Notes: generated from the sequence alone by a model not told the origin. A DNA stretch of 64,000 nt from Geosiphon pyriformis uo1 (GCA_016748015.1 JAAOMT010000134.1:564757-628756); one strand, 5' to 3'; positions 1 through 64,000 are shown, numbered from the stretch's first letter. A program made the numbers and translations.

Positions 1-611
1 AAACAACTTTCTGTGTACATAACTTTTATTATACAAATACACAAATTTATTATTGTTTTGTTAACATTTTATACAATTAAAATATTAATATATTTGATTT
101 TTAAACTCAACTTCTTATTAAATACAGTTACATTTATTTCATAAAATGATTGGCATTATCAATTTTTTTTTTGAATTATTTAATTTCAGTTTAAATAAAT
201 TTTTTTATATCTTTAAAAATGAAAAATCTTATTTAATGTAACACATAATTACAATTCTAAAATATATAGGTACAATTAATTGTAAGCAATGTAATGCTTA
301 TTTGTCACATTTATAATTTTATTTTTAAAATGTAATATTTTAACTTGTAATAATTAAAATGCTTAATCCCAAACTATTTGTTTATTAAAATGATAATATT
401 TGTTGATAATTATGTGTTTTTTGAATAAGGTCAATGTTGTGAGCACTTTGAGCTTTGTTTTTCTGAATTGAATGCTTAAAAATATGACTTTCAAGCGCTA
501 TCAAACTGTGATATAATGGCGACAGGCAAATAATTTGATATTTTGACTATTTAAAAATATAAGTTCTAATCTCAAATATACTTATGTAATTATGTAAGCC
601 ACTGATTTATC

Positions 612-2312
612 ATGGCATGTTTCCATCTCAGTGATTTAAATTCAAGTGCAGTCACTAGTCACGTCCACACATTTTTTGCTAAAATGTCGGCAAAAAAATA
701 TAACCCTCCCTTCACAGCTGACTTGCCCAGTCGCTTAGAGGCCTTAAAATTGAAAGAAAAGTTGGACAAGGTTACTTTTAAACAGGAACCGAACGAGCTG
801 GGTGTTAAAAATTTCGCTACCGCTCGAGAACCGGTTGAAGAAACCTTTAGGAATGAGACGAAGCCGGTTAATTCAACTTCTATGAACATGAGAGGCTCTG
901 TTAACTTGATTCCTTTCAGTCGAGATCATGTTCAGATCAAACAAGAGTCCCCGGATTCAACTTCTACAAACCCAAAACGACGACATTCTCCCGGCGACCG
1001 CCCCCTTCCTGGACCATTTAATAGTTCTAATTATTTTTCTAGAAGTATCAAGAGAGAAAGTAGTAGTCAAAGTGACGATGACAGTATTCAAGCCGAAGAA
1101 CAAGAGCAGAAACCTGTAATCAAAGTTGAGTTTGACGATTCTGATATTATTTTGGAAGAAGTTGAGGTGCTTCAAGAGGGTAAGGTGATGAAGGTTTTCA
1201 ATATTGAGGCGGAAGAAGAAAAAGAAGAAGAGAAAACGCAAAGGAAACTGAAGCAACGAGCACCGCTGAAATCAGACCAACAAGACGAACATCAATTTCA
1301 GCAAAACCCAAATCGACGACAAACTTACCAAAAACCAAACCAACAGCCGAAATTGAATCAGCAACAAGAAGAAATATCAAAGTTTTTCAGCTCTGTACAA
1401 CAATTGCAATTCGAGTCATCATCATCATCATCATCATCAACAACTCCCAACAACTATCGAAGGGATGATTCATCTTCTCAAGTCGTTTCAAAGTTTGGTG
1501 GAAAAAAGGATTTATCTTCATTTTCATCAAATCAATGGATACCTACATCTTATGAATCGTCAAAAGATGGACCACTTTCCAACACTCTGGTACATCATCA
1601 AAAATCACCTGAGAATCCCTCACAATGGTCATATAAGTATCGGAGGCAGCTAATTTCACAAGATGAAGCTTTTGAAGTATTTCAAAATCAACAAAATTAT
1701 TTGGTACCAAAACAAAACAATTTGAAAGAGTATTATGATCAACAATTGGAACAATTAAAAAAACAACAAGAGATTACGCAACGGCAAATTAAACTGTTGC
1801 AACAAAAACAACAACAAATAGAATCTCAAACATCAAATTCATCACAAAGTAATCAATCACAATTAAGCAGAACTTCAAAACCAAAATTATCACGATCAGT
1901 TATTCTACCTAAATCCTCTTCAAATATTGACATAAATACCGTTACTCTCACATTACTTCGTCAACTTGACTTTGTTCTTTATGAACATGTCATGGAAATT
2001 CGTCAGCAGTTATATAATTACATTGCTCAACGTAAAAGAGATCCTATTATTGAAGGCATTATGAGTTGGGGTGTTGCAAAGCCATTTATTGAACGATGGT
2101 GGTTTTCACAATTCAAAGAATATTTAGCTAATCATGGACATGTGAATGTAGCTGATAAAATTGTTAATAAGGTATTAAAGAATTATTACATTACGAGACA
2201 TGATGTATTCAGAAAAAAATGTAAAAAAGAAAAAATAATTGCTATGAAAAATCTTGGTGTTCATTATGACAATAATTTCAGTCATAATAATAACAATAAT
2301 AACAATAATAAC

Positions 2313-2357
<45 letters not shown>

Positions 2358-2360
2358 TGA
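612..2360 (+). CDS. Intronless hypothetical protein, largely low-complexity (Q/S/N-rich) with a ~110-aa helical C-terminal domain; ATG at 684 may be the real start
   Basis: 582-codon ORF, more GC-rich than its flanks; no family recognised. Confidence 0.75.
2284..2357 (+). repeat. (AAT/AAC)n microsatellite encoding the poly-Asn C-terminus
   Basis: Trinucleotide run directly before TGA at 2358-2360. Confidence 0.95.
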
Positions 2361-3319
2361 ATTAGTACTATAAATAAATATATATATAAACTATCCAATT
2401 TTATTGTTCACAAATAAAAATTTACTATGATACTGTAAAAATAAATATTTAATTTAAAATCTATTTTGTTTAAGATGCCTAATTTAAGAAAAAATAGTTG
2501 TGACTTAATGCTTAATACAATTATTTTATTATCGTGAAGCCCAATCACTATCTATTACAATACGACCATAAAATTGGCCCTAAAATAAACGTGACCAGAC
2601 AAAATAATATAAAAATAACATGATAAAAATAATTTAGGAAATAATGATTTAAAATCATTGAAAATCAAAATATTTTACATATTATTTTTATTGTTGTTGT
2701 TGTTTAGTTTTATTAAAACATCAAAAATATATACTGTGGCCAAGTTAATAATTTGTGATGGTTTGTACCATTTATTCAAGTGCGTACTTTCACATGTCTT
2801 ATTCTCACACGCGAATTTATTTTGATAACTTTGCCACAATACTCTATTCGCCACAATGCCAAGTAATTATTAAAATTTATAATAACTGTTTAATTTTCAT
2901 ATGTTAATATTAATTATAAAATCGTTATTTTGCACCAAAAAGTTATTCAAAAAATGTAAATATTAAACATAACTTTCAAATAAGTATTAAATTATCAAGC
3001 CTTGAAATTTTTAAAAATATATAAATCAGCAAAACATTATACAATTAACGAAATGTGACACTGCTGGTATCAAACTTATCATCAAATAAAAACTGTTGAG
3101 CATTCTTTGAATCCATAAATTTTGTGCGAGACTTCCAGTTGCGATAATAAGATTAAAATTATGGATATATGTCTGTTTGAGTGTCAAGAGGGTTTATAAT
3201 ATAATTCAGGCTTGTCAATAAGTATTTTGGCTAAAGATATAATTTGTTAAAATAATTGGTCAAAACATTCAAATTTTCAAGGTAACAAGAAGATGAATAG
3301 AAATCTGGTTTCATGTGAA

Positions 3320-5781
3320 TCATGTTAGCATTTTGGACATGTATGGCCCTAAAAGCAAGATGAAAACCCTCATTAGAGAAAAAATCACCATAAAAAAAAT
3401 TAAAATATCTGAAGAAAACTTACCATCTAATTCATACCCCAATTTGACATAATAATGCCTAACACCAACGCCACTAATAACACTCAATTTTTGACTACCG
3501 TGTTCATCACGCGCAATCCTTTCAGCTTCTTCCATCAACAAGGTTCCGAAACCTTGATGTTGAAATTTCGTTGGATCACGATTATGCATAGGAACTACAG
3601 AGCCGTAAACATGCAATTCTCGTACTATCGAAGTTTGAACTTTGGTGAGTTCTGGGCGAAATGTTGCCTCTGAACATTTACGCAAGCGAAGTAGCCCAAT
3701 TAAGATGTCTTGTTTGGGATCCTCATATGATAAGAATGTTTCCCACCCTCCATTAGCCACATAATCGCGGCGGATTAGTTCAACCTTTGGGAATTTCAGT
3801 GAATGGTAAAATAATTGATTGCAATAAAAAGCAGAAGTTGTTGTACCTTACCTCCTCTGGCTTAACCTTATTATGAATGTCAACTATACCGACTTCACGC
3901 GTTCTCACATCCCTACATTCAGTACCCAAGTCTTTCATTCTATTTAGAGCAAGCTCACGCAAATTTCCATGTTCAACTCCAGAAGTAACCAAAGGCATTG
4001 GAATGTCTCTAAAATATAGCAGCAGCTCTTTACATATTGAACCTCGATTAATGTGCATCTGGAAGAATGTAATCGATCACCTTTGCACACGATAAACACG
4101 TGTCCATGGCGGAACAAGGGCCAATATCCTAGCAACGAGATCGACAAGAGCGTTGGGGGAATAGTTTTTGTATCGACCAGTTCTCCAGAGTTCGTAAAGG
4201 CCTTGGATTGGAAAAAAAATTAAATATCAAGATTCGATTTTTCTTCAAGTCGCATGTTGAACTCGAGATTGCTAACCAGTTCCTCGGATGACTAATGTGG
4301 GATATATTTTTAAACCATCAGTACGATATGCTGGATTTTCAAAATATTCCTAGAAAGTAAAGGAAAGTTAAATATCTTTCAGAATAGCAGTTAACGCAAA
4401 AATTGATTTATAAAATTACCTTAAATTGTTCCAAATCTCGTTCCATCCCTACGTTGGGAAGATCTGGCATCATGTGAGCGACGACCTTAAATCCAGTATC
4501 TTTTGCTAATTGAAATGACTCAGTCACGGCTTTGACAGTATGACCACGGTTGGTATCACGAGCAACATCCTCATAAATACTTTGGACACCAATCTCAAGA
4601 CGCGTACATCCATAACGCAACATCTGACTACCATGATAAAAATCAGGGATTTTTAATAAGGGATCAAAAAAATCAAACAGTAAAAAAAAAGAGAACCATG
4701 AATCAAACCTAAGATGTGGCTTCAAACAGTAATCAGGACGAGTTTCAATCGTAATCCCAGTGCACTTCGTTTGACTTTGCTCTGAAAATCTACGATACAT
4801 CAAATTAATCAAGTTAAAAATCAGCAAACAGAATAATGATTTCAAAGGCTATTACCTAACCGCCTCATCCAAATTTTCAGTTGTATGACCAGATAGAGCA
4901 TTGTGCAAGTTGGCTATAAACCAATTTCGATAATCTTCAGATAGAGACATAAACGTTCCGCCCATTATTATATATTCAACCTTATATTTGATCGAGGAGT
5001 TAGACAAAGCATGTAGATTGGAAATGTCAAAAAACTAAATTTTGATATAGCCCCGACCTTATCTACATTATGACCTAAACTTTTCAATTGATCTACGCGT
5101 CCTCGAGCCTGTTCCAAGGGATTATACCTAGCACGGATGGCACGCATACTGGTGGGTTCATAGCCGGTGTATGATTGTGTTGAATATTCAAAATCAGAAT
5201 CGGGACCACCTGGGCAATACCTAAGTTGAATATTGGTTCAAATGGTTATTTTTATAAGAGTTTGAAGAAAAAAATTTACCTACACGCAAACATTGCCAGT
5301 CATAGCGATGTGGGGGCATCGATGTGGCTTGCACATAACCGCGACAACGGCAATCTTTGAATAGGGGGTAAAAAATCAATCAATTCGATGTTAAAATCAA
5401 AACAAGATAAATTAAAATCTCTACCCCCGAAGCCGTCCGAACTGGTTTAGCCTTTAACTTGGGTAAAAGATATTGCTTATACTGTTCAGGGATTGCAGCA
5501 ATAATATCAACCAATTTAGGTTGAGTAGCCAGTTTGTTCTTCCGCGAATAATTAGTCTTTAGGCCATTGAGATTAACATCTTTTCCGGCATCATGAGCTA
5601 CAATTAATTCATTAACAATCTCTGCACAGGCTTTGACCATTAATTCAGCCTGATCCATAGATAGGATAAATCATCAGATTCTTCAAGCTTCATGTATTGA
5701 AATTAATGATAAATATTAAAATATCAACCTGGCTTTGACCTGTTGGAGAAGTAAAACGTCACTATAATCATACAATGGCAT
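3320..5781 (-). CDS. ELP3: Elongator complex protein 3 (radical SAM + GNAT acetyltransferase), at least 11 exons
   Basis: GT-AG exons join in frame: 5425-5658, 5284-5354, 5058-5220, 4856-4980, 4709-4789, 4420-4627, 4277-4349, 4081-4201, 3852-4008, 3424-3784, 3320-3348. Motifs [55 protein letters not shown]. First exon uncertain (ATG 5781 or 5658). Confidence 0.97.
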
Positions 5782-6473
5782 TTTAAAACAAAATAAACCC
5801 ATTTTTTGGAAAAAAGGTTGTCACCCTTTTTCGTGTTGGACCCCATTGTACATATCAAGTTTTGCGGGAAGTAAAAGAATATAATAGAAAAGGATTATTT
5901 AAAGGTATGATAAATAGGATTTTTATTTACCGAGATCAAAATCTTTGTGTAACCATGTGTTGTTAGAATTTTGTTCGTATTTAAAATGTTTCATTTTGTT
6001 TCATGTGATAAATCGTAATGTAGAGCCCGTAGTTCTTTAGAATTGATTTGGTATGCATATACCTCACAGCAACTCCTTAGCGGTCCTATGCAGATTTATA
6101 TCCCCAATAAAAATCAGCTACAAAAGGCTCTTTTAAGCTTTCTTTTTAGAATCTTCCGTCGCACCACCCCTGGAGTGCAATATAGGCTGTTTAGCCAATA
6201 AAGTCTTGATAGATGACTAGCTTTGTTGAGTCAAGCTGAAGATTCTCAAGAAAAAGTAATTGGACTTACTCATTTCATGTTATAATTAATTAGATCAAGC
6301 CTAAAAGATTTTTCAAAAAAGAACTCATCGAAAATATGGGGATATATATATATTTTTTATTTATAAAGTTTAGGCATATGTGAAAACTGTATTTACAATT
6401 TCACGATCCCATCCGTTAAAAGATAAAAAACATTCAAAGAACAACCAATATAGTCTATCACGATTTGTTCTTT

Positions 6474-7639
6474 TCACCTGAAACCCTTCTTCCGTGGCCG
6501 TTTAGGAAGATCTTTTTTTCGTGGGGGATAAAAGACCTTATTGTTATTAAATACCCATTTCGACTTGATAACCGAGACTACAATAACCGTATTTGACTTC
6601 AACTCTTGGGACATTCTCATGTAAACCCGTTTTACTACATTTGCCGTCGCTCCGTTAGGACACCATATATGCAAGATCTGTTTCCATACACGCGCATTAT
6701 TAATATTTCTCGTGGAGGAATTCACACCGGCCAGTTTTTTCTTAAGCAATCGGAATGCATCCTCTTTAGTGTAACGGCGATCATGAGCATAGGCGCGCGT
6801 TACAGATACACCAACGGTGACCCAGGTTGCGTAGTGTGGATGTTGCATATTTACTAAGTAATCAGTCATTGGCTGGTTTATGAACAGATACTTAACTTCC
6901 ATCTGGTAATTTCATAACGATGGCCCGATTTAATTCGACATTAATTAATGATTTAAACTATAAATTGATTCTATTTACCTCTGTTTTGAGCAGCTTTATC
7001 CCCAAGATTCTCTCCATGACCTCGTATGAAAGAACTTCAGATAACATACTGGCACCTCCAGCGTTCGGCAAACTTAACATCCTTTTCGAATCTCTTCCCC
7101 AAATCAGATCTTCAGAACGTCGCCCATGGGCATTTACATTTAATCGAAGAAACGCACTTGTATTTTTTTTCGTTAAACCAGATGAAAGTCGCAATAAATC
7201 AAGCGAAGTGGTATGAATAGTTATATCGTTAAAGGGCACAAACAAATGGTTGTTGAGGTTTAGGTATTTTCGGTTTATTTGATAAGGAGCCCGAGTGGTG
7301 GTGCTTATTAAAGCTGGACGACATTGTACTGACAAAGTACGAAGCAGCTTCTTCTCTTGCTCCAGGCCAGGAGTAAAGCGGAAGATATTGCTGCTGGTCT
7401 CCCTCCCCGATACGATGAACTCCGGATTCGCCATTGTATCCTTTGGCAAGGTGAGACCCAATAAAGCTTGGTCCCATGGTGCCGCGATCAAAGGACGACT
7501 GAGAGAAACAACGGTTCGGCATGGAGGAATACTGCTTCAAACTATCTTTAGTAGTGGTGGTCTTGGTAGTCTGGGTGGTGGTCTTGGTAGTCTTGGTAGT
7601 CTGGGTGGTGGTCTCAGTGTTATTTGCAAATAGGGACAT
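6474..7639 (-). CDS. AAC4-like protein (putative PD-(D/E)XK-like fold); 5' structure ambiguous
   Basis: Motifs PNAGGASMLSEVLSYE, LLKTE|MEVKY, TDY, GVSVTRA, LLKKKL, KQILHIW; intron 6903-6978 (GT-AG) joins ORFs 6958-7491 and 6474-6902. Confidence 0.75.
7553..7615. repeat. Short tandem repeat built from GGTAGTCTT / GGGTGGTGGTC units
   Basis: Seen directly. Confidence 0.85.
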
Positions 7640-8209
7640 GTTTTAACTTGATAAATGTAAATGTAAAGCGAAGTGTTTGAAGTTTTTTATAGCAAGTATT
7701 TTACTTGGAAATATGTTGAAACTAAGTGTTGTGTTGGAAATAAACTTGAGTAGCTGTTAGTAAGTAAAGAAACGGTAAGGTAAGAAAAAGTCGCGGATTA
7801 AAGTGTGTTGATTTATAGCATGGCAGAAACTACGCATGGAACTCGGAACCAATTGAGAATTGTTCATTTTGGAAAGTTCTGAAAATTGAAGATGTTAATT
7901 TACTGCGGCTTGGAACGTTTGTGCTGCATTGACAGTATTACTATATTTTTTGTTTTGAAACGTGTAACAGGTCCTAACTTAATTCACGCGTTTTCTACAT
8001 ATGACCAGAAACGAGCCCAGTTCAGGCTAAGCTACAAGAGGAAACTTATCCAAAAGCATTATTTGCAACCACCAGGAACCAAACCAGCCAATAGTTTTTA
8101 TTAATTATTACATGTATTAGCCAATGATGTTATATAATTAGCCACCCTATTTTTAGATAGTAATCATTGACCACTTTGAATAGCTATATAAGTAATGAGT
8201 TTCTTAGTT

Positions 8210-9065
8210 GTAAAAAGGCATATAAGAAATCAAAAAGATAAAAATTACTTCTAAATATCCAATTCTTTTATATTACTTATTTCTTTTTTCCAATTCTTTC
8301 AAGTATTTAAACATTTGTGAATAAAAGATTACTTATTGGCATTTACATAATTTATTTTTTTCTTCTTAATTTGTATTGTTAGAATTAATCTAAAAAGTAA
8401 TTATTTGCTTTTATAATTTATTAAATAAAAAAATAATTGAAAACCATAATAATATTTGTTATTAATTCTAAAAAATTTTAAATAAAACATAAAATAATAG
8501 CAATAGTATTATCTTATTAATAATTACAAACTATTTTTGAATTTTTGGATTTTTTAGAAAAGATTAAGCAATTATAATTTTAAAACTGATTATACATATT
8601 GAATTTTTATAAATTTAATTTGCTCTTTTAATTAAATTTCTTTTTTGATTATTTCTATTATTTTTAATAATCTATTTTTTTGTTATTTATTAACTTGTTA
8701 TTTTAATTTATATATTATTATTAATTATACAAAAATTTATTTATTTATTTATAAAGAATTAAAATTTTTATTAAATATATTATTATAATTATTTATATTT
8801 TATTTTATTTTAAAATTTATTGTTTTTTTGCTTAAATTATTACATATTAACTTTTATAATATTATAACAATAATAAAAACAACAATTGTTTTCAAAATTA
8901 ACTGTATTTATTATTATTAAATTAATAATATGTGCAAAAAATCCAAATTTATATATTAAAATTAATTATCTAATTATCTAATTAACAATTAAAAAATTAA
9001 TATAAAATTTCTGATTATTAATATTAAATTTAAGCTATAAAATTAAAAATAAAAAGTATAATTTA
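8210..9065. other. Extremely AT-rich tract flanking the TE nest
   Basis: Almost no G/C and no ORFs. Confidence 0.8.
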
Positions 9066-9069
9066 TGGT

Positions 9070-9834
9070 TTTTTTTCTTGTTAATTCCCTAATTACAATG
9101 AGAACTTTTGTATTGCCAAAGATTTAGCTTTTCCTTTTTTTTTTCTTCTTGTTACCTTTAGTTATTTCTTCTGACATACCAAATTTTGTTGTGATGAAAT
9201 CAGTAGGCTCTTCTGCTGGTGGTTTTGGTACTGGTTTAATTGAGTTGGAATTCCAGTCTAAAACTAAAAAGAAAGCATGAATTGAGAGTGTCTGTGTTCA
9301 TAATTCTTTATACAAAAAATCAAAAAAATCTGGTATTATTGGATTTGTGGTGAACTCATTGGCTGGACCTCTTTTTGAACATGTTTTACAAACTGACTGT
9401 AATGAACGCAAGGTGTCTTGGGGTAGTAAGGTTGAGAGTGAAGATATTAGTATTAGTGAGGTGTCAGATGTTGAAAACATAAACAATATGGTGGCCGAAA
9501 AGACTAGTTATGTAAATTTCAATGCTTTTGAGACTGATAACATGGTAGACAATGTGACTTCTAGGAAAATACAAACAAAAACTTATGTTTTGGAACCACC
9601 ACCGAAAACACCTTTCTTCAAAAACTTGAGTGACAATGATACTGAGTTAGTGTTTCTTGAGTCTAAATTTGTTGGGTCCAATTGGCTGCTGTCAGCCAAA
9701 TCAAGTGTTTTGGAAAGATGTAGCTTCGAGCCAGTTAGATCATTCACTTTGGACATAGAGTTGGCTGTTGTGCCTGAAAAAACTAATGGCAATAAATTAA
9801 TTTCAATCAAAAAAAATTTTTATAGAATTAATGG
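9070..9834 (+). mobile_element. LINE copy A: 5' UTR and 5' part of ORF1, cut off by LTR1
   Basis: ORF1 start near 9194 (MKSVGSSAGG...); EKTSYVN...RSFTLDIEL...KKNFYRING is homologous to LINE-B ORF1 at 26937-27290. Confidence 0.85.
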
Positions 9835-10678
9835 TGTTACGAGTGATTATTTGGGGTGTTGAATCAAATAACAAACCCATAACTTGGTGCTAAAAGTTAT
9901 TTGCATTGATGTTATTAATCTAAAAATTTTGTATCTGAAGATTTCAGGTTGAGTTCTTTGTATAATGAACAGAAATTCAATAGTTGTTTTATCCATAGCT
10001 TCTCAGAATTGCAATTTTGTCAATTCTTCTCTCAGTGTGATGGCCGGCAATCCTCTGGTAAGTATTTCATATCTTTTGTACGTGTTTTACCCTCTTGCAG
10101 GAGTCTTTTACCAGGCAATCTTTGACGTCAATAATCTAGCACTTTATTCAACCAATTAGTGCACAACAATAAAATCAAAATAAAATAAAAAAAAGAAATA
10201 AAAAAAAATCATAAATAAGCCAAGGCAATTTTACAAGTCAGTATCTTGTCAATAGCCGTGATCAAGAGCTATTGTTCCAGTGTGTTTAAGTATCAATTAC
10301 TATTAACATAGAGTGTTGATAGTGGAATTAGGTTTGAGATACCAAATAATTATTTATTGTGTTTGGAAGATTGTCTAAATGAAATCTAAACTTGGAAGTC
10401 TCTTTTTTAGCTTTTAATTCTACTGCTATATATACATAATTAAGATTCCTCAATTTCTCAATTCTTCACAACAGAAACCCTAGAATTCCTAGAATCCTGC
10501 AATTCCTTTAAGAGGAATTCTGGAATTCTGGAATTCTGCAATTTTTTGTAAGAATCCTGTAATTTCTGAAATCCTGCAATTCCTGAGAGGAATCCTGGAA
10601 TTCCATATTTTACTATGTCTACTTCTAATTGGTTAATAACTATGTTAATATATATTCTCTATATTTTTATGAGTAGTA
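9835..10678 (-). repeat. LTR1 (3' LTR of element A)
   Basis: TGTTAC...GTAGTA ends (decayed GTAACA); homologous to LTR2-4; PPT-complement TTATTTCCTCTTTTT follows. Confidence 0.9.
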
Positions 10679-13600
10679 TTATTTCCTCTTTTTAATATTG
10701 AGCTCTGTTGAAATCTAACTCTGTTAATTCCTTTTCTTGAAGTATTTTCTGAATTTCATTTTCGAGAATTACTTGTGTTATTTGAGTCTGTAATTCTTCA
10801 AATTGAGTATTGGTAATCTTTCCTAATTAATTACTGGTAACCGTATCCATTGCTTTGTTAAGTAAGATTTCTGGTCGATCCTAAAATGCTGTGTGTATTC
10901 GGTATATGGCTTGGGCCTGTATGAATAAGTTGTTCTTTCCCAAAAAATGTTCTAATTGTTATAGTATTCTTGTGTCGAATAATTACTTTGTTTTATCCAT
11001 ATATAGATTCTGGATATTCATGTGTTGTTCCAAGTAAAAATAATAATAGTTTCATGGAAATTGTTGTATCCACCAATTCCAAGTTTCTTTAGTCAACTCT
11101 TGGTATAGTGACTCTTTTTGTCAACTCTTTTATTGCTAATTTTACTTTTGCAATAATTTTGTCAATGGTATTTTCTGTTTTTTTTTGTGTTCTATGTGGC
11201 AATGTCTTTTTAGTGTCTTGATATCAGATGGTTTGTTGATTAATTGTAATTTCCATCTCTTGGTGTTGAATCAATTGAAAAAGTTGTTGTGTTAGTGAGT
11301 AAATGTTGTCTGTAATTTCTATTTTTCTGATATTTCTTGTCATGTCTACTATGTCTTTATATATTTTTTTAATGGATTAATTTAATGTGTTGTTGTTAAT
11401 GATGATGATTGGTTCCAGATCTCATGGAATCTTTTCTGGTTGGACTAGTATTTTCTGTACTCCTAATTGTGGAATATTACTGGTGGATGGTGGTGTAATG
11501 TTGTGATATGGTTTCAGTCGATCTCCATGTGCTGCTTTGGTTAAGATTTTGTTATCCAGTCTTAATTTGTAAGCTTCATTCCCTAGAATTTCTTTTATGT
11601 GAAATGGTCCATCCTATTTGGAGTCAAATTTTTCACTCCATTGTTTTTCCACTTTAGTATGATGTAAGAGTACTTTGTCTTTAATCTTGAATTCAACTGG
11701 TTTGTCTGGTAGTTGATTATCATGTCTTTCTTTTTGTTTCTCTTGTGACTTTTGTATATTATCAGCTGGTCTTTTTCATTTGTTTTACAATATTTCTATT
11801 AAGTCATATATTTTTTTTAACAATGTTTCTTGGAAATTTTCTTCTGTTATTGGTTCAGTTGGATATGTGTTAACCTTTATCTCAACTGGTAATGTTGCTG
11901 TTCTACTGTATATCAATTCAAATGGTGTTGCTTGTGTGGTATCTTGCTTCATTGTCCAATAAGCAAATAATACTGATGATATGAACCAATTCCATTCGTC
12001 CTGGTTTTCTTGGCTGAATTTTGCTATTGCTTTATACAATGTTCTATTAAATCTTTCAACTAATCTATTGGTTTGTAAATAGTATAGTGATGATAGTGGT
12101 CTCTTAATTCCAAATTTTTGGCTTAGTTCTGCTAATGTTCTATTCACAAAATGGATTCTTTGGTCTGATAATAGTTCTTTTGGACATCTATGTTGACAAA
12201 TCAGATCTTGATGGATGAATTTGGCAATGGATTCTGCATCTACTCTTTGAATTGCTTTGGCTTCTGGCTATTTAGTAAGATAGTTCATGGCTACAGCAAT
12301 ATATCTGTTGTCTCTGCTGGTAATTGTCAATGGTCTGACTAAATCGATTCCAATACAGTCAAATAGTTGTCTCACTTTAATTGGTCTCAATGGTTTGCTG
12401 AGTCTTGTTCCTTCTCTTTTTTGACAAGCATCACAATTTTGCACATATTGAATAATGTTTGGATACATTGATGGCCAATAGTATCTTTTTCTGGTTCTTT
12501 CCATGGTTGCTTCTTTATGAAAATGTTTTGCAGTTGGATCTGAGTGCATGTTGAACAGTATTGTCTTTTTTTTTGGTTCTGTAATTACTCTGGTTGGTTG
12601 ATCTGAATCTTTTCTATTTTTTTGATAAAGTATATTTTGGTAAGTGATAAAATATTTGGATTGTTGTTTGATCCTCTTTTGTTCTGGTTGAAATAATTTC
12701 TCTTTGAACTGTTGAATATCTATATAATATTGAAGTTGTTGATATTTTTGTGTGTTCATCTTTTGTTATATTTTTGTGAGTATTGTTTTGGTTTTGTTAT
12801 ATTTTTGGGTTGAAATGTTCTTAGATTTGTCTTATTCATGACAAACCATTGACATTTTCATTGTTTTTTCTCTTTTTATAATGTATGGTATAAGAGAACC
12901 ATTTTCTATTTTGACTGTCTTCCATTTCCAAATTCTTGTTTTTGGAGTGATGTCAATCTTTTGTAATCTGTATACACTTCAAACTTTTGGCTCAAGTATT
13001 CTTTCTATTTTATAACTGCTCAATAGATTGCTAGATGTTCTAATTTTGGTGTTCCATAGTTTTTTTTGGCTGAAATCAAATCTTGGCTGGCATATGCAAC
13101 TGGATGTTCTCTTCCATCCAATCCTCTCTGAGATAGTACTGCTTCCAATGCTTGACCTGATGCATCAGTGATAATAATGAATAGTTTACTATAATCTGGA
13201 TAGATCAATACTAGAGCTTGAATAAGCTTTCTTCTTAAGATGTCAAATTTTTCTTGCTGGGTTTCAGTTCATTCATACTTTGCATTTTTGGTTTGAAAAT
13301 CATTGAGTGGTTGTGCTATCTTTGAAAAGTTTTTATGAAACATCTATAATAGCTCGCAAATTCCAAGAATGATTTCAGCTCAGTTATATTGGTTGGTATT
13401 GGAAAGTTCTTTACTATCTCTATTTTCTCTGAATCTATTTTTATGCCATCTTTGCTAACTATGTGTTCTAAGAATTTTAGTTATGTTTTGCTGAAAAAAC
13501 ACTTTGTTGCATTCAATTTTAATCCTGCTCATCATAGTCTTTTAAACACTTGTTGGAAATAATGTAGATGATCATCAAATGTTTTTGAGAACACATTGGT

Positions 13601-14619
13601 ATTATCCAAGTATACAACTACTGATTTCCACAATAAGCCAGTGTACATGATTTCCATTAGCTGTTGGAATGTAGCTGGAGTGTTGGTTAAGCCAAATGGC
13701 ATAACTTCAAACTCAAAGTTTTCCTCTCTTATAGTGAACGCCGTTTTTTTTTTGTCGGCTAGATTCATGACTACTTGCCAGTAACTACTATCTAAATCTA
13801 ATGTTGAGAATCATTTGTTTCCACCAAAAGTGTCAAATAGTTCTTGTATCTGTGGAGTTGGATAGCTGTCTTCATGAGTTACACTATTGAGTTTCCTGTA
13901 GTCTACACAAAATCGGATTTTTCCATTCTTCTTATGGATGAGTACTACTGGTGACAACTATGGGCTCATTGATGGCTGAATTAACCCATTGTCAAGCATT
14001 CAGTTGATCTCTTGACAGATGATTTCATGGCTGGCTGGTAATATCCTATATGTTTGCTATTTGATTGGCATTGTATCTCTGGTCTTGATTTGATGCTAGA
14101 TAATATCAGTTCTGCCAAATTCGTTTTCACTGGTGAAGATGTCATTAAAATTATTGAGTAACATCTTAAGTTGCATTTGTTGAAGTGAGTCTAGATTTCC
14201 CATGTTCATCTGTTCCAATTGTTTTGGCTGTAACAGATAACATTTGTTTCGTCCATAAATGGTTTGTGATGTAATGTCCACATATCCACAAAGCTGTGGA
14301 AAATCTGGAATGTTGCTTGGTGCTTGATCTTTAATTTCTGTGGTTAAATATCCTAGAGTGGTTCCTTCTGATATCTCTACAATATTTCCAGTGTTGTTGT
14401 AGATGGGAATTTTAATATAGTTATGACTCTTGGCTGGTATGTGTAGATTGATAAGTCCAATTTTTTTTGATTCACAAAGGGTTGCTTCTGCTTCAAAAAT
14501 CTGTTCTTGCTTCTTCTCTCTCCTTTCTATTGCTAACATGTATTAGCTATATGGTAAAATAAAAATCGTTTGACTGGTTAAGATAATTTCTTTCTGGCCA
14601 ATAATTTTTTCCTTCACCA

Positions 14620-15065
14620 TATTGACTAGTACATCTATTCTACCTATTGATCCAAATCCCTGTATCTCTTTTGCTGTTATCCCTAATTCTTCCCTATTTT
14701 TCACTGACACTAACTGAGCTATTTTAACTAGAGGCAGGAATATTGCCTGTGCTATCTTTTCATTTGGCTCTATAACATAGGTCTTTTCTGAGTTATTTTG
14801 TAGCATAGCAATGATATTTCCTATATATTCTGCATCAATTATTCCTCCTCTGATGTTTATCCCTTTTTTTGCTAAACTACTCCTTGAAGCTAGTTGAACC
14901 ATTGTTGTTGCTAGAATTTCTAGTGCTATTTTCAAATCAATGCAGGTGCGTAAATGTGGTTCCAATTGGATGGCCTCTTTTCTTGGATACCTCAGATCAA
15001 ACCTGGCATTAGTATCATGCACGCATTCTGGCATAATATCTTTATTATTATCACTGAACCATTTA
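14620..15065 (-). pseudogene. dut: dUTPase domain in gypsy A pol
   Basis: Motifs ARFDL, SRSS, GGIIDAEYIG, EKIAQ, EIQGFGS. Confidence 0.9.
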
Positions 15066-15904
15066 AGTTCCTGTTTTTTGGCGAGGTTAGAGAGTGCAAT
15101 ATATTGTTCATAGTCTGGATTGGGGTTTAAATCTGAGTTGGAATCATTGTTATTGTTATTACCATATTGGACGGAACTGGAACTGGTGTTTTTGTCATCA
15201 TCATTGTTGGAGTTTGAATCAGGATTAAAAATCAATTCCGATTTTGATGCATAGCTGCTGATTGGTTCTTTTTCTTCTGGGATTGTGTAGATCATGCATG
15301 ATGGCGGATTGTAAATAAGATCACACTCATTACAATATTGGAAGTCACATGGAATCAAACAGTGATCACATAATTAAGTGTTTATTTTTTCCAACCGTTG
15401 CTCTTGTTCTTCTCAAGTAGGTGCCAACTGTTGATAGTGTTCATGGAATTCTTCTAGATCATCCTCAATGTTGCTGAATACGTTGAACATTAGAATGTAT
15501 TCAGGTTCAAACAGAGATAGGGGGTTGTTTTTGATTTTTAGTAGTTCACTGGTTGTCATACTTTCTGCCTTTGCATTCGCCATTCTCCATAGTTTATGTT
15601 TGTCGTGTGAATATCTTTTCAATTGTCGTAATGCTTGTTTCCAGATGTCATCGATTGGTGTTCTTTTGCATATCCAATCATTGATTAGTATTGTATACTG
15701 GCAGATTTCATTGCATGTTCCTCCTCTTCTAAGAATGTTGTTCCACATTTCTTTGTTGAAAAGAGTTTCCTCACATGCTAAACATGGTGTATTATCCTAT
15801 TTTCCCACTTGTTTTGGTCTTTCAAAGTGTTCAACAAGACATGCATAGTAATAGAACTTAGTTGCCGTCTGGTATTCCTCATCATTGTCATAGTAGGTGC
15901 CCAT

Positions 15905-16773
15905 TGTTACAGGTGATTATGTCTGTTGTTGAATTGAATAACAAACCCGTAACTTGGTGCTCAATTGATATAATGTTGTTGGTAATATCTGAAGGTATTG
16001 TTATCTGAAGGTTTTGGTTGAGTTCTTTGTATAATGAACAGAGATTCAATGATGATAGTAGTAGTTTTTCTGGAGTCGCAATTATGCCCAATTTCTTTTT
16101 CAGCTTGGCAGCCAGATTTATTCTGGCAGTTGTGCCCTTCTGGTAAGCTATCTGATAATATATAAAATCCTACCCTTATTTCTGGGTCTTTTACCAAGCT
16201 ATCCTTGACATCAATAACTCAGCGCTTAATCTTTAATCAATTAGTATACAACAACAAATCAAAATAAAATAAAGAAAGAGAAATAAAAGAAAATAAAGAA
16301 AGAAAAAAAATAAGCCAAGGCAATTTGCAGATTAGTATCCCATCAATAGCCATAATCAAGAGCTATTGTTTCAGTGTGGTCAAGTATCAATTACTATCAA
16401 CATGAAGGGTTGATAGTGAGAAAGTAGATGGAGATATAAAATAATTATTTATTTGATGATTACGTTTCTAGGCTAAGGATTCTGTGGTATCAATTTTGTC
16501 TTTTCTGTTTCTAATACTACTGCTATATATACATAATTGGGATTTCTCAATTCCTCGATTCTTCATGACAAGAATCCTGGAATTTCTGGAATTCTGCAAT
16601 TCCTTTGGGAGGAATCCTGCAATTCTGGAATCCTGCAATTCCTTGTTGGGAATCCTGAAATTCCTGGAATCCTGCAATTCCTGAGAGGAATCCTGGAATT
16701 TCACATTTACTACACTTACTTCTGATTGGCTAATAATTATGCTAATATATTTCCTATATTTCTATGAGTAACA
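15905..16773 (-). repeat. LTR2 (3' LTR of element B)
   Basis: TGTTAC...GTAACA ends, followed by PPT. Confidence 0.93.
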
Positions 16774-16788
16774 TTATTCCCTCCTTTT
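16774..16788 (-). promoter_or_regulatory. Polypurine tract (AAAAGGAGGGAATAA)
   Basis: Abuts the 3' LTR; decayed equivalent at 10679-10693. Confidence 0.85.
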
Positions 16789-19700
16789 TAATATTGAGCT
16801 CCATCAAAATTTAACTTCTGTAATTCCCCCTCTTGAAGTATTTCCTGGATTTTGTTTTCGAGAATTACTTGTGTTATTTGGATTTGTAATTTTTCAAATT
16901 GAGCATTGGTGATTTTTCCCAATTGATTACTGGTCACCATATCCATTGCTCTGTTGAGCAATATTTCTGGTTTATCTTGAAATGTGGTGTGTATTTGGTA
17001 TATGGCTCAGGCTTGTGTGGATAAATTGTTCTTTCTCACAAAATATTCTAATTGTTGTAGTATTTTATTGTCGAATAATCACTTTGTTTTATCTGTATAT
17101 AAATTCTGGATATTTATGTGTTGTTTCAAGTAAAAATAATAATAGTTTCATGGAAATTGTTGTATCCACCAATTCCAAGTTTCTTTAGTCAACTCTTGAT
17201 ATAATGACTCTTTTGTCAATTCTTTTATTGCTAATTTTACTTTTGCCATGATTTTGTCTACAGTATTTTCAGTTTTCTTCTGTGTTCTGAGTTGAAATGT
17301 CTTTCTAGTATCTTGATATCGAATGGTTTGTTAATTGATTGTAATCTCCATTTTCTGGTGTTGGATTAATTGAAAGAGTTGTTGTGTTAGTAAGTAAATG
17401 TTGTCTGTAATTTCCATTTTTCTAATATTTCCTATCACATCTACCATGTCTTTATATATTCTTTTGATGGATCAATTTAACGTGTTGTTGTTGATAATAA
17501 TAATTGGTTCCAGATTTTGTGGAATCTTATCTGATTGGACTAGTATTCTCTGTACTCCTAATTGTAGAATATTACTGGTAGATTGTAGTGTGATGTTGTG
17601 ATATGGTTTCAGTTGATCTCCATGTGCTGCTTTGGTTAAAATTTTGTTATCCAATCTTAATTTGTAAGCTCTATTTCCTAGAATTTCTTCTATGTGAAAT
17701 GGTCCATCCCATTTGGGGTCAAATTTTCCACTCTATTGTTTTTCCGCTTTGGTACAATGTAGTAATACTTTGTCTCTGATCTTGAATTCAACTGGTTTGT
17801 CTAGTAGTTGACTATCGTGTCTTTCTTTCTGTGTTTCTTGTGACTTTTGGATATTATCAGCTGCTCTTCTTCGTTTGTTTTCCAATGTTTCCATTAAGTC
17901 ATATGTTCTTCTCAGCAATGTTTCTTGAAAATTTTTCTCTGTTATTGGTTCAGTTGGATATGGATTAATTTCTCTCTCTACTGGTAATGTTGCTATTCTC
18001 CCATATACTAATTCAAATGGTGTTGCTTGTGTAGTATCCTGTTTCATTGTCTGATAAGCAAATAGTACTGATGGTATGAACAAATCCCAATCATTCTGGT
18101 TTTCTTGGCTGAGCTTGGCTATTGCTTTATACAATATTCTGTTGAATTTTTCTACTAATCCGTTGGTTTGTGAATGGTATGATGATGATAATGGTCTCTT
18201 GATTTCGAATCTTTGGCTTAATTCTGTTAATGTTCTGTTTACAAAATGAGTTCCTTGGTCTGATAATAATTCTTTTGGACATCCATGTCGACAAATCAAA
18301 TCTTGATGAACGAATTTGGCAACGGATTCTGCATTCACTCTTTGAATTGCTTTTGCCTCTGGCCATTTAGTGAGATAGTCCATAGCTATTGCTATGTATC
18401 TGTTTCCTCTGCTGGTGATTGTTAATGGTCTGACTAAATCAATTCCCATATAGTTAAATGGTTGTCACACTTTGATTGGTCTTAATGGTTTACTAGGTCT
18501 TGTTCCTCCTCTTCGCTGACAAGCATCACAATTTTGAACATATTGAATAATGTCTGGGTATATTGATGGCCAATAGTATCTTTTTCTAGTTCTTTCCATG
18601 GTTGCTTCTTTGTGAAAATGTCCTGCTGTTGGATTTGAATGCATGTTGAATAATATTGTCTCTTTTTCTGGCTCTGTAATTACTCTGGTTGGTTGCTCTA
18701 GCTCTCTTCTATTTTTTTGATAAAGTATATTTTGGTGAGTGATAAAATATTTTGATTGTTTTTTAATACTCTTTCATTCTGTTTGAGATAAATTCTTCTT
18801 GAACTGTTGAGTGTTTATATAATATTGCAGTTGTTAATATTTTTGTATGTTTATTTTTTGTTATATTTTTCGTTGGTATTGTTCTGGTTTTGTTATATTT
18901 TGGGTTAAAATGTTCTTAGATTTGTCTTATTCACAACAAACCATCAGCATTTCCATTGTTTTTCCCTTTTTATAATGTATAGTATAATTATATAGTGTGA
19001 GTGCCATTTTCTATCTTGACTGTCTTTTATCTCCAAATTCTTGTTTTTGAAGTGATGTTAATCCTTTGTGATCTGTGTATACTTCAAACTTCTGGCTCAA
19101 GTATTTTTTCCATTTCATAACTGCCCAGTATATCGCTAAGTGTTCTTGTTCTGGTGTTCCATGGTTCTTTTTGGCTGGTGTTAAATCTCTGCTGGCATAT
19201 GCTACTGGATGTTCCCTGCCATCTGGTCCTCTCTGAGATAGTACTGCTCCCAATGCTTGGCTGGATGCATTAGTGGTGATAATGAATGGTTTGCTGTAAT
19301 CTGGATAGATCAGTACTAAAGCTTGAATGAGCTTTCTTCTCAGAATATTAAAAGCTTCTTGTTGACTTTCTGTCCATTCATATTTTGTATTCTTGGTTTG
19401 CAGTTGGTTGAATGGCTGCACTATCTTGGAAAAGTTTTTGATAAAACGTTGATAGTAGCTGGCAAATCCCAAGAATAATTTCAGTTTTGTTATATTTGTT
19501 GGCACTGGAAAGTTCTTTACTATCTTTATTTTCTCTGAATCCGTTTTGATGCTGTCTTTGCTAACTATGTGTTCCAAGAATTTTAGTTCTGTTTTGCCGA
19601 AAAAACACTTTGTTGTATTTAACTTTAGTTTTGTTTTTCTTAGTTTTTTGAACACTTGTTGAAGATGATGAAGATGATCATCAAATGTTTTTGAGAATAC

Positions 19701-22700
19701 ATTGGTGTTGTCCAAGTATACAACTACTGATTTCCACAATAAGCCAGTATAAACAATTTCCATTAGCCTTTAAAAAGTGGCTGGTGTATTGGTTAAGCCA
19801 AATGGCATTACTTCAAATTCAAAATTCCCTTCTCTGGTGGTAAATGCCATCTTTTTTTTGTCAGCTAAATCCATGGCTACTTGTTAGTAACCACTGTCCA
19901 GGTTTAATGTTGAAAACCATTTGTTTCCACCAAAGGCATCAAATAATTCTTAGATCCGTGGGGTGGAGTAGCTATCTCCATAAGTTACTCTATTGAGTTT
20001 TCTATAATCTACACAAAAGTGGATCTTTCCATTTTTTTTATGAATGAGTACCACTGGTGATGACCATGGGCTTATTAATGACTGAATTAGTCCATTGTCA
20101 AGCATTCAGTTTATCTCTTGCTGGATAATCTCATGGCTAGCTGGTGGTACTCTGTATGCTCTTTGTTTAATTGACATTGTATCTCCAGTCTTAATCTAAT
20201 GCTGAATGATGTCAGTTCGACCAAACTCATTTTTGCTGGCAAAGATGTCATTGAAATTGTTGAGCAACATCTTAAGTTGCATACTTTGGAGTGAATCCAA
20301 GTTTCCCATGTTCATTTGTTCCAATTATTCTGGTTGAAGCAAATAATTTTTGCTTCGTCTATATATTATTTGTGATGTGATATTGACATATTCACAAAGC
20401 TGTAGAAAGTCTGGAATAGTGCTTGGTGGTTGATCCTCTATTTCAGTACTTAAGTATCCAATGGTGGTTTCAGCTGGTATTTCTACAATATTTCCAGTGT
20501 TGTTGTAGATGGGAATTTTGATATGGTTATGGCTTTTGGCTGGTATGTGTAGATTGATAAGTCCAATTTCTCTTGATTCACAAAGGATTGGTTCTGCTTC
20601 AAAAATCTGATTCTGTTCTTTTACTTCTCACTTTATCCCTATCATGTACTAGTCATATGGTGAAATGGAAATTGCTTGATCCACTAAGATAATTTCTCTT
20701 TAGTCAACAATTTCTTCTTCTGCCATATTAACTGGTACATTTATTCTACTCATTGATCCAAATCCCTGTATTCTTCTCACTGTTATTCCTAATTCCTCCC
20801 TCTTTCCTACTGATATTAACTAAGCTACTCTAATCAGAGACAGGAATATTGCCTGTGCTATCTTTTTGTTGGGCTCTATTATATAGGTCTTTTCTGAGTC
20901 ATTTTGTAGCATAGCGATGATATTTCCTATATATCCCACATCAATTATTCCTCCTCTTATATTAATCTCTCTTTTCGCTAAACTACTTCTAGATGCTAAT
21001 TGAACCATTGTTGTTGTCAGAATTTCCAGCACTATTTTCAGATCAATGCAGGTGTGCAAATGTGGTTCCAATTTGATGGCTTTTTTTTTCAGATACCTTA
21101 GATTAAACCCTGCATCAGTATCATGCACGTGTTCTGGCATGATACCTTTCCCATTGTCACTATACCATTTCAACTCCTGTTCCTTGGAGAGATCTGGTAG
21201 TCCAATATATTGTTTGTAGTTTGTATTAGAGTTTGGATCTGAGTTGGAATCATTGTCATTGTTATTGCTATTTTGAATGGAGCTTGAACCGTTGTTGTCA
21301 TTGTCATTGTCAGAGTTTGAATCGCGATTGATTGGCGATTCTGATTCTGATATGCAATTGCTGATTGGTTTTTCCTCTTCAGGGATTGTGTAAATTATGC
21401 ATGGTAGTGGATTGTAAATGAGATCACACTCATTACAATATTAAAAGTCACATGAAATTAAATAGTGGTCACATAGCTGGGTGTTTAGCTATGCTAAACA
21501 CTCTTCTTGTTCTTCTCTTGTGAGTGTTAGTCACTAGTAGTGCTCATGAAATTCCTCTGGATCGTCTTCGATGTTGCCAAAGACATCAAAGATTTGGACA
21601 TATTCACACTCAGGTAGAGATAGTAGGTTGTTTTTAATTTCTCTCAGCTCCTCTGTTGTAGTGCCTTCTGACATAGCATATGCCATTCTTCAGATCTCAT
21701 CTTTGTCGTGTGGGTATCCTTCTAGGTGTCTTAATGCTCACTTCCAGATGTCATTGATGGGAGTTTTCTTTTATACCCAGTCATTGATCAGAATGGTGTA
21801 TTGGCATGTTTCATCACATGCTCCTCCTCTTCCAGGAATGTCTTTCCACATCCCTTTATCTAAGAGGGTATCTCTACAAGTTAAACACAAGGTACCGTCC
21901 CATTTTCTTATTTTTGGCGGTTGTCTATTGCATTCAAGGATGCATGGGCAACAGTAGTACTTGGTTGCTGTCATCCATTCTTTGTCTTTTCTACAGCATG
22001 TGCTCATTGTTGACAGTTTCTTGCCACAACTAACACATACAAGTTTGGGTCGGTGGTAAGCATTTTGAAGTGGTGTCGCATATAGAATATGAGTCAAGGA
22101 GGTGGTTTGCTTTGGTTCCTCTTCTTGTTCTTTTCCTTTTCCTTTTTTTTCCCAACTCTATTCAGTGGCTGGTTCACTTTGGCCATTGTCACTCCACAAT
22201 CCTTGGTTTGTTCTTCAGGTAAGTTTTTCTTCTTCTTTCCTCTTTCCTTTGTCATTCTATGAGAGTACAAGTGGCAATTTATTGTGGTCGTTGTCAGCCC
22301 ACAAGACTTGGTAAGCTTCCCAGATAGGCTTCTTTTCTTCTTCCTCCAGCTCTATCAATAGTTCCTCTCTTAATGGAACCTTGAAGTGGCCACACGTGGC
22401 TGGCACATGTGTGTGTTAACTATTGATGTTTAGTTGGAGCTCTTGCATCATCCAGTCCAGAACGGCATTGGTTTTGAACAGCCAGTCATTACCAACTAGA
22501 GCTTGGTATTGAGTGGCTTCCATCACCAAGACTTTAATGGGAGTGATAATGTCATTGACTTCAAATGGGAATTCATCTATCTCGCTAATAGGCGTTTTGG
22601 TCACTCCATTGGCTGTGATAATTCTGGCACTGGCAGTGTAATCAACTTGGTGACTTAATTGGTCTATGAGTTGTTGTGTGATGATGCTACCTGCTGAACT

Positions 22701-25173
22701 GCTGTCAAGGATCAATTTGATAGATTGTCCATTGACTTTGGCATCCATGTATATCGCAGTGATTGGTTTGGCTTCAAAAGCGGCTCCACTAAATAATGGC
22801 GTTGCAGTTGTTTTCTCGAATTTGAATGGGAAGATAGTAGTCAAGAACTTGTCTTCGGTGATAGTAACAGATGGGATATTACTGGTGAGTGGTTGTTTTT
22901 GGGTGGATTCCAGGTTATTGGCTGAGGCATCTTCTGGGGTAATCAGGAGACTTAAATAGTTCTGGAAATTCAGGTTTTGGGTGGCACCAGTACCCAAATT
23001 CTACGAACACAATCCTGTTTGCTGGTTTGACGAACTGGGAATCAGTTAATGGACTACTATTGCCAATTGCCAGTTTTGTTGTATCATTCTCAGCCTTTGG
23101 AGTCTGTTTTGAAGCAAGTTTTGTGGCGGTGTTTGAATTTGTTGTTGGGGTTAATAAATTACTTAAGGTTACAACTGATAAATTACTTGTGGCTGTGGTT
23201 GATAGATTGCAGGTGTTTGATAGACTGGAGTTTGATATACTGGTGGTTGATAGATTTGTGACTCCATCATTGGTAGGTAAGTAGTTTGATCTTGATTTGG
23301 GTAATGATTTGGAGTTTGAAATCTGCGATCGGAATTTCGATATTGATTTCCTGATCGTAGATTGTTGCTATAAAATTTGCAGTCTACTCTTATGTGTTCT
23401 TGTTTACCACAGTTGTGGCAAACATGCATTTCTGGCTACTACGGCTGATTAAGTGCTGCTGATGATGATGATGGATGCGACTGATTTTGGAAATGATTCA
23501 CATTTTCTGGATTGTTGCGTCATTGTGGTGGTTGATAAATTGCATGATTGTCAGCTAAGTATCCCTCTAACTTCTGATTAATTGAATTACTGAATTGTTT
23601 CAATTTAGAATCCAATTCAGATGATCCATTCATCACTAAGTTTATGGTGTGAGCATGATTGGCTTTTAATTCAGTAGATTCAAAATCTCTGGTATGTGTG
23701 ACTGCGTCCTGGAAAGTGGTTGGATGCAATGGACGTACGTGTTGCAGGATGCTACTGTACAGGCCATGGATGAATTGATTGAGAATTTGTGATGCTATGA
23801 AATAATTAGCATCAATTGCTTGGATTTGTCATAGATTTCTATAGAAGCATCCCAGATATGTGGTAACTGCTTCAGTTTCTTTTTGTTTAATTGTAGTGAA
23901 AGTGTTGGCTAATCTGTTGATGCTGTTGTTATTGCTAAAGCATCTCAAAAATTCTAATTTGAAGGTGTTAAAATCTTGGGGTTTGTTGACCAGGCTTTGA
24001 TACCATGAATCTGCTGTATCCTTGAGAAAATAAAGTATGGCTTACATGGCTCTGACATTATTCTATTTGTTGGCTGTAATGGCTTTTTTTACATTATTTA
24101 GCCAAACTTGTGTATCATCCTCTTCGCCGGTGAATTTGTCAAGCTTCGCAATTGGTGCATATGCCATTTGTTGTTGTTACTATGGTAGAAGTTGTTGTTG
24201 TTGTTGAAGTGGTACTGGGAGTGGTTGTTGAGTTTGTTGGTTTGGTATTTGGATGGGCTGACCAATTGGTTCAACTGGTGGTTGATCAATGATGATAACT
24301 GGGAGTAAGTGTTGATTAATTACTTTGAAGTTTTGATTTTGCAGTGCTTAAATATTCGGAGTTTCGATTTCCGGATTTCCTTACTGAGTTTGAACATTCG
24401 GGGTTCCAAATTCCGGGTTTTTAAGGATTGGGTTTTGGTAAGTAAATTTTTAATCTTCTGATTCTTTTTCCTCTTCTTCTTCAGATAGTTCCCATGGAGT
24501 AATGGTTCCAAAGTCCAGTTGAGACGGCGGTGATCAAATTCCTGATGGTGTTGGTGATCACGACTTAAATCCTTCAAAATATTTGCCATATGGTCCTAGT
24601 AGATCTGTTTTTCTTTGTTTACTTTGGAATGGGAATTGTCTGAATGTTAATATTGCGTTTAATGTAGATGCGCTTGCTGATGTTATATTGATGGCACTTC
24701 CCAGTGTGTAGTGATAAAATGGAGCAGTTGGTGATTCAACTCTTGTTTTTTTCCAAGTAGGTGGTTGTATCCTTTTGGGTGTTACCGCTGGTGTTTGTAG
24801 TTTTCCTTTGCCTTTACTGGCGTAAGTAATTGGATATCTTTGTTGGGTGTGATGTTCAATTTCTTTGTTAATCTCAGTAATAATGGAGGCAAAATTGTGA
24901 TTTGTTGGCAGGTTAGTATTTTGAATTAATTCTCTGTAGAAAGTTTCCCTGACTAATTTAGTATTCACTGATGTTCCTAACAAAGAGAAAATCTTTTCAT
25001 TGACATAGAAATTAAAGGCTGATTTGGTGGATATATGGTTGTGGTTTAATCCCAAGTGTTAACAATAATGTTGAAATAGGGATTTTGCAAATCCTAAATA
25101 GTTTGCTCCTATGTTTTCTGATTCTGCCACTTTTGAAAGGTGTTTGTTGGTGCTGGTTTTCTGTAAGATTATA

Positions 25174-25190
25174 CCTCACAGGAAGCACCA
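25174..25190 (-). promoter_or_regulatory. Primer-binding site TGGTGCTTCCTGTGAGG, probably for elongator tRNA-Met (tRNA-Ile possible)
   Basis: Starts with TGG 2 nt inside the 5' LTR; complement CCTCACAGGAAGCACCA looks like a tRNA T-stem, acceptor strand and CCA. Confidence 0.85.
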
Positions 25191-25192
25191 AA

Positions 25193-26069
25193 TGTTACAG
25201 GTGACAATTTCTGGTGTTAAATTAAATACAAACCCATAACTTGGTGCTCAAAGCTATTTTCATTGTTAATAATCTGAAGGTTTGGTATTTGAAGGTTTTG
25301 TATTTGAAGGGTTTGGTTGAGTTCTTTGTATAATGGACAGAGATTCAATGGTTATAGTTTTTTTTTGTAGCTTCCCAAAACCGCAGTTTCATCAATTTCT
25401 TTCTCAGCTTGATGGCTGGTATTCTTCCTGGTAAGCTATCTTCAATCAAGTGTTCTACCCTTATTTCTGGGTCTTTTACCAGTCATGTTTATCCTGACAT
25501 CAGTGCCCTGTACGTTAATCCTCAATAGAGTTAGTAAACAACAATAAAATCAAAGCAAAAAAATAAAGAAAATAAAATAAAATAAAGAAAGAAAGAAATA
25601 AGCCAAGGCAATTTACAAGTTAGTATTCCGTTAATAGCCATAATTAAGAGCTATTGTTCCAGTGTGGTTAAGTATCAATTACTATCAACATGAAGTGTTA
25701 ATAGTGGAAATGGGTTTGAGATAACAAATAATTATTTATTAGATGTTTGTAATTTGGAGGATTGCTTAGATTAAATCTAAACTAAGAGGTCTGTCTTTTC
25801 AGCTTCTAATCCTGCTGCTATATATACATAATTGAGATTCCTCAATTCCTTGATTCTTCATGACAGGAATTTTGGAATTTCAGGAATCCTCTGATTTCTT
25901 TGAAAGGAATCCTGGAATTCTGAAATCCTGCAATTCCTCATTGGGGAATCCTAAAATTCCTGAAATCCTGTAATTCCTGAAAGGAATCCTGAAATTCCAT
26001 ATTTACTACGTCTACTTCTGATTGGCTAATAATCATGCTAATATATTTTCTATATTTCTATGAGTAACA
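25193..26069 (-). repeat. LTR3 (5' LTR of element B)
   Basis: TGTTAC...GTAACA ends; adjacent to PBS; CCAAT, 9-mer array and TATATA in U3. Confidence 0.93.
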
Positions 26070-29000
26070 TCAAAAACATGAAGGACATGATCACCGATGT
26101 TACAGGTGACAATTTCTGGTGTTGAATTAAATACAAACCTGTAACTTGGTGCTCAAAGCTATTCTTGTTGTCAATAATCTGAAGGTTTTGGTTGAGTTCT
26201 TTGTATAATGGACAGAGATTTAATGATAATAGTTTTATCCATAGCTTTCTAAAACTGCAGTTTTGTCAATTTTTTTCTCAGCTTGATGGCTGGTATTCCT
26301 CTTAGTAAACTATCCTCAATCGAGTGTTCTACTCTTATTTCTGGGTCTTTTACCAGTCATGTTTATTTTGACATCAGTGCCCTGTACGTTAATCCTCAAT
26401 AGAGTTAGTAAATAACAATAAAATCAAAGTAAGAAAATAAAAAAAATAAAATAAAATAAAGAAAAAAAAAAAATAAGCCAAGGCAATTTACAAGTTAGTA
26501 TTCCATCAATAGCCATGATCAAGAGCTATTGTTCTAGTGTAGTTAAGTATCAATTACTATCAACATAAAGTATTGATAGTGGAAATGGGTTTGAAATAAC
26601 AAATAGTTATTTATTAGATGCTTGTGATTTGGAGAGTTGCTTAGATTAAATCTAAACTAAGAGATCTGTTTTTTCAGCTTCTAATCCTGCTGCTATATAT
26701 ACATAATTGAGATTCCTCAATTCCTCGATTCTTCATGACAGGAATCCTAGAATTCCTGGAATTCTGTAATTCCTTTGAGAGGAATTCTGAAATTCTGCAA
26801 TTCTTTATTGGGGAATCCTAAAATTTCTGAAATCCTGCAATTTCTGAGAGGAATTCTGGAATTCCATATTTACTATGCCTACTTCTGATTGGCTAATAAT
26901 TATGCTAATATATTTCCTATATTTTTATGAGTAACACTGAGAAAACAAGCTATGCGAACTCAGACAATTTGGTAGTTGACGAAACCATAGATGACTCTAT
27001 GCTGCAGAGAATACACACTTGTACCTACGTGTTGGACCAGCTGCCGAAAGCTTTTTTATTCACTAATCTAAGTGACAACAATAATAATGACATCTTGATG
27101 TTTCCATCACCCAAATTCGATGGTTCCAGGCAGATTCCGATCATCAGATTACATGTTTCAAATAAACGGAATTTTGATTTAGCCAAATCCTTTGCGTTGG
27201 ACATTGATCTTTCTGCAGTATCTGGTAAAACTTTTAATGACAAATTAATGAATGTAAAAAAGATTTTTTATTGTGTGGATGGATTTGGGAGAGCCTCTAC
27301 TCCCTCAAAATTCCCAGGAATAATCAGATCTTCTTTTATATCTGAGTTGAGTCTGAACAAGACTAAGGAATTGGCAATCTGTGAAAAATTAATGATTAAT
27401 GAAAATCTTAGGAAGGTAAACATTCAGTCAGATTGGGAAATAATTGTCAAGAAAATTTCTGTGGCTCTTCCAAAGTTGGCTGTGCAATCAGTCTTTTCTA
27501 AATTTGGTAAGATTGTATCAATCAAAATACAACTGATTGGTCTGTGGCAAAAAGCTTTTATTGAGTATAAATTATCTGAGATAGCTGATTTGGTTGCAGT
27601 TAAATAGTCTGTGCTTGTGAGGAAAGATTCTGTTTGTGTGGCAAAAGCAATTGGTGATAAGCAAATATGAGTATCCAAAAATCAGCATCAGGCATTGTTT
27701 TACACTTTCCCAATTAGCACTACTGCTCATGATCTTTCTGGTCTGTTGGATTCATATGGTGAGAAAATCTGTGTTATTGGCTGTAATCTGGTTACATATG
27801 TTCATAATAGGTGTGCTGTCATTTGTTTTGTTGATGAAGCATCTAAATTGGCTGCTATTGATTCGGCTCCGATCTTCAAGGGTGTGGGTTTGTGTTGGGC
27901 TGGTCTTTCTCTGACCTGTTGTACAGCATGTAAACAGTTCAGTCATGTTTCTGGTGTCTGTTCTGTAAGTAAGAATTCTGGTAGTCATGGCAAGCATGTG
28001 GTTATCTCTCAGGATCAGGTTCATCTGGCTAATATATATAGAAAAAAACAAACTCCCATTACCCGTCCAGTTTCCTTTAGTGGTAAAACATGGGCCTAGA
28101 TTGCTGGCGACTCTCCCTTTCATGTGGTTTCTTTAGCCGTGTCTGGTGTTGGTTTGATTTCAGTTGTAAAACCTCTTTTAATGGCCTCTGGATCTCTTGA
28201 CATATCTGATTTGGGTAATTGTTTGGCATCTTTGGAATGCTCTTTAGAGCTCTTAGCCAATTAGGTTTCTGGTATTATGAAAAAACTGAGCTTTGTTGAA
28301 TTGGTGCCATTGGCACCTCCTTCTTGTGTTTCTTCTCCAGCTGTTTCTGTGTCTGTGGGTTTGGTTGAGGATTCAGATATAGTTCTGGATAGTGGATCAA
28401 CTTTGTCTGTCCTTCCTTTTTCTGGTGCTAATGGATCTATAGTTGTTCTTAGTTCTAGCAGTTCAAAGGTTCTTACCTCTAAAGTAGGCAGTTTGGAATC
28501 TAAGATGTCTGCTCTGGAGGCTTCTATTGGTTCAGTTCTGATGAGATTGGATATCTTGTGTTCTAATTCAGGTTCTTCCATTCATTCTCCGTTCCAATGA
28601 GTGATTTGGTTTGGAAATTTACAACGTGCAATGTTCAGGATATTAATGTTCCTGTTAAGCAAGCAGACATTGTTCATTGGCATGTAAGTTCTGGAAAACA
28701 AAGTTGAGGTCCTCTGCTGGGCCATGGATCAAGGATAAGTTTGATGGGGTTTGAATTTTTACTTCTGGTTTGGATGTTGGTTATCTTGGTGCCAGTGTTG
28801 CTGTGATTATGAACAATTCTTTGGCTTGCCATGTTTCTAAGGTTGATGAGATTCCTGGTCAGGTTGTTTCTGTGTGACTGTTGTTTAAAGGCAAGCTCTC
28901 AGTGACTGTACTCAGTTTGTATGCCGGTGCTTCTTCTAGTATTTGTTTTGGCCAGGCATCTGAGATTAATTCTATTATTGCCAAGGCTGTTAATACCAGC

Positions 29001-32000
29001 ACTTTTGTCATATTGGGTGGGGATTTCAATGAAAGCAGGTCTGGAAGAAGTGTGAGTTTCAGGTTTTGCTTGGGTCTGAGTCTGGTCAATTTTTTTACTG
29101 GCCATTATTTGGCTGGGGCGCCTACATAACACAATTTGAGAGGAGTTGAAAAGACTATTGATTACATTTTAGTTAGTGAAAATCTGTCCTCTGCTGTTGC
29201 TAAACATTGTGTTGGGCCTGTTTCTGAATTTTTTGATACAGATCACAGTGCTGTTATGATGTTGGTTGGCTTGGGTGGATTCTTGGATGTTCAGTTGAAT
29301 AGTTTGTACAAGCAGGCTAACAAAGATCATTGGAAGTTCAGGATTAAGGATGCAGATATTACCAAGTAAACTAAGTTTAAGGATTGTGTTTCGGTTAGGC
29401 TTTAGTTGATCGGAGACCTCTTCTCTGATGCCAAAGCTGGTGGTGATTTGGATACTATGTGGACAATTTTGGAAAGAAAAATGGTTGATTCAACTGATAA
29501 GGTTTTCTTAAGACATTGGTTTAGTGAATTTCAGTGCTCTAGAAATAGGCGTTCTTCAAAGTTCTTTGGACTTGAGTTGCTCATTAGCAAGATTGTTAAT
29601 AAGGTTTGTTCTGGTGACATGCTTGGAGTTGATTGTTTTGTAAGAAAATAGTCCACTTTAGACAAGACCAAAGCTTGTATTTTCTTTAATTTGGTCATTT
29701 TGGGTGGGAATAGTGTGGTTTTTCTCAAACACTTTTTATTAGTTCACAAAGAGTATAGGAGATCAAAAATGTTTGAGTTAAGGTTGGCTGAAGAGATGTC
29801 TGTTTGGAATGCTATAGACAAGCACATAGAGAGTTTTGCTTCTAATAAAGGTGGCATAATCAAAAGTGTTTTGGACTGGCCTTTTTACAAGGTGGTCTTT
29901 GACTATTTAGTGATTGATAGTGACTTGGTTTTGGAGCCCAAGAAAGTGAAATCTAAGGTGGATGAGATCATGGTAAGGTGAACGAGAGTGTGCACTATAT
30001 CTTCATTGTTGTCTGATCACTGAGTCTGCCAGTATATGCTATTGGATTATGTAAGGGATGAGGCTTTTTTGGGGGTTATAAAAGAGATTAGTATGTAGAA
30101 GTTACTTTTGATGGTGGGTGGTCTGTCTAATGGTAAAGCCGCTGGCCTGTCTGGTATTCCTAATGAACTGTGAAAACATGGTGGTGAAGTGGCTTTGAGT
30201 TGTCTATTGACTTTGTTGAATGCTTACTTGTCTGCTGGCAGAGTGCCTGTTTTTTGGCAAAAGGCCTGGGTGTCAATAATTCCTAAGCCATATGATTGAG
30301 ATGGTGTTTTCACAAACATGCATCCTATTGCTCTGATTGAAACTGCCAGGAAGATTTTTTCTAAGGTTTTGTCTGATCAGATTTCATTTGTGTGTAGTAA
30401 GTTTGGTGTTCTCTGTGGTAACAATTTTTTGGTATTGAAGAGCACATCCATACAGTCTCTGATGTTTGCTGTTGGGATGGTTGTGGAAAATGCTCTCAAG
30501 AAGAATAGGGAACTTTGGCTGGTCCTGCAGAACATGCGAAAGACATATGATTCTGTTGGGTGGCATCATTTGAGGGCTAGCTTACAGAGAATTAAGATGT
30601 GTGACAAGTTCATTGAATTTTTTGGTAATATACACGAGGATAGGTTCAACAAGGTGATGACTGATTTTGGTCTCTCTAATGGATATTGTGTTTGTGATGG
30701 TTTAGATCAAGATGAAGTCTTCTCACCACTTTTGTGGAGGATTTTTTACGATCCGCTTCTATGTAAGATCAAGAGACATGAACAGTTTTTTGGGTACTGG
30801 ATATGTTCCAAGTTTGTTTCGAAGTCAGGTCAGATTATGAGCAGTGGTGAGTTGTCTTCTTATTTTGTGGCTGGTGCTTTCGTTGATGATACAATTTGGG
30901 TTGAAAACTGTCAAGCTGCTACTCAGAATATTTTGGATATTGCAAGTGAGTTTTTTGTTGTCAATGACATTTCTATCAACAATAAAAAAACCATGGTCAT
31001 TTCAATCAATCTGAGTGTTAGAGTTACTTCTTTGAGTCTTAGTGGTCTGCCTATTTTGATAGCCAAGAAAGGTGAAACTCATCATTATCTGGGGATTTTT
31101 TTGTCTACTGAGGGATTTTCAAAGCCGAGCATAGCCAAAACTCATTTTGATGTTCATTTCTTTGCTAATGTGGTTCTCAGAAAGGCTATTACTAATAAAC
31201 AGTTTTTGTATTTGGTGTTAGCCATCTTGCAGCCTATTGTTAGCTATCGTACTTAGTTCAGTTTTGTTTTATCGAATATTTGCTGCAAATAAGATGTGAT
31301 TTTGAAGAAGGGTCTTAAGTCTAAGGCTGGTTTATCTCATGATTTCCTCAGTGAGGCTCTGTATTATCCATCTTTATATGGTCTAAAGCCTTTTGAGCAG
31401 GTGCAGTCCAAAAGAAAGTTGGCTGTCTTGATTTTATTTTCTAATTTTTCCAGAGTGCTTGGCCAATTGTTTGAGCACAGGTGTCTCGATTTGCAGGTTC
31501 TGGGGTGGTCTCCTTTGAACTCTTTGCAGTTTTCTGTTAAGTTACGTGTTAGTTCTGTGAACAATTTTCTGGTTGGTGTGGTTAAGATTCTTTTGTGCAA
31601 TGAGTTGTTTTTGTCAAATGACTTGCCCAACACATTTCACAGTCCTGGTAGTTTTCCTGTGTCTTCTATTTTGGGAAGTTCTCTGTACTTCAATTCTGTT
31701 TGTTTATTGATGCATTTTGGTGTGGCTTTTGGTGATAAGCTGTTTGATAGAAAAGGACATGTTATGAGTTGGGTGACTTTTAGATGCTGGAAAAGATTGG
31801 ATCCAAGAGGTCTTGTTCCTTACTGGTTTAGGGTTGTGTCTGATTTTTTTTGTGGTGCTGGCATCTCATTGGCCAGTGCTATGGGGTCTACTTATGTTTA
31901 TGGTTTGAACATTCTGAATTCTGAGAATTTTTCTGTGATTCTTGGTGGGTTGCATGAGATCTGGTCTGACTTGTTTAAGGTCTTTATGGATGGCTCGTTA

Positions 32001-33400
32001 AAAAATTTTGGTCATGCTGATGTTGCCGGTGGTGCGGCTGCTTATTTTCCTGCTATTAATTTGAGTATTGGTGTTAGGGTTTATGGTCTGCTGTCTTCTA
32101 CTATGGTTGAACTGCAAGCCATTGCTTTGTCTTTGGAGTGTGTTCCATCTTCTTGTACAGTGGTTGTGCATACTAACAGCCAGGCAGCTATTGATGCATG
32201 CGTTTCTGAGATGTGATTGTCTGCACCTGATTTTTGCTCCTCTTATTGGTTGGAAAGATGCCAGATTTTTAATTTGATTCATGAGAAGGATCTTTTTGTA
32301 TGGTGAGTTAAGATTAAGAGACATTCTGGGATTCTTGGCAATGTTAAGACTGATGCTGCTGCTGGTAATACTGCTTTTTCTCATCTGTCTTTGCCTGTCA
32401 GTGTCCAGAAGTGATTTTTGGTAGCTGAAGGCACATCAATATCTGGCAACACTTATCATTTTGTTTGGAATTTGTATAGATCTGTTTGTCATGCATAATA
32501 GGAAGTGAGACTTGACTGTAATGTGATTTCTAAGGTGCTGATTAAGGCTGTAGATTGGGGTGCTACTGCTAGGGTTTGGCATTCTGATTCACATATGCTT
32601 GCTGGTTTTATTAGTTGGAGGTCTTCCTGTTTTTGCACATACCTGATGAAGACTGTGTATTGATGGCTTCCTGTAGTGGTTAGAAAATAGTTATATGATA
32701 GGTTTTATCCTGGTGTGCTATACTTACTGTGTCATGAGATGAAGTTGCCAGATCATGTTTTCACATGTTCTTATGATATGGAGATTTGTGGGGAAGTTTT
32801 GGCTGCGGCGTCCATGGATTGGCTTTTCATGGTCAGTTCTTGTGGCTCATTGTCTTCTGCTGTTTTGTAATCTCTTGGTCGGTGTTTTGTGGATGTTGAA
32901 TTGTATTCAGTCTTGTGTAAGAAGTTTGTGTTGAGAGAATAGTATGCTGAAGCTATGTGGATTTTTGATAGTAGAAAGGAGGCTGTCAGTGCTGTGGTTG
33001 GCTTTGTTGAGTATCTAGTTGAGCTGCATTGCTCTAAGGCCTGGTTGGTGAGATCGGTGTTTAGGGTGAGAATAAAGAAAGCTGGTTTGGTTGGGGATAA
33101 CAATTTGTTTTCAGGTTTGTCTCACTGCTTGGGTTCTTTGTTGTCCGATAAGGTAATAAGAATGCTCAGTATTACTGGCTCTTTTGCTGTTAGTTTTGGT
33201 TGTCACAGGTCTTGTCTTTTTTTCTCTGGTTTGGATGGTAGTCCGTGTGTTAATATTGGTGTGTAGTGTTGCCTTGTCTGGCCTGAGTGGCTAGTCACAT
33301 GTAGAAAATGTGTGAGCTGCATTTAGTTTGAGCCTCTTAGTTTGGTTCTATGTACTAGATAGTAGTTGGGCTTTATTCATTAAAAACATAATAAAAAAAA
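26070..33400 (+). mobile_element. LINE copy B: ORF1 (RRM-like + CCHC) and ORF2 (APE endonuclease-RT-RNase H-Cys motif), 3' UTR, A-rich tail; decayed, 5' end missing
   Basis: ORF1 VFSKFGKIVSI...KAFIEY and CTACKQFSHVSGVC, ending 28600; ORF2 from 28597: TCNV, GGDFN, IDYILVS, TDH, AFVDDT, FMDGS...ELQAI...HTNSQ; stop 33266; A-tail from ~33382. Confidence 0.93.
26098..26936 (-). mobile_element. LTR4, solo LTR with 4-bp TSD (CCGA/CTGA) in LINE-B ORF1
   Basis: Removing it plus one TSD copy restores ATC ACC GAG AAA ACA AGC (ITEKTS), matching VAEKTS in LINE-A. Confidence 0.9.
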
Positions 33401-35313
33401 TAAAAAAATTATAATAAAAATTATAATACAATTTATATTAAAATCTAACTTACAAAAAAAATTAACATAAAAAAAAGAAAAATTAATACAAATATATAAG
33501 AAATATTGTTGTTATATTATAAAATAACTTAAAAAAACTTATAAAATAGCACAGATTATGTTTGTTTTTAATTAAAATAATTTAATTAATATTAATAAAA
33601 ACAAAAAAAATCAAGTATAATAACAAAATGATATATTGTGCTAGATAACATTTGGGCCTCACTCGTTAAATGTTAATAAAAAAATAAATAAATAACAAAA
33701 TAAATAAATAGATTTGAATTAATTAACAAAATAAATATATTAATAAATATAACAAAAAAAACTATTAACCAAAAAAAATTTATTTTTATTAATAAATTTA
33801 TTTTTATTCTATTATTATTATTTATTAAAAATATTCAAATTTTTTAACAATTTGTTAATTAAAATTTATTATTATTAATATATATATATTAGCCAAAAAT
33901 TAGAAAAACATTTAAATTTTAATATATAATACTATTAAAAACTATGTTAAAATTTTAGTTAATATAATTATTAAATACTTAAATTTAATAATTAAAAAAC
34001 AATTATTATTACATATTTCAAATTTTTTATAATATAGATTTAATATTATAAATTTGAACAAAAATTAAAGAATATTATAAATAATTATATAATATATTAG
34101 TTTATAAATTAATACAATAATTTATTAATTTAATTTAAAAATTTTGTTAATAAAGTTTTTTGTATAATAAATAAAAATTTAAGTAGTAATAATAAACAAT
34201 ACTTACTTTTTATATATAATAATTTGTTTATTTTAATGTTTTTTATCTTTTTAATAAACAATTTTTAATAAATTAATTTTATATTTATTTTTGTGTTTTT
34301 TATTAAGCAATTTTAATGTTATAATTTTAGCACTTTTTTTAATTAATTACTAAACAATAAAACAAAAAAAATAAAAATAAAAATAAAAATAGATAAAATA
34401 ATAAATAAAATTAGTATTCTATTGTTTTAATATTATTAATATCTGTTATTAACAATAATTCAAATATTAAAAATAAGTAATTTTAATAAAATAAATAATA
34501 ATTTATGTAATTAGATAGTAAATAATTTGTTTATAATTTTATTAAAAAAAAATTTGGTTTAAATACTAAATTTTTAACTGTTAAAGTAATTTTTTGGTTT
34601 TAATACTATTGTTATATATATAAATTTTTATAATATTTTTTTTTTAAAATTTTTTTGGTATTTTTTAAAATTTTGGTATTATGTTATTTAATTATTTTTA
34701 ATAATTTTAAAAAATTGTTATTAGATATAACAAAAGTTTAAAAAGATTGTTTTTTAGCCAATTCGGTTTTTTTGATTATTTAAACAATAATAAAATTTAT
34801 TTATAAAAAATATTTTATAAAGTATTATTAAACAGTTTTAATAATTATAAATATTTTATTAATAAAAACATTACTAATTGTTTTAAAATAAAAAAATTAT
34901 AACTTTTTTATTTTTTGTTTTAGTTTTGATCATAAAAATACCAAAAAAATATATTTTATAAATAATATTTTACATATTTGTTAATAAATTAATTAAGTTT
35001 TTTAATACATATATTTTTTATTAATTAAGTTTTTTCTTTATATAAATATTAATATATAATAAATTTATAAAATAATTAAATATATATTTATTACTTAATT
35101 ATAATTGGATTGTAATTATTTATAAATTAATTTTATTAATACAATTATTTAAAAAATTAAAATATTTATTAAAATTTAAAATTAAATTTTATTTAAAAAT
35201 AAGAATAAGAATAATAATAATAATAAAAATAATAAAAATAACAAATTTTAATGTTTAATAAAAAATTTACTTATATATTTATTAATATATTAAAATAAAA
35301 TAATCAAAAATAC

Positions 35314-35386
<73 letters not shown>

Positions 35387-35780
35387 GTTAAATAATTATA
35401 ATACCAAATTTAAATAACAATATTAAAAGTATTTTTATTGTTATATAAAATTAATAATAATTATAATTTTGAATTTATAATAAATGTTGTTTATGCTTTG
35501 TTTGTACATAACTAGTTATTTTAGTTTAATAGTTTTAATATTGCATTTTAATTTATTTATTATTTGAAATTTTTTAATAATAGTAATTTTTTAATTACAA
35601 ACTATTTTATTATTATTTTTATTATTATTAATTACAATTTAAATAAAATATTTGCAATATTTTGTTCTAGTTAAATATTAATCAAAATATATTTTTTAAA
35701 TAATATTATTTTAGTTTCCATTATTAATTTAATTATTACATCTAATTTTATTTATTTAACAAAGATAGATTATTAAGAAA
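33400..35780. other. 2.4-kb extremely AT-rich desert
   Basis: Near absence of G/C, no ORFs. Confidence 0.85.
35314..35385 (+). repeat. (AAT)n microsatellite
   Basis: Perfect run. Confidence 0.95.
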
Positions 35781-35872
35781 AATTTCATATAGCCAATTGA
35801 TTTAGCCTGATCATGTGGTCTTGACTGAAATTTTCGATGATTTGAAAGGACGAGAAAAAAGTCAAGAAAACC

Positions 35873-38294
35873 ATGCGAATACCACAGCGGACCGCTTCGT
35901 CTTTCCGGTCAACAATATTAACAGCAGATAATCCTTGTCAGTATCGTTATTTTCTCCTAAAAAACGTAAAAACACCTTATGTGGATTTGCGAAATCTTCA
36001 AGCACAAAAATCCTATTGTGGAGTCCAAGTACGTGCTTATGCGAGCTTTGTTAGACCAAGTTATTATAACCCTGGTGGCCAGAATAACCTCGGGAAAGCT
36101 GAAGCCCATCATAGCGTCAACCGACGCTCGGATGTTGTGAGACCAAACAAACTCAATACATTTGGGAATCAACGCTTGGCTTACGGCACGGGGATCGCTG
36201 AAAAGTCTGGAAGCCGAAACGAGGGCTCTAAAGAACCAAATAACTTTGAAAAGCCAGATAACCATGAGAACCAAAGAAAAACAAAGGGCAAAAGTTTGGA
36301 ACAACCAAATAGCCTTGAAATTTCCAAATTTGCAGCACCAAATAAATCAGGAAAAGCTTATAACCCTGAAAACCAAAATGGAGGCTTAGAAAGCCTTCGG
36401 CAACCAAATAATGGAAGTAACACAAGTATTTCAGATCAAAGCGACCTTGAAAAACTCAAAAGCCCTCAAAGATTAAAGCGCAATCAAAAAAAAAACAAAT
36501 CCATAAGTAAAATTCACTCTGGACAATCAGATAACCTTGCGAGTCAAGATACCTCTGTATCACAAAACAAATTTGGGGGGCAAAATAACTCTGGAAACGA
36601 TAATAACTCAGGAAGAAGAAACAGAGATGAAACTCCGGTACTCACGAAAAATATAGGGATAGAGCAAAACTTCAAACGTCCAATCAAAAACAAAATTTAT
36701 CGTCCGCCTAAGTTAGGTGTACTCCCAGTATATGATGAGGCTCTAAAATACATCAATCAGGATCAAGAGTTTCAGCTACGTAGATTGGAAAAACTTGATA
36801 AGAGGATAGACGCTTTAAAGTTTGGTACATAAAATTTAATATATATTGTTATTGGTTTCTCAAAGATGAATCCAATTATGGTGCTTAAAATTCATAATTA
36901 AAATTACAATATGACTATATTATTTTTAATTTTTATCGTGACGTACTGATATTTTTTTTATAGCGAGGTCTCCAAAAATTGAATTAATTGAAAGATTCCA
37001 AAAACTAAGGTATGAGTTTGAGACAAGATCATTAATTAATGATCCTGAGGTTCGATGGAAGTTTAAAAATGGGATGGGTGAGTTGTGGTTATACTTTAAT
37101 AGAATGATGGAGAATATAATTGCCGAAATTTACAAATTTAAAATTTCATTTAAAATTTTTTTTCACTTAAAAGCTGATATGTCCATACCTGCTCACTGTC
37201 ATATGAGCCTACAAGAATGGAGGCAAGGACCACAGCAAAAACTGGTATTTTACATAAATTTTAAAATTAGATTTGAATTTATCGTATTTTTCGCGTATTA
37301 ATCTAGTTTCATGAATCGGTGGGTAGATGGAGCGTTTACATTTGATGTTTGTCATACCGGATGTGTTCCCCTCTTTTGATCCTACACTCGAGCTCAAGAT
37401 TTTTTTCGTAGCACCGGTTGTACCTGGTGTGTTCCAGCGTCCTAGGAATGTAAGCTCTTATGTGGTTCTTTTGAATTTGGTTACCGCTCACTTCAATCAG
37501 GAGATCCAATTTTGATAAATTTTCACAATATTTTTCAAATTATGAAAGACCATTAACAAGCCTAGAATAAACCTGAATAATTACCATCAAGACACACGAC
37601 TCTATACTGTAATTATGGTTGATCCAGGTAAGAATCGATTTATCTTCCCTGTTTCTTTTCATAGTTTTTGGCACGAAATGATCATTTAATGAACCTTAAA
37701 TTCTAATTTTAAAGATATGCCAGATGTTAAAAATAAAACCTATCAGTTTCAATGGCATTGGCTACTGTAAGCGTTTTGAGTCTGTAATATTGTATATTTC
37801 TGCTGAGATTTTTTACGATTTTCAAAAAATTCTTGAATAAAACCAGCACCAATGTTCCTGTTAGCGCCACACAACCCTTGGTTCAGGGTGGTGATGAAAT
37901 CCTCAGTTATATTCCGCCACATCCTCCAGAGGGTACAAAATATCATCGATATACCGTGGCCGCCTTAGAACAATATAATAACGAAAAAATATATCCTCAA
38001 AAAGTACCTCGAAATATGAATGTGCGCCAATTTGTTGCCGAAAATCAATTAACTTTGAGAGGCATGTCCTTTTTCAGAGAAGAATGGGATCCGGACGTCG
38101 CTAAAATTTATAGAGATATCTTGGGTAAGTGTTCATAGTTATGCCTCAATTTGATTATTTTTAAGGAACTTCAATGGGGATTTAACTGTTTTTGCATCTC
38201 AGGTAAACGGCAACCGAAATACGGCCTATCGCCATACGAGAATCCCAAGTTGGATGAAACCGGAAAATATCCAATACGATACCTAAATTTATAG
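35873..38294 (+). CDS. MRPL35: Mitochondrial ribosomal protein mL38 (PEBP family), multi-exon, with long N-terminal extension
   Basis: Basic targeting-like N-terminus; PKLGVLPVYDEALKYI, INDPEVRW, MERLHLMFVIPDV, YTVIMVDP-DMPD, YIPPHPPEGTKYHRY, FFREEWD; last exon ends TAG 38292-38294. Confidence 0.88.
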
Positions 38295-39602
38295 TGGGAA
38301 TCCAAGATATTGGGTTAGATTTGTATTTCAGGTTTATTTTGAAGCAATCCAAGTATATGTTCAAACGAGATAACTGAGTATTTCATTAATATTCGCAAAA
38401 CAAACTTTGAATTTCAAGATGTAAAATCGTAAAATAGCTATATCAATTAATCTAACCCTAACAGAAACCCATTTTCAGTTTTAGCTAATATTTTTATTAA
38501 GTTCTCTTCAAAACCCGAAATAAATTTAAATATGACTTGAAAATCTAATCTCTGACTATTCGAAAATGAAAAACTTTTATAAAAAACGATTGGTTTAAAT
38601 AAACCAAATTATAATTTTAATTATTTAATCGTTAAAATTTAATTATTTTAATCTTAAGCCAGAATTTGAATTTAATAATTTATTATCATTTTTATTTTAA
38701 TCAAAATATTAATTAATATTAATTTGTTTTCCAATTCAAAAACGAAATAATTTTTTAATTATTCTATTATAAAAAGGCAAAGTAAAACCAAAAATATATT
38801 TTCGTGCAATGGATTTTTTCATAAAAATGATATTGTTTTTACTGATTTAAAAAAAAACTACACAACAAAATCAATATATATTTTAAAAAATTTATAATAC
38901 CAAAAATATTTCATATATATTAAATTGTAAAAATATTCATGTATCAATTCTTAAAATACAAAAAAAATAGATTATTTTATGATTCCAATTTTAGAAAAAT
39001 ATGCAACTGCTTTTTTAATCAAAGTAATTGGCAAATGGTGTAAGCGTTTACGACCTTAGATGAAAAATTCATAATTGATTACACAATCAAATTATTGCTT
39101 TAAATTTGTTATATACTAAAAACAATTTCAGTTCACGAAAAACCTTCCAACGACAAAGGGGATATTATCTAGCCAATAGGGTTTTGGCTGTGAAAGTTGT
39201 CTATTAATATTATGGCATCATACTTTGGGGAATTTATAAATAGCTCCATTGAATTACCATGTGCAAAGCCTTCTGACCAATTATACACTATCGAGAAATT
39301 GCATGAACATGATTTTTGGAATAATCCGTCGCACAGCGCCCCACTATTGGCGACATAACTTTGTTTGGACTTTACCTTAGCTAAATATCTTTCTTCGAAT
39401 ACTTAAAAATATAAAACATTTTTGAATTGCCTTCTCTCAATAAGCTACACAAAAATCTTGAAGGTTCAACCTTTTCATGCGAAGACAAAATTTATCTAGC
39501 CTACCGCTTAAGTTAGGTGATCAAGTTTTCATACAGCCTTACTACCTTATTTGCTTGTCTATATCACGGCAAAAGCGATAGGGTGGTATAGTTTCAAGTA
39601 AA

Positions 39603-42600
39603 ATGAACAAAAGTGGATCGATGTCAATTTTTAGGTATTTCACGGTATGTCTTATATCTTTCTTTTAATTATATTTTAACTCAAATTACAACATCTGAAG
39701 TTGTGGGGCTTGTGCCCGATCACTTCTTCTTCTTTCAGGGACAAACCGGAAAACCCTCAACTAGTGAGTCTTGGAATAACGGCTCAGAAAAATATTTTGG
39801 GCTAGAAAATGTAAGTTAGAGATTGCAACTTGAGAGCTACCAATAGTAATAGAAATTCAGGATAGAGGGAAGACCGCTGCTATCACTATGGCTCTATTAT
39901 CAGTCCTGGCTTTTTAAAAAATATAATCTAAATATTTGATACAGATGCAACTGCCGAAACAATCTAGACAAGCAATTTCTTTTGGGTCATTTAGAAGTCA
40001 AAAAAAAAGTCCTATGATTATTAATTACAATAAAATGCGGCATTTATTCATTTTTGTCAAAATCAATTTTTAACAAATTTTCCTGTTTGTCTCTCTTAGT
40101 TCGGAAATACCTGGTATTTATTAATGTTGAAAATTCTTATTTATATCTGTACCATCATGTCACCTCGTTAATCCGGCTTAATTCTCAATTTAGCTACTGC
40201 AACTCTATATTACAAGCACTTTATTTCTGTAAACCCTTCCGAGAGTGTGTTATTAATTTTCCTAATAGCCCAGCAACAATAGCGGCAAATTCACCTCTGT
40301 CACCAACTGTAACTTCACCTTCACCTTCAATTAATGGGCTTATGTTCAGAAAAGAAAACAATAGTACATTAGACATAAAAGGTGAAACGTTTTATGGATG
40401 CATATAAACTGATTCAGGCTTGCTAATTAATGAAAATTTCTAAATATTTAGTAAATGGAGATAATTCTTTAAACTCCGTCCCAGGAATGGAAGATACATT
40501 GTTTGGTGCTCTGAAGGATCTTTTTTGGAAAATCAGTATTCAAAAAAAGAAAACCGGTGTTGTCGCACCGGGACAATTTGTAACAAAATTAAAAGAGAAG
40601 AATGGTTTGTAATCTTTTGGATTTCTCATTTCTTTTTTATAAACTAGGCGCTAATTGTGTTTTAAATGAAATACAGAACTTTTTCGATCAACGATGCATC
40701 AAGATGCTCATGAGTTTCTAAATTATATTTTGAATGACATTGCTGAAAACGTGTTAGAACAGAAAAGGAGAATGGAAGAGGCTGAAATTCAACAGGCTGA
40801 ATTGAATGAAAAACAAAAGGATTCTTTCAATGGGGCCAATTCACAAGAGAGGGAAAAGAGATCTTCTAGTAACTTTTTTTACTTGATTTCAAATTTTTAT
40901 GACTTTTCAAGTTTCTCATACATTTATTCTCCTTAGCTGATAAAAATTCAGTAAAAACCTCTTCCACCTCCACTTCAAATTCCCCAAAAATGACATGGGT
41001 TCATCAACTTTTTCAGGGTTTCTATACCAATGAAACGAAATGTCTCACGTGCGAAACTGTGAGTTTTTGAAAAAACCACATTGTTTCTTGTTTATGAAAA
41101 ATCTCGAGAATTTTTCCAAAGATATTTTTAATTAAAATTTATTAATCACAGGTTACAAGTAAAGATGAGCCTTTCTTGGATTTATCTATTGATATTGAAC
41201 AAAATTCTTCTGTTACTTCATGTTTGCGGCAATTTTCAGCGAGTGAGATGTTGTGTCACAATAACAAATTTTTTTGTGATGTATGTTGCGGACTACAGGA
41301 GGCTGAAAAAAGGTCATTTCATCCTTTTAATTCTTCCCAGTTTAATGTTCTTTCAAAGTTATTAATTCTTGAGGCCATTTCTGCCAATAATATAATATAT
41401 AGGATCAGAATAAAGGAGTTGCCGAATGTTCTTGCACTACACCTGAAACGATTCAAATACGATAATTCATTGAAATATAATAAATTATCATATCGAGTTG
41501 TTTTTCCAACTGAGCTGCGGTTATTTAACACTGTACGAAATATCAGGCAACATAAATTTAAGATTCTTTTACCTTTAATCTCTGATCAATATCTAATGAT
41601 TTTTTATTTTTATCGCATAAAGTGCGATGAGATACAAGATCCTGATCGTTTATACGAACTCTTCGCCATTTGCGTCCATATTGGAAGGTCGGTTTTGAAA
41701 TCGGAATAGAGTTTTTTCCAAAATATTATTTCCTATAAATTTAGTAAATTACTTTTTACCAGTGGTCCTTATCATGGACATTACGTAACGTTGATCAAAA
41801 GCTTGGGGCAGTGGCTATTATTCGATGATGATAACGTTGAGGTATATTTTTATTCCATCTCTTTCTTTCTTTCTTTCTTTCCCCTGTGTGTTTTTAATTT
41901 CGCTTAAAAATTATTCAGCCTGTTGACGAGACAGAAATTCACAAATATTTCGGTGATCTACCTGGAAATGGTTCAGGCTATGTACTATTTTATCAGGCAA
42001 GTGATATTGATTTGAGCACACTTGGATTAGGAAACACTACATGGGCTCAAAGTGTTGCATCCAGCTCATCCTCAGGTGAGCACGAGCTATCGACAGAAGC
42101 CATTGAGATATCATCACGTGATTATATAACGCCTACAATTGTAAATGGCACGACGGAAAATGAGAGTATTAATTCATCGACTACGACGATTGTCACTTCA
42201 GAAGAACCACGGACAGAGCGCTTACCCAGCATAAGAGAAAATTCATCATCATTTGCTGAATGGCCAGCAGCATTGTTAAGTCGGCGGAAAAAAGAGCATA
42301 ATACTTCAGACAGACGCAAATCACATGGTGATCATGAACTTTCATCAAAGGATAAGGAGAATAAGGATAACAAGGATAACAAGGATAGCAAGGACAATGA
42401 AAGCAATAATGATAATAGTCTACAGATAGAAAAACCAATATCGGAAAAAGAAAAAACATCATGGTTTGGAAGTGGTCGATCTAAATCTTTATCACACAAA
42501 GATAAACATAAGGATAAGGATCGCGAAAAGGAAAAGGACAGGGACAAGGACAAGGAAAAGGAAAAAGAAAAAGAAAAGGACAAGGAAAAGGAAAAAGAAA

Positions 42601-42803
42601 AAGAAGAGAAAGAACATAAAAAGTCGGCATCCACACCATTAGAAACGATAATTCCGGAACCCACTGGCCTTAGCAATAGTAAGAGAGATAAAAAAGCGGA
42701 AAAAGAAGCAAAAAAATTAGAAAAGAAAAACAAGAATTTTGAAAAACATCCCAAATTAACTGTTAACACCAATGGGGTTCACGAAAAAGCAGTTTCAATG
42801 TAG
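39603..42803 (+). CDS. UBP9: Ubiquitin-specific protease of the USP12/USP46 (Ubp9/Ubp13, CreB) type with charged low-complexity C-terminus
   Basis: Cys box [32 protein letters not shown], His box GPYHGHY, WLLFDD; GT-AG exons join in frame. Confidence 0.92.
42500..42620 (+). repeat. AAGGAA/AAGGAC-type repeats encoding a (KE/KD)n tract
   Basis: Seen in ORF 42012-42803. Confidence 0.85.
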
Positions 42804-43630
42804 CGAGATCCCTGATGATAAAAATAAACTTCCGTTCGCTTTGGTCAATGAGTAGATGGGTGGGTAGATACAATCAAGATTTTCGGCTCTGTAACAAACA
42901 GTTTTAATCTCAGCTACGCTCAGCCGGGGTGCATTTCCTTTACTTTTTAATAATTTTTCCTTTAATTTCCTTTCCGATCTGGTGGTGCCTTGGACGTCAC
43001 CATACGCAGTTTTTATAATTTTCTCATTTCTTGCATCCACTGTATGATATTAAATTTTTTTATAGTTCTTTTCTGTCTCATTTCTCTCAATTACGGTTTA
43101 CCTTCTCATCAGTTTCCGATAATTTTTATTGTAAATTAGAGAGTTGTATCAGTTTGTTGAACGATTGATTTTAATTAATATTGCGTATATGCGTGTAATT
43201 TGGAGAGCAGAGTCTGGCGGGTAATACATATATTGACAATTTTATTGCTATACTGGCACCCTTAATACATTATACACTTTAGATTTGTTTCAAGCTGTAT
43301 GTTTCATTGATCTTTCAGCCGAAGTCTAGCGACCTTTTTTTTGGGCAGACCAAATATAATTTATAAATTTTGAATGGCAATCGATTCAATTCTGAGTAAA
43401 AACACTGATTAAAATAATATATTTAGAGGGAAATTAAAATTTGTTCAGGATACCACTACACAAAAGCTAACCAGATAATTTTATTTCTCATATCCCCTCT
43501 TGCTTCTGAAGATCGTCAGAGTCCTTGTTGAAACCTCCTATTTTTCAGCATACTCCCCTCATTTATATCAACATCAATTGAACATCTTTTCAACCGCCAG
43601 GTTACTTTGTTCAAGTTAATGAAAATGTTT

Positions 43631-44572
43631 TTATTCTATTTGATGTGCTGGAAACTCGAACACGACATCTTTTCCAGTCAGTTTCTTGTAGACCGAGGAG
43701 AAGGTGTCCAGTTTATATTCAAGGGACGTTGAATCCTTATTATCAAGGAACCTGAAATAAACCAGAGCACGTTTTAGGCGAAACCGAATAAATTGATCTT
43801 TTTTGAATATCTGAGGATAAAAAGGGTTCTCTTAAACAAAACATACACTTTCACGACCTTTGTCCCATCAGTCTTGACGCGAGTCCGTTGGCCCACAATC
43901 TCTGTTGGAAATACTAAATCCTCCAACAGTTTTTCGTGCACCGATGTGAGGGTACGAGATCGCGGACGTGGTTGCTTAACGCGGGACTTACGACCAGGCT
44001 TCCGCAAGATACGACGATATCCAATGAACACAATGTGTCTGTCCGAGAATTTTTTCTCAAGTTCCCGAGTGAGCCTTTGGTGGTAATGTTTATTTGGATA
44101 AATATTTGATTCATAGTTTAAATTTGAATTTTAAAAAAATTGGTTGATTTGATCCATCGAAATATATCAACTTTCGAAAAGCTTGTAATAAAAAATTGAA
44201 AACTTTGCATCCTTTCCACGATTTAAAAGAAATAAAAATATCTACCTTGGCTGGACCTTATGAAATTGTTTGATCAATGGAACAGGAACGAAAATAGCGA
44301 TAGCTTTCTTACCACCACCAAGTTCGATCTAACCCCAAATAACCACACATATGCAAAGTATGTTAATTAAATACAACTGAAACTGTAGGTAAAACAACCA
44401 TATATATCACAGGTACCTCTTTAGCATAGGTAAATTGCAGTGGCCTTAAGTCCTTCTTCAAATCGGGCACGTTAGTCTCCAAGTCGAATAGAGCTTGGGC
44501 GATCTGTAGCTCTGTCTCGTCAGCGGGCGGAAACCCGGCTGGTTTCGCTATTTTGTTATTCGAAGTGGCCAT
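43631..44572 (-). CDS. RPS7: 40S ribosomal protein eS7, 4 exons
   Basis: [65 protein letters not shown]; stop 43631-43633. Confidence 0.97.
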
Positions 44573-45354
44573 ATTGGTCTATTAAGGGTTCTAGATGTTT
44601 CAAGTTTAAATTGTTAGGACTTGGTTAAAAAATGCATCTTTGAAATATGACTCAATTTTATTTGATTCATCCATGAACCGTTTGTCGCCCGCTTAATCAT
44701 AAAAATTTAGCGGGATTGAAAAAGAGCTCCTAAAAGAAGACATAAAGATGTTTACATTGGATCTTTACCAAAAATCTAAAGGCCTTGTTTGAAAAAGAGC
44801 AAGAGCGAAAGAACAGAAAAACTCGTAGATTTGATCAACGATGCGAAAAAAATTTGGAAATCTTGGAGCCAACCAGTGGCCAGAAAATATGGCACAAGAA
44901 TTAGCACGTGCCATATTAATTATGGGCTTGACTTGATTTTAAATATTATGAGCAGTTTCAACTTTCATTTATCATCTTTCAAATATTTTATATTCTTGCG
45001 AATCTAGCCAAGCTGTGATTCGGATTATTATTCTAGTAAATTTGTAATTTTCTTTTGATGGGACTGAGGAAAGAAACGCATATAAACCTCCAATAGAGTC
45101 TTTACTTTAAAATAGGAATAAATAAAACGACCTTAAAACAATGCGGAGAAAATGGTGATAAATAAAGCAGCAAACATTTCGTTTTAAGTGACATCTAGTT
45201 CAATACTTTGCCCGACAAAAATGTCAGTACGTGATCTTATGACTATATTATCCTGAAAGACTTTCTTGGTAATTTCCAAAATCAATCATGATAAATAGAT
45301 GGCATGCTGTAAAAGCAATAAGGGAGAATAAACAAGGGATCGGATCGGATCAGA

Positions 45355-46681
45355 TCAGATATTACCATTCAACAAGTGTTCAACAGCAGCCGGGACATTT
45401 CCACCAGAAAGTAATAGTGCTCGAATGTTTTGTTGAGCATCCCAAAATCCCATTTCATTCAGTTGTTGAAGTTGCAATTGAAAACGCTCTTCTGGGGGTT
45501 GTGTTGGGGGAGCAGGAGTTTGTGGAACAGCACCAGGATATCCACCAGTCATTCCCCAAAGCAATTGATCTAGTAAAGGATTTGAACCAGCGGGAGGTGT
45601 TGGGGTGTTGGTTCCCGCAGTAGCAGCATTTGGATTAAGAAGACCAAGGAATGGATTAATAGGAGGAATGGCCCCAGTTCCTGTTGTGGTAGGTGTAGTG
45701 GTGGTGGTGGAATTGGGTGTACTAGTTGTTGTTGTTGTTGTTGTTTGAATAGGATTTGTTGTTGGGGCAGATGATTCATTAATTCCAGTGTTGTTTGCTG
45801 TCGGTGTTGTTGTAGGATTTATTCCACCTCCACCAAGAGGCCCAAAACCGGTGGAACCTAACGCCGGCCATGAGGCTGACAGGTTTTGCATTTGTCTGAT
45901 ATTCTCAGGATTGGTTAGCATAGCCACAAATTCCGGATTCTGCATATATTGCCTTATTTGAGGCGCCATAGCAGACAATTGTGGGTTAAGGGCAATCATA
46001 CTTTCCAGAAATTGTGGATCACGTAACATTTGATTCATAGATTGCAACATTAATGGGTTCTGAAGAAAAGCCTCCATTGGATTTTGCCCACCTGCAGCCC
46101 CACCTGTACCTCCTCCGTATGTAGTCGCACCATAAAAACCACCGGCAGCAGGAATACCTAACCCTGGCAATCCGCCGAATGTAGCTCCGGGAGCAAATGG
46201 GTTAACTGGGGGCGGTTGAGCAGTCGTTTGACCAGTTAATGGGGTAGTTGAAGAGCGCGTTTGTGCACCTCCTGTCGCCTGGGCAGAATTGGCTTTAATA
46301 TTCGCCAGAGATTTTTAATATTCGTTAATGGTTTATTGCCAATCAAAAATATTTTAACCGAAGGAAGAAACATGATCAGCAGGAATTTAAGAAAGCAATA
46401 TAATGAAACTTGTATTTTTTTACTCTCTCTCCAATGTACCCACCACCAGGCGAGGCACCTTTGACCATATGTACAGTATGTCCTTCGGATATTTTATAAG
46501 TTTCCAAAGTATCATTATCTTTCAAAACTCGGCCAGAATAAATTAGCCTTTGTCGTTCTACAGGCGTATTGCTCTTTTCCGCGATCGCTTGTTTAAACTC
46601 CAACACCGTTTTGGTGCTATCGATTGAAACCGTATATTTGGTATCATTGGAACATTTAACGGTGAGCTTGATTTCTGGCAT
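45355..46681 (-). CDS. DSK2: Ubiquilin / Dsk2 (UBL-STI1-UBA), 2 exons (intron 46293-46443)
   Basis: UBL QRLIYSGRVLKD...HMVK; STI1 NP-M repeats; UBA PEERFQLQLQQLNEMGF...AAVEHLL. Confidence 0.95.
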
Positions 46682-47026
46682 TATCTTAAAAAAAAATTGA
46701 AAAACCAAAAAGCGGAATGGCTCTGCCTTCAGTTTTATAAACTTCTGTTCAAATTTGGTACAAACGTCAATTTTTGATGACGCATGATTCTCATGAGAGA
46801 AATCCTAGAGAAACATCTGGTAAATTCCAGTTAGCAAAATTGATCACTATACTGATCGCCTAAAATATTAAACTAGTGTTTGATCTTAAAATATAGTAGA
46901 ATTTAATTTCCAAAATACATATAGAAGAAATTTGAAAGCCCTAAACTAGCAAAAAATCACGACATTCAGAAAGAAAGCAACCCAAAATTGCCTTTAATTT
47001 GTTGCCTTAAAATTCGTAGAGCACAT

Positions 47027-48188
47027 TCAGAGTTTGCTAGCAAGCCATTCCTTCCATTGATCAAAGGTCCAGCTGGAACTGATACTGTTATCAATAAGAC
47101 CATCCCATAAAACCGTAGGGGAAACGTGGATACCTTGTTGACGGCCCAACTTGATTTGTAGCTTCAAATCATTGGTAACCTTGTTGCCAGCATTACGTGC
47201 GTTAGAATGATCATCTGTTGGGGTAATGTGTAATCGGTCAAGGAAATCTCTTGAAGGAATTCCAACGGACTCGGCAAGTTTTGCCAATCTTTCATTAATT
47301 TGTGAACGCGTGAGATTCTGAACTGATTCGTCATAGTAGCTGCCATAGCGTAGAATCAAAACCGCGGGTTATAATGAAAGTATAATTAATTTAACAGCAA
47401 TTTCCTTTGAATTATTCAAAGACATACTCTTTTTGAGCAGCAAACAACTGGTCGGAGAATTCGAAAAATTTCGATTTATCAACATTCTCAACCGCCAATG
47501 CAGCCTAATTTAAGGAAAATTGTTGGTCATTTCAAAATTCCCGTAACTTAAATCTAGGAACTCTTGAAAAGTTCGAATTTACCTCGTGAACAATTGTAGA
47601 TGATGGATGCCATGCCTGAACTTGTTGTCTGAAAATGAATTGAATTTGATTCGGATATTGCTCTTGGACATAGGGAAGAACTTCCTATTAAGGACAATAG
47701 ACACCAAAAATGTAAACCAGAAATAATATCCAATTTTCAGAGTTTGTTTTATGGTTGGCTCATATTACATTGCGAAGTCTTTGGTATAGCTTCGCCGAGA
47801 AGGGGCACTAAACCGAATTAGAAGGGGGAATTTACTTGATAAAATGAGGTAATTTGAGAAATTTGCCAACTCGTTTCTAGGTTTACAAACCACATAGTCT
47901 AGGTACGCTTCCAAATAATGCACAGCCAGAGATGAACCATAGCGGTGACCTATGAAGCGTCAAAAAAAGACTCGTTATATCATACAAGGTGATAAATTAT
48001 TAAAAAGTCTTCATTGGGAAAGCCTTGCAGTTTGAACAAGGCTACAGAGTTTCGTCCTTCACTATTACAACCCAACAGGTAGTTTGTAGTCTCCAAAAAT
48101 TGATATTAAAGGCCCGTAGAGCAATGCTGAGAAAATTGAGCAAGAAACATAGGGGTTCTTTACCAGAGTATAAAGGTGAAAGTGCCAT
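47027..48188 (-). CDS. Thioredoxin/DsbA-like fold protein with CPFS motif, 6 exons
   Basis: Exons read MALSPLYSG/HRYGS...LEAYLDYV/CPFSAKLY.../FRQQVQAWHPSS.../AALAVE...FSDQLF/...GIHVSPTVLWDG. Confidence 0.85.
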
Positions 48189-48452
48189 TGCTCAAATTTA
48201 CGGATCTTACCCGATCTTTCTCGCCAATTATTTTTTAAAATCATCTAAGAAAAAGAGATCCGCATTGATAATTGGTTGACTATGAAAGTATAAATTATAT
48301 TTCATTGGGTTTGTCCAACATAACATATTTGAAACTAAGACTCAGTATGAACCATTTTCCAGCGTTCCTGTATAGAATTATTGAGTTAAAATCATGGTTA
48401 GATTGCATACATAAATAATTCAGATTTTAAAGGCATGATGATATGCTCATAT

Positions 48453-49754
48453 TCATGTCGAAAATAATACGAAAATATCTGTAAAATGTTCAATTTCTTT
48501 GGTATAGCCTGAGATGATATCTGATATTTTTAGACCACCAACTCTTTGCAATCCAGGACTGAGAGAGACAAATTCGAGTTGGAAATCAATAATTCCATCG
48601 GGTGCTAATTCCCCTAATGGCTTGGTGGAGGGGCCACTTAATAGCACAGAACCCATTTTACTTTTTACGGCCGTTACCACCACTTTCAATACACAGGTTG
48701 TGCGATTTCTGATACGACATCCAAGGGTGAACGGTTTTTCTAACACGATCAAGGGAGGTATTTTCGTGACAGACAACTCAATTTCTTCCAAAATTGGCGG
48801 TTTTCGTGTTAATTGACTTGTCTGTAATCTTCCGGTTTCACCTGAATTTGAACGCCATACAATGTCCAGCTTTCCAAGTGCATTTGTGGTTCTTGCTAAA
48901 CGATCTTCTATCCCTGGTTTCGGAATTAACATATATAAATATTGTCTTACATCTTGGGGATTTAAATAATTTTGAATTCCAAAGACACTCTCAAACTCTT
49001 CCTCCTGTGTTTCTGGTATTTCCTGGGCGTTTTCCGAGTTAAGCAGTATCTCTTTTTCCATAATACCATCACTCTTTATCCCTGAACTATCGCTGACTTT
49101 TGACCTAACTTCGACACCATATTCATCAACCACAAAATTAAGGTCTTTAAAACCAAATATTTCACCTGATTCAAATTTCATTCGTTCCAAGTACATTTCT
49201 CTATCGGCTACATTTTGAACTTGAACCTCCAAAAAAACTTTCCCATCAGCCATATTATTTACTTTTGTCTTGACAGCCAATGGGTTCATCACTTGAAACC
49301 TATATAGTTTTCGAATATTTCTTTTCTCTCCATCATTGTTAAAATAAATAGCTGAACACAGAAGGACATGTACACCCAGTTCTTTAATTTCGTGCTGCAA
49401 GTGATGTTCTGTTGTTTTACTCGGCTCAAGCTTAATCAACGGTTCACTAATTGTATCTAATAGAGGGAAGCGTTGAGTGTTGGTCTGTATCTCAGCTTTT
49501 ATTCCAATTTCGCGAGCTGTTTGAACTGACTCGTTTGAAATTTTAACTAAACTACTAAAAGTTTCACCAAGGTACACATTTCCGAAAGAGATTGGTGTAT
49601 TTGATGATTCATTAGCCGCTAATTCTGCTTGGACTGCTTCTGCAGTTGCAATAATATTTGTTTCAATGCTTGAATTTTTTATACCAGTAATTAAAAGGTT
49701 TGGGAGTCTAATAACTTTCAGGGATAAAAGTTGCTTCTCTCGTGTTTGCTCCAT
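48453..49754 (-). CDS. TRAPPC13: Trafficking protein particle complex subunit 13 (DUF974 family), intronless
   Basis: SFGNVYLGETF, HEIKELGVHVL, FLEVQVQN, LGKLDIVWRS...GRLQT. Confidence 0.92.
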   Translation of the reverse strand: MEQTREKQLLSLKVIRLPNLLITGIKNSSIETNIIATAEAVQAELAANESSNTPISFGNVYLGETFSSLVKISNESVQTAREIGIKAEIQTNTQRFPLLDTISEPLIKLEPSKTTEHHLQHEIKELGVHVLLCSAIYFNNDGEKRNIRKLYRFQVMNPLAVKTKVNNMADGKVFLEVQVQNVADREMYLERMKFESGEIFGFKDLNFVVDEYGVEVRSKVSDSSGIKSDGIMEKEILLNSENAQEIPETQEEEFESVFGIQNYLNPQDVRQYLYMLIPKPGIEDRLARTTNALGKLDIVWRSNSGETGRLQTSQLTRKPPILEEIELSVTKIPPLIVLEKPFTLGCRIRNRTTCVLKVVVTAVKSKMGSVLLSGPSTKPLGELAPDGIIDFQLEFVSLSPGLQRVGGLKISDIISGYTKEIEHFTDIFVLFST

Positions 49755-49885
49755 AATATGCTTTTTTAACGAGGTGATTGAAAAAAGTAAATTAAGAAAA
49801 TTTAGGTGCAGAATGTAGATCTCCGATCATGTGAAAGCTGGTTAAATAAAGTTTTTTGGTGCTTTTCACCTCGATCTCGTAAACT
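49755..49885. promoter_or_regulatory. 131-bp head-to-head (bidirectional) promoter region between TRAPPC13 and the ankyrin gene
   Basis: Divergent ATGs at 49754 (-) and 49886 (+); GATCATGTGA at 49825. Confidence 0.65.
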
Positions 49886-51272
49886 ATGTCTGACAACGAG
49901 GGTGCCTCAAATAGTAAGTTCACCATTGAAAATTTAGTCATAGCGCAAAGAATATCGCGACCCACGTTTATGAACAGCAATTATTGAGATACAAAAATTA
50001 GCAAAGTTGTTTCTATTTCTCGGTTTCCTTATTGATAAAGGCACCTCCTTGCAACTTGCTTAACTGGCCCGTTTCTTAGTGAGCAAGAAATAAAGAGGTC
50101 TCACTGTACACTCAAACCTCTCCTTATTTTGTATCAAAGACGAACTTCTCTTGGTGGCCGCGAAACAAGATTCTGAAGACATACTAGAAGATATTTTCTC
50201 GCAACCAGACACTTATAACATTAACCACGTGGATAGTATAGGCAATGCTGCGTTGCATTACGCGTAAGTTACTATTTAGTTGTTTATTATTTTTCCGGTT
50301 TTGCATATATAATTGATCTATCAAAATACCGAAACCTTGTGCCGTCATCGATCATGATCGACTTTTATGGAAATTGGTCATGAATTCTATTATCTCGATT
50401 GAATAAAGGGCTCAATTCGGTTCATTAACAGCCATTCAGCTGCTTCTACAACAGCCCAACATTAAGCTTGACTTACAGAATCGTCTTGAACGGGATACTC
50501 CTTTACATAAGGCAGTTCAGTACTTGGACGATCCTTCAGTCGCTTTGGAGATAGGTAAATATTTGTTTTTTTAAAGCAAATTGGGAAATTCTTTCTAAAT
50601 CTTTAAATTGTGAAAGTACCAGTTTTTGTAACGATCAAAAGTTAAAATCCTGGGCCCTTTTCAAGTTTCCACAAGAGATAGTTTTGACGCTCACAGATGT
50701 TCTTAAAAGAAGAATGAGACTTGCAATAAAAGTATACCTGGGCACTCTTTGAAATTCGTGCTCTTCCTATACACATTGGGTTCATAGTGTTATCTTTCTC
50801 ATGTACTTCTCGTTTGTCAATTGTATTTCCAAATGGCAAGAAAAGATGAATAAAACCATTTTCATTTCATAAATTAATGACATCTTTTATTTATTTACAC
50901 GGCAGTAAAGTTATTGATCGATGCGGGGGCTGACCCAACGTAGGTGTCTGAAATACTTTTTCTTTGTTTCTTGCATCCCTTACCCAAAATATTAGTGAAA
51001 AACTTTTCCTCCGCTAAATAGAATACAAAATAAAAATCGACAAAGGCCAGAGAATTTAGTTCATCCGGGCAACCAGGAACTGAAAAAATTGCTACAACAG
51101 GCCTCGATGGCACTTCAAGTGGTAAATGGATCGATCTCCCTATTAATTGCTTATTAGACCTTTCTTTCAATCTTTTTAGTTTAATCCTGATTCACATAAA
51201 CTATAGGATGCCGGTGATATTGCAGTAGACGACTCTGAGGAGGATGGCGGCACAGCTAGTGATTCGGATTAA
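49886..51272 (+). CDS. Small ankyrin-repeat protein (YCR051W-like), 6 exons; absent from the ORF track
   Basis: Spliced: MSDNEGASN/NELLLVAAKQD...GNAALHYA/AQFGS...DTPLHKAV.../VKLLIDAGADPT/IQNKNRQRP.../acidic tail, TAA 51270-51272. Confidence 0.9.
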
Positions 51273-51806
51273 GGACATTGAGGATGATGACGATGATTGT
51301 ACGTTATTAAAAATTAGGTGGGTTTGGAATCTGATTATTCGCTGCACATAGACTCTTATTTTGAATAGTTTATTCGAAATTTTTGATTTAATTTCTGATA
51401 AACCTCTTTGAAAGAATTTCAATCCTGGGGATTAACACATAATTCCAATCTGGCGATCATTTTCCTACAATAGGCATATTTGCACTTTATTTTTTTAAAG
51501 CAAACTTGATAAGAAGTTTACAATCTTTTCAATTACACAATATTGAGATGAAACATTGACATTGAAAATTTAGGATCAAGTTTTATTAATACTTTGAGAT
51601 CAAATGAATATGATTTTACCCAATACAATAATTTTTATTTGTACATTGTTGTGTAATTTTATCAAAACAAAGCTTGCAAAGTTATTAAAAATATTTTCTA
51701 ATAAAATTGATAATTAAAATGTTGAAAAAAATAAAAAAGTTCATAATATATTAATTTGAATTTTAAGTTTAATATATAATTTAGAAAAAAACTATTTATT
51801 TAAAAA

Positions 51807-51842
<36 letters not shown>

Positions 51843-52037
51843 TATAAATTGATTTTTGTTTATCTTTTGCTAAAATCTATACAAAATTATTATATCATGT
51901 AAGCAAAAAGTTAGGTTATCACAATCTTAAAATAATTGATAATTGTAGTCTTTAATAATTCTTGTTATTGCAAAATATAATTGAAATTGATTCGTGGTTT
52001 TTTAATATATTTAAATTTAATATTTGTTGTTTTAATT

Positions 52038-52185
52038 TTAAATATATGGGCGAATTCTGACCTCAATTTTGTTGATTGTATCTTTTAGCACTGGTAAGAT
52101 ATCTGATCATTCTTGCCTAGTTATTTCTCGTAAGTTTCCAGCATGACGTTTTGTACACACTGCTTAATGAGCTTTAGTTTGTGAT
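52038..52185 (-). pseudogene. Truncated HIT-hydrolase-like segment continuing ORF B after a frameshift; TGA=Trp
   Basis: SQTKAH*AVCTKRHAGNLREITRQE(TGA)SDILPVLKDTINKIE resembles the HIT pattern PxxxGHxLVxPKRH...LxxEEWxxL; ends before the HxHxH motif. Confidence 0.6.
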
Positions 52186-52626
52186 CTCAATATTAAACCA
52201 GAAAAAACTCCCTCCAAAGTCTGACAATCAACATTTATACATTTTTTTTTCATGTACCTTAACATTATCACAAGTATGACAAACTATTTCATCTTTTTCT
52301 ACACTTTTCGTGTAAATATAACTGGGAGTGTTATCATCTTTTCAATTAAAATGTTGATCTTGTTTACCTCTTTCAATTTCTTTCTGGCAATTACGACATT
52401 GGGAACATTTATAACCTCGACTGTCTTCATAAGCAGTGACATCTCAATCCAACATAATTTTGCATTGAGGACAATATGTAGTGAATCTATCTCATCTCCC
52501 ATTGCCTTTGTCGTTTAACCTTCTCACCCTAAAAGGTCAATCAAAATTTTCTTTATTTTTTAACCTTTTGTAAAGTTTCTCTAAAGATCTTTTTTTTATT
52601 TCTTTCTCAGTCCGCAGTTTTTTCAT
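52174..52626 (-). pseudogene. Code-4 ORF B, 150 aa, Lys/Cys-rich with several CxxC pairs; Mollicutes-related endobacterium-like
   Basis: ATG 52626 to TAA 52174 with five TGA, one TGG and no internal TAA/TAG. Confidence 0.7.
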
Positions 52627-52762
52627 CTAATTCTTTTTGAATTAAATTTTGTGAACAATTTCAATAACAGAATTCAACATGTTCTCTTTCTTCTTCATCT
52701 CATCAGTTAAAAGTTAAACCTTCTTTTATATTATTACAATTAAAACATTTTTCTTTAGTCAT
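52553..52762 (-). pseudogene. Code-4 ORF A, 69 aa (MTKEKCFNCNNIKEGLTFNWWDEEE...), overlapping ORF B by 74 nt
   Basis: ATG 52762 to TAA 52553 with four TGA and no internal TAA/TAG. Confidence 0.65.
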
Positions 52763-53375
52763 GATTACTTATTAATATAGTAAGTTTTAAGCAAAAAAAA
52801 AAAGGCACGATAACTATTTTAATACAAAAAAAAGCTTTGAACATTAATACTGTGTTCAGAAATCTCATTAAAAGCTGAAATAGAACAGTAAGTTTGTATT
52901 AAAATTTTTTGTCCGGATATTTTTGTCTTTTGTTTTGTAATGGTACATCATTATCCTGCTTTCTTCTCTTAATATTTATTATTTTTCGTTCTTGATAAAT
53001 TTCATAAGTAATTTTTTCGTTATCTAGATATTCTTGTAAAGACTTGGTTTCCATTAGTTTGAAAATGTAAGGTACAATTTTATCACCTTGTTTTTTTTTC
53101 AAAATGCTTCTGATAGTGCTGTAATTCTTTTTTCATATAGGATACAGGTTTAGCCCTATATTTAGCACACAATGAAATTTTACCAGGTGTTACAACTGAT
53201 CACTGGAAGATCATTGATAATTGAATGTTACCATTTGCACTGAGCTCACATCAAAGCATTCAAAAAAAACAAAAAAAAAACACCATAATTCTTGATCAAA
53301 GTGTCTGAGCAACCATACACAATTATTTATTAGAATAATGTGGTTACTATTTATAACATCTAGAATTTGTGCTAC

Positions 53376-54972
53376 TCAACAATCAATCTCTATGGGTAGT
53401 CTTAAAACATCCCGAACAGTTTTTGCCTCAGGCCGCAACACTTCGCAGTTAATTTCTTCTAAAATTGTTGCTTGCATAAGCAACTCATCCTACAGGAAGA
53501 GAGGCAAAGTATTTAGAAGAATTTCGTGTATAAACATCAAGCAATGCCATAGTTTTAATCTAAATAATACATGGAATATTCCCATAAGTTGGAGGATAGT
53601 TTTGTATTTGGTGCGACCGTCAAAAGGGAAGGGTATGGTAGCTGTCGCGAGCTCAGTGGCGAAGAAGTGTCCATCTTCCAGCATATTCATGGAGTAAAGC
53701 GTTAACCGGTCATCTGAGAAGAGAGAACACTTTTAGAATTTCTGATAGCCATCATGATTATCACATAAAATGCCACCTACCGATCACAAGACTGCTAAAG
53801 ACCTTTAATCGGATTGCAAGCTCAATTTTACAATCGAGATGATTGGGAAGTAGGGATACTAGATTTAATATGTCAGTCCTCAGTGTCTTCTTCGTGTCAC
53901 CGATTGTGTGACGTGTTGTATAATTTGACGGTGGACCAGCAACCTCAAGATGGAAGATTTCCTGGTTATCCGCGAGCCGAATTCCTTTTGAATCAACTTT
54001 TACAATGCCTGATGTTGTCGCTGACTTCGCAATTTTTGCAGCTCGTTCATGTGCTTCGATCCATTCAAACGATATCGTGCCAAATGTGGTTTCGTAGAAT
54101 TTGAAAAGAGAAGCAATATTGTATGTGGTAAATTTTCGCTCGCGTTCATATTGTACTGAATTTCATGGGAAAATGTATCTGCTTACCACCATCAGTATTG
54201 TTAGAGCCCGCAACGCGTGGTTTTTCCGCTAAGCTCACATCTAGCTCCTTGATGATCTCGCCAGTCTGCTGCATGTATGCAGCATCAAAAAACGTCCAAC
54301 GCAACAATCTGACTCTTCTGCTTTGAGGCAGCCTTGGGAATCAATCAGGTGGATAGTGCATAATTAACATTCGTTGTCTAAGGAAATACCAATATCGTGT
54401 TATATACCTTCTTCTGAGCAAGTTCCTCATCAAGCCTAAAAGATTCCAAAAGCCCCTGCAATGTGGTCGGAGATTTCTGGAACAACAAAAAATCTGAAAA
54501 TATTCGCTCTAAAGGGAACATCCCGAACATATGCCATACAAGGAACTACACCCGAAGCCCCAGGAAGGAGCGATACCCCCCCCCCCCCAAGGCTGTATGA
54601 CAGCAGGAACTGCGGGTGGAACGACACCACCTCGAGGAGGAACGACACCCCCCCCCCCCAAGGCTGCGCAGACTCCCGGTTCAGAAAATGTGAGAAAGAA
54701 CAACGAAACGAAAAACCTATTTTGAGAGGAATTTTGCCATATTTCGTTGGTCATCATCCCTGCTTTCGTCAGTAATGATAGTATTTAGGATTGTTAAGTA
54801 GCACTTTTCCAGTGTCGCGAGCAACTCTTTAGACAAAGCAGCAGTAGCCCAGAGAGGCTTCACTGCCATCAGAAAACCAGTTAACGACCAGTGAACGAAA
54901 GGCATATCTTCAAAGTAGGAGGTCGCCACACTATCTGAAAGTTTCAAGAACGTCAGTGATGCAAATGAATAC
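53376..54972 (-). pseudogene. Spliced pseudogene of a lineage-expanded restriction-endonuclease-fold (Crinkler-C-terminal-like) family
   Basis: ERKF...FEWIE...KVDSKGIR...EIFHLEVAGPP...HTIGDTKK; stop at 54717-54719, another TGA near 54164, apparent internal deletion after the donor at ~54186. Confidence 0.55.
54568..54666. repeat. Direct repeat GGARCGAYA-polyC-AAGGCTG x2 in an intron
   Basis: Two long C runs with the same flanks. Confidence 0.9.
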
Positions 54973-55193
54973 CTGGGTAGATTTAAAACGTACCAAATAG
55001 TTTTTTAATTAAAGGCCTTGCCCATTGTCAAAGCAAGTTGTAGCTAAAGCTAATAATTTAACAAATGAGTCACGTGGAGATTAATTACATCAGATTGTTT
55101 TTATTAACGTAAGCACTTCAAAAATAATCGCGAGCTTGCAAGGGAGGGAAGCAGTCGGCGATAACTGTCCCTATTCTTTGGGCTTGCTAAATA

Positions 55194-55729
55194 TCAATTT
55201 TCGTAATTCCCCTCGCCATGATATCTCCTCTCGTTTTCTTCCCAAGACGCTATTAATTTTAAGGTGTTGGGTTTGGAATTCGTTTTCTGTTTGTAAAAGT
55301 TCTCCACCGTAGAAGCTCCAATGGTACCCTTCCCGAGGTCTTCAACGAGCTTTTTAAACTCGTCCCAGAGTGTTAGAACGTCTCCCTCATATGACTTGAT
55401 TGGTTTCGGAGAGTGATGTTTATCATTTGGAAACATGCAATGGTAAAAACTGCATGTGAGCTGCTCGTCGCGAGCATCCAAGCAAATAAGAGCAAAAGCA
55501 TAAAAGCTTCTGCCATTTTGGAGAGAAATATCTGCAAATGGAAACCAATTAGCATTTTTTGCTGCATGCAGGCTGTTGTCAGAAATCAAAATAACGAACC
55601 ATCTTTATTGAATGAAGGCTTTTTGGATAGTGTGAATGTTTTGCTCTCGATGAGAAAAAACCATGTACAGTCTCTTTTGTGTGTTTTGAGAATATGTTGC
55701 AGCAAATGTTTTGGTGAATGTGAATTCAT
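55194..55729 (-). CDS. Two-exon orphan protein, ~155 aa (intron 55532-55599)
   Basis: MNSHSPKHLL...FNKD/DISLQNGRSFYAFALICLD... joins in frame across a 68-nt GT-AG intron; GATCATGTGA upstream. Confidence 0.6.
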
Positions 55730-56761
55730 CTTGCTTTTATACACTGATGCTAGTCACTTGCTTATAAGCAAAATCTATAAATCAAGCAAAGCCTTACCAA
55801 AATTTTATCAGCTAAATTAGTTGATTTTCCAGCCACACCAGCCTCTTTCAGCTCACATGATCAAAAGTTCACTTTGGTTTTGTTGCAGTCTGCCCCATAT
55901 TACATTACAAAACAAATAAGTGATATAAATCTAATAATACTTTCCTAGTTGAACCAGGAACCGTTTTGAAATATGCAGCTTTTCCCATGCAGGGGTCTAA
56001 ATTTTAACCAGAAATTCTTTTTTTGATTTCGGTTTTTTTTTTTGAATTTATTGAAAATAAACAATTAAATGTTACATATTGTTTTTTTATTATGAAAGAC
56101 TGAATGCGTGGTCGTATGGCTCAAAGCAGGATGATATTGTTATTTACGATTGTAAAGAGAAAATAAAATTTATGAATTTTCAGTTTAGCTGATACTGCAT
56201 TTAGGAGACTATAGCAGATTTCTCACAGACAGTTACACATCCAACAAACTAAGCATTTTTGAAAGCACCAACAGTTAGTTGTTATTCAAGAAAATAAACA
56301 ATCTTCTAAAATGAAAATGAAAAAAGGTTTAACCAAACAACTAACGCTCTCAAGTCACACAATACCACGAACAGTTTGATACTACAAACTCCAATATGAT
56401 TTGTGACTTTCCCGCCTCTCCCTCTTCAATAAAGTTCTCAAAACGTTGTTCATCGACTTACCGGTTCACTCGCCTTCTTTTTTTTTGTTGGTGTGAATCA
56501 ACAACTCCCACTTCTTACAATCTTTTTTTCTAAGTTTCAGCTTCAGGCTCAGGTTCAGGTTCAGGTTCCTTATCATACACCCAACCAAAGTCTTGTAAAA
56601 GAAACTTTATTCATCAACTCAGCTAACAAACTGTTTTTGACGACCTTTTAGAAAGCTGAAGATAATTGTTCTTTGTAATTTACCTTATTCCTTAAAGAAT
56701 CCTTTGTTCGTCCTAGTCAAAAGTAAAAGTAGCAACCAATAAGTTTTTAGTAAGAACAACT

Positions 56762-58570
56762 ATGTCACCTGCTCCAACAGTACTCATTCTCGGGGGAGTC
56801 GGCTTTATTGGTCGAAGCTTAGTCACTTATCTTGTAGAAAATAACCTGGCATCCGAGATAAGAGTTGTGGACAAAGTTTTACCTCACACTGCCTTTTTTA
56901 ACGAGAGACAACGAGAGGCTTTTAAAAGGGTAGAGTACATTCAAAAGAACCTGGCCGACCCTGGTACGAATTTTATGTTTTCGGAGTGGTCGTGGTTGTG
57001 GTTGTGGTGGTGGTGGTGGTGGGGGTGGGGGTGGTTGTGGTGGTGGTGGTGAAAGTTTTCAATATCAGTGAACAAAGAAAAGACTTTCTTGATTCGGATC
57101 GAGAAATTCTTATTATTGAATCTCCATCATAACTTCAACTTACAAACTGACAAAGTTCGATTTTTATTTTCTGATTTAAGCTTCTATTGAGCTTATCTTT
57201 ACACGAAAGGATGCAGATCCCTATGATTTCGTGTTCAACTGCGCGGCCGAGACGAAATATTCAATGAATAAGCGAGTATGTCCGGAAATTTTACATTATT
57301 TTTCAAATTTTTAGGCATTTTTAATCAATCATTTCTCATCTCATTTATAGTTTTACGAAGAACGTATATTCCTCCTCTCAACCCGTAATGGAAGAGAAGC
57401 AGCCAAACGCGGCGTTAAATGTTTCGTTGAGCTCTCAACTGCGGAAATTTATCAATCAGACAAGGTTTGTTTTTTTAAGAATCTATTAATACGTAATTGA
57501 ATTAAAAATTAATTTTTGAAATTGAAATCGTTCAGAATCCTAGCAAAGAAGACGAAAAGGTCAAGCCTTGGACCACAATTGCTAAATATAAGCTACAAGC
57601 CGAAGAAGAACTCAAAAAGATTCCTGGGTATGAGAGGTTATAAGTTCCTCATTTGTTGATTATAATTTTAATTTAATTTACTTAATTATAAAAGTTGAAA
57701 ATTTTAGCTTGAACCTTGTAATTCTCCGGCCTGCTATAGTTTATGGTATTGGCGCAACCGGAGGGTTAAGTAAGTGTTCTTTGCCTAATATTGCATTTTT
57801 TTCTGTTGTGAAATATTTATTTGATTATCACACTTACTCAACATCGAATTTATCATTTTAGCACCACGTCTTGTGTGTGGTAGGATCTATAAAAGTTTGA
57901 AAGAAGACATGAAATTTTTATGGACCAAAGATCTCAAAATCAACACGGTACATGTGTCTGATGTTGTTCGTGCTATGTGGTATGTTGCCGTTTGGTATCG
58001 GGATAACGACAAAGCTGGGAATGGTGCTTTGGTATACAACTTGGCTGATTCTGGCAACACAGGTGAATTTATTGACAAGTTTTTTCACATTCAATAATTT
58101 AAATTTCAGCAATCCTCATGATTTCTTTATTTCCAATAGATCAAGCGAAGGTAAACAAATTTATTAGCAAAATTTTTGGAATATCTACAGGCTTTCAAGG
58201 ATCCATGATCTCTAGCTTTGCTCAGGTTTGGAATAATATTTTGATTCATGGTCTTCTGAATTATTGCTTAAATGCTGATAAAATTTTTCAACAAATTATC
58301 CAGCTAAACCTTGATGATGCTACTGAAGATATAAACGACAAACATGTTGGCCCATGGTCAAAACTACAACGAGAATCCGGGATAAAAGTGACTCCGTTGA
58401 GCCCGTACCTTGACAAAGAGCTGCTACTCAACAATGCTTTATCGATTGACGGCACGAGAATCACCAAGGAGACCGGCTTCAAGTACGAAGTTTCCGAAGT
58501 CACTTTAGAAAAACTTCAAGAGATGATAGAAGATTTCAAGAAATCAAATTTGTGGCCAAAAGATGAATAA
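56762..58570 (+). CDS. NAD-dependent epimerase/dehydratase family protein, multi-exon
   Basis: GGVGFIG, VFNCAAETKY, FVELSTAEIY, YKLQAE, ILRPAIVYG, VHVSDV, YNLAD. Confidence 0.92.
56986..57051 (+). repeat. (TGG)n/G-rich tract in intron 1 of the epimerase
   Basis: Seen directly. Confidence 0.9.
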
Positions 58571-59288
58571 TGAAGAATTGCTTTAAATAGAGAAGTCGTA
58601 CGTAATGTACATAGTACGCATCATAATCTTTTATATAACTACAATTATATATATACATATATATACAGTTTGGACAGTGAATCTCGGTTGTAACATTTTT
58701 TTTTGGAATTTTAAGTTTTGATTTGGACATCATTTTTAAATGTATGTTTGTTTTATAGAAGCATAAAAACTAGTGATGAAAATCTCATGTCTAATGGCAA
58801 ATTTGGGTTCTTTTTTCAAGTTGAACAGTGATTTGGTATAGTTTCATCATTTAATCCATTCCTGAATTGAGATCCTCAAATTTTCTACAATCCCTTATCA
58901 TATAATAATCTTGATTCCTAAATTTCCAATTTGAATCATTAAATAATACATGGTCTTTTGAAAAAGTCGTCTGTCAATGTATTATTAAGATGATTATCTT
59001 TGTTTCTTTTCTCTCCGTTACGTTTTAGCGATCTCAATAAACAATTCCTTTCTTTAAATTTCCCCTCCCGGCATTTCGGAAAATCAGATACTCTGGATAT
59101 CGGATAAAAATTTTCAATGCATTTAATATATATATCCAACACAGAAATTCCGGATTAATTTTAAAGGGATGTAAGTTCCGAGCGATAATTCGTGCACTCT
59201 TGTTGCCGCATGCCGACACGAATTGTATGTTTTCGTGATTACCCTTAAAATTGCTTTGGCCACTTTCTTTTACAGAGGACAACAGTAT

Positions 59289-59402
59289 TATAGTGTGAAA
59301 CGGTATATGACGAATAAAGAAAATACAACTTTTGTGTTACTGTTGCTTCTAATATAGTGTGAAATGGTATATGGCAAATAAGGAAAATAAGGAAAATACA
59401 AC
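59289..59402. repeat. ~41-bp direct duplication (59289-59329 and 59353-59402)
   Basis: TATAGTGTGAAAYGGTATATGRCRAATAA...GAAAATACAAC x2. Confidence 0.85.
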
Positions 59403-60179
59403 CCATAACTGCCTATCACATTGATAATTAAATACTATAATTTATCGCATCTAATTCAATTGACAGTAGTTAAAATTTTAATTATTTTCCAATTCTTTGA
59501 CGATATAAACAAACGCACGCAACATCCTCAAACTACGTTTATTGCTCAACACTGCAACATTGAATGCATTCATGAAATAGGGAAAAGACACATTCAATTA
59601 ATTCCACAAAAACAAATTTCCACCTGATCCATCACGAGTCGGTACCATTTCTTTGATGTAGAACAAAATCAGCCCCCCAAAGAAAAAAAACATGCTACAA
59701 ATGTTTTTAAGTTTTTTTTTTATTAAAATTAAAAAATTACATCATACGAAACAAAATATTTACAATTCATTAATGTATGAAGACACATCTAACTTGTCGA
59801 CCGCCGATTCTTTACTCTTCAAACCGGTTCCATTTTCGGCTTTAAACAACTCATTTTGTTGCACAGCTATCTCTTTGGAAATGTTTGCAATGTGAAAAAA
59901 TATAAGATAATTCAGTCTTGAATAAAAAATCAGTTACCTATTCATCTTTTCAATTATCATTTAATTTTTCATTTTTTTAATGTTTTATCTAAATTGTGTC
60001 TATTTTTGTCTACAAATTTTGATTACTTATTACTTGTGATTCATCTTCACTATTAGTATCTTGATCTATTTTGTTAGTTTTTCTGGTTTTCAAGTTATAT
60101 CTGATTAATATTTATTTTATCAGTTTTATGTAACATAATAATGGTTTTGAATAATACGTTTGTGTAATTTATTAAGTTC

Positions 60180-61150
60180 ATAATTTTAATGGATTTGGTT
60201 TATTACATTTTTATTTAAGTTATGGCTAATACTTTAATTAATTGGTTAAAAATGTAATACAAAAAATTTATTAAAAGTCATGACTTTTTTACTAATGTAA
60301 TATTTATACAAATATTTATTATTTTAATATAACATAAATTTTACTTTTTTTGTATACTATAAAACAATAATTTTAATATTCAAATATATTTTAGTTGAAT
60401 TAATTAAAAAAAACTTGGGTTTAATAATTTTCATTTAATATTTATTAAATTAACTTAATTCAAATATACTAAATTTTTTTTTATGCTAAACAAACTATTA
60501 ACTATTTTTACAGAATTTAATTATTATATATTAAATATAAATTATATTATATATATAATATATATATAATTAATTTTTTAAACTAATTAAAATTATTTTA
60601 AATTAAAATTTATATATTATGCTTTTATTTTGTTTATAATACAATTTAAGTAAATATTATTGTAAATAAATTTATTTATTTATTTATTATTTATTTATAA
60701 ATATTTTTATTACTTATAAGTAAATTTACTTATTTATTTTATTGTTTTATAAATTTGTTTTATATTTATTTTTAAATTTAATAAAACTTTTAAAAAAACC
60801 AAAAATTAAATTAACTAAAAATTTAATTTTTTATTAAACTTGTTTTATTATTAGAAAAATTTATATAATATTTTTAAAATTGATTAATTTTTGTTATAAA
60901 ATAACTAAATATTTAATTATTATAAACAACAAATAATAATTATAAAAATTTTGAACTACTTTAAATTATTTTTAATTAATTTATTAATTTGGTTAATAAG
61001 CAATTTAAAAAAATTTTAATAATAATTATTTTAAGTTTTAAGATTTTATTAATTAAATTTGTTTTATTATTTAATTTTATTTATATTATTTAAATAATAT
61101 TAATTGATTAATATATTATTTATAAATATAATTTTATTTAGTTTGTGGTT
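60180..61150. other. Extremely AT-rich desert next to the LINE-C tail
   Basis: Near absence of G/C. Confidence 0.85.
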
Positions 61151-64000
61151 TTTTTTTATTATACTTTACAAATAAGATCTAAATACTACCTAGTATTATA
61201 TATCATACAAGTAATCTAAACTAAGTGCAAATTATGCTTTTATTACATATGACCAGTTATTCAGGCTGATCAGGACAACACTAAACAACTATATAAACTA
61301 AAACCAAGTCATTAACACCTGAAAAAAACAAGCAAGACCTATAAAAACCAAAACAAACAACAAAAGTTTCAGCAATCCCAAGCAATTTAATAACACCAGC
61401 AAAAAACCCCAAAAAAAGTCCACAAACTGAAACAAAAGTCGAATTATCTAGTGGAATTAGTCTATTTCTTTTTATAAAAGCATGATGTTTAGTGTAGACC
61501 AATCAGATATTATCTCTGAAAGCAAGACAAAAAGCACACAAAAATTTTACAACTCTTTGACTTGTAATTTTGGGATCATAAATGTCTGAAATAGTCTTTT
61601 AAAGCCAACTTTCAAAAACAAAACCTTTACAAAGAGCCATATACACAGAGACATTAAAAACACAAAATGACAAAAGTTGAGAAACATGAGAAAAGAAGCA
61701 AAAAAGACCAGAAAGCACTCCCTATTGAGCTATATAGACATCTAACAATTGACAATAGATAGAACTGTTAATATTATAAGAGAATACATGATCTGAAACT
61801 TCAACATTATTATAATACAAATATAACACACTAGGGTAGTGTCTATTAAACAAGCATTTCTGAACAGCAACAGGCAGCTGATGATATAAAACCTTTATAA
61901 AATAAATACATATGTTAACAGAGAGTTTGCTTGTAAAATCCACAGTCATATGCAAATCAAAATGCCAAAACAAAGAAGAACTAAGCCAGTTAATGTCTAA
62001 AAGCAAATTATCTGCCAAAATCTTAAAACCAGAACCAATTTCCCAATGTACATGATAAATAAATTTAAAAATATTACAAACAAAATGTCTAGAATTACCA
62101 AAAACAATACTACTATCAGCCATAATACAGTGTCTTCTCAAATAGGGGAGAAAGTACCAATTAGAAAGAGAAATAGCAGCAGCAAGAGCATCAGCATGTT
62201 CATTCTCCAAAATACCTAAGTAATTTTTCACCTTATGCCATTTGATTCTCAAATTCTTGCTATGAACAATATCCATAATGTGCTAACATTCCACTTAACA
62301 CTGATTATGAAAATCCAGACATGCCAATCACAATTCTGACTTGCATGCATCTAAAACAGCCTAATTATTAAAAAATAAGCAAACTGAACTAAAAGAGAGA
62401 ACACACTTAAAGACCAATACAATAGCCTATAACTCTGTTAAAATAGAGGACATCAAGCCAGAAACCCCAACACCCAAACCCAAGTTAATGTTATCAAAAA
62501 AAACTGCAGTGCCAGCTCTTACATTCATGGTGCCCAAGTCTTTAAAGACTTATCTATGTAGACAAACAAATTACCAAAATCAATACAAGACAGTTGACTA
62601 CTAATCGACTCAAATTTATGAGACATAAGAACATTCAAAGGACCAACACCACCTCCAGAAAAAGAAGAATAAACAAAAAAAGAAGTTGAATCATTGAGGA
62701 AGACAACAAAAAGATTGAACTAATTAGGAATAGAGCTATGAGAATCCAACTTTTTTTACTATTTGAAAGTTTTTCAATTAAAAATATTATCAATATAATC
62801 ACAAAGCTGATTTATGAAGGCAATACCATAACATTGAAATAAAAGGAGAAGCTTGAAAAATTTGAACTCACCAAAAACAGTTGACATAGACACTCCATCT
62901 CAAAAACAAAAAGAATTGTACATAAAACCACTTAGGAACAGATTGTAATTAAGAAAAATATAAACCACTTCTGCCAAAAAGTTATTAGAAGGATTGACAT
63001 AAATATAAACCAGAAAACTCAAAAAATAAATAAGGCACCAACACAAAACTTGCAAGTCATGAGACCTGTAAGAAAACAAATAACCCAAAATACTACTAGA
63101 GTTTGCAAAACTCATAAGCAATACCAATTTATTTTCAGATTGAATCTGCTTAAAAGTCTTTAAACCATAAAAAAAAGAGTAATAGATTGTATTACTTGGG
63201 AAATCAAGAGGCAGACCAGATTTTAATTTCAGATTTTTATGAATTAAAACATTTTACTTATTGTATACACTAATAAAAATAAAGCTGAATTGCATTCTGT
63301 AGCTGATAATAGGATAGAAAATAGTTAACACCAAATATAAAAACTGCTTATCTGAGATGGCTTTTTTTAGTACAAGATTGGTAAAAAAATGAACATTAGA
63401 ATTTGTCTTGGCCAAGCTAGACTTCAAAAGACCCTTAGTTGACAAAAAAATATCCAAGTATCAATAAAATTCTCCTTTTTTGGCAATAAAAATAGACAAG
63501 CCACTAATGAACAAAGTAAAACTGGCAACTTTGCAATTAATAGGGATGGTCACAGTCTTGTTAGTATTAATAGAGATGTTATTGATCTGAAAAAATTCAC
63601 TGGCAACATTAAAAATATGTTGGGTGGCACTTTGACTACTATCAATCCAAATTGTATTATTGATAAAAGCTCCAGCTATGAAAAAGAAGAACAATCCAGT
63701 CCTAGATTTTATATGACCATTTTTTGAAATGAAGTAAGAATTTAACTTATACTTATACATACTTTCCTGTCTTTTGACTTCACAAAGAAAGAAATTGTAA
63801 AATATACACTAAAAAAGAGGTGAAAAAATCTCACTCTAATCTAAATTACCATACACATAATAACCACCTGTCAAACTGAAGTTAGTTATAACTCTGTTGA
63901 TGCAATTACTGTAAATACTACTGAAAAAACAAATGAACTTGCTACATATTTTAATCCTAATTAAGTATTTCTTAAGATGTTTTTAACCAACAGAATTATA
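61150..64000 (-). mobile_element. LINE copy C, heavily decayed 3' part (RT-RNase H-3' UTR-tail), continues past the window
   Basis: AGAFINNTIW (decayed AFVDDTIW), KAISDKQFLYLV, WHKVKNYLGILENEHAD; C-terminus and 3' UTR homologous to LINE-B; T-run near 61150. Confidence 0.9.

Follow-up and report, generated by a model that had tools for sequence, protein, structure and literature searches.

Positions 52063-53143 (minus strand) of the window, that is, of the whole 64,000-nucleotide stretch of Geosiphon pyriformis DNA analysed here, are best explained as a dead and silent piece of a two-gene unit that resides in Mollicutes-related endobacteria (MRE), is written in genetic code 4 (UGA = Trp), and has been joined into a nuclear intergenic spacer, where it is untranslatable and decaying. 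We assign this reading a probability of roughly 0.8. The transfer of DNA from symbiont to host, which had been proposed by the initial annotation of the window, is supported by homology to code-4 genes, by the bacterial contexts of the relatives and by the bridging of both junctions.

The initial annotation described two overlapping intronless ORFs, open only under code 4, within positions 52038-52800 of the minus strand. Upon re-reading of the window sequence, ORF A (52762-52553) was found to have 69 codons plus a stop and 4 TGA codons and ORF B (52626-52174) to have 150 codons plus a stop, 5 TGA codons and 1 TGG codon, as claimed; there is no internal TAA or TAG in either of them, and the peptide contexts quoted around their TGA codons are correct. 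Since 172 frames of the 64-kb window run for at least 100 codons without a TAA or TAG, many of them with several TGA codons, and since a frame of at least 150 codons appeared in 14 of 2000 shuffles of the 52038-52800 sequence, being open only under code 4 is by itself weak evidence, and the case for a code-4 gene rests on homology, not on ORF length. Other code-4-only frames of the window that we inspected (747-1511, 27703-28095, 3197-3847 and 58282-58587) were spurious, being a TGA repeat, lying opposite or beside host genes or being unremarkable.

Elsewhere in the 128-Mb assembly, five loci are related to the fragment, with 70-75% DNA identity. The homology to this family spans 52063-53143, so the limits originally given to the insert were wrong. 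The closest genomic relative, the C669 paralog (L002:966-2273, minus strand), is located on a 2.3-Mb contig and is 75% identical; it carries the equivalents of ORF A, of ORF B and of the sequence downstream as one 436-codon frame with 15 TGA codons and no TGG. The window therefore holds one broken gene, split by a 1-bp insertion, and not two overlapping ORFs. The lesions were placed by comparison with the C669 paralog, with a 96%-identical metagenome contig, L028, and with contigs of sequencing runs X3 and X4. The features of the fragment are as follows:

52063..53143, minus strand: whole code-4 fragment, 27.8% GC, an internal piece of a two-gene unit with both ends cut; limits set by homology to the five loci.
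52899..53143, minus strand: what is left of a small Lys-rich ORF that precedes the HIT gene; it is cut at its 5' end and has its stop codon at 52899-52901.
52553..52762, minus strand: ORF A, with the start codon of the HIT-family gene and the first part of its zinc ribbons (CxxC ... CxWxC); aligns with residues 8-73 of the full-length homolog P0003.
52556, minus strand: 1-bp insertion, which shifts the frame, so that ORF A and ORF B seem to overlap.
52209..52548, minus strand: in-frame part of ORF B, with CxxC zinc ribbons (CPQC, CSQCRNC, CHTC); aligns with residues 56-187 of P0003.
52207..52209, minus strand: 2-bp deletion (two bases gone after 52208), the second frameshift, behind which the final 11 codons of ORF B, its sole TGG among them, are out of frame.
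52164..52166, minus strand: in-frame TAA, which is TCA (Ser) in relatives according to the L028 alignment; run X4 reads the other base at 52165.
52063..52206, minus strand: first ~48 codons of HIT domain 1, with the motif ..TKRHA..QEW.DILPVLKD.. and a TGA codon starting at 52109.

Near-identical contigs of runs X3 and X4 lack base 52556, and the two bases deleted at 52207..52209 are present in L028, in run X4 and in C669. The TGA codons start at 52705, 52702, 52663 and 52609 in ORF A and at 52539, 52494, 52446, 52344 and 52230 in ORF B. The single TGG reported for ORF B does exist; it belongs to the out-of-frame tail behind the 2-bp deletion, and the true gene part has ten TGA codons and no TGG.

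The HIT gene is cut at 52063, at about codon 240 of at least 436, and past this point run X4 contigs continue into a sequence reading KVYKPMGYR, as in the related protein P0007. At the other side, the small Lys-rich ORF, which when intact encodes ~90 amino acids and no Trp, is conserved at the C659, C790, C640 and C701 loci of Geosiphon and also at an Ambispora locus (L058) and on a metagenome contig (L056). Alignment of the termini showed that the last ~55 bp common to the other copies are missing from the window copy. Since this shared terminus is missing and the gene ends at 52063, the fragment is an internal piece cut at both ends.

The C669 paralog has TGA at each of the ten sites at which the window copy has an in-frame TGA codon. 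Over 232 codons, dN/dS between the two copies is 0.19 at a dS of about 1.1, which is near saturation; most of their divergence therefore arose under selection with TGA specifying an amino acid. In the other relatives, the ten sites are occupied by TGA, by TGG or by codons for F, Y, L or V, and the three that vary most also by codons for P, N, S or E; neither Arg nor TAA nor TAG was found at any of the ten among the aligned relatives. TGG is seen at the position of the TGA at 52539 in the C659 and C790 copies and at that of the TGA at 52109 in the C601 copy and in bacterial contigs L039 and L059, and P0003 has Trp at 7 of the 10 sites. The expectation that TGA would align to Trp and not to Arg was thus borne out. 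As judged from these alignments, the sequence evolved under a code in which UGA is Trp.

The same comparison bears on the possibility that the fragment is a relic of a native fungal gene or transposon in which TGA codons arose in place, either by CGA to TGA deamination or from TGG. Such decay is real elsewhere: one TGA of the C669 copy occupies a conserved Arg position that is encoded by CGA in several relatives. In the window, however, none of the ten TGA codons aligns to Arg, in agreement with the initial annotation, which had argued against CGA to TGA decay of the insert; all ten are shared with C669, from which the window copy differs by a dS of about 1.1 at a dN/dS of 0.19, and intact relatives with the same TGA codons lie in operon-like bacterial contexts. 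We consider in-place origin to be extremely improbable.

The gene product is predicted to be a membrane-anchored protein with N-terminal zinc ribbons and a tandem HIT (GalT-like) module. The Pfam HIT family (PF01230; cut-off of 21.5 bits) was matched by P0003 (25.1 bits), by a piece of L025 (26.2 bits), by P0070 (32.7 bits) and by the C669 copy read through TGA (30.9 bits). The window copy retains only the first ~48 residues of the HIT domain; P0007, which is 96% identical over 239 bp of DNA, scored 21.3 bits. Pfam searches with stop-free pieces of the C669 copy (33-79 amino acids) gave nothing useful, and longer pieces of paralogs were needed. P0003 and the paralogs match HIT proteins in the PDB, and P0003 is named an Ap4A HIT hydrolase by JGI. 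Alignment of fragments revealed an internal duplication, i.e., two HIT-like halves per chain. An AlphaFold model of P0003 had a low pLDDT (53), and its top Foldseek matches were 1zwj, 6k5z, 2h39 and 1hxp, with E values of 1e-8 to 1e-7 and an rmsd of 7-10 Å; the model may thus hint at a two-domain fold of the GalT type.

The histidine triad, HxHxHxx, is absent from the subfamily, in which one His is left (HFYMRVV or HFFARIV); the site lies beyond the point at which the window copy is truncated. More distant members (P0011, P0014 and P0015) keep HxHxH. A protein of the P0003 type has CxxC ribbons at the N-terminus, followed by a coiled coil and a C-terminal membrane helix. The HIT score, the matches to HIT proteins in the PDB and the two HIT-like halves are shared with the GalT/ADP-glucose phosphorylase/Ap4A phosphorylase branch of the HIT superfamily; a reduced triad sets the subfamily described here apart from that branch, as do additional CxxC ribbons, a coiled coil in the C-terminal part and a membrane anchor. 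These features suggest that the donor protein may be a catalytically inactive, membrane-anchored nucleotide-binding protein.

A HMMER scan with a stop-free 118-amino acid piece of a paralog as the query retrieved 69 proteins. Among them, P0003 (500 amino acids) is a full-length homolog that matches the window copy including its zinc-ribbon N-terminus; when P0003 itself was used as the query in a protein homolog search with word and length limits, two relatives only were returned. The gene for P0003 is flanked by gatB and mnmG on a metagenome contig of 7.2 kb, every gene of which uses TGA for Trp (5 TGA to 0 TGG in mnmG and 4 to 0 in gatB). Scanning of metagenomes with a Trp-free alignment detected the HIT family on 26 contigs from soil and rhizosphere. 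The long ones have 32-35% GC, use code 4 and also encode, in this code, PolC, Der, DnaJ, DnaK/GrpE, PNPase, HisRS, Lon and an Ulp1-like protease; on one Logan contig, L059, the homolog is accompanied by an ABC ATPase and NusB. Thus, the best relatives are not mitochondrial but come from code-4 bacterial contigs with bacterial housekeeping genes.

The MnmG protein of one such contig, L029, is 65-73% identical to proteins labelled as belonging to Ambispora, Gigaspora, Funneliformis and Cetraspora, vs. ~52% for the next named group, Erysipelotrichales. The Ambispora gerdemannii contig that carries mnmG is bacterial: it has 32% GC, uses code 4 and contains aminoacyl-tRNA synthetase genes, a Met-aminopeptidase gene and an IS1595 transposase. 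MRE contigs are known to contaminate assemblies of Glomeromycotina (PMC10507103, PMC11423566), and the A. gerdemannii contig is contamination of this kind. Because of the code-4 bacterial contexts and of the affinity of L029 MnmG to code-4 contigs in Glomeromycotina assemblies, the donor is assigned to the MRE type; as far as can be judged from metagenome contigs and from contaminant contigs of fungal assemblies, it was most probably a Mollicutes-related endobacterium resident in the fungus. No relatives of the HIT family were found in the GTDB species genomes, which were scanned with alignments A3 and A5 (the latter Trp-free). Phage, plasmid and viral collections yielded generic HIT proteins at 25-35% identity only and so do not speak for transport by a known phage or plasmid.

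Fungal mitochondria likewise read UGA as Trp. A nuclear insertion of mitochondrial DNA (NUMT), or of a piece of a mitochondrial plasmid, would also account for the code-4 signature and the low GC content, and the mitochondrial genome is absent from the assembly that we used for comparison: COX1, and hence a mitochondrial contig, was not found in the Geosiphon assembly. All informative contexts of the intact relatives (gatB, mnmG, polC, dnaK, der, pnp, hisS and nusB) are, however, bacterial. Furthermore, ~17 copies that are 35-75% identical and diverged under purifying selection are ill-suited to a single mitochondrial source. A mitochondrial origin is therefore very unlikely.

The surroundings of the insert are eukaryotic. 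The following host genes are found to the left and to the right of it:

48453..49754, minus strand: TRAPPC13, a standard-code host gene (E values of 1e-27 to 1e-36 for Pfam TRAPPC13_N, _M and _C).
50500..51317, plus strand: 3' exons of the left neighbour, a host gene whose introns have GT..AG borders (from record 9 of run X2 and its joints).
53416..54500, minus strand: 3' exons of the right neighbour, a host gene with introns seen as CT..AC on the plus strand (run X2 record 10 and its joints).

TRAPPC13, which lies 2.3 kb from the insert and marks the surroundings as eukaryotic nuclear DNA, is accompanied by a nearby ubiquilin-like gene, also in the standard code; no Pfam family was found for the right neighbour. 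The insert itself sits in a spacer of ~2.1 kb between two convergent, expressed and intron-containing Geosiphon genes. Apart from a short AT-rich repeat, its flanks (50200-52062 and 53144-55000) are single copy.

Both junctions were inspected in run X1, a set of short-read contigs from the same organism that may be the source data of the assembly itself. The junction at 52063 is bridged by one X1 contig (record 2, 51853-52783) and that at 53143 by another (record 7, 52944-54500), each with no differences, and the word depth in this run is 79 for the insert and 83 and 68 for the flanks. Confirmation of both junctions and nuclear-level coverage, for which long reads had been envisaged, were thus obtained from short-read contigs that possibly represent the assembly's own data.

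Contamination of Glomeromycotina assemblies by MRE contigs, documented in the literature cited above and also seen by us, makes it conceivable that an endobacterial read or contig was misjoined into a fungal scaffold. We consider this highly improbable. The X1 contigs, though possibly the assembly's own data, cross both junctions without differences and at the depth of the flanks; the copy is broken in three places, unlike a live endobacterial gene; and the contig is large, the distance from the insert to a spliced eukaryotic gene being no more than 750 bp on one side and 275 bp on the other. An MRE-type mnmG gene was not found in the Geosiphon assembly.

Run X2, from the same sample as X1, was taken as cDNA, since it has contigs with canonical GT..AG joints on both sides of the insert. 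While its spliced contigs cover both neighbour genes, no X2 transcript contig was found between 51438 and 53313. The initial annotation regarded the insert as untranslatable in the host, and indeed its ten in-frame UGA codons would be read as stops. Because these stops would end translation and because no transcript contig covers the fragment, we infer that it has no function in the host.

The window copy is one of many. When stops are read through, P0003 matches about 17 HIT loci in the Geosiphon genome at 35-75% identity; nearly all of these have TGA codons, and most also have TAA or TAG. Several adjoin a gene for a transposase with the Pfam domain DUF7869, in which TGA likewise stands for Trp. 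The transposase has at least 60 loci in the genome, and in some of these, which form a subgroup, the conserved Trp is encoded by TGG and stops are absent, in some cases over 148 amino acids. Further code-4 sequence, for which a scan of the genome had been suggested, is therefore abundant. At the C659 and C790 loci, the unit composed of the small ORF and the HIT gene continues into the DUF7869 transposase, and its ends are common to at least three copies. On an Ambispora leptoticha contig, the small ORF, the transposase and the HIT gene, with TGA codons, are found beside a Rad4/XPC-like gene. The transposase-HIT pair also occurs on short metagenome contigs, and a search for the transposase returned short contigs only. 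The DUF7869 transposase belongs to an element of eukaryotic type, which in Geosiphon and Ambispora is often located next to the HIT gene; the history of the unit may therefore exceed simple leakage of a bacterial chromosome.

These observations raise the possibility that a complete code-4 composite transposon, made of the small ORF, the HIT gene and the DUF7869 transposase, transposed into the spacer and later lost both ends by deletion, perhaps having been mobilised in trans by the nuclear standard-code (TGG) relatives of the transposase. In the window, the small ORF is followed by the zinc-ribbon HIT gene in the same order and with the same spacer as at C659 and C790, which do continue to a transposase and shared ends; the genome has at least 60 transposase loci, some of them with TGG and stop-free over 148 amino acids, and the Ambispora contig carries the same trio. 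Yet tblastn in code 4 with three pieces of the transposase detected no remnant of it anywhere in the 64-kb window. The copy also does not reach the element termini known from other copies: one of its ends lies ~55 bp inside the terminus that they share, the other within the HIT gene, and it hence has no terminal repeat or target duplication. Finally, its flanks are unique sequence, not further element DNA. We regard transposition followed by loss of both ends as a plausible but less than even possibility.

Under the reading that we prefer, joining of an internal piece of MRE-type DNA, DNA from a mobile unit of two or three genes, which resided in the endobacterium, would have reached the nucleus, for example after endobacterial lysis. 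An internal piece of 1.08 kb would then have been joined into a chromosome break, as happens with NUMTs, carrying the tail of the small Lys-rich ORF and the first ~240 codons of the zinc-ribbon tandem-HIT gene. Since its arrival, the fragment has gained the 1-bp insertion, the 2-bp deletion and the nonsense codon.

A wider scenario, which is doubtful and is put forward tentatively, is that a mobile unit (an NLS-like small ORF, the HIT gene as cargo and the DUF7869 transposase) persists in endobacteria that read UGA as Trp and enters the nuclei of Archaeosporales, such as Geosiphon and Ambispora, time and again. Two-way traffic would then be ongoing, nuclear TGG transposases might move the unit on, and the lesion-free copies with 92-100% identity in environmental samples would represent units that are still alive.

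Transfer between the same partners has been described before. Genes have passed from the host to MRE in Glomeromycotina and Mortierellaceae (PMC10507103, PMC4916391; Naito 2015 and Torres-Cortes 2015, as cited in PMC10507103/PMC4916391). The published direction is from fungus to MRE, whereas in our case the last step leads from an MRE-type genome to the nucleus. MRE are reported to carry many mobile elements, to evolve fast and to vary greatly within one host (PMC10507103, PMC4916391); this diversity and rate of evolution fit the 75% identity between the nuclear copies reported here. For the opposite direction, no MRE donors were found for bacterial genes in Rhizophagus (PMC5982333), and genes with Glomeromycotina as their only fungal hits were deliberately set aside in another study (PMC10507103). 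The locus is a clean, junction-verified example of transfer from an MRE-type genome to the nucleus. The mismatch of genetic codes provides a built-in marker, by which such DNA is not confusable with native fungal DNA. It also makes such inserts invisible to standard-code ORF callers, as the initial annotation pointed out: standard-code annotation misses them altogether. With ~17 HIT loci and at least 60 transposase loci in the genome, transfer seems to be recurrent, and counting and dating of the inserts could be used to gauge the rate at which endobacterial DNA reaches the nucleus, as well as the contribution of transposon carriage.

Within the same genome, the closest comparison is with the code-4 composite transposons of the DUF7869 type. 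The TGA = Trp dialect is common to both, and the HIT gene is a frequent neighbour of the transposase; unlike these transposons, the window locus has neither a transposase nor element ends and consists of just an internal piece of the companion genes. Among known systems, the locus resembles the nuclear insertions of Wolbachia (nuwts), of mitochondria (NUMTs) and of plastids (NUPTs), in which DNA of an intracellular resident lies in nuclear intergenic DNA, is non-functional and truncated and gains frameshifts and stops, and in which one genome holds many insertions of differing age. In contrast to these, the donor here is an endobacterium of a fungus, of the Mollicutes type, and the mismatch of codes makes every gene dead on arrival. 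Moreover, the repeated occurrence of this unit together with a transposase suggests that it travelled in a mobile vehicle, not as random pieces of a chromosome. While the presence of endosymbiont DNA in a host nucleus is a known event, the combination of an MRE-type donor with a fungal recipient that reads a different code is new relative to the earlier reports (PMC5982333, PMC10507103, PMC4916391).

Close copies of the broken UGA=Trp fragment (window 52063-53143, minus strand) were found in two sequencing runs. Run X3, a freshwater sediment metagenome, contains 151-nt pieces with 97-100% identity to window positions 52213-52573, and run X4 (organism B) carries a copy that is ca. 92% identical to the same interval. 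The extra base at position 52556 is absent from the X3 and X4 copies alike; in the X4 copy, the 2-bp deletion is filled, the TCA codon is restored, and the sequence continues beyond position 52063. Since neither copy contains the extra base and the X4 copy is free of the further lesions, sequence comparison argues for a live donor lineage present outside the Geosiphon assembly.

The open frames and relatives considered below are the following:

Window 747-1511, minus strand: frame free of TAA and TAG, 255 codons, 14 TGA
L025:970-2190 (C601:367773-370018), minus strand: HIT-family copy, 4 TGG versus 2 TGA
C633:299638-300078, C648:284817-285257 and C702:51377-51817: transposase copies with TGG at the conserved Trp (TGG dialect)
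L058:7818-10570 (Ambispora leptoticha, GCA_910591765.1, contig CAJVPS010002367.1): small ORF, DUF7869 transposase and HIT gene, TGA codons present
L057:2680-3567, rhizosphere metagenome contig, code 4: Ulp1-like cysteine protease gene (SUMO-protease type)

Within the window, the frame with 14 TGA stays open because of a trinucleotide repeat, a run of eight TGA triplets, and is not a code-4 coding sequence. The frame at 3197-3847 (minus strand) contains a peptide that resembles the acetyltransferase region at the C-terminus of Elongator Elp3, and is probably a host gene exon. Just past the fragment lies a (TAA)n microsatellite (51800-51852), set in a stretch of 17% GC, at which short-read contigs end.

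The HIT-family paralog on contig C669 (L002:966-2273, minus strand) has 436 codons, 15 of them TGA. One of these falls at a conserved Arg, in the motif HFYMwIVPKY, at a site that is CGA in several relatives, and probably arose by CpG deamination after insertion. The frame is otherwise open; with a TGA at a conserved Arg, this copy is thus not fully intact either. The L025 copy, also represented at C643:129-689, has a fuller HxQxH motif (HFQLHLV) and joins the coiled coil and membrane tail within a single 407-codon frame. Of all HIT-family members in the nuclear genome, this copy comes closest to the standard code.

Comparison of DUF7869 transposase copies in the Geosiphon assembly revealed two dialects, TGG versus TGA at a conserved Trp. 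Most copies have TGA; members of the TGG subgroup share 90-93% identity with the C702 copy that served as query and have no stops over 148 aa. The trio at the Ambispora locus, which a Rad4/XPC-like gene adjoins, shows that the unit of small ORF, transposase and HIT gene occurs in a second Archaeosporales assembly; the small ORF there ends C-terminally in an NLS-like RKKRKIEE.

The bacterial contig L057 carries the Ulp1-like protease gene together with a HIT-family gene. Host-derived Ulp1-like proteases are a reported hallmark of Mollicutes-related endobacteria.
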